A stretch of DNA of 60,270 nucleotides, the filler included, from Dugesia japonica (lineage: Eukaryota), in the NCBI GenBank assembly GCA_001938525.1. It is 6 parts of 6 records of this genome, joined end to end, with 100 filler letters (N's around TTAATTAATTAA, not from the genome) between each part and the next. Parts side by side here need not be neighbours in the genome. Positions count along the whole stretch, not along the records: positions 1 to 11,598 come from MQRL01186332.1; 5 more parts are not named here. The stretch is one strand, 5' to 3'. The notes beneath the pieces are model-generated. The model was given only the letters and a program-made list of their open reading frames with translations. It searched no databases and was not told the origin of the DNA. A program made the position numbers and the translations under genes. Numbering within the stretch: the first letter of the stretch is position 1; each line of letters begins with the position of its first letter. Shown here piece after piece: positions 1 through 60,270 of this stretch.

Positions 1-672
1 CATAATTCATATATTCAATTTGGATTTTCTTTTTATTTCGTGATCCATAATTTATTATATTGTTTTCTTTTATTATCGAATTTATTATTTGAGCTTTCGT
101 GCTTTCATTGTTTGTTTATTATTTTCTTTTATCATTGATTATTATTTCTTCGAGCAGTTTGTATTTAATTATATTTCTTTAATATTTCTGTTATAAAGTA
201 TTCATTAATTTACTGAATTATTGTTCTTTTTCTTTCTGTCTTCCTTTATTATTTAACACTATTCGTTTATTTCTGAAATTTCATTATCTTCTTGAGCACT
301 TTAGTTTATTAAGTTTCTCTTTGATTATAATTTCCATTTAATAATCACTTGATTCGTTGTTTAATATTTTCACAATAGTTAAATCTTAGTCACGCGATGT
401 TTCGAGCTTTCACTTTATTCTAATGATTTAGGTTAATTCATTTCTTCTATTCTAATTATTATTTCTACTTGGTTCTCTGTTTCTTATTAATTTAATTCAA
501 TTTCTCATTTATCATTTTTATGAAGCTGTTACTTTATTTTATTCTCTATTGTCGCTTTTAATATTCCTATTTTTTTTATTACTTCGATTATGCTTGGGAC
601 ATATTGTCTCTTCTATTCGATTGTTCATTTTTTTAAATGTTCATTTTATCGCCGGCCTGTTTCAGCACAACA
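1..672 (-). mobile_element. 5' part of a TGTTG-terminated LTR-like repeat (related to the solo LTR at 33775-35396)
   Basis: Reverse complement starts TGTTGTGCTGAAACAGG, resembling TGTTGGGCTGAAACACTGG at 33775, followed by the same kind of A-rich degenerate sequence. Confidence 0.5.
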
Positions 673-759
673 AATTACTGGGGGCCCACAAAAAATTCCG
701 CCCTGGAATTCTTTCGATTCCTTCTTATACATTTTCACTCTCTTTCTCATTGCTTACAT

Positions 760-2841
760 TGTAACCGATTGTACTCTGAATTTCTACTCGTTTTCGCGGT
801 TGGTGGTGGTTGAAAAAGATCCTATTAGACAAGAATTCTCATTAGTCAAAACAGAAAGAAAACTAAAGAAATAAGCCATTGTTAAAAATACTTTTATTAT
901 AAATTTACGTTAGCAAAATATAAGCACTTAAATGCTTAGTTATGGATCACAAAATAATTGTTAACTGGATCACAAGTCCACACAATTAAAGTTAATATAT
1001 AATGTTACTACTTCTCTGGATCATTGAAATTCGTAGTTCGTAGAGGAAGTTTGTAGCAGATGGTCTGGAATAGTTGTCGGGATTTCTAAGACAGCGTGAT
1101 GCTCGTTGGGACTTGAAAAAGTTCATTCACGTTGTCACAATTTAGGGTCATTGGTAGTCTAGATTTGGTACTTGTAAATTGGAATGTTTATGTTGTCATT
1201 GGAAAACAATTGGGATGCTTGTAGTTGCTAAAATTTTGAAGATGTCAATACGGGACAGCGGGGAGATTCGCTCGTGATTGAAAATTGTAACTTTCATAAT
1301 ATAGAAACAAGATAACCGGGATTGTACTGCATAATTAAAATTGAAAACTTTGTAATGTCGAACTGGGACAGCTGGGATGTTTGTCTCTGAAAAAAATTGA
1401 TTCGTATTGTCGAAATTAAGAGTCATTGGTAACTGAGATTTGACACTTGGGCATTAAAATATCTGCCGAACAGCCGGGATTAACCGTCGAGATAAGACAG
1501 CTGGGATACCATATCAACACATTAGAATATCGGGGTTATTGACATTTATAGAAAACTAGCAGGGTTTCATATCCGAAGAAGTTAAGATGTCTAGGAAGTG
1601 ATTTTTTTTATAAAAGACAGCCGGGATGCCGCCTTAGTAAACAATTTTAGGAATACACGTGGTTAAGGTTTGAGATTGTTGGGATCTGCTCTGGTTGTAC
1701 TGGGAATTGATGCAGCATAGAACTTCCGAGAAATAACACATAATGCAGTATAGGACTGCCAATAGAAAATATCAATCATAATTAAAATTTATACAAGGTT
1801 CTGATGCTGGACTTAACGATGCTAGAAAAGAACCTTTTCCGATTTCGAGTAGGGCCACTTGCTTGTAGGTTCCGAGATTGGAATGTCTGGAATTCGTAGA
1901 TTGTTTCGTCTCTGGTACGCTTGTTGTGCTAGATAATTTATTTCCAGCGCGATAGGTCTATCTGATTGAAATTGGTTGCTGTTGACTAAGTCGTAAGGAT
2001 GGCTTCTCGGCGGTAAGAGTACTGGAACAGGTGTGTTTTTCAACCTTTCATATTGGCTTCTCCATTTTCGATACTCATTTATTAACTCCTTATTTTCAAT
2101 AATAAGATTTTCATTTTCCTCTTTCGTCTCTCAATTCTCTTTATTTAATTGTTCGTATTTATTTAATTCTGTATCATTGCACGACTTTCTTCATACGCTT
2201 CTTTCCATCTTTTACTCTCAATTTCATAACTTTTTTATCTTGAATTTCTCTTTGTATTCTTTCCAAATGTATTTGTTGAGCCTGGGTTTTGGCCAAATTG
2301 TTATTCTCAATTGTTGATTCTAACATTTTTACTTTTGATTCCACTTTATTTCTGTTCTTTGCTCATCCAATAATGCGTTCAATCTTTTTCGCTCTTGTCT
2401 CATTAACAGTTTCACTTCTTTTAAATCACTTTGTGTCTTTAAACATTGCTGCTTCCAATACTGAACTCCTCCTTTTAATTTGTTAACTATAGCTTTGTGA
2501 CCTTCTTCTATTTGACACTGGGTTGCCTGGGTTTCGGCGACTTGATTCTTTAATCTCATTATTTGATTCTCGTAGTATAATCTAGATTCTATTCTGCAAT
2601 ACAAAATTGTCAATTTTATCATAATAAGGGTTTTAATGATATAATCGATTAATTAGATAACATTTGTGAGCTGGGCTAGCATCATATCTAGCTTTTTATT
2701 CAAACTGATTTAACTGATATTTACCAATTTAAGTTGTTTCAATAATTTACATGTATTAATTTGAATATCTGCGATTATCTCCCGATTTTCCTTCACTTCA
2801 CACTTCTCGTTTAATCAAATCCTTTTACACCACTCGCAACA
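760..2841 (-). repeat. Putative 3' LTR (~2.1 kb) of the Gypsy element
   Basis: On the minus strand a purine-rich GAAATTGAGGAGTA tract is followed by TGTTGCGAG at 2841. The segment ends ...TCGGTTACA at 760, with AATAAA at ~893-898. No 5' LTR is present to confirm it. Confidence 0.6.
1085..1630. repeat. Dispersed GACAGCYGGGAT motif array and ~280-bp-spaced degenerate duplication inside the LTR
   Basis: Motif copies near 1090, 1253, 1313, 1366, 1470, 1496 and 1616; 1090-1175 resembles 1367-1450. Confidence 0.7.
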
Positions 2842-3028
2842 TACTCCTCAATTTCAATTCACTTTACTTTTCTCCTTTATTTGACTTTTATTTTCTCACA
2901 CAACACTTGTGATCCATATACATCGTTTACACTACACTACACTCTACTATTACATTTCAAGTTTAAGCTATATACACAATTTTCTCATTCTTCACTACCA
3001 TAAATCTTCACCGGACCTTTTCTCAGCG

Positions 3029-4310
3029 TCACCGGTTCTCACCATTGCTTTGGGTGAATGTAAATATTTGTATGTTAACTCTACCAAATTCATTACGAAT
3101 TTTTGGTCGTGCATATTGTCTTTTTCTCGCTTTGACACACAAAATAACTGTAATTACTAACAACATTACTCCGGTTATTCCTCCGACTCCTCCAATGAGT
3201 CTCATGGACCATCCATCATTAGTTGCTGCTATCCTCGTTATCGTGGCTTTTTTCGTTATCTCCTCTAATTGTTTTAGTTCATCTGGTTTGATTCTGATCT
3301 CGTTGGCTCTTGCCATCTTTTACATTAATCTTTCGATATTACCGTTTCCTCTTGTCTGGGCTTCTGATCCTCGGTTTAGTTTTATTTCTTTTTCGTACTG
3401 CCTCATTTAGATTATTTCTCTTTTATTCGTCGTGCTGATTTCGGTGATATTGTTTGCACTACTTCTTTTCGTCGTTTCTGGTTTTGTTATCTCCTGACCT
3501 CGTGTCGTTTTTAGTTTATGGGTTTATTTGGTTATCTTCTCCGATGTACGTGTTGTTATCTCTGTTGTGATTCTTGGTTTTATGACTTGTCTCGTCATTT
3601 CATCTGGTGGTAGCTCCCACATTATCCTATATTCCACTTCGAACCATATACTATATCTCAGATGTATTTCATGTTTTAATTCTTGTTTTAATTCCCTTTA
3701 TATTCTACTAACAAATCACCGTCTGTTCAATCTTTAAGTGATAAATAATGTCCGGTTCGCCTATTTTCTTTTCCTTTTCGTAACACTGACAAATCCACAA
3801 ATTTTCCTGCCCAATTTATCTTAATTCCGAGCGCACTTCTCCTGCTGTAAGGCATGTTACCTCGTTTTGCTTCTAATATTTGTCCTCGTTTTGTCCAAAG
3901 CACTTCATGCACTCTTTCTGGTGTAAATCTCCATAAGTGTGATATACGATACTTGTTTCTTAGCACAGGATCTCTCGTTTCTTCCCCATGTTGGTTTGTT
4001 CCAATCTCGTATTAAATATAGAATGTTAAAATAGTTTCTGTAATAAATACTAAAGATTCTTCTAACTTCGAACATTCCCGAATCTTTGTAGTAACTTGAT
4101 ATCCACGATTCCTCTCGGTAAGGATTTTTATATACTCCTTTGTATTGTATTAATCGCATTTTTTGTGGTTTTTCTCCTGTTATATCAAGATTCACTTGCC
4201 AAGATTTTCTAAATATCTTTACAGTCATTGCGTGACCTTTTACCTGTATGTCAGGTTGTACCCATGTAAACGGGGCTCTATATTCCGTTTCTGTATAATG
4301 ACCTTCTTTT
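3029..4310 (-). pseudogene. Type I membrane protein downstream of integrase (aromatic-rich ectodomain, Thr-rich stalk, TM helix, basic tail)
   Basis: ORF pieces 3905-4228, 3727-3966 and 3029-3316, plus the frame between them (RITTEITTRTSEKITK..KPETTKRSSANNITEISTT). TM segment LIGGVGGITGVMLLVITVILCV is followed by KARKR. Confidence 0.7.
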
Positions 4311-4319
4311 GTGTGTTAT

Positions 4320-5250
4320 GTTCTCTTTTATTCGCTCTTTCATACCTGTCACATAATCGTCTTCATTCATGTACTGCAAAATTGGTGGTTGATATTCCAA
4401 ATCAATAGGCATATTACACTCTCTGCCATACATTAAACTGAACGGTTTTGCTCTTGTTGTTGGATGTATCCCATTCTATATGCAAATAGGCATAAATTCA
4501 AATTTTTATCAGATTCTCGTTGATCCTTTGAAGCATAGCTCAATAGCATTCTTGTCAACGTTTGGTTGAACATTTCTGTCATTCCGTCCGTCTGAGGACA
4601 ATATGCTGATGTTCGTAATTTGTAAATATTGACGAAACTCGTAATTTGTTTCATCAACTCACTCATAAAGTTCTTTCCCTGATCGGTTAAAATTTTCTTT
4701 GGAAGCCCATAACGACTAAACACTTTGTCGCTGCTTTCTGATCTCTTAACGCAAATGCTTCCAGAAATTTTGATAGATAATCTACGACCGTTAAAATATA
4801 TATCTTTCCACTGTCTGTTGGTGGTAATGGCCTAATTATATCCATTGCTATTATATCCATCGGTGTTGCTGGCACTGGAATAGGTTGTAGTGGAACTTTG
4901 AATTTCTTTCCTGTTCCTCTTCTTGCTGCAAATATCTGACATTTTCCCACCCAGGTTTTTATACGTGTCGTTATATGTGGCCAATAATATTTTGCTCTCA
5001 ATGTGGATTCTGTCTTTTTAGCTGACATATGACCTCCTAATATTCCATTATGATAATGTTTCAAAATCTTTGCTCGTCTGCTTTTTGGTATTACTAACAA
5101 CATTTTGTCACTCTCCTTCATCATCAACCATCCATTGACTATTGCGTATTGTCCTCCTCGTTTCTTCAAATGTTCTTTCATGCTTTTATTACACTTAACT
5201 TTACTCAGATCGTAATGTTTTAGATAATCTAGAATTATTTTAATCTCTAA
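4320..5250 (-). pseudogene. Gypsy integrase (HHCC + DDE core), frameshifted
   Basis: HNGILGGH..YYWP..CQ; DIIAMDII.PLP; YILTVVDYLSKF; YGLPKKILTDQGKNF; PQTDGMTEMFNQTL; PFSLMYGRE. Confidence 0.95.
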
Positions 5251-5774
5251 ATCCTCATCTTGATTCTTTTTGAGACCTGTAAATCTTTATTTTCTGCTAA
5301 TATCATACATAAGGTTCGTATTTCTTGATTCATTAACTGCTGAATATTAATCACTTCGTTGTCTTGAATTTTAGTTTCCGCCTTCTCTTCCGGTTCATCT
5401 GTAAATCTCGCTCTTGACATATAATATGCATTTGCATTTGCTTTACTCGATTTGTATTTTACTAATGGTGCATATTCTTGTAGTTTCATAGCCCATCTCG
5501 CCATTCAATTTATCTGTAGTGGTTTATGTCCGACCATTGTAAGCAGTTGATGATCTGTAAATACTACTAGTTCGTGTCCAAGTATCAACTGATTGAAGTG
5601 CTTTACTGCTTTTACAATTGCTAAAATTTCTCGTTCTGTTGTATTGTAGTTATTTTCTGCACCTTGAAAGGTTTTACTAAAATAGCCGCTGAATCGTTCT
5701 CGACCCTCTTCATCTAGTTGACTCAAGACTGCTCGTATTGCATAGCAACTTGAATATGTTGCCAATATAAATGG
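5247..5774 (-). pseudogene. Gypsy RNase H
   Basis: AIRAVLSQ..YFSKTF..AENNYNTTEREILAIV..VVFTDHQLL..MARWAMKLQEY. Confidence 0.95.
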
Positions 5775-6265
5775 TTACTTAAAATCTGGTTGTACTAATA
5801 TCGGTGCTGTCATTAACTTTTCTCGTATTATTTCGAAGGCTTTTTGATGCTCATCTGTCCAAATAAATTTTACATCTTGTCTCACTAATGATTGAATTGG
5901 TTTGACTATAGTTGCAAATCTTTTGATAAATTTTCTGTAATAGTTCGCCATGCCTAAAAATACTTGCACATCATTTACTGTTTTCGGTACTGGTAATTTC
6001 TTACTCTTTTCAATATTCGCTGGATCTGGTTGTTTTCCTTGATCTGATATTAGATGACCTAAATATGTTACTTGACTCTTCGCCCATTCACACTTTGTAG
6101 GTTTTACTCTAAGATTCCACATTCTCAGTCGTACAAATACATTTCTCAAATTTTCTAAATGCTCCTCAAATGTTGAAAATATTAATAAATCATCGATATA
6201 TATCATACTCTGTGGGATTCCATAAGTCACAAAATTCATTGTCCGTTGGAACGATGCAGGTGCAT
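5775..6265 (-). pseudogene. Reverse transcriptase (N-terminal part deleted)
   Basis: APASFQRTMN..IYIDDLLIFS..KCEW..YLGH..FLGMANYYRKFI; the motifs normally upstream of APASFQR are absent. Confidence 0.95.
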
Positions 6266-6296
6266 ATTTTCCTAATTTTGCTAATTTTTCACTTTT

Positions 6297-6680
6297 TCAA
6301 CAGTAATCTGATTGATGGTTATCTTTACCACAATGTATACATCTTGGATGTCTGAATTGAGTTTGACGTTTTCTAACACCATTATATTGATCCAAATCTA
6401 TTTTTTCACTTGGGAATACTTTTGGCATTATGTCTAATCCAATAATACATTCAACCATTAAAGTATTCATTATTTTCATTATATGTGTAAATCGTTCTCG
6501 CGATGTATGTATTAAACAAGATATTTCGCCCACAGCTTTTATTGATTCTCCAGTTATCATCAATAGTTCCCTAAATGCTTTTTCGATTCTTGATTTATCT
6601 GCTTTAGCTATTACTTTCGAATTTATTATTGAACTACTTGCTCCAGTATCAATCATACAATCCAATGTTTTAACAATTAT
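6297..6680 (-). pseudogene. Retropepsin aspartic protease followed by a CCHC zinc knuckle
   Basis: CMIDTGASSSII...CIIGLDIM, then CIHCGKDNHQSDYC (CX2CX4HX4C). Confidence 0.9.
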
Positions 6681-7064
6681 TTGTTATTCTTTGCATCAAC
6701 ACTTTAAATCCTGGAGTTAACACTGGTGTTAAACTGCTTGCTTCATCTTTTCTGATATCTTCTTCACTTTTTGATATAATACTAAAATTTTTTGATCTCA
6801 ATTGTATTGTTCGATTATCATGTTCATCTTTTTCTCTAAGAGTTGGTGGAAGTTTACATTCTTTACTCAAATATTTATCTCTAAATGGTTGTAATTCCTT
6901 ATTTGAATAATACACTGTATTCACTCTTCGCTGTCTCTGCCTTGGGTAACATCTCGATCTCCATGATGATTACGTCTTTTGAGTTCTGCCAAGTCTCTCG
7001 AGCTGTTGTTTCTGTTGATCGTCTACTTCCTGTGATAACTCATCGTATACTCCGAATTCGTCGT

Positions 7065-9160
7065 TTTAATTTCTTTTATCATAATAAGCTCCTTGCCACT
7101 GTGATGCAGAAGGTAAACCCTTGGACTGATTCAATAACCATTGATCATATGCTGGTGCAGATGCACCTTCTAACTTTTCTGGTAACTCTTCATACACTTC
7201 CTCATCGATTACTGCATTATATCCTTTTTGATAGCCATCGGACTATTGCCGTCCTTGTTGTAAATTTCTAATTTGTTCTCTAATTTGTTGATTATGAGTT
7301 GTTGTCGATTCTCGAATCTTTGGTCGATTATTATCTGGTCCATCACTGCCATCATTACTACTATCTTGTCTTTTCCACGGTTTGAATGCATCAAATATTG
7401 TCGTTTTTCTTTCTTTTCGTTTTCTCATTTCCTTACATATTGATCGAATTTGATTAATGATCTGTTCATCTGTTACTCCGATTTGACTCATACATCTCAA
7501 TAATCTCTTCGTACTGTGTAAATCATTTGAATGACTATTTAATACCACCGACTTTGCCCATGCTAGAAATATTCCCATCATCATTTACCAAGATATCTTT
7601 CTCTCTTTCTTATATAAGTCGAAACATGCCAATAATTGTGTCATTATCACTTTGACTATCTGTATTATGAATATTATTCTAAGTAAACCAGCCATTGCTT
7701 GTCCAAAAACTATGAATCGATCCCACATTTCTTCATCACATTTACCGTTGCTGTCTGAAAATGATCTGCGGATAACTATAATTCATAATTTGATCTACCA
7801 TCTGCTGTAAATCCTCCTCCTGCTATTTGCACAAGATTCGATAAAATTTGCATCCACTTTACTGGAAATAACATATGTTCTCTTGCTTTGTCCAAATCAT
7901 CTTGTTGATAAATTCCACCTTCCGCTATATTTAACGGTGTAAATTGTGCTTCACCTTTTAATTGTAATCGTGAATATTTTCTGACTCGTGTTACCGGAAG
8001 TCTCTCTGGAAATCGTACCCATTGATTATTCTGTAATTTAAAGTAAGTTCCAAATAGGTTTGAATAGTTTATCAGGTTTGGAATAAATCCTCTTGGTGAT
8101 ATCACTGTAGTAATTGGCTGCACAAATTGCCTTTCTTTGTTATAAAATATCTCTACTTCATTATAGCATCTATTATGTTCCTTTGGTGCCAACGTTGCAT
8201 CCACTTTTTTACATTGATATATGAACATTACCTCTCCCACAATTCGTCTAAATTATCCTTCTGCTAGCGGTAATAATGGTGACACATTATCTGGATTTGT
8301 AGTTGCTGTTGCCAATTTCGTCTTTAATATTTCGTTATTTAATGTACAATCGTTCCACACTAGATCGTGATATATTTTCTCTATTTAAGCTTGTGTTAAA
8401 TGAAACAAATTATCTATTATATTATTGATATAGAGATGTAACTTCGTATCTTCTGTTGTGATTCCTGCTTTAGTCTTTTCTACACTCGTTTTTGATACCC
8501 ATAAACCTTTATAATTTGTTTCGTTTACTAATTCTTCACATTTCGATTTTGTTTTCTTTCGTGACAAACTGATCATTCCGTTTTTGTCAGTTGACATTAA
8601 AACTACGGTCGTTTCTGCCCAGTGCATTTCGCCTGGTTTTAGTTTCATACCATCATCTACCTTTCCCACTGGTGGCATCGTTTCTTTTTCATCCACTTCA
8701 ATAACCTTTTTACCTTGAGATTCGTCGAAAGCCGTTTCTTTTAGAAATTTCATTGCACATTCTTGATGATTAACATTATACATTAATGTTGACGTTCGCG
8801 TGTCACATAAAAGATCTGACGCTTTACACATAGTATACATTTTCATCATCTGTGTCTTTGTATCGAAGAATGCATCATATTCCTTTAATTCGACTCGATA
8901 ACTTTCTATCGCTACCTTATAACTGGTGACTACTCTTTTTACAGTATAAGTACCTTACGTACACGTTCCATGTTCATCCGATATACTTCCTGCTGCGAAT
9001 ATTCTTGTTTGCATGATCTGTTCACTTTTAGCATTAACAATCTTTCTTTCTGCTACTTGTATCTTTCCAGTCACAAATCCTTCTTCACATTGTTGTCCTG
9101 TTAAATAGATCTGTCTCACTTCTTGTCCGGTTTCGATAAAATATATATTGTCATTTAGCT
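7065..9160 (-). pseudogene. env: Chuvirus-G / herpes gB-like (class III) envelope fusion glycoprotein, N-terminus missing
   Basis: Motif series typical of chuvirus-type glycoproteins: AAGSISDEHGTC, CKASDLLCD, LYINN, DCTLN..LATATTNPD, GEVMFIYQCKKV, CYNEV, FVQPITTVI, GGIYQQDDL..HMLFP, then hydrophobic WDRFIVFGQAMAGLLRIIFIIQIVKVI. Recognised by eye, not by search. Confidence 0.8.
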
Positions 9161-9630
9161 GTCAATGTCAATTATACTAATTTTGTCTTTATTGTCAATT
9201 TTCTCCGTATTTTTAGATGATCTCTGATTTCCTGTTAAATATGCACCCTATTATCGAAGAAAGGGAGTAATAAATTTATTTTACAATTCTACAAAATCTT
9301 ACTTTAAAAATTAAATCAACCTTATAAACAAAAATTAAAATATTCAGACAAACATAAATATTACAATTATTGCAAAAAAAGATAAATAATAAGTATAAAA
9401 TAAAAACTTAAAATTTTTTTCCTCTATTCCAAATTCCTTACATTCAATTCTTTAAGAACTTTCGAAGCTTTTTAATGTTTATTGAATCTATCATGACCTT
9501 TATCTTATATCTCAACTTTTACCAGCTTTTTTTACGTAACGTTAAACTATTTTTTCGTCAGTGTCTTATCTCTGTTTTGTAAATTTCTATTGTTTTACTA
9601 CTAACAAGTAAAAACGTTCTCTATTCAATT

Positions 9631-10042
9631 AGTAGGTGAATAGGAGCGCACAATACCAACCTCCGTGTATAAGAATTTTACATTTATTTGGCGGAAATGA
9701 TTTAATTATTACTCGTATTTCTTTGTGTGTATCCAGTTCTTTTTTTAAAGTCAACTGTTCCCAATTTCTTTTGATGAGTCACCGGCGTGAAATCAACCTA
9801 TTTTTGTTTAAAAAACTAACATTTTTAATTTTTAAGTGAATTTCCTCTAGGATAATATTAAAATTAGAAGCACATTGAGCAATATTAATATTAACATTGA
9901 AAGCTCTCCGGGCAATACATATATTAACATGAAATGCTCCCACGGACAATAAATACATGTACCTTTAAATACACGTAAAATTTCCATATCACTAATAATT
10001 ATCTCTCGAGAGGTATGGTACCGTGCGCTCTAACTACCTACT
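9631..10042. mobile_element. Miniature non-autonomous Polinton/Maverick-type element (412 bp)
   Basis: Termini AGTAGGT...ACCTACT, ~35-bp imperfect TIRs sharing GAGCGCAC, and a perfect 6-bp TSD TCAATT (9625-9630, 10043-10048). Confidence 0.75.
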
Positions 10043-10556
10043 TCAATTTTCTGCCCGAATTCTTTGCTTGAAATTTCTGTGTAGAATTCTAAATCATAAG
10101 TTTAAATGTGAGTTCTACCACTGGCAAAATATCTCTTAAATCTAAAGTTCATGTACCCGGCGACATGGTATTAATCTTATAGTATATTGTACACAATTTT
10201 CTCACAATTACTCATTCTTTTTATGAAATTTTGAAATCTACTAAATAACGATAACATCAGGAATAGTGACCTTCTTCTAATTGGTTGACACTACTTATAT
10301 CACAAATCATGTAAAGTGGTCAACCATTCAAAAGATATACTTCTTTCTATCTTTAATTTTATTAGAGGTATAAGAAAATAATTATTATTTAATATTTTTA
10401 GCCAAGAGAAAGTGAGTTAATTCGGTAATAAGTTTTAATCAGTTCTTTTCAATTATATTATTTCCAAATAGCATAGTTTTAGTAGTAAAATAAACGATGT
10501 CTCAAAATATTAGTTTTGATTTGGAAAATGAATTACCAATTAAAGATTTACCTAAC

Positions 10557-11598
10557 ATGGTGGTAGCGGTAAATACCAATTTTAATACAGAAATGTTATT
10601 GCTGAAAATGTTCTGCAGAGGATATGGTATTGAGAAATTTATCAGGCGGTGTGAATTGTATTTCAAAGCTAAAAACATCAATCATGTGAAACAACAGGAG
10701 AGATTACTCTCCTGTTTGTTAGATAAAGATTTGTTGGAAGAATATGTAAAGACATTGAAAAATGTTGAAGGTTTTTAGACTCGTTTACGTATGGCATTTG
10801 AGAAAGAGAAAGATGTTATCAAAGATTTTTAAAATTTGATTAAGTACAGGAGTGAAATGAAAAAGGTTTTCAGACTCGTTTGCATATGGCATTTAAGAAA
10901 GAGATTTTCAAAGATTTTCGAAATTTGATTAACTATAGGCGTCAAAATGAAGAGATTCAAGTTTATTTTAAAGATGTAAAAGATTTAGTAAAAAGATTAT
11001 TTACAAATAAAGATTTTACTGAGTAAAAAATGGTAGCAAAGATGCTTATATACTGTTCAGAAGAAGTGACTTTGCGGAAACGAGAGAATATAGAAGAAGT
11101 TGAAGAAACAATGACATTAGTAAATTGAGAAGAGAAAACAGAGATCAAGTTTTGGAAGTTAGACGTTACTTGAGAGTTACAAGTCGAAATTATCAGAAAC
11201 CTGCAAATCATACAGTAAATAGATATATGGAGCACAAAAAGGAAAAACAAAATATCGAATATTGGCTATGTCATAAGATCGGTCATAATAAAGCAAATTG
11301 TCCGACCAAAAAAAAGGTAGAGTATTGGACTTGTCATAAAACAGGACATATAAGTCTAGATTGTCCAAGTAAAAAACCAACAAAATGTTTTAGTTGTGGA
11401 AAGGTTGGTCATATTCGAAGGTTATGTCAAGAAGTAAAGTGTAAACGATGTATTAATGGTGGACATAGAGTAGAAGAGTGCTACACAAATTTAAAAATAA
11501 AAAGAACAAGAAATTTATGACTATAGAAAGATCAAGAAACCGATATAATTGAGTACATGCGATTGAAGATGAAGATGTCAATACAAACGATGGATATG
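10557..11598 (+). pseudogene. gag: Gypsy gag remnant with four tandem CCHC knuckles (first two C->Y)
   Basis: MVVAVNT..FCRGYGIEKFIRRCELYF; YWLCHKIGHNKANC, YWTCHKTGHISLDC, CFSCGKVGHIRRLC, CKRCINGGHRVEEC. Confidence 0.85.
10558..10570 (+). promoter_or_regulatory. Primer-binding site, tRNA-Leu-like
   Basis: TGGTGGTAGCGGT directly after ...AACA; the homologous copy at 18289-18301 has TGGTGGCAGCGGT, complementary to the tRNA-Leu 3' end ACCGCTGCCACCA. Confidence 0.65.
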
Positions 11599-11698
11599 NN
11601 NNNNNNNNNNNNNNNNNNNNNNNNNNNNNNNNNNNNNNNNNNTTAATTAATTAANNNNNNNNNNNNNNNNNNNNNNNNNNNNNNNNNNNNNNNNNNNN

Positions 11699-12332
11699 AA
11701 CTTACCAGAAAAATAATTCTTAAGTGAAAATTCATACACAACTGAATCTCGAAGAAAAAAGCAATATTACTCCATCTTTATTATTGGAAAATTACCGAAA
11801 AATCGAGAATATCCACGGTAAATATTTAACCATATAAAATTTAAGTTGCAACAATTTCTGACTCAGAAGGATCTACAAAAATGGGTAGAAGAAGTAGGAA
11901 ATGAACTCAACCAGATGTGCTTGATCCGGATTGAGTTTGCAGTCCATGTTAGTTTATTTTTATTCATGTAATTCTAATGTAATGGGTGGAATTAATAANN
12001 NNNNNNNNNNNNNNNNNNNNNNNNNNNNNNNNNNNNNNNNNNNNNNNNNNNNNNNNNNNNNNNNNNACCAGTAACTAAAATCAACTGAGTAGTTATCAAA
12101 ATTTAGCGAGTACTACGAAATATGAACCCAAACCATAGGGGTACGAGTCTGTACTCGAGCTACGAGTCAACGGCTTCATCAAGAAGATCTGGATTTTTTT
12201 TGGGGACACCAGATTCAAATTCATCGCGAGGTTTTACCTGGTCAATTACCCTAGACTAAATTTCATATAAAGTTCGACCACCCTAGATTTAATCACATAA
12301 GAAATCAACCCAAAAAGGGTAAAACCCCAACA
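11699..12332 (+). mobile_element. 3' part of TGTTGGGG...CCCCAACA LTR family copy
   Basis: Highly similar to 34760-35396 and ends AAAACCCCAACA. Confidence 0.85.
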
Positions 12333-13069
12333 TTATTATTAGAATAATTTTTTATATTACGCAATGAAGTATTCAAATCATTTTGTCACAGTTTATTGGA
12401 TTAAAAGAAGAAAGCTAACTAAACAGATTTCATAGATTTACTAAAACTAGAAAACATTATCTTTTGAAAAACTATAATTTCCCAAATAGTGAATTTATTG
12501 ATAATGAAATGTTTTCTTTTGGAATTCTAATACTTTTTTATTTTTGATTTGTTTTATCAATATTTTTAAAAAGTATTTTTATAACGAATCACTCAACAGT
12601 TTGCTGGATAGATTTAACCTAAAACAGTAAAAAAAATTTTAAAACAATTAGAAAATATCCCGTCAATTATTTCAAACATAACCAAACATACAAACAAACA
12701 AACAATTTGCAAAACTAATATTTGAAAATAAAAAAAATCCAAATTTAATTGTGATTACGTTTAACATAATCTATTAAGGAAATTAAAAAATAATTATGAT
12801 GACAATCATTTACATCAATCCAATAAATCACAAATGAGAAATCCTTGTTTTGGCATTTTATTATGATCGGGTGTCTCGCGTTTTTCGAATAATTGTTCAA
12901 ATTTACAAATTGAAAATTGGGAAAAAATTATGGCATGAAATGAAATGATTAGTTGTCAGTTTGGGACTGTACTGATTTAATTGTTAACAGAAAATGATAA
13001 TCATTATTAAACTGAAAATGGGCGAGATTTTGCCATTATTCAACCTTACAGCTTATTTGCATTTAAATT

Positions 13070-13119
13070 ATTATTGTCATTGTTATTTATTATTACTATT
13101 ATTATTATTATTATTATTA

Positions 13120-13155
<36 letters not shown>

Positions 13156-13220
13156 TATTATTATTTATTANNNNNNNNNNNNNNNNNNNNNNNNNNNNNN
13201 NNNNNNNNNNNNNNNNNNNN

Positions 13221-13282
<62 letters not shown>
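13070..13282. repeat. (ATT)n microsatellite spanning a gap
   Basis: Direct observation. Confidence 0.95.
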
Positions 13283-13283
<1 letters not shown>

Positions 13284-14239
13284 TTTACTAATATAACTGA
13301 AGATGAAAATTCAGTGACAACTTACATAAACAAAAAATATTAATTGACAAAACGATTTGATACCACACGATATACAGATACAAAGCTATTCTTTAATTTT
13401 TTATTTCATAGTAAATTGTAATCAATAAATTAGTGAATTGATCAATTATCAATGAATCAGTAAATAAATCTATCAATCAGCCAGTCAATCAATCAATCAA
13501 TAATTGCAATTTTCATGTATTAATGATTGAAATTGTTTTTCTATATTTTGAAAATGAGAATTATGGTAATTATAAATATAATTAATATTTTAATAACTAT
13601 TAATAATTATTATTTTTCATAAATATAGAAAAGTTAGAAACATAAATCTTGGAATTAGTCAAACAATATTACAATCAAATAAAAATTAAAGTTGTAGAAC
13701 CATTACAGTTCAATATTTCTGTGGTAAATAAAATTCAGCTTTGTCTTCTATTACCATGAATTTAGATTTGGTAATTGAACAAATGATTGAAAATATTGAT
13801 AGAAATTATTATAAAAGTGAACTTCAATTAAATCCCACAATTAATCAATGTAATAATAACATTATTCTTTTTTTTAAAAGAAATATGATTAAAATAATTA
13901 AATAAAACAAGATTTTGTTGAATATTTATTTTATAACATAATCACATCAAATTTTATGGAGTTGAATTTTATTTGTTGATAATCGGAAAAATACTCAAAA
14001 CTCATCTAATAATTTTTATTTATTTTAAATTTAAAAGTTGTTAATAATTCTTTGGTAAATTCATAAAAATATAAAGCAGTTAATTAAATTTTTGTTATAA
14101 TCAAAAACATGTCTTTGCTATTGTTATGAGTAATAACATTGTAAATGCAACAATATACTACTTTGCAGTACTTTAAAATTATTTTATCAAAAAATTATTT
14201 CTTGTCACAACTAAATATACTGCGTTGCGGTATTTAAAA

Positions 14240-14410
14240 ACTTTTGATACACACTTACAAAAGGGATAGAGAAATTAGGATATACGCATACATTGGGGAT
14301 TGAAAATGTTAATACACACATACAAAGGTGGTAGAAAATATATGATACACTCATAGAATGGGGATAGAAGTATTAAAATACATGCATATAAAGGTGAAAG
14401 AAAAATTATG
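14240..14410. repeat. Degenerate ~35-bp tandem repeat
   Basis: Recurrent ATACACACATACAAAGGGATAGAAA-like units. Confidence 0.6.
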
Positions 14411-15569
14411 ATATATTTACTAAGAAAATAGAAAATTATTTTTGCTACTGAAAATTATAAAAGTAGTTACTTTTTAAAATTTTTCACAATTTTCAAAAAA
14501 TTATTTTTAAAAGCGACAATTTTTTATAAGTAAGTTTTTATTATTTTCATCTTTTTTAATATAAATTTATTTAGATTATGACCATAAACCTTTTGAGAAC
14601 ATTGTTGACCGAAGAAAAAGTAAACTAATGATTTTCATTATTATTATTAATTATGAATATGAATTTGTTAAGTTTAATAATAGATAATGTAAATTTGTTG
14701 ATATTATTTAATAACTATTTATTTTATAAATGAATTATAATAATTCCCATCAAAACTCGAGAGGTATCAAGAGGAAGAGTTTAGTTAACGTTATTTTTTA
14801 TTAACACTAGATAGTTTTTAAAATGATTTTTTTTCGTATTATGATGCTTCTGTTGCTGCTACTCCTATTTATGATAAAAGTTAGTTTATATTTATTTTAT
14901 AATATATTTTACGTTAATTTTTAAAAAAGCCTTTAATAATTTTTGTTAATGAATTTTTAATAGTAATCTTGAAAAACTATTTTAATGTTAAACTTTTGAA
15001 TTTCATGATATTATTAATATTTTTTGATAATTTTATAACATCTAAGACAAATTATTTATTCCAGAATGTTGTAAAATATACAATTATTATTGTGCAAATC
15101 TGACTCATAATCTCGACTACCATAATAATATGGAGAAATATTACGGTCAGTGTTTATATGAGGAAAAGTAATAAATATGTCCATCATGTAGGTTTTTGGG
15201 AATAGGTGAATATTTAGAATATTATAGATTGCATGCAGACTACTTAGAGCAGTTTATAATAAATAAATAAAAAATTATTAAGAATGATATTAGATATAGA
15301 GATAGATAGACCACCAACGAAAAAATAAAAAGAAGATAAAGAAATGAAGATGGACTCTCTAATAATTGAAGATGACCAATTTTCAAATCAACGATGAAAT
15401 TTATGAAAAAGTTGTTACCATGCAAAGTTTTATAAATGAAGAAAAGGTACAAGTTTGTGGCTCCAGCAATGAAGAAAATAGAAAGTGACTTATATAAATG
15501 TCACAAGATAATAAAGATGGATGTTTCAAGATGGAATACGAGATAAATCGTTTTAACAAACTCCTTAAC

Positions 15570-16330
15570 TGAGCAGTGATTCAAAGTTATTGAAAAATTA
15601 AAAAATTTCAAGATCCGATTTGGAATAAATGTTAAATTTGAAAAAGAGGACGAAACAAAAACTTGTAGATTGTCGAATCAAGCGGTTTCAATGAGCGATT
15701 CTTTTTTCGAAGATGAAATAAAATAATTAAATGAGAAGATAGCTGTAAGAAGCGAGCTTGGGTCTAGTTGAATACTAAGCCATATATTGGAAATAAATTT
15801 TACAATTAACAAGGTATCAGATATCAGCAGACTATCGTGACATAGCTATATTCCAACACCAAAACACTTGGAAAATAAAAGAGCCATCCTAAATATTCAG
15901 AATAATGACAATATGTGTTTCATATACAGCATTCTGACTGTACTCTAAAAAGATAAAGTTGGAAAAGGTCATAGATATCGAGCTGCAAAATATAAAAAAT
16001 ACATATCTGATGTTGTATTCGATGAAAGAGACTTGCCCATAAAGCTCGCAAATATAGCAAAATTTGAAAAGTAAAACCCGGGCTTATCAAGTAATGTTTT
16101 CTCCTGGAATTCACAATCAGTGGACGACGATGATGATGTTACCATGAAGCATCCGATTTTAGACATAATACATCGGTCTAAAAAATCAATTTATTGTTAT
16201 TGAAAGATTCCAACAAATTTCATTACACTCCCATAATGAATTTGAATAGATTGATGAACAGAGATATTAAAAAGGGTAGAATAAGTGTACAATCAATCTG
16301 GTGCAAAGATTTTCTTAATGGATTCTAGGA
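15570..16330 (+). pseudogene. Polinton/adintovirus-type protein-primed DNA polymerase B, N-terminal region
   Basis: SYIPTPKHLENKRAILNIQNNDNMCFIYSIL..LPIKLANIAKFEK*NPGLSSNVF..INLLLL..HYTPIMNLNRL; multiple stops. Confidence 0.8.
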
Positions 16331-17746
16331 TAATACGCTTACAAGACTCGAGTCAATTTGTGAGATAATTCAGACAGGCACCACACGAATGCAAGTTAAT
16401 CAACGACAGTGCAACATAAATGCAAGTATACAAAGAGCGTGAGTAATAAATGTGCGCGTTAAACAATGACAATGCAATAAGAATACAAGTTAAACAAAGA
16501 AAATGCCATACAGTTGCAACAATCATCAATATAAACAAAATCAACGTTCTTTCATTATATTAACAATGAATTTAGATAAAGTTTAAGATGAAATGGTTGA
16601 ACAAATAGATATAAATTATTCTCATAAAAATAAATAAAGTTTTGTAGAAATTAAAGAAAAAGAATGATCTTCATCATGAGATGAATAAAAGGAAACATTT
16701 CTTAAGGGTAAAGGTAAAATATATTTATTAAAAGTGTTATTTAAAAATTATCAATTAAGAAAATATTCAAGATAATTTAAAAATGGTTGAGGAAGAATAA
16801 ATTTTAGTTAAAAAACGTACGAACATTTTGGAAAAATCAACTGATATATTTGACAAAGGTTTCATTTAATTTGAATTAAATTATTTAAATTATTTTTAGA
16901 GTTGTTGATTGGATTACATAAGATGTTTTATCCAAAACTAAGAGAAGAAATAGTATACTGCGCACTGGAATTGTTATGGTTTACAATTAAACAGATTACC
17001 GTATTTGAAATATACATGGTTATGGATATATTTTAAAATTATCACAATGATGATAATAAAGATAAGAAGAAAAATTTGAAAAGGAAATTTATAGATGCAA
17101 TAAGTCCTAATTTTAATAATAAACATTAACATTATTTATATGTTATCAAATAAATATATGTTTTAAAATAGTATTTTTTCTTCTTTAATATTGAAACCAA
17201 TAAATTTTTTAAAAATAAAAAAATAAAAAACTCAATTTAATAAGACAGTAAGCATTTTAAGATACAAAATTATGAAACAATCGTATCTTACTTTATAATT
17301 TCCTACCTAATCATAAAAATAAAAATTTTTTTTGTTCTAGTTCCTTAATTTGTATAGAAACAAACAACTTTTAGATAATATTCGTCTATATAATTTATAG
17401 ATCTTTTTTAATTCTTAATAAAAGTATACAAGAATTAAATTTTAAAAATTAAAAATGGCGTTTGTATCCTCTTTCTAAAATTCCTTTGTTTAATAACTTT
17501 TTATGATTACGTCACCGGAAATGTTTTCATTTACCAATTTAATTGAAAATAAAGAGCGCGTCGTAAAAAATCAAGTTTGGTGCAATAATCTTAAAAAAAT
17601 CTTACAAAAAATAATAAATAAATAAAAAAAATAAATAAAATCTTACAAAAATAAAAAATAATCTTACAAAAATCTTAATTCCTTTGTTCCCATTTTTTGA
17701 CGAGAAAGAATCATTTTAAGATACGAGTTTATCAGACATTCCTGTC

Positions 17747-18302
17747 TTAGTCGTTATTATACTCTTTTCTAATGGCATGGATTTGATTGGTCCGACTCAA
17801 CTTCTTTGTTTCTTGTCCAATTTTAAAATTGTATCTTCTCTCTTCTAGTCTTGGTTTATTAATGTTCGAATAACATTCTTTCGCTCTGTGATCCAGTCTT
17901 TTACATCTACCGCATACAATTTCTGTGCTCATTCTTCTGACGTATAATCCTTCGTCAGCTCTTTATTTGCTTAATATGCATCGATCAAATCTTTCACTTC
18001 TTAAAGAACACCTCAGGGTTTTACCATCATGCCGATAGCTTACAAGTTTCTGCAAAACTTTTATTACATCTCTCTTGCTCTCAAAAGTCATTTATCTCGA
18101 TATCCGTCCACTTTCTTTAATATTTTCACATATGTTTCCATTAAATTTTCGTCAAGCGCTCCCGATCTGTCTTATTAACGATGTTCTTCGCCTCGAAGTA
18201 TATTTCACACCGTTTAATAAACTTCTCTAGATCATCGCCTTTACAAAATATTTTTGGCAACGATTTCTCTTTGATCGCATCGGTGTTTACCGCTGCCACC
18301 AT
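17747..18302 (-). pseudogene. gag: Second gag remnant homologous to 10557-11598 (internally deleted), with PBS
   Basis: MVAAVNTDAIKEKSLPKIFCKGDDLEKFIKRCEIYFEAKN...CGRCKRLDHRAKECY. Confidence 0.8.
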
Positions 18303-19634
18303 ATTATAAATATGTTGTCATCAAATATGTTATGTTAACATAGCATAAATATTTAAAATTTTAAATAGTTTTGCAGTTTTAAAAGTCAAATATTATTTTA
18401 AAAGAGATTGAAATTATTTAAAGTTAAAAAAATAGTTTACAATTACAATTAGTACTTGAATAATTATGTATTTACCATTGATCAAATTTTTAAATTTAAT
18501 TAAAATACGTACATAAAAAAATCTTTCATTGAAAAATAATTTAATTTATTATATTTAATTTAAATTTATTTTGAAAAGTTTTAAATATTTTTAACTTTGT
18601 TAATTAATTAGTTTCTCACAAATCCCTAAGTAATAATTTAATTATTTTATTTTCAACTTACCGGATATATAAAACATACTTCTTATTTAAAATATTTTTA
18701 ATTTTTAATAAATAACAAGTTTTAAATATTAAAAATTTATTCTATCAAAATAAAACTTTTATCAGATTGAATTTATATTTTTTTACAATAAGTTAGTAGA
18801 TAGATACCAGTGCACATAACCAGTGACGAATTCATCTAAACTATACTGTGCTGAAAATTTGAGCAATTTAATTGGCCGATAAAAATACATGAAAATTTTT
18901 TCGATTTTGGTTTATCATATTTTTGGCCAGGAGCTCAAAACTTTGCATTTTCGGAATTTAATTTTTAAGCTAATTTTTATGACTTCAAATTTAGTATGGA
19001 TGAACTTGTAATTAAGTTATGCATAAGAATTTAATTTTACTTTTCTCAAATCATGTTTGGTTGTCTCTACAAGTGTCGTGGCGCACTGGAACAGTTTGAC
19101 TTGTTTTATAAATTTATAAGTCAAAACTCATTCTATCGCTACCATGTCCCACCTTAAATTATTAACTCTGGAAATACTTCCGATAAGCAAACAAATTTAG
19201 TATCGTTGAACTCAGAATAAAAATCTGAACATATTTTATAAATTATTTAGTGTATTAAATTTCTTCGTTCAAGAAATAATATTTAATTATATAATTATTT
19301 AAAAATTATAATTATAATCAAAATAATAAAAATTTTTAAAAATATTTTTATATAGTTTAACTCAGAATTAAAAAATATCTATCGTGGCTTAAAAAACTAC
19401 CACTGAAAATTATTTATATGAAAATTGAGTAAGAGTAATTGAGTAAGTTATAATTATAAGTTATTTTAAGAAGAATGATTTACAATATGAAGTTAATTTA
19501 CAGCTAATGAAGTTAATATCAGATCGGCAAATAGAAATTAAATTTCCTCGCAGTTTAAAGTAATGAATAATAAAATGGTTAAAGAAGTGAAAAAGATTTT
19601 GATGAAGGGAAGAGTTACAACGATTAAAAAAAGT

Positions 19635-19671
19635 CAATACCTGACGAAGACAAGGTCGAAATATCGAATTG
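19635..19671 (+). ncRNA. Minimal type I hammerhead ribozyme in a Penelope-like pseudo-LTR
   Basis: CAATAC-CTGACGA-A-GAC/AAG/GTC-GAAA-TA-TC-GAATTG; the downstream ~120 bp match 35994-36110 in reverse. Confidence 0.75.
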
Positions 19672-20914
19672 TTATCCAATATCAATAAAAAACCCAAATA
19701 TTTGATCAAAGCTTTTATATTAAATGAATTCTTTAAAACGATCAATGGTTATTTCCAATAATTATTCTCGCAATAATTGCAATTGTAAAACGATTAATAT
19801 TTGGTTTAAATATTATTAGAAATAGTTGTAATTTTGATTCTTAATAAATATTCTAATTTAATGAAGCTAAATGTTGAAAGTAATGTAATTATCATCAATA
19901 AAAAAATTCTTACCAAATATAAAGTAAGGCATAGAGCAAAAATATATAAAATAAGAAAACACTTGAGAAAGAAAATGTAGTAGTGGGATAAGTACACACT
20001 AAGCCACTTGGAATTTTTTACATAGAAGTATCACAAAATTTATAGAGATTGTATAGAAATCACTAAATATTTTATAAAATTACACATAACTCACTAAATT
20101 GCATAGAAGTTGATAAAATTTTAAAAATCCTCTGTAAAACAATGGAAAAATAATTAGAAAAATTGCATAGAATTCATTAAAAAGTTTAGGAAACTGCATA
20201 GAAGTTGCTTAATATTTTTCTAAATTGCATAGAAGTCATTAAACAAATTTGAAATGGTTCAGTGTCTGCCTATTCCCCTACTATATGTTGCTAAAATGTG
20301 TGCTAAAATTAATCCAGTGTAGTCCATGAATCCGTTGTAAAATATAAACAGTTTTCAAAAAATAGGTTTGAAAACTATTTTACTTTATAGGTTCAAACAC
20401 ACTGTGAAATATATTATTCGTAAAGATTTTCAATGAAATTTGGAATCAGATTAAAATCATCATTTATAAACTTTTTAACTCTAAACCAGATGATGTAGAT
20501 CTAATTCAGCATTTATTTATATAAAGAATCTCCAATAAAATTAAAACATAATATTTGTGTAAAATATTTTTGTTTCAGCATATTATTTCTTATATTAGAT
20601 CTAGAAGTTAATTTTGCGGATTTTCTTTGTTTAAATATTTCATTTTATAAATAATAATTTATCAATTTTTAAAAATAAATTTTAGATAAGTATTATTCAA
20701 GCTTTTAAAAACATTAATTGGTATGATTTGTAAATGTTTAATTTTATTTTGATTCTCATTTTAGTATTACCATGTATCAACCAACAAAAGAGCACTTGCG
20801 GCATTCATTNNNNNNNNNNNNNNNNNNNNNNNNNNNNNNNNNNNNNNNNNNNNTTAATTAATTAANNNNNNNNNNNNNNNNNNNNNNNNNNNNNNNNNNN
20901 NNNNNNNNNAGTTT

Positions 20915-21662
20915 TCAGGTTCTGGAAGAAACAAACCAAATGCCACCAAAATGGGAGGAAGTTAGTAGGGAACAGTATTAGAAAGCCTTATAGATGTAGG
21001 AAATATTCAATTGTACAAGTTTACTGTACTATATGATGTTATATTTAAAGCTACATGTGTATTTGTTACAGATTTTTTCTAGCAATTCCGTGCAAAGTCT
21101 TTAGCTCACAGTAACTTGGAGCCATTGAATTTCTTTGGAAAACCTGGAATGTCATAGGCATCTGCGTTGATGTCATTAGAAAAACCGATTGAGTTGCTCC
21201 AAGATAACGAGATGTATACCTTTTTTGAAGGAGGTATAAGAGGAGAGGTTAACATTCGTTAACAAGCACCATGTTGCCACCAGTGAAAATGTTGACCTTT
21301 TGTATATGGATATTAATAATCTATATAGATGGGCCCTTAGTCAAAAGTTGCCCTTTGCTAACTTTGAATGGGTTTATGATGGATAAGATAGGGTGTTGGA
21401 AGAGTGTAAAAATGCAGACTTAGATTCATTGGCATATGGATACACTCTAGAAGTGGAAATGGTGATTCCTTCAGAAATTCATGATTATTTGAATGATTTG
21501 CCGGTTGCAGCAGAACATAGAAGCGCTCCATGTTGTAAAGTGAAGAAATTAAAGTTAATGCACTACTCTTAGAACAATTACGTAGTGCACTGGAGATTGC
21601 TTCAAATGTATTTAAGTTTAAGGGTTCAAGTAATAGAGGTTCATTTAGGAGTTAAATTCAAA
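20915..21662 (+). pseudogene. Polinton/adintovirus-type pPolB palm region
   Basis: LYLKL.V.LL..F..FR..PGMS..AL..IELLQDNEMYTFFEGGIRG..LLYMDINNLYRWALSQKLP..GYTLEVE..HDYLNDLPVAAE..NYVVHWRLLQ. Confidence 0.85.
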
Positions 21663-22290
21663 TTGCTATGTAAATAATACACTCATAATCCTTATAATTC
21701 ATGGTTGCTATGTAAATAATACAAGTTAACTATGTAAAAAAACAGACTCACAAACAATATAATACATGGTTACTATGTAAATAATACATACAAAAACCAT
21801 TAAACGGTTGTTTTCTAAATAATATACTCATAAAATTTATAATACATGGTTGCTATGTAAATAATACAAGGTAACTATGTAAAAAATACATACTCATAAA
21901 CCAAATAATACATAGTTACTATGTAAATTATACACATAAAAATTATATGTTAAATGGTTGTTTCGTAAATATTACATGTTACCTAAGCAAATAATACACT
22001 CGCAAATCTTTTAATCCTTATTATACAAGTATATTATTTTAATATTTCCACCATAAGTCTTATATTTTACAGTTTTTACGTAAATAATAATATGGAAATA
22101 ATATACTCATAAACCTTATAATACAGGGTTACTATGTATTAATACACTGATAAATCCTAAAATACACGGTTAATATGAAAATAATACACACAAAAACCAT
22201 ATATTAAAAGGTTGTTATGTAAATAATACATGGTATCTAAAAAAATAATATACTAATAAACATTATATTAATACACTCATAAGTCTAATA
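21662..22290. repeat. Satellite-like array (ATGGTTRCTATGTAAATAATACA core)
   Basis: More than a dozen degenerate copies alternating with CTCATAAACC-like spacers. Confidence 0.8.
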
Positions 22291-22849
22291 TTTCATAAGC
22301 CTTATATTTCGCTCTTCTTTCTTTTACCTCTTTTTTCTATTACCCTCTTCCTTATTTTACCTCTTCTTTTTTACACTTTTCTTTTACCCTCTTTTTACTT
22401 TTACCATGTACCTTTTTTCCTTTTACCCTTTTCTTTTCTTTTACACACTTCTTTTTTTTACCTAAAATATGATTTTTTATAGAAAACTGTCACTAGTAAT
22501 ATTTTTTTATAGAAAATTGACACTAGCTTATATGTTTTTTAAGAAAAAAGTTCTATGTGTTAATCATCTTGTAAACAAATATTTATCATGTAAATGTCGC
22601 AAAGACTCCCTTTTATGTTATTTTTTAATAGTTATATTTTCTAACGTAAATATCTCCGACTCCCCTCTTTGAAGTTTTTGATAGATATTTTTATCATGTA
22701 AATATCTTTGAAATTTTTGGTTTTTATTAATAAACTCAATAGGTATGCAACTCAGATGCCACAAGATTGCAACACACAAACACTGAAAATCATGTCTGAG
22801 AATTTTTAATAAATTTCCCACCAAAATGAATTTGAGGCTACCCTATTCC

Positions 22850-23430
22850 TTGCAAATTATCAAGACTGTCCCATCTAAAGCAAAATATAAAGAAAAATAA
22901 TCAATAATTCCTCAATCTCTTTAAAATATCAAGACTACTCAATATCCTGCAATAATATCAAAACTGACACATCTAAAGTAAAATATAAAGAAAAATATTC
23001 AATAATGCTGCAATCAAGTCTGCCCCATACCATTTAAAATATAGAGACTTTCCATACCATTCAAAATATGAAGACTTCTCATACCATGCATAAATATCAA
23101 GACTCACCAATATCTTGTAATAATGTCTTACAAAATATAAAGACTACCCGATATCTTGTAATATTATCTTACAAAATATCAAGACTGCCCCATTACCTGC
23201 TAAATATAGACACTGTCCCATACAAAATATAGAGACTAATCCATGCAAAATATCAAGACTGCCCCATACCATGCTAAATATAGAATCTCCTCCATCTCAT
23301 ACATAATAAATAGGCTTCCCATAACATGCTATATATAGATACTCCCAGTTACTAAATATAGAAACTCCCCATGCTAAATATTAAGACTGCTCCTTCTCAT
23401 AAATAAATATAAGGTCTGCTCAAAATAAAT
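22850..23430. repeat. Degenerate ~30-bp tandem repeat (AAATATCAAGACTGCCCCATACCATGC-like)
   Basis: Recurrent ATATCAAGACT/ATATAGAGACT units. Confidence 0.8.
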
Positions 23431-23639
23431 TTTAATTTCCCATGCAAAAATAAATTTTTGAATTTCCCACCAAAAGAATATCAAGACCTCCCTCTTTCCG
23501 GTTCAAAAAATACTAAAAAATACTCAAAAATACATAATTTTTACAAAAATACCATTACTTTCATCTAATTCATCATTTTAAGCAAAATACAGCATTTTTA
23601 ACCAAAAAAAACATTATGTCGTCACACCCGTCCAACAGA

Positions 23640-25550
23640 AAAATTTCAAATAATTATTAAATCATCCGATTATTAATTTTCTCTCCAAAGATACCACTCT
23701 CAACATAGGAATCCAAGAAAATTTCAGAGACACATTTATGGTAATTCGTTTTCAGAGCTGATTTAAGAATTAGCAATGGCAAAACAAGAGACTAAAAAAA
23801 AATTCGCAATATTCGAAATCAGAGTAAGAAATCTGATAGATAATATCATGAATTCAGGACTAAGTAAAGATGAAATAATTAATGAAGTTCTTTCAAAGAA
23901 GGTGAAAAATACAAAATTGAAAGAAACATTGACAACAAGACCTGATATTAAGATCTCAGAAATAAGATCCCTAGCAAGGGACGTTATCTAAGAATCGCTG
24001 AAATGGAAGATATCTGTATGACACAAAAACTACGAGTTATGCAAATGTAGTGAAACCATACTTGAATAGAGTTGAAAAGGATAGACATAAAATACGTGTA
24101 AATAATTTGCCAGTTAAAAGAGTTTATGAGAGGAACACACAACCAGTGATGATGGAAGACAGAACACAAGACTAGAACCAACAGAATCAATGGAATAATT
24201 GCCAAGATGTTTTTTTGATAGACAGTGAGGATTTCCTGAACCTCGTAAAGAAAAACTCTAAGAAGGACAATTTTATTGCTCTGGATAACATGAGTATAAG
24301 AGATATCAATACTCATTAAAAAATGAATGTTTGATTTACGGCAAGTCAGGTAAAAAATTTAGATCTTGTTTGATTTTTGATCAAGAGCAATTGTACCATT
24401 CAAAAGACGACGATGAGAGCGTGACAGATCATGATATAGTACTGGGAAAAAACCAGAATGACTCCATTGTTTACATTTTGTCAATGGAGTCAGAGTTGAA
24501 AAAGATAAAATAAATCGAAATGATAATGAAAATAGGGAGATGTTTGAAAAAGAAGGTGAGCGAAAATGGAGTAAAGTAGATGTTAATAGAGTAAAGTTAG
24601 AAATGTTATGGGATTCGGGAGATTTGGCGACAATCATGAGTAAAAACTATTGGATTAAAATTGGAAAACCGTTGTTGTTGTTAATAAGGAATGAGAAAAA
24701 CCGTTGGGTTTAGCAGAATTAAGTATACAGTAGAACAAAAAAATCAGGAAAATTAAAGTCATCATAGTTAGACAGATTCACCCAAAATTAATAGGCGGTA
24801 TTGATGCAATGCAAAGTTTTAAAGTAAAATTAACAGCAATTAACATCGAAAATGAGTCTGAAGGTAACAAATTCTGATGAAAATAGAAAGAATAACGCCT
24901 CGAAGTTGTTTAAAGAAATAGATAACGGAAAAATGGTTCAGTTGATGCAGAATTTTGGTGAGGTATTCATGGCTTCAAAGTTCAATATTAAGCAAACAAA
25001 AAAAGTAATACATGAAATAGAAGTTAAAGGAGATATAATAGTACAGAACCCTAGAAGACAACCGATGCATTTAGAAAAGAAAATTGAAGATATAATTAAA
25101 GAATTAGCAAAGATTGGTGTGATCAGCAAGTTTAATATTCCTTGGAATTCTCCATTAGTGAGTGTAGCTAAAATAATGACTCTATAAAAATAAAGTAAGA
25201 AAAAAGTCTTTTTTTCAGTGCCAGACATTCAGTTATTATTAGATTGTTTATCTGGCTCGAAAATATTTTCATCTATTTATCTGAGCCAAGCTTATTACCA
25301 AGGGAAGTTAACTGAAAAATCAAGGGATGTCACTGCTTTCAGTACAAAGGAAGGTCAATTTAGATTTAACAAAATGCATTTTGGATTAGCTACAGCACCA
25401 GCCACTTTTCAAAGGTTAATGCACGAGTTATTGGAACGATTAATTTTGAAAATAGTTATTGCATATCTGAAAAGATATCTGGTGTACGGAAAAACTTTAG
25501 AGGATCACGATAAAACTTTGGAGACAGTCTTTTACAGAATCAGAGAAATT
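23640..25550 (+). mobile_element. Degenerate Gypsy gag-PR-RT remnant
   Basis: EMLWDSG protease-like motif, PWNSPLV, YLSQAYYQ..TAFST..MHFGLATAPATFQRLM; truncated after the RT core. Confidence 0.85.
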
Positions 25551-25554
25551 TCGT

Positions 25555-25900
25555 ATTTTAAATCCCCTTCATTGATTCGTTTATTATATTTGAATACAAT
25601 TCTTTTCAGGTTATTTTGATTTTCAAATTTCGGAATATTGGTGAGCTTTATTGGCATCTTCTGCTCATTAGATTTTAATTCATTTAAAAAGCATTCATAT
25701 TTTTGTGGAGATGATGATTATTTTTGACTTCATCATATTTTTACACTATAATACTGTAAATAAAGCATTTATTATTTTTATTCTGAACATTAATGATTAC
25801 CTTTGATTCTTTAAATGATTTTGGATGTGCAATATACAATCTTTTTGATTTAAAAATGGTATAATGGTGTATATTTCACCAAAATAAATTTAAGCTCCCA
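25555..25900 (-). pseudogene. Second pPolB N-terminal fragment, divergent from the Polinton integrase
   Basis: YIAHPKSFKESKVIINVQNKNNKCFIYSII..KYECFLNELK..MPIKLTNIPKFENQNNL; homologous to 15850-16110. Confidence 0.75.
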
Positions 25901-26099
25901 TATTCTTTTTATTTTCTAACCACTACTGAATTCACAGTAAATTATAAAATTCTACTACTTAACAAGCCTGACAAAAATTACCGCCTAAAAAGTCTATAAA
26001 AATTTCCCCAACTAAATGCACATTAAAAATAAAAAATACTGGATCACTTATGTAGTAATCTTGCGACGAGATTAATTACGTTATGAAACGCACACAAAT

Positions 26100-26720
26100 G
26101 TGTGCCGTCGCCTATTTGCATTAGAAAAATCTTATATCACCTATGTAATAATCCGATTACGTCAACAGAGGGTTCCTACACAGGTGATACAGTGCAACAC
26201 TATCTACCAACTTTTATGGCAAATAGATTTGATGACAATGATATCTAATTCGAGAATTAATAAAGGATACAAGTATATTTTGAAATGTGTTGATGTATTT
26301 AGCAGATTTTTAAGAGTTGTACTGATAAAATCGAAATCTGCAAATGAGATGGAAGCTGCAGTCACAACAATCTTTAAAGAGGGACATCCAGATAATTTTC
26401 AAACTGATTTGGGAAAAGAATTTTATAATTCAAATCATCTCAAGATTAATCATTATTCTGTATTTTCACAATACAAACCTGCATATGTTGACAGATTTAA
26501 TCAAACATTGAAAAATTATTTTATATATACTGGTAATAAAACCTGGATACATGTATTACCGAAAGTAATCGATATTTGTAATCAAGCAAGTCATAGAAGA
26601 TTAAATGGAGCAAGACCTGTTGATATTACATCTGATAAATCAATGAAACTATGGCTTTTGAGACAACAACCAAAAGTAATCAAGAAACCAAAATATAAAG
26701 TTAACCATAGAAGAAAAAGA
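26100..26720 (+). pseudogene. Polinton/Maverick rve integrase
   Basis: WQIDLMTM..NKGYKYILKCVDVFSRF..KSKS..FQTDLGKEFYN..HYS..VDRFNQTLK..W..LP. Confidence 0.9.
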
Positions 26721-26723
26721 AAA

Positions 26724-27733
26724 ATGAGCAAAATAAATAATTTCTACACATTATTACTGAGTAATAGTTGTCCACGTATTCATTTGATAATGAATTCATT
26801 GTTGTACTTGAAGATCCTATTTATTTGAATGAACAAGAGAAAGTGGACTTGATGGACTTTACCTTTATTTATCATGTTTTCAATTATTTAACACATCATA
26901 CATCAAATATGTAACATGTGAAGATTATGAAAAGAATGTAGAAATCATAATCAATAACAAAAAAATCATTAAGGATTTATGATGTTGGCATTAACGTGAT
27001 TGATGAAAGATCATTGTCAATAATATTTAAACATCATGATTATGTTGTAATATTTGACAATTTAGAAGATGCCAAACGATTTTGATTTAATACTTTAAGA
27101 AATAATATAGATTTGATTTCTAACATACAATATCAAGATTTTAAAAATGATGATTCGATTGATGTTGTGAAAATGAAAATAGTGTTTTCAATAGAAACTA
27201 ATAAATTCATATCTTTAAAAAACGAATATTACATATCGAATTTGAATCAATTTGGTAGTTTCATCACAAAAGTGTGCAAGTATATTTTCAAAACACTTAC
27301 TATAAAAAATGATGAACCATTCCAATTTTCGTTGTTGGAAAATGTTAAAAGTGTTACTTTCGATAATTTTTTGGCAAAATCATTAGGTTTAGACAGACAA
27401 ACATTTACTCGGGATTATAGAACTATAGTCCATATTGAAGTCATTGGTGTTAAATATCCAAAATTAATTACTTATCTTCATCAAATGTCCATCTATAGTA
27501 ATAAAGTGGAACCTATAATTGTTGGTGATGTTAATGTTCCTTTGTTGAAATCTGTATGGTTGGAGAATTATGAAGATGATAAAGTAGCTCAGATAATAAT
27601 CAAGAATCACATGTATTTATCAGTTGCCACTTTATGTATAAACAATATAGAAATCAATATCCGAAGTGATAGTGGAGAATTAACTTTGCGAAAGAGTCAA
27701 AAACTCATTTAACTCTACATTTTCGAAAAGTAA
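26724..27733 (+). pseudogene. Polinton minor capsid (penton/PX)-like protein
   Basis: N-terminal FYTLLLSNSC; C-terminal IYSNKVEPIIVGDVNVPLLK..Y..V..INNIEINIR..G and, after a frameshift, TLHFRK. Confidence 0.7.
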
Positions 27734-27871
27734 ATGTCTAATCCCGATATTATTAAACTTAATAGTACTAAAATAAATGTTTTTTACTTAAAAGATATTA
27801 TTAAAAATATAAATTCATATATCAAAATAATATAAATAATTATTAACTACAATTAAATAATATATTCTTAC

Positions 27872-28150
27872 ATTTTCACTGCCATTACGTTCATTATCCA
27901 TCAAATTAATTTTTCTATAATAATTAATTTTAAATATATTAAATGGAATTTTAAAAAAATAAAAATACCTTTCTTCCTCAATAAATCTTCCAGAAAACTT
28001 TTGAAATTCTATATCCTTTGAATTCGGTATCCTTTAAATAATAATTTATAAAACAATAAATAAATTTTAAAAAAATACCTCGTTCCATCTTCATTATTAA
28101 ATACCGTAGATAACTTTTGAGATTCCATTGCATCGATTGAATTAAGTGAA
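27872..28150 (-). CDS. Three short spliced exons of an unidentified gene or pseudogene
   Basis: Exons 28079-28150, 27969-28031 and 27872-27914 have AG/GT borders and splice into an open frame: SLNSIDAMESQKLSTVFNNEDGTRIPNSKDIEFQKFSGRFIEEERKINLMDNERNGSEN. Confidence 0.5.
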
Positions 28151-28370
28151 CTGAATAAAATTTGTAAAAAAAATATTAAACATTAGAATTAAAAAAGGTT
28201 ACTTTTTTCCAACATCATTTTTAGAAGTATTTATTTTCGTTAGAAAATTATTCAATAACCAAAAAAATGATAAGTGTTATGATTTAAATAGTTCAAATAT
28301 CAATAAAGCTCGATTTTGAACTTTATCAATAAAGTAAAAATTCATCATAATAATATTAAACATAATTGTA

Positions 28371-28680
28371 AGTAGGTAGATAGTAGCGCACTAGGCCACA
28401 CCTCCCCCGCCATCAAGGTCAAATTGGCCTGATATACTCTTATCTGATTGGTTGAAACTTTCTTTTCAAGGTCAAAGTGGCTCATTATACTCGATTTTGA
28501 TTACCTGAGCAATTTCAAGGTTGAATTTTTATGGTAAAAGTGGCACATTATACTCAATTCTGATTGGTTGAAATAATTCATGGTCGATTTTTCAAGGTCA
28601 GATTGATTTAGTGTACTCAGTTCTGATTGGTGAAATATTTAAAAAAATAAGGTCGAATTAAAGTAGGCCAGGCTAATTTC
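28371..28680 (+). mobile_element. Polinton-type terminus with ~55-65-bp internal repeats
   Basis: Starts AGTAGGTAGATAGTAGCGCAC, like the 9631/10042 TIRs; four AAGGTCA..TACTC..CTGATTGG-type units follow. Confidence 0.6.
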
Positions 28681-30517
28681 CGTGAAAACTATTTGTAGGT
28701 CAATATCAACTATCATTCGTACTGGCTTAATATTTACCCTAACCCCTAATCCTCATGCAGACTTAATATTTTTTGTTTAAATTTATTGATTTTTATGATT
28801 TCTTTAAATTTATTGATTTTTGAGATTTTTATTTAATTTAAGTGATTTCATGATTTTATAAATTTTTCATAGAAAATCGATGGGGAAACCTTTTTTGCTT
28901 AAATTTTCAAATTTTGATGTAAATTTCCCTCAAGCCATATTAACATCAATATTAATCGCCCCCGGTAATATTAGGATTAGATGCTTCTCAGTCAATGTTA
29001 AAAATAATATATAAAAAACAAATTATAAGGCTAATCAAAATATAAAATTTATTGTTGATAAAAAATAGAAAATCACAGTCAGTATAAACAGTTATTTAAA
29101 TNNNNNNNTTAATTGTAAATTAGATTTTAATATTACACATTAATTAGTTTTAATAACAAAATAAATTACCTGGAAATGTGCTTCTTTTCATAATAATTAA
29201 GTTATATCATACAGCTAAATCACAGAGTTCAATTAAAATCATTAAATTAAGTAAAAATTATTAAGTTAAAATTTGATAATATTATGTAAAGTTTAAATCA
29301 TTACAACAAAAATTATAATGATAGTTAACTTAAAAATGTAAATAAAATAATTACAATAAAAATTGCAATGAAAATATAATCAAATTAAAATAAAATCATA
29401 AACTAATAATTATTAAAGAAATTTATTAACCTAAAATTCAATCTTAATAAATCTAACCTCTATTCATAAATTCCTTTGTCATATTACCCGAAATTTCTTT
29501 AGACACATCATTTATTATTTCAGTCTAAAATATAAATCAATAACAATAAATTAATTAATTATAATTAACATATTAACGCTTCTCGTCATGTTTATTGTAG
29601 TATTTTTCTTTGAATTCATTTTGTTTGTATCTAAAATTAAAAAACAATCATTAAAAAAAAATAAACAAATTAATAGTCACTTACTTTGTAATTGAATTAT
29701 GAAATAATGAGGAATTATGGATTTTCAAGGTTATCTACCATTTTATTTATTTAACTCAGTTAAACAAAAATAAATAAATGATTTCTATATAATAATAATT
29801 AATTATCNNNNNNNNNNAATTTAATATACCTAAACAAAAATTAATTTAATATTAATTTAAAATGTATTAATTAGAACCTTATTAATTAAAATCTTATGAA
29901 CTTAAAAAACATTTTCAAACCAATAAAATCTTAAAAAACTCTATAGAAATAAATAAATCTATATAATTATTATAATTTCATTCGTGTTGCATTGTCTTTG
30001 TATACATTGCATTCATGTTACTAGGGGAACATAATAGCATGTCATCCCCCTACCCCAGCCCGTCAAAAAAATAATTTTTTTGTTTTATTTTAATTACTGT
30101 GTGATTTTTGTGGTATTTTAAAATTTCTTTTAATTTTATCTATTTTTTTAATAAAAATATTTTTTATTAATTTATTTTTTATTTTTTTTGAATTTTTTTA
30201 AGCGGTTACTTCTATGCAATTTTTGAAATATTTTTTGACATCTGTGTAGTTTTTAAAATTTTTTGGAGACTTCTATGTTATTTATAAAAAAGTGTAATGA
30301 CTTTTATTTAATTTTTGAAATATTTTAACAACATCTATGTAATACAAATTGAAATATCTTTTTAGGATAACACACAAAAGACAATAATGAGAAAAATTTA
30401 TTTAAATCACACACATTTTCTTTATTACACATTTAAAAATTCAATCAATATCAGTCATTTTTTTATCTTTTATTTCCTCATTGGACTATTAATCAGTCAT
30501 TTTTCACTAATCATATC

Positions 30518-30810
30518 CTAATTTGTACTTTTGTCAGGCATTACTTCATCAGAAATATCATCATTTAGAGGCGTATCAATTATTTCCTCATCAATAATGA
30601 CATCATTTGGTTGTGCACCAATCTTTTTCTCGGTAATAATATCATCATTTGGTTGAGTATCGTTTATCTTTTCCCTTGATGTTGCATCTATTTCACCCAT
30701 ATCTACATCATTTTCTGGAAAATCATCTACTTTTAAATAACTATATGGATAAATATTAGTTATTATTATTATTATTACCTTGATCCGATGAAGTTATTTG
30801 TTCAATCATA
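30518..30810 (-). CDS. Short spliced acidic ORF with ~14-aa repeats, unknown function
   Basis: MIEQITSSDQ/GT intron AG/..DDFPENDVDMGEID..QPNDDIITEKKI.AQPNDVIIDEEIIDTPLNDD. Confidence 0.35.
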
Positions 30811-30959
30811 TCGTTTATAATATTATACAAATGCATTACTAATCAGTTGTCAAATTTCTATTAGTATTTTGTTTATCTTACATTTTTGTTGTTTAACATG
30901 TATTTATGATGCACACGTGGATTAATATGTATTAAATTTTAATACTTCCCCGGGAACCT

Positions 30960-31559
30960 ATAATATTAATATTTTAAATAGATGAATATATCTACTGTAC
31001 AATGTGTATTAGATGACTATATTGGGTTTATTGTACGTATTTACCTGCATGTATAGGGTTTATTGTATCTTTTAACTAGTTTAATTGATGTATTTGTATG
31101 TATTTAATGTTATTAGGTTTATTGTGAGTGTATTATATGAAATTATTAGGTTTTTTGTATGCATTATATGACTATATTGAATTTAATATGTAGTTACTAC
31201 TTTATAGGAATTATTGTATGGAATTAAGAAACTCTTTTGGGTTTAGTGTGTGTATTATATAAATATATAAGATTTTTAGTGTGTATCATACCCGTTGAAT
31301 TTATTATGTGTATAATACCCATTGATTTCATGTGTGTAAAAAGTCTATTAGGTTTTTTGTATATAAGGTATTAGGTTTTTAGTAAGTATAAAACCAATTA
31401 GTTTTCTGTGTATAAGACTATATTAGATTATTTGTGTGCATTTAATGACTCTATTAGTTAATGTTTTGTATTATATGTATTAATGGGTGTATTTTATGTA
31501 TTAAATACCTTATTTGGTTTCTTGTATGTATTATATGACTCTATATGGGTTAATATATG
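30960..31559. repeat. Degenerate ~30-bp tandem repeat
   Basis: Recurrent TATTRGGTTTATTGTRTGTATTATATGACT-like units. Confidence 0.65.
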
Positions 31560-31983
31560 TGTTGGGGTGAAACACCGGATTAATGCAAAGAGAATGGCGT
31601 AAGTAAGCACAAAATTCGAAAATTCTACACAAGAAAGGAAAATGAAGAAATCGGACCCAAGAAAAGCATAATCTGGTTGGAGAGAAGAATGACGAAAGCC
31701 AAAATGGGACTCGAAGGCTAAAACTCGTGCGAAGGATGAATGAACTAGAACTTCAACAGGAGATAACGAGGAAATGAAAAAGCCAGCAAAGTAAAGAAGC
31801 GGTAATCCGAACAACAAAAATAATAAACAATGGCCAAGAAACTGATTCAATAATTAAAAAAGAAGGAAATAATGAAAAGGAAAATCAAGATTGGTAATCA
31901 AAACCAACTAAATAACCGAAATTACAGCAAGAAACAATTTAGAAATAAGTAAACCAAAGAAGAAAAAGTAATAGAAGCTGTGA
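31560..31983 (+). mobile_element. 5' part of TGTTGGGG LTR family copy
   Basis: Highly similar to 33775-34190; truncated by a gap. Confidence 0.85.
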
Positions 31984-32859
31984 NNNNNNNNNNNNNNNNN
32001 NNNNNNNNNNNNNNNNNNNNNNNNNNNTTAATTAATTAANNNNNNNNNNNNNNNNNNNNNNNNNNNNNNNNNNNNNNNNNNNNAATTTATTCGCGCAGCA
32101 GTATAAGAACGAGAAAAACAACACAGATTATTATTGAGAATGAAAAATGATTGTTATTATGAAAAAATCTCAATAATAAATTTATATAGATGAAGATTCT
32201 AATGAGATTCGGACTAAATTATTATTATTATTATTGATTTACTTTTAGTGATTAAATCCGCTAAATTAGTTAGTTAGTCAGTTTTGTCTACGACCATTCT
32301 TCTTGTAATTTTGTTTATTTGTTTACAGTTAGTTTTAGGCTGAAACAGTTTAATTATTAGTGTTATAATGGATGAAATAAAGACGTAAGGAGAACCGCTA
32401 ACAATGACTAATGTAACAATTATTAATAATCTCGAAGAAAAATATGATGACAAATAATTAAATTATTATTAATCGAGAAGAAATTCAGAAAATAATTATA
32501 AATGATATAAATGAAAAATAATTAACAAATGAAGATAATAAAGAAAAATATTAATTAATAAGTGCATAAAAAGAAATTTCAATTGACCAGAAAAATGAAA
32601 AAATGGTAAAACTTTGCTCCTGATAGCTCAAAAACAACGGGACAAGAAAAATTGAACAGTTTATAATAAGGAGAATTCGATTTTGTTAGAGGGAAAATGA
32701 TAAATTTTTCAGGAAAGCTTAGAAAGGGGTTTAACTATTAGGCCAACTTGAATCGCTCGCAGAGATAACCCGGTCGTAACATGACCGTGAGAATAAACTG
32801 GTCGGTAAAATCTTAACCTTGAGAAAGAGAACCCCTTTAGACCCTTATTTTTGTCTTAT

Positions 32860-33330
32860 ATTTCCTCGGTGATGTCGGATAAAGTCAATTTTTGAATGAT
32901 TTAGAGTAATTTTTAGTCGAATATTTTCTAGGGAATGGAAAATTCAGGTATATTTTGTTTGATTTGGTCAAAGGTTTTCTCCGGTTGGTCAGTTTGGATG
33001 ATCCTTTGGGGATTTCGTCAATAATTTACTCATTTTAGGTAATATTGGTCAATTATTTTCTCAGGTTTCGTTAATTTGGTTAATTTTTGGATGGTTTGGT
33101 TAAATTATTTCCTCGGGAATAGTTAATTTGGGTTAGTTTTTGACTATTTGGTCAAATATTCTTCGGTATCGTAAATTTAGGTAAAATAGGGTGAAATCAA
33201 TCAAATTTTTACTCGGGAATGGTCAGTTTGTGAAATCTTTGAATAATCGTAGTCCACTATTTAGTCACAAGGGTCAGTTGAGTGATATTTTCCTAGGGCT
33301 GGTCAGTTTTGGTAGGTTTTTAAAGACATT
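32860..33330. repeat. Degenerate TTTGGTCAA-rich tandem repeat (similar tract at ~53960-54330)
   Basis: Recurrent GGTCAA/GGTCAG motifs. Confidence 0.5.
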
Positions 33331-33774
33331 CATGTGAAAGATCAAATTTATTTCAATTTTCAAGTTTTTAAAAAAAAACCTTGTTTGGATCAGAGATAAT
33401 TAAATAAGTATTACTTGATTGTCAATGTGTTGGTCTAAGGGTTGAAAATACCAATAAATTTTAATGTAGCCTATTGAATATATCTAATTTAATGGTCTTA
33501 TATTCAATGATACACCAATATATCCATAATAAAACCCATTTTTCTTGTTAAAACCAGTATTTTTATGATAAAACACCTGTTTTCCATTAAATCTACATTT
33601 CCACGATAAATCTTATATTTACCATTACCAAACCCACATTTCATGATAAACCCACGATTTTTATTGATAAGAGCATAAATTGATCTTTTAAAACGAATAC
33701 TTTCAATGTTGAGATCAATATTTCTAATAATAAGATCAGTATTTTCTATGTTGAATTATTATTTTTCAACATTG

Positions 33775-35396
33775 TGTTGGGCTGAAACACTGGATTAAGG
33801 TAAATAAAATGGCGTAAGTAAACACGAAATTCAAAAAATCTACATAAGAAAAGAAAATGAAGAAATCAGACCAAAGAATCTAGTTGGAGAGAAGAATGAC
33901 GAAAGCCATAATGGGATTAGAAGGTCAAAACTTGTGCGAAGGATGAAAGAAATAGAACTACAGCAGGAGATAACGAGGAAATAAAAAAGCTAACAAAGTA
34001 AAGAAACGGTAATTCGAACAACGAAAATAATAAACGATGGCCAAGGAACTGATTCATTAATTGAAAAGGAATAGATAATGAAAAGAACAATCAAGATTGG
34101 TAATCAAAACCAATAAAATAACCGAAATTACAACAAGAAACAACTCAGAAATAAGTAAACCAAAGAAGAAAAGAAGTAATGGAAGCGGTGGCAGGACGAC
34201 AAAAAAAATAATCATTTCATTAGGCAAAATCAAGAAAATCACATTGAATTAGACTAAATGAAAGAAAGAATTAACTAAATTAATTAATCAATAGAAGAAA
34301 AACAATGAAATAAAATTAAAGTTAATCAGAAAGAACAAAGAAATGAACACTTAATTAAAATGTACAACGAAAATAAAATAAATCATAAGAATTAAAATGA
34401 TTTATTTTAAAAAGAAAATTAAATTTTCTACAAAAAACTAAGAANNNNNNNNNNNNNNNNNNNNNNNNNNNNNNNNNNNNNNNNNNNNNNNNNNCCAAAA
34501 TTATTAATTTAGAAAATTCTGATCAAGAAAAAATCGGGGAATTCGAAAATTAAGGTAAGAAAATCATGCCAAAGATGGGAAAGAAGTTATAATGGTTTGA
34601 ATGTTGACCGATAATGTTTAAATCCTAAAATAACCACCAATAAAAAGAAAGCATGTGACCATCTGGCCAATAAAAACGCCAAGAATTTATACCCACCAAT
34701 GAATGGAACGAGGGTGTAAAGAGAAACAGTGTATACCGTTCAAATTTTAGAAAACTGACACCAAAAAATAATTCTTAAGTGAAAATTCATACACAACCGA
34801 ACCTCAAGGAAAAAATCAATTTTAATCAATCTTTATTATTGGAAGAATTACCGAAAATCGAGAATATCCACGGTAAATATTTAACCATATAAAATTTGGG
34901 TTGCAACNNNNNNNNNNNNNNNNNNNNNNNNNNNNNNNNNNNNNNNNNNNNNNNNNNNNNNNNNNCCCGATGTGCTTGCTCCGGATCGAGTTTGCAGTCC
35001 ATGTTAGTTTATTTTTATTCATGTAATTCTATGTAATGGGTGAAATTAATAATAATATAACTTTTCACAACCGGATTTTCTTTTTATTTATTATGGTTTT
35101 ATTTTATTCCCTTTTTAAACTGACACCAGTAACTAAAATCAACTGAGTAGTTATCAAAATTTAGCGAGTACTACGAAATATGAACCCAAACCAAAGGGGT
35201 GCGAGTCTGTACTCGAGCTACGAGGCAACGGCACCATCCCGAAGATCTGGATTTGTTTTTTTTTTGGGGACACCAGATTCAAATTCATCGCATGGTTTTA
35301 CCGGGTCAATTACCCTAGACTAAATTTCATATAAAGTTCCATCGCCTTAGATGTAATCATATAATAAATCAACCCATCTAAGGTAAAACCCCAACA
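33775..35396 (+). mobile_element. Solo LTR (~1.6 kb including gaps) with 4-bp TSD ATTG
   Basis: TGTTGGGCTGAAAC...GTAAAACCCCAACA termini, with ATTG at 33771-33774 and 35397-35400. Confidence 0.9.
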
Positions 35397-35993
35397 ATTG
35401 TATTTGAATCTTGCTTATTAAAATAAAAAAAGAAACCTTTAAAACATAAGAGCAAACAGGGTTGCTAATGAGCACACAAAGAAGCAGAAGAATAACCATA
35501 TGATTGAAATTTACTGAAATAGTTATTTTATTTTAAATAAAAAGTATATCATACTAGGTCTCACTCAGTCTTATTGCCTTCTTTTATCACTAAATATCAC
35601 TTTTTAAAGATTAGTGATGTGAGGTCAATGAAAATATGAAATAAAAAGATGCATTAAAACCCAATAGAAAAAATAGCTAAATTAGAGTTGAGGAAAATTT
35701 AATATTAAAAACATTAGTAAGAAATCGTTTTAATATTCACAAAAATAAGATTAATAAATTACCGTAGATTATTAAAGTTATAATTACTAATTAGAAAATT
35801 ATAATTGTTATCCTACCAGAGTTTATAACCTTTGATTTAAGTAGGTAACATTTAGACGACAACCTATGTGATTAACTGTTACGATTTATTCTGAGTAGTA
35901 TTTTGTTGTTGTATTATTTTTATATATAAACACCTTTTAAGGTTCGTAGTTGTGTTTTTTTAATAAATAAATTTTATGACTAAAGTTTGCTAC

Positions 35994-36263
35994 CAATTGC
36001 AATTATTGCAAGAATAATTGTTGGACGTGAACATTGATCGTTTTTTAGAATTCATTTAAAATAAAAGCTTCAATCAAAAATTTTTATTGTTTTTTTGAGA
36101 TTGATTCGATATTTCGACTTTGTCTTTGTCAGGAATTGACTTTTTCCTGAAATTCTTTTTCAAATTACTTTTTCAATTCCTGACGAAGGCAAAGTCGAAA
36201 TATTGAATCAATCTCAGAAAAACAATAAAAAAAATTTTGACCGAAGCTTTTATTTTAAATGAA
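35994..36263. mobile_element. Inverted pair of Penelope-like pseudo-LTRs, each with a hammerhead motif
   Basis: ~90-bp inverted arms (36051-36139 / 36173-36263); hammerhead motifs at 36102-36138(-) and 36174-36210(+). Confidence 0.8.
36174..36210 (+). ncRNA. Minimal hammerhead ribozyme
   Basis: CAATTC-CTGACGA-A-GGC/AAA/GTC-GAAA-TA-TT-GAATCA. Confidence 0.7.
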
Positions 36264-37760
36264 AACTTTATTATTGTAATACTTAGCTAATAGTAATTAT
36301 AATAACTAAATAAATTAATTATATTAATTCTACTAGTAATCAAAGAACTTTTAAAAACTAAGCTATTAAAAAAATACTGTTATTAATATTAATCTGTTCT
36401 ATAGGAAATTTTAGAAAGGCCATTATCCCCTAACATGAGTAAATATAGATAAATATATCTAAATAGTTTTAAATTATGGGAAATGGTGAGAAATAAGTGA
36501 AAATATAGTTAAAAACGGTTAAATAAGGGTAAATCGGGAAAATAGGGGGTAAATGATGAAAAATGACTAAAATATGGGAAATGGCGGGAAAATAAGTGAA
36601 AATTAAGCTTATTAAATGACTGTGTATAGAAAAAAGGCAGTATAATTATTGACTAGATATATTCTTTTTAATATTTTCTATGTCCAAACTCATATTTTCT
36701 AATGGTAAAATTTGTATTTTCTATGATAAATTCCTAGTTTTTCTTCGATGAAACTTATATCTGATAATTAGGTATTTAAAAGAAAATGAAACCCATGAAA
36801 ACCGAAAAGCATGCAGGGTTGTAAAAATGTACGCAGAAAAACCGATGAGCAAGTAAAGATGAAGGCAAATAGTGAAGTAATTTTATTGAAAGGAATACCT
36901 CTGTTTCACAAGATAAAGCTATTATTTTTCATTTTGAAGCAATATCGAACTCAAATTGGAACTTAAACTAGCTTCTTTATCCAGTAAAATGAACCATATC
37001 TTATTAATAGAAGCTTGTCTTATTACATAATCATTCAATAAATTAAACCAATTGCCAAATTACAAGAAAAACAATGGGAAAGGAACTTTCTCAAACTTTG
37101 CTTAAGTGCGCACACATACCGCATACAAAATAGCGAAGAGTGTGCAAAATATTTTGTAAAATTTAAAAACTTGGAACTTTACACATTAAAGTATGTTTAA
37201 AAATAGACTATATAATCAACTTACAAAGTTGAAAATATCAATTAATTTTGTAATTATTTTCAAAATCCTAATTTGGAAAATGTTTTAAATCATTTAATAA
37301 ACTGTGTTTTTATATGACTGCATGCTTATTGTTTATCAATAATTTAATGTCTTAATTTAAGTTAGTAAATTTATTGAATTATTCAGTTTTGATCAAATTT
37401 AATTTAAATTATTAAAGTTGATTAAATAAATTTTGGATAATAAATTTGGTATGATATGCATTTGAAGAATTTTTAATGAAATTAATTACTAAATTTAATT
37501 TTCTGTAATAAAATTTGAATTATTTTGATTTTAATAATTTGTAATAGAATATTTGAAATACAATATTTATGTTGTATATTTTCAATGTGTTTTCTCTTTT
37601 TAACAAATATTTTTCATTCAATATTTTTTTAAAAATTAATCAGTGTAAATTATATTAAAAATGTCATTGTTGTAATATATTATTTAAATTAATTTTTATA
37701 AATTTATGGTCAATTTGTTTAAAGCTTCCAATATACTTAAAATTTATAAATGTTTTTAAA

Positions 37761-40700
37761 ATGGGGAGAAGTAAGAATAAAAATAAACTGCAATTAAAAT
37801 ATGAAAATCATAATAATGATGATAATATTATGTCGAATAATAAACTTAAGGATGAAGAAAATCATTTAGACGAAAACGAAAGCGATGATTCAGAAGTATG
37901 TTATGTTTTTATTTTACTTTATATAATGCTTGATTTATAGAGTGTATTAAATAATCCAATATTGTTAAATCATATTAACGATATACAAAATGTCAATGAA
38001 AACATTTTGGTATGGAGTGATGAGGATGTCATTGACGATAATAAGAGTAAAGTCTTTCATGAAATGGTCAAAACCGAAATAATTAAAAAATCAATTAAAA
38101 AAAGCGCATTTTCCAAATATTTAAAATCTAGCCTTAAGGAAATCAGTAAAATTAATATATTTGCTCTTAGTGGAATTATTATGAAAAGCGACGACTCGTC
38201 AGATAAGAATAATATTATTTTAAATGAAATATCCAGCAATAACTATTCAACAATTGAAACCAAGTATATTTCATTTAAATGGTAATTAGTGATTATTATT
38301 TTCTCTAAATTTTCAGAAATTCTAAAAGTACAGAAAATTTGAATATTTTAGATTTTCCAGAAGAAATTGAAAGTAAATTTTATTATAATTATTTTGGTAA
38401 ATAAATGTTAATTTAAATTTGAATTAATTAATTAATTAAATAGTAAAACTATTTGTGATAATAATTTTTTAATAATTTTGTTAATAGATGTTGATGCAAA
38501 TTGTCAGCAATTAAAGTTATCAGAAGTAGCTTCTAGTCTCATTGAACGTCCAGTTCGTCGTTCTGGTCGATCTGCAAAAATTAATTACAAAGAAATGTTG
38601 AATGTGCAAATTTTTGAAGTTGTCAGATCATCAGAACAACAACAACAACATAACGATGGAATTTCTCCTAAGAAGAAGAACAATAGAATTAAACGGGAAC
38701 TGTCTAAACGGTTGTCGATAAATAATGAATTGGAAGATGATAATAATTTAGTTGGTGAAGAAAACGAAGATAAGAAAATTAGGAAAAGTGAAGTTGAAAG
38801 AAAAGAAGTGGATAATGTTTCACGATTGGATTGGTGTAATGAAGAGGAGCAAGTGAAACCATTGAGTGAAATAGCAGGGGATTATCGAGGAGAGCAGAAT
38901 GAGTGCGGTGAGTCGTCATCATCACCAACAACAACAACAGCAACAGTGAAACAACAGTTATCGAAAGGAAGCGTGACGGTAACGGCACACATAAAGAAGC
39001 GGTTCAGCAAGGATTTATCGAGACAGTGCGTGTTGTGCCAGAAACCAGTGATGGGCAGCAACAGGTTCCTCAATTTGTGCTACAAATGCATGGTGGCATC
39101 ATCAAAGATCATTTTGAAAATGGGACTGAACGATAATTGGAGCGAGGTTGCTAATTTGTTGGTGTGTCTCGATATACCACCGTGTTACGATAAGAACAAT
39201 GGAGATGATGATGGGGATCTGTGTGACGCGTGCCAAGTTCAGAATCTAATCAGCAAGCGTGTCGAATGGGGGCCAGATTTCAATTTTATGAGTTGTGTGT
39301 CGCTGGAACAGTTGCGCTCGACAGACTCTGTTAGGAAATCTCGATTAGCGAGTGAGAAACAAATAGAATGTTGGTTGAACGCATTCCAGGGCGCGGAGGA
39401 CTGGAACAAGTCGTGCATATTGGGGGAGAATCAACCTCTGTCGACATTATGCAAATGGGATATTCGATATTTCCAGCATTCCTCGACATTTCCACGTGGA
39501 ACTAGTTGTGATTTGTGTCGATCTGTACCAGCAGAGACGAGCAACCGTCTCTATTCGGTCTTACCTGCAGTCACTGTCGACAGGGAGGAGAACAAACATG
39601 CAATAGTTTGTCACAACTGTCTGCTGCTTGCACACCGCGCATACAACTCACGTATTGATCGTCCCCAATGTTCCTCTCCGTGCGCAGATCTCACAAACTG
39701 TTCGTTGTGCCTTCTCAACCGTCTGGGTGCTCTCTGCCCACTCAGTTCCATCAAATATCGATATTTCCTGAGAACAAGCAGCTCCTCAGCGAGTATGTGC
39801 GAGATCTGCATCCGCAACGATTCGAATCTGATAGCGGTGATCCGCGGGGGCAACCGCGTGTGCCACATTTGCATTTGTCGGATCAAATTGTTCCATTTCA
39901 AGCAGTCACCATCGCTGCCTCCGTCTGTTCCTCCTGTTCCTCCTGCTGCTCCTCCTGCTCGTTGTGAACTCGGGGAATCGTGTTCCATCAGTAAATGTGA
40001 CGCATGCTTAGTGGATTTGGCGGGCAGAGTTGTCGATGTGCACCAGATCATCTCGCATTTCCACAAATGTGACTACAACATTACCAGTAGCACCAGCGGT
40101 ACCAGCGGTACCAGCAGCAACAATCTGATCGCGAGGAAATCTACGAAACGATCAATAGAAGAGAGTAATCGAGACGATCCGAGTGGAGAAACTAAATCAA
40201 AGCGGCAATACACAGCTCCATCGGCAGCAGCAGCAGCAGCATCATCATCATCATTGTCAGTGAATGTGAATGTGAATGTGATCCCCAGTTCCCCCCCTGC
40301 CCCTCCATCTCTCAATGATCACCACCAGCAACAGCACCAGCAGCAGCACAGACCACGCAGGATCATCAAGAACACACAATTCAATGACTTCATTGTCGAC
40401 AAGTGCTTGCTGCGCAAAACGATGAATGATCGAGTAGTGCTCACTTCCAGTTCCTCGACAATGAATACTCAGAGAAAATTGGTGGCAACTGAGGGTGAGG
40501 GTGAGGGTGAGCATGAGCATGAGCATGAGGCATCACTGGGTGTCGTTATTGATCAGCAGGAGAACCAGGAGAAACTTGGTGATGGTGGCAATGACAATGA
40601 GGAGGAGGAACATGAGGAACAGGAAGAGAGCAAGTGTGGGAGTGGCGCAATTGATAGTTATTCAGAGAATACTGCTGATGGTAACCAACAAGAACAACAA

Positions 40701-41714
40701 GAACAAGAACAAGAACCACAAGTTATTTCTGCAGCAAATCTGTATCAACAAATGATCACCAGGAAGAACGAAGATAGACCAATAGGAAGCGCAGTAGGGG
40801 AACCAAGCGAGGAAATGCCTAATAATAATGAGGAAGTGTCATTGTTGAAACCGTGTCGACGCATCAAGCAAGCGATGCCAACAGTAGTTCAAGTGACCAA
40901 CAGAAATGACCAACAACAACAGATTGTGAGTGGAGCAGGAACAGAAGGAACACCAATTACAGAGAGCATCACTAGCAGCACAGGAATAAGCACAGCAATG
41001 CTGTCACGGAACACAAATGGACCACGAGTGAAGCAAGTCAGCAGACAACATGTGAACCATGGTGAGTGTTGTAGTTGTAGTTGTGCTCTGCCAGCAGCCA
41101 GCAGTACAGAGGAACCTGTCCACCAACAAGAACACCAGTGCTACTGCTACTGCTCTCTCATCTACTGATCTTCTNNNNNNNNNNNNNNNNNNNNNNNNNN
41201 NNNNNNNNNATATATATATATATATCTTCTTTACCATTTCCTATCTTCTTTATCATTTCAGCTGACCTCAATCTCGACATGCAATCTCGACAGAAGTGCG
41301 TGATCAAGCGAGGCAACCGAATTATCAAGAAGCCTGAGAGCATGTCTAGCTACATCATGGACTATGAGGACCACAGAGCAGGACGGAGAATCTACGAGAA
41401 TGATGCTGAACATGATTATGAGAAAGATACGCGATCTGAAGACAAGGAGTCCTCTGAGGAGGAGTTGAAGTTCCACGCTGACAAATTAGCCTCATTTGGT
41501 AACCAAACATCAACAACAACAGCAGCAACAGGAGGATTGGACAACAACAGTAGCGATATGAGATGTGGCGTGTGCACCGGGTGTTCACGCAATCGGTGCT
41601 GCGGTAAATGTGATCCGTGTTTGTGAGTTTGATTGGTTGACATTTGTTATCAATATTTATCTTTCTTCATAACAGATTGAACAAATCCCAGAGGAGGAAA
41701 ACAGAGACTTGTGT
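37761..41714 (+). CDS. Cys-rich nuclear protein: three nuclear-receptor-like Zn modules plus CXXC zinc finger (possible KMT2/Trithorax-like N-terminus); 3' end missing
   Basis: Phase-compatible exons 37761-37895, 37941-38263, 38317-38372, 38488-41061, 41262-41622 and 41676-41714. CXXC motif: RCGVCTGCSRNRCCGKCDPCLLNKSQRRKTETC. Confidence 0.85.
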
Positions 41715-41737
41715 GTGAGTATTTGTGTTAGATTGCT

Positions 41738-41872
41738 ATGTGATGTGGTGTATTGAGGTGTGATTTGGTGTATTGAGGTGTGATGTGGTGTATTGAGGTG
41801 TGATGTGGTGTGTTGAGATGTGATGTGGTGTGTTGAGGTGCGATGTGGTGTGTTGAGATGTGATGTGGTGTG
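41738..41872. repeat. 20-bp tandem repeat (TGTGATGTGGTGTRTTGAGR)
   Basis: About 7 copies running into a gap. Confidence 0.9.
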
Positions 41873-41972
41873 NNNNNNNNNNNNNNNNNNNNNNNNNNNN
41901 NNNNNNNNNNNNNNNNTTAATTAATTAANNNNNNNNNNNNNNNNNNNNNNNNNNNNNNNNNNNNNNNNNNNN

Positions 41973-42191
41973 TCTTTTCTGAGTGGTTTCTTGTTGTAAA
42001 TTTTAGGTTTTGTTGATTATTTCGTTGGTTTTAACTACCAATCTCGTTTTCCTTTTAATTATTTCCTTCTTTCACTGAACTATGTTCTTCATAGGTCGGA
42101 ATGCTTCGCTTACTTTTCTAACGACAATTTTTTAACTTCGAGTCTACTTGTCGCCATTTTTATTTTCGGTACCCGGTGTTTCACCTCAACA
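41973..42191 (-). mobile_element. 5' end of a related TGTTG LTR copy
   Basis: Reverse complement begins TGTTGAGGTGAAACACCGGG..ATGGCG. Confidence 0.7.
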
Positions 42192-42439
42192 AATATATTC
42201 AAAGTATTGCTTTTTTTGTATTACTATTAATTCAAACTTTTGACGATAGTCTTATTCGGAATTTATTTTTAAATTAATCAATATTATAAAATGTATGAAT
42301 CGAATTATATTTATAATTAATTAAATAATAGTTATTGTTTAATTTATTTTTATTATTTATGTCCTAGATATATTTTATGTATAAATTTTTGACATTTATT
42401 TTTTTTAATAATTAATTTTTTTAATCATTTTTTCTATAA

Positions 42440-42487
42440 TTTATTATTATTATATTGATTATTATATTATTATTATTATTATTATTA

Positions 42488-42531
<44 letters not shown>

Positions 42532-42581
42532 NNNNNNNNNNNNNNNNNNNNNNNNNNNNNNNNNNNNNNNNNNNNNNNNNN

Positions 42582-42646
<65 letters not shown>
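42440..42646. repeat. (ATT)n microsatellite
   Basis: Direct observation. Confidence 0.95.
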
Positions 42647-42647
<1 letters not shown>

Positions 42648-45099
42648 TTTAATTTCATAATTTTATCAGGGAAGAAAATCATGTACCATTTACTAGTTTT
42701 TAAAAAAAATATTAATATATAAAGAGTTTATCATACCGACTCCAAATTTTCCACACAAAACCATTGAAGTATAGAATTTTACTTCATAAACCGATGAAAC
42801 ACAGAATTCAGTTTATTACTTTATAACTTTTTGTAATTTTATATATTATTCATCATTATTATTTATTGTGAATGTAACGATAAAAAATTGAAATTGTTAC
42901 GGATCAGAATAAATAAAATTTGCGATATGAACCATAAAATTGTAAATGATTACTTGAAAAGTGTTTGCTCTATTTAACAAAGGTAATGTTTTCCTTTTGC
43001 AGATGGAAAATATTAAAAAAAACATGAACATAATTTACTTCGCAAAAAATTTGTTATTTAATGAAAATTGTAATGTTAATATAATATTTTTAAAGTTCAA
43101 TTTTTCAATTGATTTCAATTAATAAATAAGACGATCTATTTTTCAACTTGAAATTAATTAATGATTTGAAAATTTTTTTTAATGATTTTTTAATTTTTAA
43201 CTAATAATTTCTAAAATTTTTATTTTATTTTTATTTAAAATCTTTAACTTGATTCAATCAAAATAACCATAGAAACGTTTATTTCAAAAGTGTTATTTTA
43301 TTTATTTTAAGTAAAAATAAATTAAGGCCATTTAATAAAATATTTAATAAAATAATTATATAATTTCAATCATACAATCTCAATAAGTAATCAATAAAAC
43401 AATTTAAGAGAGATGGTGAATCCGTCAACTAAACATTAATTTTACAATTTCATGAACTTATCAACAAATCTTTGCATATCACTTTCTCCTAATAATTATT
43501 AAATCCACTGCATAAGATTTTAAAATCAGAAAACCCTGATATTGAATTTATACATTTTCTTCGATGCTCATCAATATTACTAATTCAACTATTTCGACGG
43601 ATTCAATATTGCTCTTAAAATTATTTTATTGATTATTTCTTGAGATTGTATGATTGAAATATCAATAATCATAAAAACTTTATAAATAGTTTGTTTTAAT
43701 AATCATTAATTTTCTGATGATATCGGTTTATTCCGTCGAAATTAATTGCGAAGAAATATTTTTTTAAATGACGTTCTTTTATTTTAATGAAAAAGTTTCC
43801 TATATTGTTTGTATTTTAAAAACATTTTGTTTTCAATTATTAAAAATCAAAATTAAAGTTGCCTATTCAATTAATCTTTTCTTATAAAATCATTGAAAAA
43901 ATACTGTAAATTATTATAAAATAATAGATAATCGTTTATTTTTTTATTTATCAGTTTATCACTACAAATTAAACGAATACAAATGAATACTCTTTATAAT
44001 TAAAATGATATTTATTTCAAGATTTATTAAGATATTTATTGACAAATAAAGAAAAAAAACTTACAACATATAATCAATCAGATAATCTTTAATTAAAAAA
44101 TTTAGAAAAAATGAAAAATCTTTGCCTTATTAACTTTGTAAATTTTCTAAAAAAAATATATATAATTATCAAAAACTGTAATTTCTGAATTTTTTTTTCG
44201 AATGTCTTACAGTAGTAACAAATATTTCTCTAATTTTCTGCTTTTTTGTCTGATCCATTAACTTTATAATCATTGTCCATTAATAACTCGATCAAAAATG
44301 ATAATTCTAAGTGATTATTGATTTTTCTTAGTTTTTGTACTAATCTATTAGATATAATTTTATACCGGAACTCATAGAAGATTTTATTTAATAAGAAATA
44401 TAATAAAATATAATTTAATTTAATGATTCCTGAATTTATTTAGGACTAAAATTGAAAAGTCTTTTTAAACCATAATGAAATATTTAATTTTTGATTTAAT
44501 GATTTCTTTCATTAAAACAAATATTGGTTTTATTATTTCTGTATTATTAATTGATAAAATTATGTTCACAAATCTAAGGATTATAATGACTTAACGTTTC
44601 CATTCACAACACACTTTAGACTATCCCGTAAGAATAATGATACACTAACATCGGATTACGTTTCAAATTGTCTGAGACAAAAGAGTTAATCTATTTGTAA
44701 ATGCATTAAAACTTTGTTCGGAAATAAACGGTTCTTGATAGTAACTTCATCAATATAGTTCAGACTCATTAACATTTGGTCAAGAAAATGGTTGTCTTGA
44801 TCGAAATTGCTTTGCTGCTTAAACTTAAAGTTTGGCTACACAATTTTACACTACTACAGTGGCTTCTGGGTTTAAATATTATAAAGTAATTCTTTTATAA
44901 TTGAGTGCACAAACATTTATTTTAACAATTTTTTAATTTTAATAATTATCTTTAAACAATTTATACAATCTTAACAAGTTCTTGTTACAGCAAATACGTT
45001 AAAAATAAAATTAGAGGTCATAAATTTGTGATATTTTCGGGTAATGAACACAACTCACCGAAAATTCCCCTCATACCATTTAACCCTGACCAATTTCTA

Positions 45100-45620
45100 T
45101 GACGNACCTACAAGAAATCAAGCTCACTTGCTTTGTCGCTGCACATTACTGTACAACCTCACTCCAGCATTGGTAGCTGTACTATAATAAACTGTGAAGG
45201 AGAACTAATTGTTAAATCGATAGTTACTCACAGGCAACCCGTCAAACATTACCGATTCCACACACATGGATTACAAAAAAAACAAGTCCGAGGAAACTGA
45301 GATGTAGAGGATGCAAAGGTAGAGATCAGGAAATTCCTTGATGGAAAGATCATCATAGGAATAGTTGTTTTCTAAATTTCTTGAAGCAATCGTATCTTCC
45401 TACTCCAGAGTCCTAGGAATCAGAGACCTTGGAGGAGCAAAATGCATCGAAAAGTTAGGATTCCAAAAATGAAAAGAAGCTTAAAGAATAGCTTACCACC
45501 AGAATCAAGTTTTACACAGAGAATATGTGACATTGACCATTGATCTTCAATCTGAGACCCAACCAAATCGATTCAAAAGAGTTTTATAAAAATACGTAAT
45601 CAATGGGAAGATCACATTAC
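45100..45620 (+). pseudogene. DEDDh (REX4/ISG20-like) exonuclease-fold remnant
   Basis: IGSCTIINCEGELIVKSIVTHRQPVKHYRFHTHGL..DAKVEIRKFLDGKIIIG..IRDL; intronless, with stops. Confidence 0.6.
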
Positions 45621-46622
45621 TCGATCACATAACACGATACTAATGTAAAAGATGAATTTGGTNNNNNNNNNNNNNNNNNNNNNNNNNNNNNNNNNNNNNN
45701 NNNNNNNNNNNNCAAGAGACTGAACCAAAAATGGACACATATAATACGGCTAAAGTACCATCTATAAAGCCAGAACAACTAGAATCCCCCAAAGTTATTG
45801 CTATAAATATAGACAAAAGATATCAAAGTGACGAAATCACCAGTTTAACTAAAGTTCCAACCCTCCAAAGAAGGAAACAAACCACCACCGTTTATCAAAG
45901 ACGAACCAGGAACCGAGGAATCTATGTGCAAGCGATATGATTATCCCTGCAGACGATGAAAGCTGAATAAAATTTAGTACATGCTTAGACTTGGANAGCT
46001 CACAAGCCCTCTAATTCCAAAAGCCCGGAGGAAGTTTGAAAAACCGTATTGAGGTTTATGACGGAAAAAGCTCAATTGCACGGCTTTATTTGATAGCGGT
46101 CGAAATACAGGATTATTTTATGTTGGTATTCGTATCATTCAACTTTAACGCGAGACCTATATCAAACAAACGTCTGCAAATAATACCATATCCGAAAAAG
46201 CTATCCCGCGTTAGACTATCCAAACCAAAGAAAAATAAGTCTTCCTAATCCCAGTACCAGTATAGAGTAAAAGCAAAGTTCGGATAGGGAAAGCGTTAGC
46301 GTTTGTAGCTACTAACACTCTGCTCTATCATCAATCCAATCGCAATGAGAACTCTAGCGTTTTGAGCTACTCTCGTTCGTCATTGTTACCAACCCATTAT
46401 TTCAATCCAAAAATTGTATCAATACAAAATGAGAACCATAGTTGTAATCACCTACTAGCGTTCTCCATTATTTCTATTAAAGATATAGTCATTTTATCTG
46501 TGGATATAAGTTAAAATACTGTATGATATCAGGCTTTATTTTATTACGTGTCATAATTCCTTTTTTATAAATAAAATTACTTATATGTATATTTTAGATT
46601 TTGGGACAAAAACATATTTTTT

Positions 46623-46660
46623 GGGGGAATGATATGTTAGGGTCGTAAGCTAAGCTTACA
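46623..46660 (+). promoter_or_regulatory. Polypurine tract and probable 3' LTR start
   Basis: TTTTTT-GGGGGAATGATA followed by TGTTAGGG at 46635. Confidence 0.5.
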
Positions 46661-48887
46661 TAATTATAGTTTAATTTGTATCTTGTTTAAATTATACAAG
46701 GTTATTTATACATTATTTAGGTTAATTATTAATTATAAACTTAATTATTATTTTGTTACTAAACTATTATTTTAATTACTAAAATTAGTTTCATATTATT
46801 TTATTTTACATAATTGACATTAAAAATTTATATTTGACATTAAAAATCGCTATACTTAGCAATCTGTAATTTTCCAAAAATTTCACTTTAAGTGCATTCA
46901 GCACAATATAAAATTAATTTTATAGCAGTAAAGCTACAATTGATTTGAATTATTTCTTGGTTAAAAATTAACAGTTAAGTTAAAGTTTATTTAGAATTTA
47001 TCTATTTTATATTTTTGGAGTGAATAAAAATCAGTTTAGATTATTATTAAATTCCTTTTTAAATAGATTATTAGTTATTAGATAATAATACAGTGGTTTA
47101 AATACTGATATATTATTTGTTATTTTGTTGAAAAAGTTCTAGCGCTTAAAATTAATATCTTGATTAATTACGTGTCGTGAGGAAACTTAGACCCAACATT
47201 CATTTTTATCAGTACAATATTGTAATACCGGTATTCTTCTGTCAACTAAAATTATAAAGTGCAGTTCTTGCTTCACCCGTAAAATCAATCGACACTTTTT
47301 TTAAGTATAATTTTCATTAGTTTGATAATTTTAAATATATTCGATTTAATTTAGTAAAGTGTATAAAATAAAAACGTGTTCTCTTAATAATTTATTGTTA
47401 TTATTATATTGAATTATTATAATAAAATAAATTCACGCATTTTAATGTTTAAATTTTGGAGTCAGCAAATTAAATTGTTATTTTTTACCCACGAGGTCTA
47501 ACATATTATATCATTAGACATAAATGAAAAATTTGACATTTTCATATGGTATTATTTAAACAAATATTTAAGTAATATTTTGATTTAAGGAATATTTGAT
47601 GATTATAATAACAAAATAAAACATTTTTACAATTTCAATAATGACATTTTATAAAATTAAAAATATATGGAAATTTTAAAACCTAAATTTAAATCTAAAT
47701 ATTTTTATTAATTTATTCAAAAGAGTTGTATGTACATTATTACTGGAATTATGAAATCTATTCATTGTGAGGCGTTACATTTTTTGATAAAAATATTTAT
47801 TTATTTTAAATTTGTAACTTTTTATTTTAACTTTAGCATGCGAGAAAGAGTGAAATTAATATTAGAAATAGTATGAGTATAAATGCAACTAGTAACCTCT
47901 TATTTGCATAAAGCGAATTATATATTATTAAAATTAGTATGTATTTATCTCAAATTATCAGAATAACTGAAAAGTTAAAACAACTTAAAATCACAGATAG
48001 AAATAACTAAATAATTCCAACTCAATTCTTTCAATTACCACATGGTAAATTAACTGATTTTGGTTTCGGATACAAGCAAATATTGTGTAGAATAAATAAA
48101 TTTCAACGTTAACTAATTAAAACCCATTTTTAATCTTCACAACTTATAAGTAAAACTAAAAATGAAAAATAATTTTTTACAATTTTCTTTTAATCTGTTA
48201 CAGTTATAATCGGTTTCGATTAAACTCAACAAACTAAACAATTTTATTGTAACATAAAGATACTTTTTTCTCCAAAAAAAAAAATTGGTAAAAATAAAAA
48301 TCAATTATAATCCATTTAACAAATAAATTACCAATCGGAAATTAATTCAATCTGTTCGAGTGGATCACATTTGAATTTTAGAGCACTGTTGGAAATAATA
48401 GAAAATTAATTCATTGAAATTCTGCGATATTTAATATGTACCTATATTAATTCATATTATAAAAGAAAATTTTATCTCTGTAGATAAAAATGAAAACGAT
48501 TTCAATTGTTAATATTCCATAGATTGGATTTTCCTAAAATCTCAATTTCAATTTTCTATATATTAAATAAATATAAAAATTAATAAGTAGTTAAATATTT
48601 GATAAATGTTAACAATGCAACAAAACAATAATCAGATAAAGATTTATTATTATTCATGAAAATTTATTTGGTTCCAGACAGAAATGAGGTGAGAACAGCT
48701 GTAGAAATAGTCTGATATTATGTGATTTTTAATAAGTAATTTTATTTATTTATAATATTTAAAAGAAAAGTTTTTATAATTATTAATGAAGTAACTGTCG
48801 GATTTGAAAAATATAACTTTCAGTATTGAGGTAATACTCCAACAATGTTGGTCTTTTTCCCGAAAATCCTATTATTCGTCATTGATT

Positions 48888-49007
48888 CTTATTATTATTA
48901 TTATNNNNNNNNNNNNNNNNNNNNNNNNNNNNNNNNNNNNNNNNNNNNNNNNNNNNNNNNNNNNNNNNNNNNNNNNNNNNNNNNNNNNNNNNNNNNNNNN
49001 NNNNNNN

Positions 49008-49061
<54 letters not shown>

Positions 49062-49080
49062 GTTATTATTATTATAATTA
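48888..49080. repeat. (ATT)n microsatellite
   Basis: Direct observation. Confidence 0.95.
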
Positions 49081-49094
49081 TGCATTAAAAAAAT

Positions 49095-49560
49095 ATCACT
49101 TATAAAATAACATGCACCTAATGTAAGCATACATATATAGAAGAAACATGCGAAATAATTAGAACTAGAATTAAGGAACATAAAAAAAGATAATTTTTCA
49201 AATACTTTCAATAGAAACATAAAATTTCACCAGAAAAACATCACATAACATGGAAAACATATCGAACAGTTTGCAATTATACATTATACGTGAAGAAACA
49301 TGATAAATATTAATAAAAGAGGATAAACCTATAATCAATGTAGTTTATAATAATTATAATAATTAAAATAAATTAAATTTAAATTAATTTAAATTACCCA
49401 ATAAAATTTCAATAAAATCCAACAATTTCTGACAAATTTTCTAATATTGGTTAAATCAATCTTCAATCAATCCTGAAGAAGACAAAAGTCGAAAATTCGA
49501 AATACTAACAACAACTAAAATAAAATTATAAAAAATATAAAAAATCCATAAATTTACACA
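49095..49560 (+). mobile_element. Penelope-like element 3' remnant: GIY-YIG endonuclease fragment plus hammerhead core
   Basis: YKITCT*CKHTYIEETCEIIRTRIKEHKK (49101-49190); CTGAAGA-A-GAC-AAAA-GTC-GAAA at 49473-49494. Confidence 0.8.
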
Positions 49561-50240
49561 GAAGGTCTTATTAAATAGAATATGAATATATTATCTTTAC
49601 ATTTTGTTTCCTTTTAAATTTAAACTAAAATGTTTTCAAAAAAATAGATAATTTGCATCTTCTTTTAAGATCTTTATCACAGAACAAATGAAATCTATAT
49701 AATACTACATTAAAAAAAATTTTCAAATCAAAATTGTAATTTATATATATTTCTAGACGTTATTTGATTAACTCGTTTTAATTTTCCTTTTTTCTTGTAA
49801 ATTTTACTACACAATTGGATCATATAACTATTGAATATTATTAGAATTTCAAAGTTTTGTAACAGTTGTTTATTTTCTTTAAGTTATATTATAAAAAGTA
49901 TTTTAAACTAAGTATTTCGCTACTCATTATAAAGTACTTAAAATACTATTAATATAACTCTTAAATTTATTAAATGAAATACGAGGTATTAATATTTAAA
50001 TTTAATTAGAAAATGTTTCAACAGATTAATTAGTCATTGCGTAAATCATATAGAATTNTTAAAATTGCAAATGTCAAAGTTGTTTCACTTTTATTTTACT
50101 AGATTGTTCTGTATTAATCAGCAACGATAATCTATTTATTTATTTTGTTTATTTAATGCCGTAAATTCTTAGCCAATGAAAATTGATTAATATAGGATTG
50201 AGTTTTTATTCAGAATTATAAAGCTAACATAAATTGAACA

Positions 50241-50279
50241 ATCGTTCCTGATGAAGACTTTGTCGAAATATTGAACAAT
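50241..50279 (+). ncRNA. Minimal type I hammerhead ribozyme
   Basis: ATCGTTC-CTGATGA-A-GAC/TTT/GTC-GAAA-TA-TT-GAACAAT; the stem I arms are complementary. Confidence 0.8.

Positions 50280-60270: not shown

Follow-up and report, generated by a model that had tools for sequence, protein, structure and literature searches.

Does a planarian retroelement that already has an envelope gene ahead of its pol genes carry a second, unrelated membrane protein behind them, and what might such a protein do? The question is raised by a 60,270-nucleotide stretch of DNA from Dugesia japonica (the window), which is AT-rich and of animal type and lies in a gapped scaffold. From about 9200 down to 4322, its minus strand holds a Ty3/gypsy env-pol element that is decayed and 5'-truncated, with stops and frameshifts in every part (env, protease, RT, RNase H and integrase). 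The parts are located as follows.

7620..9160, minus strand: gB/mononegavirus-type (class III) env; Pfam PF24664, E 3.9e-18 on 7776-8252
6690..7620, minus strand: spacer between env TM and protease; in translation the frame of the env tail continues with a few stops
6297..6683, minus strand: aspartic protease; RVP, E 2.6e-5
6341-6300, minus strand: CX2CX4HX4C (CCHC) zinc knuckle directly after the protease, from a motif scan
5505..6296, minus strand: RT, its N-terminal part missing, and RNase H; RVT_1, E 2.4e-12, and RT_RNaseH, E 3.8e-24
4322..5286, minus strand: integrase with H2C2 and core, its C-terminal part lost; Integrase_H2C2, E 7.7e-16, and rve

The Ty3/gypsy pol order PR-RT-RH-IN and the position of a gB-type env with a C-terminal TM upstream of pol are both features of GAG-ENV-POL errantiviruses with an HSV/gB-type envelope. 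Such an env-before-pol order with an upstream glycoprotein has already been published for Burro/GYPSM1 (PMC6431247) and for GAG-ENV-POL errantiviruses of Platyhelminthes (PMC13524379); here and below, the cited papers are drawn on in excerpt. The env is cut off at its N-terminus at about 9200, contains four stops and has a single TM near 7700-7620 according to a TM scan. Its motifs closely resemble those of the Smed_errantivirus_5/6 env, as judged by eye and not by alignment from the portion of the supplement of PMC13524379 consulted. The env tail reads on toward the protease, interrupted by stops and, near 6680, by one frameshift at which other copies differ, and the spacer showed neither a gag signature nor a Pfam match below E 0.02 on 7243-7584. 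Judged by these sequence features, the element is assigned to the planarian Burro/GAG-ENV-POL type with a gB-like env.

No match to a dUTPase was obtained between PR and RT, a region that is shortened in this copy. The zinc knuckle occupies the place of Burro's dUTPase, and the start of RT is missing just past it. A search for LTRs gave no self-match within 1-10500, and neither a 5' LTR nor gag is present in this copy, which ends at about 9200 and whose 5' half is absent from the window. Downstream of the reading frame described next, six purine-tract/TG sites are candidates for the start of the 3' LTR, and none of them stands out. The sites at 2937-2993 and 731-750 on the minus strand are candidates for the PPT and 3' LTR start, and many contigs match 2937-2993.

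Behind the integrase, the same strand carries a decayed gene for a second single-pass membrane protein, here called ORF2. Its parts, the junction that precedes it and the frame that follows it are located as follows.

4312..4322, no strand assigned: deletion junction from integrase to ORF2, from contig ends and one bridging contig
3944..4312, minus strand: ectodomain piece 1, stop-free in translation, predicted to be all-beta
3572..3939, minus strand: ectodomain part 2, from translation, split by both frameshifts and with one stop; a second beta-sandwich by eye
3211..3571, minus strand: stalk of 120 residues with three stops, varying between copies
3199-3134, minus strand: Gly-rich TM helix, Kyte-Doolittle 2.49 over 19 residues
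3133-3119, minus strand: stop-transfer signal KARKR
3029..3118, minus strand: cytoplasmic tail; other copies differ at the stop 3029-3031 and at 3084
1822..2739, minus strand: decayed coiled-coil/Pro-rich accessory ORF downstream of ORF2, with 11 stops in 313 codons versus 34 and 16

ORF2 is broken by four stops and two frameshifts (near 3940 and near 3690), and its minus-strand pieces are 4315-3944 (124 codons, no stop), 3939-3691 (83 codons, one stop) and 3688-3032 (219 codons, three stops). A preliminary description of this DNA had proposed a second type I membrane protein gene here, with an aromatic-rich ectodomain, a Thr-rich mucin-like stalk bearing an NIT sequon, a Gly-rich TM helix and a KARKR signal, and most of this outline was borne out. 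The ectodomain (4312-3572, about 250 residues) has one Cys and no sequon, and aromatic residues make up 18% of its first, stop-free piece of 124 residues. The single sequon of the stalk is the expected NIT, at 3451-3443. A mucin-like composition holds for the first 48 stalk residues, which include 15 Thr and 4 Ser, and fails for the charged, Pro-poor remainder; the whole stalk contains 20 T, 25 K/R, 14 E and 2 P. As in type I membrane proteins, a single TM followed by basic residues lies near the C-terminus. The true C-terminus and the tail length are uncertain because other copies differ at the stop 3029-3031.

Both the coding and the membrane signals exceed chance. A TM with a basic cluster, as formed here by the helix and KARKR, arose once in 2000 simulations under a dinucleotide model, a stop-free run of 136 codons in six of 2000, and three stops or fewer in 219 codons in one of 500. 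Within 3032-3688 the other two frames hold 24 and 16 stops, versus three in the frame of ORF2. A hydrophobic plus-strand ORF at 2967-3410 was discounted as an antisense reflection of the Lys/Thr-rich frame. The decay of ORF2 (4 stops in 426 codons) is at the level of that of env (4 in 461), and ORF2 was therefore probably intact when this copy inserted. The two genes are dissimilar, as had been claimed: a tblastn search with three pieces of ORF2 against the rest of the window gave no match to env, the best hit lying outside it at E 0.15.

Other sequences in the window were also noted. On the minus strand, 2739-1000 comprises the coiled-coil ORF with its Pro-rich motif, then a region of short, repeated sequence motifs and, near 1770, a hydrophobic stretch; it had no Pfam match and may represent accessory or LTR-borne genes. 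On the plus strand, opposite to ORF2, a fragment of gag with CCHC knuckles, from a different retroelement, occupies 10494-11520. Integrase-like and capsid-like ORFs at 26076-27712 (plus strand) resemble Polinton remains by eye, and a 910-codon open frame with Cys-rich repeats at 38436-41168 (plus strand) is probably a host gene exon.

Contigs from public runs were aligned at 80% likeness, those of X1, X3, X9 and X12 on 600-10500 and, in a second alignment, those of X1, X5, X16 and X20 on 2880-4560 (six of the 24 listed runs in all). Integrase-like contigs cease to match at 4322-4330 (6, 5, 2 and 6 contigs of X1, X5, X16 and X20, respectively) and ORF2-like contigs at 4308-4312. The loose ends at this junction have a median of 218 nt in X5, and the sequence lost is probably longer than 200 nt. 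The deletion takes the end of the integrase and the start of ORF2, in keeping with the earlier suggestion that the N-terminus was lost near 4310; contigs of other copies diverge on both sides. One 290-nt contig spans 4070-4359 with zero differences, so the junction is present in DNA, and it looks private to this copy.

The same junction might join two elements, in which case ORF2 would come from another repeat and not from the env-pol element. Among the matches listed, it is bridged by the exact contig of this copy only, and the summed contig depth in X1 is far lower on the ectodomain (230-2466) than at the integrase end (11,900-36,800), with 155-560 on the stalk, values to be taken as a hint since contig depth cannot rank parts. 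Such a chimera is nevertheless improbable, as ORF2 and env-pol lie on the same strand and are equally decayed, and the depth on the TM region (~24,000) is like that on the integrase.

With ORF2 taken as part of the element, other copies reveal how it varies. In X1, 802 contigs match 2880-4560, 294 of them less than 90% alike. Among 32 of 1540 pieces, listed contigs span the tail, TM and stalk (2941-3338, 78 differences), the stalk and ectodomain (3471-3849, 35 differences) and the ectodomain (3942-4312, 74 differences; 3882-4239, 60 differences). Contigs covering parts of ORF2 are about 80-91% identical among the matches listed, and in another copy one X1 contig with pieces 2632-2855 and 2907-3185 connects the accessory ORF with the tail of ORF2. 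In X3 and in X5, one contig each aligns to 3055/3058-3169 and again to 3566-3687; the stalk between these two blocks is equal in length but diverged. The TM region is also matched by 11 contigs of X1, 4 of X5, 2 of X16 and 4 of X20 that depart from this copy at 3219, on the stalk side. These joins and exits indicate a layout common to diverged copies, with an anchor more conserved than the stalk. When the presence of ORF2 in other copies was checked, the order ectodomain-stalk-TM was thus found to recur, often with a diverged stalk.

The frameshift near 3940 is absent from 10 X1 contigs, and near 3690 one contig each of X1 and X5 differs. A 45-nt stretch of the ectodomain (4143-4188) is matched by otherwise diverged contigs of X1, X16 and X20 and is possibly a conserved motif of a distant subfamily. 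Raw RNA runs X9 and X12, each sampled to roughly a quarter, had hardly any reads on ORF2 and hardly any on env-pol, and so tell nothing specific about ORF2. Parts of ORF2 are covered by contigs of X16 and X20, two runs that are RNA by guess only. No splice joint was observed.

A recurring layout bears on the idea of ORF2 as a fragment of a host receptor gene that the element took up a single time and retained without any use for it. LTR elements acquire ORFs downstream of pol (PMC6431247), and rotifer ORF3s were described without departure from neutrality (PMC5408684). Of the 22 listed differing places in ORF2, 21 from the second alignment and one from the first, 7 lie at the first codon position, 12 at the second and 3 at the third, without third-position excess, in a tally that left out five middle-frame rows, the stop row and the rows outside ORF2 and that mostly sets this copy against nearly all others, i.e. 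records its own decay. We give little credence to such idle carriage, considering that the layout is the same in copies about 20% diverged and that the TM region is kept at 80% or more while the adjoining stalk is replaced.

The fold of the ectodomain was approached by modelling and by searches. AlphaFold2, run on the first ectodomain piece alone, gave seven strands with a pLDDT of 44.7, and neither Foldseek nor VIA found a meaningful match for that low-confidence model. The strand-like alternation of the ectodomain was reached by 191 of 5000 shuffles, and an internal repeat was not significant, its score being reached by 271 and 234 of 2000 shuffles. By eye, the strand patterns in both halves resemble those of Ig and FN3 domains. 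In the Atlas search, the 10 best named hits with a family share one family/clan, of bacterial Ig-like and fn3 clusters, at 0.75-0.77, with fn3 on 25-36% of cluster members and equal agreement seen for a third of shuffled proteins. An Ig/FN3-like ectodomain is thus suggested as a lead only.

Pfam fn3 and Ig families gave no match with the broken ORF2 pieces and HMMER filters on, and the ectodomain had none in Pfam, PHROGs, NCBIfam and PDB sequence searches. A single-frame read-through of ORF2 yielded no homologue among 867 candidates and none among 1.84 billion. Little can be read into this outcome, as the element family is missing from those collections, where the env of the same element was found in 0 of 153 candidates and its integrase in just 4 of 486, at 32-35% identity. 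Viral contigs queried with env gave 0 of 11 candidates. Three matches were set aside: PRIMA1, in the TM only and generic; L001, with 29% over 43 residues of the charged stalk and ascribed to chance; and alphavirus E1, in the TM anchor only at E 0.02 (0.023) and likewise generic.

The resemblance of the Gly-rich TM to the alphavirus E1 anchor, together with the canonical env position of ORF2, could point to the relic of a second fusogen, an older env in the canonical place. That origin is very improbable. The E1 match is confined to the TM, and the ectodomain, with its one Cys in about 250 residues, is not Cys-rich in the manner of a class II (alphavirus E1-like) fusogen. There is no fusion-peptide-like hydrophobic stretch (maximum Kyte-Doolittle 0.47 and 0.90), and no fusogen family was matched.

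Tentatively, we read ORF2 as a protein for adhesion or attachment that works alongside the class III fusogen. A presumed signal peptide in the lost N-terminus would place a beta-sandwich head, probably Ig/FN3-like, outside the cell on its stalk, and the head would bind a surface molecule of the target cell, either on particles or where cells touch. Membrane fusion by the gB-type Env would follow, and binding and fusion together could help the element to reach stem cells from differentiated ones. A protein in contact with the host would be expected to combine a conserved anchor with a variable outer part. The entry of gB-carrying elements is described as unexplained, HSV needing gD, gH and gL (PMC13524379), and derepression of BURRO1 has been described in differentiated cells of the intestine and epidermis (PMC8532177).

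The protein might instead act on the host cell: as a receptor decoy, by modulating immunity or signalling, or by blocking superinfection. Cytokine-receptor-like and viral immune proteins, too, are built from an Ig/FN3 head, a stalk and a TM, an arrangement that ORF2 would share, and this type of env usually works alone. Moreover, the cargo of Burro consists mostly of host-regulatory domains (BIR, BCL2, MATH; PMC6431247). We regard a role of this kind as possible, if rather unlikely: the tail of this copy is short, its end being uncertain, and has no recognised signalling motif, and the length of the stalk is kept while its sequence changes, which fits a contact spacer.

The attachment reading can be taken further, to a rather doubtful proposal. 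Planarian GAG-ENV-POL elements might possess a two-part, herpesvirus-like entry machine from unrelated sources: the polyprotein would supply a mononegavirus-type class III fusogen, and a receptor-binding protein of Ig/FN3 type, acquired by capture, would lie behind the integrase, its variable head setting the cell type (e.g. stem cells) entered by each subfamily. If it holds family-wide, ORF2 would be a concrete candidate for the missing binding step of gB-carrying retrotransposons. Planarians are model animals that allow these elements to be derepressed and tracked tissue by tissue (PMC8532177). A retroelement would then, in the manner of large viruses, combine unrelated parts into a surface of several proteins; were ORF2 a host-directed decoy, the host-manipulating cargo of Burro would reach the cell surface.

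The class III gB of herpesviruses is accompanied by separate Ig-like, stalked surface proteins that serve binding or spread between cells, namely gD/gH/gL and, in alphaherpesviruses, gE/gI. The likeness to this system is an analogy only, with no sequence or structure match to ORF2. Among retroelements, Smed_errantivirus_5/_6 (Chary and Hayashi, PMC13524379) likewise have a gB-type env before a Ty3/gypsy pol, but the portion of that text examined describes no second membrane protein behind their integrase. The giant planarian LTR elements Burro/GYPSM1 (PMC6431247) likewise combine a mononegavirus-fusion-like env, in frame and before the protease, with decayed copies and accessory ORFs; they have a dUTPase between PR and RT, BIR/BCL2/MATH domains and a length of more than 30 kb, and the section on them leaves a membrane protein downstream of integrase unmentioned. 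Our literature search, with Grohme 2018 and its supplement outside its scope and possibly relevant, turned up no description of a second membrane protein for Burro/GAG-ENV-POL elements. Small TM-bearing extra ORFs behind pol are also known as ORF3 of bdelloid LTR retrotransposons (PMC5408684), but these replace an env instead of accompanying one, contain Cys and measure 210-230 aa.

An LTR retroelement with attachment and fusion glycoproteins is known in Atlas virus, whose Gn-Gc (PMC9094657) makes the earlier description of two-component entry as "very unusual" for such an element an overstatement. Atlas virus and Cer13 (Belpaoviridae, PMC9094657) likewise pair a variable attachment glycoprotein with a separate fusogen, both placed after the integrase in one polyprotein. 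Their Gn-Gc, however, is a single captured phlebovirus cassette with a class II fusogen, whereas the proteins described here are unrelated and flank pol on opposite sides, with a class III fusogen. The unusual trait of this element is that two unrelated surface proteins lie on opposite sides of pol; what would be new is an unrelated second surface protein across pol from a class III fusogen.

Follow-up and report, generated by a model that had tools for sequence, protein, structure and literature searches.

The window, a stretch of 60,270 nucleotides joined from six parts of the Dugesia japonica assembly GCA_001938525.1, carries the remains of a Ty3/gypsy element on an 11.6-kb contig (MQRL01186332.1). 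Read along the minus strand, its domains follow the order env, anchor, tail, protease (PR), reverse transcriptase (RT), RNase H (RH) and integrase (IN), and this Pfam domain order bears out the env-before-pol arrangement proposed in the initial annotation of this DNA. The layout is real and far beyond chance. The copy itself is a dead relic rather than an intact element, with stops, frame breaks and deletions. Its features, and a neighbouring gag, are:

7728..9167, minus strand: ectodomain of a class III (chuvirus/gB-type) fusion glycoprotein, lacking its 5' end and carrying in-frame stops (PF24664, identity to relatives, cysteines, BFVD)
7504..7760, minus strand: env membrane-proximal region and transmembrane anchor, in a different frame from the ectodomain (PF24664, hydropathy, tblastn)
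6670..7503, minus strand: predicted cytosolic tail or linker joining the env anchor to the protease, coding-like despite its decay (stop counts, anchor-to-protease distance)
6420..6683, minus strand: retropepsin (aspartic protease), DTGA at 6650-6639 (PF00077, E 2.8e-04; own profile, E 4.9e-15)
6300..6341, minus strand: CCHC-type zinc knuckle directly after the protease, beside an internal deletion (motif scan)
5472..6263, minus strand: C-terminal half of RT (YIDD at 6200-6189), connection and RNase H (PF00078, PF17919, PF17917)
4326..5286, minus strand: integrase (zinc finger and core), spread over three frames (PF17921, E 7.7e-16; PF00665; tblastn)
3029..4315, minus strand: decayed frame after integrase, beta-rich, with stalk, transmembrane segment and short basic tail (stop counts, hydropathy, depth)
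1822..2652, minus strand: coiled-coil-like ORF remnants, tentatively an accessory gene of the element (ORFs, multi-copy depth)
10494-11520, plus strand: gag with knuckles, part of another repeat, 1.3 kb from the element

Translated with X in place of stops, minus-strand positions 9173-7761 matched the Pfam family PF24664 (Monjiviricetes_fusion) at E 1.1e-38 over profile positions 97-511 of 653, and 7800-6670 matched positions 538-600 at E 9.7e-06. Together with a BFVD structure search, which returned 16 matches at E <= 0.001 (best 2.6e-12), the 15 named ones being glycoproteins of chu-like and related negative-strand RNA viruses, this supports the earlier assignment to class III (chuvirus/gB-like) fusogens. 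Each of the nine env cysteines aligns, gaps aside, only with cysteines in the relatives. The AlphaFold model of env was poor (pLDDT 46); a PDB search with it gave no match at E <= 0.001 (the top rows were herpes gB), and a PDB sequence search with the env alignment matched only proteases carried by its longer rows. A decayed glycoprotein does lie 5' of the protease as annotated, but its proposed length of some 700 codons does not hold: env proper ends near 7500 after about 555 codons, and the stop at 7065 is one among several in the tail. The anchor lies at about 7713-7621 by hydropathy, and tblastn places a second frame change within env near 7730-7760. The copy lacks the signal peptide and first ~85 residues of env; a frameshift-tolerant profile scan for this missing part in 9175-9520 scored 18 (shuffle means 16-19), compared with 30 for the positive control (shuffle maximum 17).

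Stop counts along this region are coding-like. The ectodomain frame holds 4 stops in 457 codons, whereas the two alternative frames hold 42 and 36; the anchor and tail together hold 4 in 346 against 25 and 38 (binomial p 5e-09, given a composition expectation of 8.2% stop codons), and the tail alone holds 3 in 270 against 14 and 34. The tail runs in one frame, with scattered stops, to about 6670, and the protease frame differs from it, the change lying near 6680, both as first described; equally, no capsid-like gag was found between env and protease. The anchor-to-protease distance of 352 codons lies within the 125-385 codons seen in 13 natural polyproteins.

The pol of the copy matches gypsy-type Pfam families (RT_RNaseH, Integrase_H2C2) and no Pao-type family, which would be expected of a Bel/Pao-type gag-pol such as that of Anakin. 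Of RT, only PF00078 positions 124-203 are matched; PF17919 (E 4e-32) and PF17917 (E 3e-29) are matched as well, and the RNase H motif is degenerate. The N-terminal half of RT and the dUTPase-like region are gone, and the protease motif lies 129 codons from the RT motif APxxFQR compared with 380-412 in the 5 of 7 relatives in which APxxFQR was located. In all, some 250 codons near the start of RT are missing from the copy, as is its own 5' end, and the C-terminal part of integrase was not detected in it. Ten of the relatives went into our protease profile, which is circular for those, so Pfam serves as the independent check; the proteases of P0011 and P0020 fall below the Pfam curated cut-off. 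The knuckle after the protease has no counterpart downstream of env in any of the 14 relatives scanned.

Relatives of the env show how intact members may be organized. Six natural ORFs (P0005, P0007, P0012, P0020, P0023 and P0155) run unbroken through env-PR-RT-RH-IN, as does a 3426-aa ORF of the metagenome contig L001. Among the 150 phmmer matches listed, we treated 19 with E up to 4e-25 as close relatives; 11 of these extend at least 188 aa past env, and all 11 carry an in-frame protease. The other eight stop short of the shortest anchor-to-protease distance, and may represent either env ORFs in their own right or truncated pieces. Forty-three env rows went into a quick tree (25 of the 31 distant rows randomly drawn), in which our copy fell in a clade of 10 rows with SH-aLRT 98, seven of them protease-fused, while stand-alone chu-like glycoproteins of ~650 aa were much more distant and fell mostly in the other half of the tree. 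Even the closest relatives reach only 30-39% identity to the env of the copy, and the family itself yielded no intact copy. A word-index protein search gave 1 match among 3937 candidates; metagenomes yielded at least one relative among the 594 matches listed, viral contigs none among 600 pattern matches and prokaryote genomes none among 18. Elements carrying env within a polyprotein are a diverse clade, with about twelve natural fusions whose env identity is 27-36%.

These data support the proposal that Env and Pol were made as one polyprotein, a predicted arrangement that is well supported in this lineage by the single-ORF relatives and by host-species DNA, where in two of the three runs most related-copy depth at the junction does not share the frame break. 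It is unlikely, by our estimate, that env and pol were merely adjacent and separately expressed, with the change near 6680 a programmed frameshift or an ORF boundary. The shift itself, the tail-frame stop at 6672 and the three ORFs described for errantiviruses (PMC13524379) would fit such an arrangement, as would P0010 and P0018, two of the eight short close relatives, which end about 60 aa after the anchor, and DNA run X3, where only 253 of 1651 depth units (15%) are without the break. However, every long close relative has the in-frame fusion, the sister of P0010 in the env tree is the fused L001 ORF, and 98% (3637/3713) and 86% (1248/1454) of junction depth is without the break in runs X1 and X7, respectively. 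Since the copy has several further frame breaks inside conserved domains, one more at the junction is cheap. Summed depth was similar for env and pol bins in the host-species DNA runs.

We regard two other explanations as very improbable. The element might combine an endogenized chuvirus-like glycoprotein gene with an unrelated gypsy pol, by chance nesting or misassembly: the window consists of short contigs joined with N gaps, the copy has internal deletions, and none of the listed read-derived contig pieces spans the whole stretch. This is already largely refuted, since assembled contigs from independent runs cross the env/pol junction, stand-alone glycoproteins are far more distant, and env and pol share their nearest relatives, which are fused: RT-RH of the copy is 40-47% identical to seven of the same env-fused polyproteins. 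Nor did the possibility of a gag-less lineage gain support. Under it, an Env-Pol unit would depend on a capsid supplied in trans or by the opposite-strand gag at 10494-11520, consistent with the lack of gag 5' of env in the copy, with the proximity of that knuckle-bearing gag and with P0007, P0009, P0020 and P0155, whose called ORFs show no knuckle upstream of env. But the env of the copy is itself cut at its 5' end, so anything upstream has been lost, and depth drops to 28 in 9436-9799; moreover, 6 of the 14 relatives scanned carry in-frame gag CCHC knuckles upstream of env. We rejected the plus-strand gag as part of the element, as its depth is about tenfold higher and it is part of a different repeat. 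Retrotrans_gag was found in P0017, and a BH2-like motif lies ahead of env in 3 of 14 relatives (Pfam Bcl-2 in P0010, E 1e-03). No LTR pair, primer-binding site (PBS), BCL2 or gag assignable to the element was found in its contig.

Our preferred reading, with a probability of roughly 0.85, is a broken, 5'-truncated Ty3/gypsy copy with a chuvirus/gB-type env ahead of pol, likely Burro-like and likely once encoding a single gag-env-pol polyprotein. In intact members, translation of a single long mRNA would start at gag, and an internal signal sequence would send the ectodomain of env into the ER lumen. The anchor would then bring the chain back to the cytosol, so that PR-RT-RH-IN would form the glycoprotein's cytosolic tail; such a topology would keep the enzymes tethered to the fusogen. 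A cut by signal peptidase would part gag from env, with both gag and Env-Pol remaining on one membrane in a 1:1 ratio. Where env trimers cluster for budding, the proteases would meet and could release RT and IN within a putative enveloped particle that would fuse with another cell, much as Drosophila gypsy passes from soma to germline. Pol could be packaged via the Env tail rather than by Gag-Pol fusion. The decayed copy is incapable of any of these steps, and a poly-A run labelled as the same species, of which a quarter was read, gave no evidence that it is expressed (env-pol depth <= 2.6; 1 of 2000 reads at >= 99%).

The frame after integrase (10 stops in 428 codons vs. 29 and 33, at multi-copy depth) is probably part of the element. 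Its Thr/Ser/Pro-rich stalk lies at about 3613-3383 and its transmembrane segment at 3190-3134. Five natural ORFs (P0007, P0012, P0020, P0155 and L001) carry a signal-ectodomain-anchor module after integrase, and the frame resembles those of P0007, P0012, P0155 and L001 in position and plan; homology to the relatives' modules was undetectable by tblastn or profile, and the frame had no notable Pfam match and Atlas scores only up to 0.79. L001 has a second such module, between proteases, and because its membrane modules are signal and anchor pairs, its enzymes are predicted to stay cytosolic. The L001 module resembles FN3 only weakly (Atlas FN3-like rows < 0.9; model pLDDT 36), with FN3 proteins on top of a PDB search with the model (best E 0.016). 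The coiled-coil-like ORF did not match the last ORF of L001 significantly, as 4 of 40 shuffles scored as high. For herpes gB, the role of receptor-binding partner is filled by gD/gH/gL. How gB-type errantiviruses enter cells is posed as a question in PMC13524379, given that herpes gB depends on partner glycoproteins, and post-integrase modules are concrete candidates for the attachment partner of a gB-type fusogen. A two-protein entry machine encoded in one polyprotein, in which the fusogen before pol acts with a captured FN3-like type I receptor-binding partner after integrase, is a tentative and rather doubtful idea on these data.

Among known systems, chuvirus and other Monjiviricetes glycoproteins belong to the same fusogen family as the env of the copy (PF24664, BFVD), but are described as stand-alone proteins of ~650 aa and share about 20-31% identity over part of their length. 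Anakin is described as a Bel/Pao element, unlike the gypsy-type pol found here. A close parallel is Burro (GYPSM1), a kind of giant gypsy-like LTR retrotransposon from dugesiid planarians. It exceeds 30 kb, has long LTRs and carries env in frame between gag and pol; gag, Smc, BCL2-like and further modules precede env, and a dUTPase-like domain lies between PR and RT (PMC6431247, 2019). Compared by description only, the copy shares with it an env homologous to mononegavirus fusion glycoproteins ahead of PR-RT-RH-IN, and relatives of our element carry BCL2-like, ankyrin and gag-knuckle modules as Burro does; decaying Burro fragments with stops and frameshifts are reported from a third planarian species (PMC6431247). 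In contrast, the copy keeps only env to integrase and a 3' stretch, shows a long tail, carries a CCHC knuckle downstream of the protease, and bears after integrase a stalk-plus-anchor frame that is not listed for Burro in that review (PMC6431247). None of the database proteins searched contained any of four short motifs taken from planarian env rows in the literature.

GAG-ENV-POL gB-type errantiviruses have since been described from flatworms, nematodes and bryozoans (PMC13524379, 2026). The copy shares their Ty3/gypsy pol order of PR-RT-RH-IN (Pfam), their env 5' of pol and their gB-type env with conserved cysteines and anchor, but not their intact ORFs flanked by LTRs. Smed_errantivirus_5 and _6 (Platyhelminthes, C1a cysteine group) likewise have gypsy pol with a gB-type env before it, and resemble the copy by eye in cysteine spacing and motifs of the env N-terminal half (PMC13524379). 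The terms 'in-frame', 'polyprotein', 'Burro' and 'fibronectin' are absent from the main text of that paper, which is therefore silent there on fusion and extra membrane modules. The flatworm members it describes are intact and often multi-copy, whereas ours is decayed (PMC13524379). The suggestion that the layout was undescribed does not stand, as it had been published for Burro and for these errantiviruses (PMC6431247, PMC13524379); the D. japonica copy adds a new, dead example of a described architecture.

The element occupies the minus strand of the first contig (1-11598) and has a GC content of 34.1%, compared with 27.8% over the window, a chain of short contigs with N linkers between them that also contains long ATT microsatellites; no LTR pair was found within the contig carrying it. 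Base composition, these repeats and the closest published envelopes suggest a planarian host. The initial annotation had placed an envelope gene ahead of pol, and our analysis confirms this: env and its membrane anchor are followed by a coding-like tail, then by protease, reverse transcriptase (RT), RNase H and integrase, the gypsy order by Pfam. In its own frame the tail between anchor and protease has 3 stops in 270 codons, whereas the other two frames contain 14 and 34. Only 129 codons separate the protease from the RT motif in this copy versus 380-412 in five relatives, indicating that about 250 codons or more have been lost. The following features of the window are referred to below.

6341-6300, minus strand: CCHC knuckle directly after the protease, followed by the second half of RT
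4315-3029, minus strand: decayed frame after integrase, with the same plan as the post-integrase modules of relatives
10494-11520, plus strand: decayed gag with several CCHC knuckles and a summed DNA depth about ten times that of the element
24834-25619 (plus), 52548-53203 (minus) and 26076-27712 (plus): decayed gypsy RT/integrase fragments, listed jointly with an integrase and a second ORF
38436-41168, plus strand: ORF of 910 aa, rich in Cys and of low complexity, within a GC-rich island (about 47%) that differs from the remaining window

Among the three jointly listed intervals, we take the integrase and second ORF to resemble a Polinton-type element.

With stops read as X, the Pfam family Monjiviricetes_fusion matched 9173-7761 (E 1.1e-38), and the next frame supplied the membrane-proximal part and anchor. 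The initial description was right in substance. The glycoprotein is shorter than claimed, spanning about 9167-7500; it has an additional frame change near 7730-7760 and has lost its N-terminus. All nine of its ectodomain cysteines fall in columns conserved across aligned relatives. A predicted model of low confidence (pLDDT 46) gave 16 BFVD matches at E <= 0.001; every named one is a glycoprotein from a chu-like or related negative-strand RNA virus. Pfam and BFVD support assignment to the class III fusogens. In the PDB no match to this model reached E 0.001, though herpes gB filled the first six rows.

When env was compared by phmmer with 1.8 billion representative proteins, 462 matches had E <= 0.001, the best 150 of which were analysed. 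Among the matches listed, 11 of the best 19 (E <= 4e-25) extend at least 188 aa beyond env, and every one of these 11 carries an in-frame protease (one to four each). The other eight stop short of 125 aa past the anchor, the smallest anchor-to-protease spacing observed, and are uninformative on fusion; two of them, ending about 60 aa past the anchor, might be separate env ORFs. Protease was absent from all 131 more distant matches among those listed. One of the distant chu-like glycoproteins, P0036, has RNase H-like sequence in frame directly after env, without protease or RT.

Stop-free env-protease-RT-RNase H-integrase chains occur in six natural ORFs: the database proteins P0007, P0012, P0020, P0023 and P0155 (from the same cluster as P0009), and an ORF of 3426 aa on the metagenome contig L001. 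A quick 43-row tree places the window env within a 10-row clade (SH-aLRT 98) that includes seven fused proteins, and the window RT-RNase H is 40-47% identical to the same fused polyproteins. The Env-Pol fusion suggested by the initial annotation is well supported for the lineage of this element. Proteases are multiplied in the clade (seven copies in P0155, four in P0008, three each in P0005 and P0007); some of the extra copies sit after integrase, and C2H2 fingers and ankyrin repeats lie between proteases. P0012 (HBK71150.1), a full env-pol retroelement polyprotein, entered the database as a hypothetical protein from a Flavobacteriaceae MAG; it probably comes from animal DNA that was binned with a bacterium.

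Gag in this lineage lies upstream of env and in frame with it: six of the 14 relatives scanned have CCHC knuckles there, and P0017 has Retrotrans_gag. Three of the 14 show a BCL2-like motif immediately ahead of env, and P0010 has a weak Pfam Bcl-2 match. None of these features survives in the window copy. Within the contig, clear RNA read depth, derived from related copies, was confined to the decayed plus-strand gag. Given its opposite strand and roughly tenfold DNA depth, we take this gag to belong to a different element.

Contigs of three host-species DNA runs covered env and pol bins at similar summed depth (13,000-52,000 in run X1, a quantity not equal to copy number), and depth fell to 28 just upstream of env (9436-9799). 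The family is clearly repetitive, env being part of what is repeated. At the tail/protease junction, related copies lacking the window's frame break contributed most of the depth in X1 (98%) and X7 (86%) and 15% of it in X3.

Further membrane modules follow integrase in relatives. In-frame signal, ectodomain and anchor were found there in P0007, P0012, P0020, P0155 and L001; in P0007 and P0155 the module includes a Thr/Ser/Pro-rich stalk. The L001 polyprotein is as follows.

L001 2-10282, plus strand: 5'-open 3426-aa ORF with env, three proteases, RT, RNase H, integrase and two extra modules

These two signal-ectodomain-anchor modules lie between proteases and past integrase. FN3 was indicated in the L001 module by Atlas (scores <0.9) and by a poor model (best PDB E 0.016), both below significance. 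The decayed window frame after integrase had no detectable homology to the modules of relatives, and we found no description of such a module in the relevant section of the Burro review (PMC6431247), the main text of the errantivirus paper (PMC13524379) or a limited full-text search. Downstream of the L001 polyprotein is a DEDDh-type exonuclease ORF (10617-12107, plus strand; PF00929, E 1.4e-05), which has a decayed homolog on another contig of the window (45148-45448, plus strand; tblastn E 1e-05); by eye, the segment ahead of env in P0020 resembles it.

Domain order, fusion in relatives and paired hydrophobic segments are observed, and they suggest how such a chain might be handled. An internal signal would thread env into the ER and the env anchor would return the chain to the cytosol, Pol being made as the tail of Env; signal peptidase and retropepsin would then cut the chain. 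The inter-protease module of L001 has both signal and anchor, the pair that this topology requires. An enveloped particle might then pass from cell to cell.

The novelty initially attributed to this layout is not supported. In planarian Burro elements, env has been described in frame between gag and pol (PMC6431247, 2019). GAG-ENV-POL errantiviruses with gB-type envelopes are already described from nematodes, bryozoans and flatworms, including six from Schmidtea mediterranea, in PMC13524379; PMC12440569 and PMC11410931 contribute background only. The copy in the window is a decayed member of an already known kind of element, its env being closest, by eye, to Smed_errantivirus_5 and _6.
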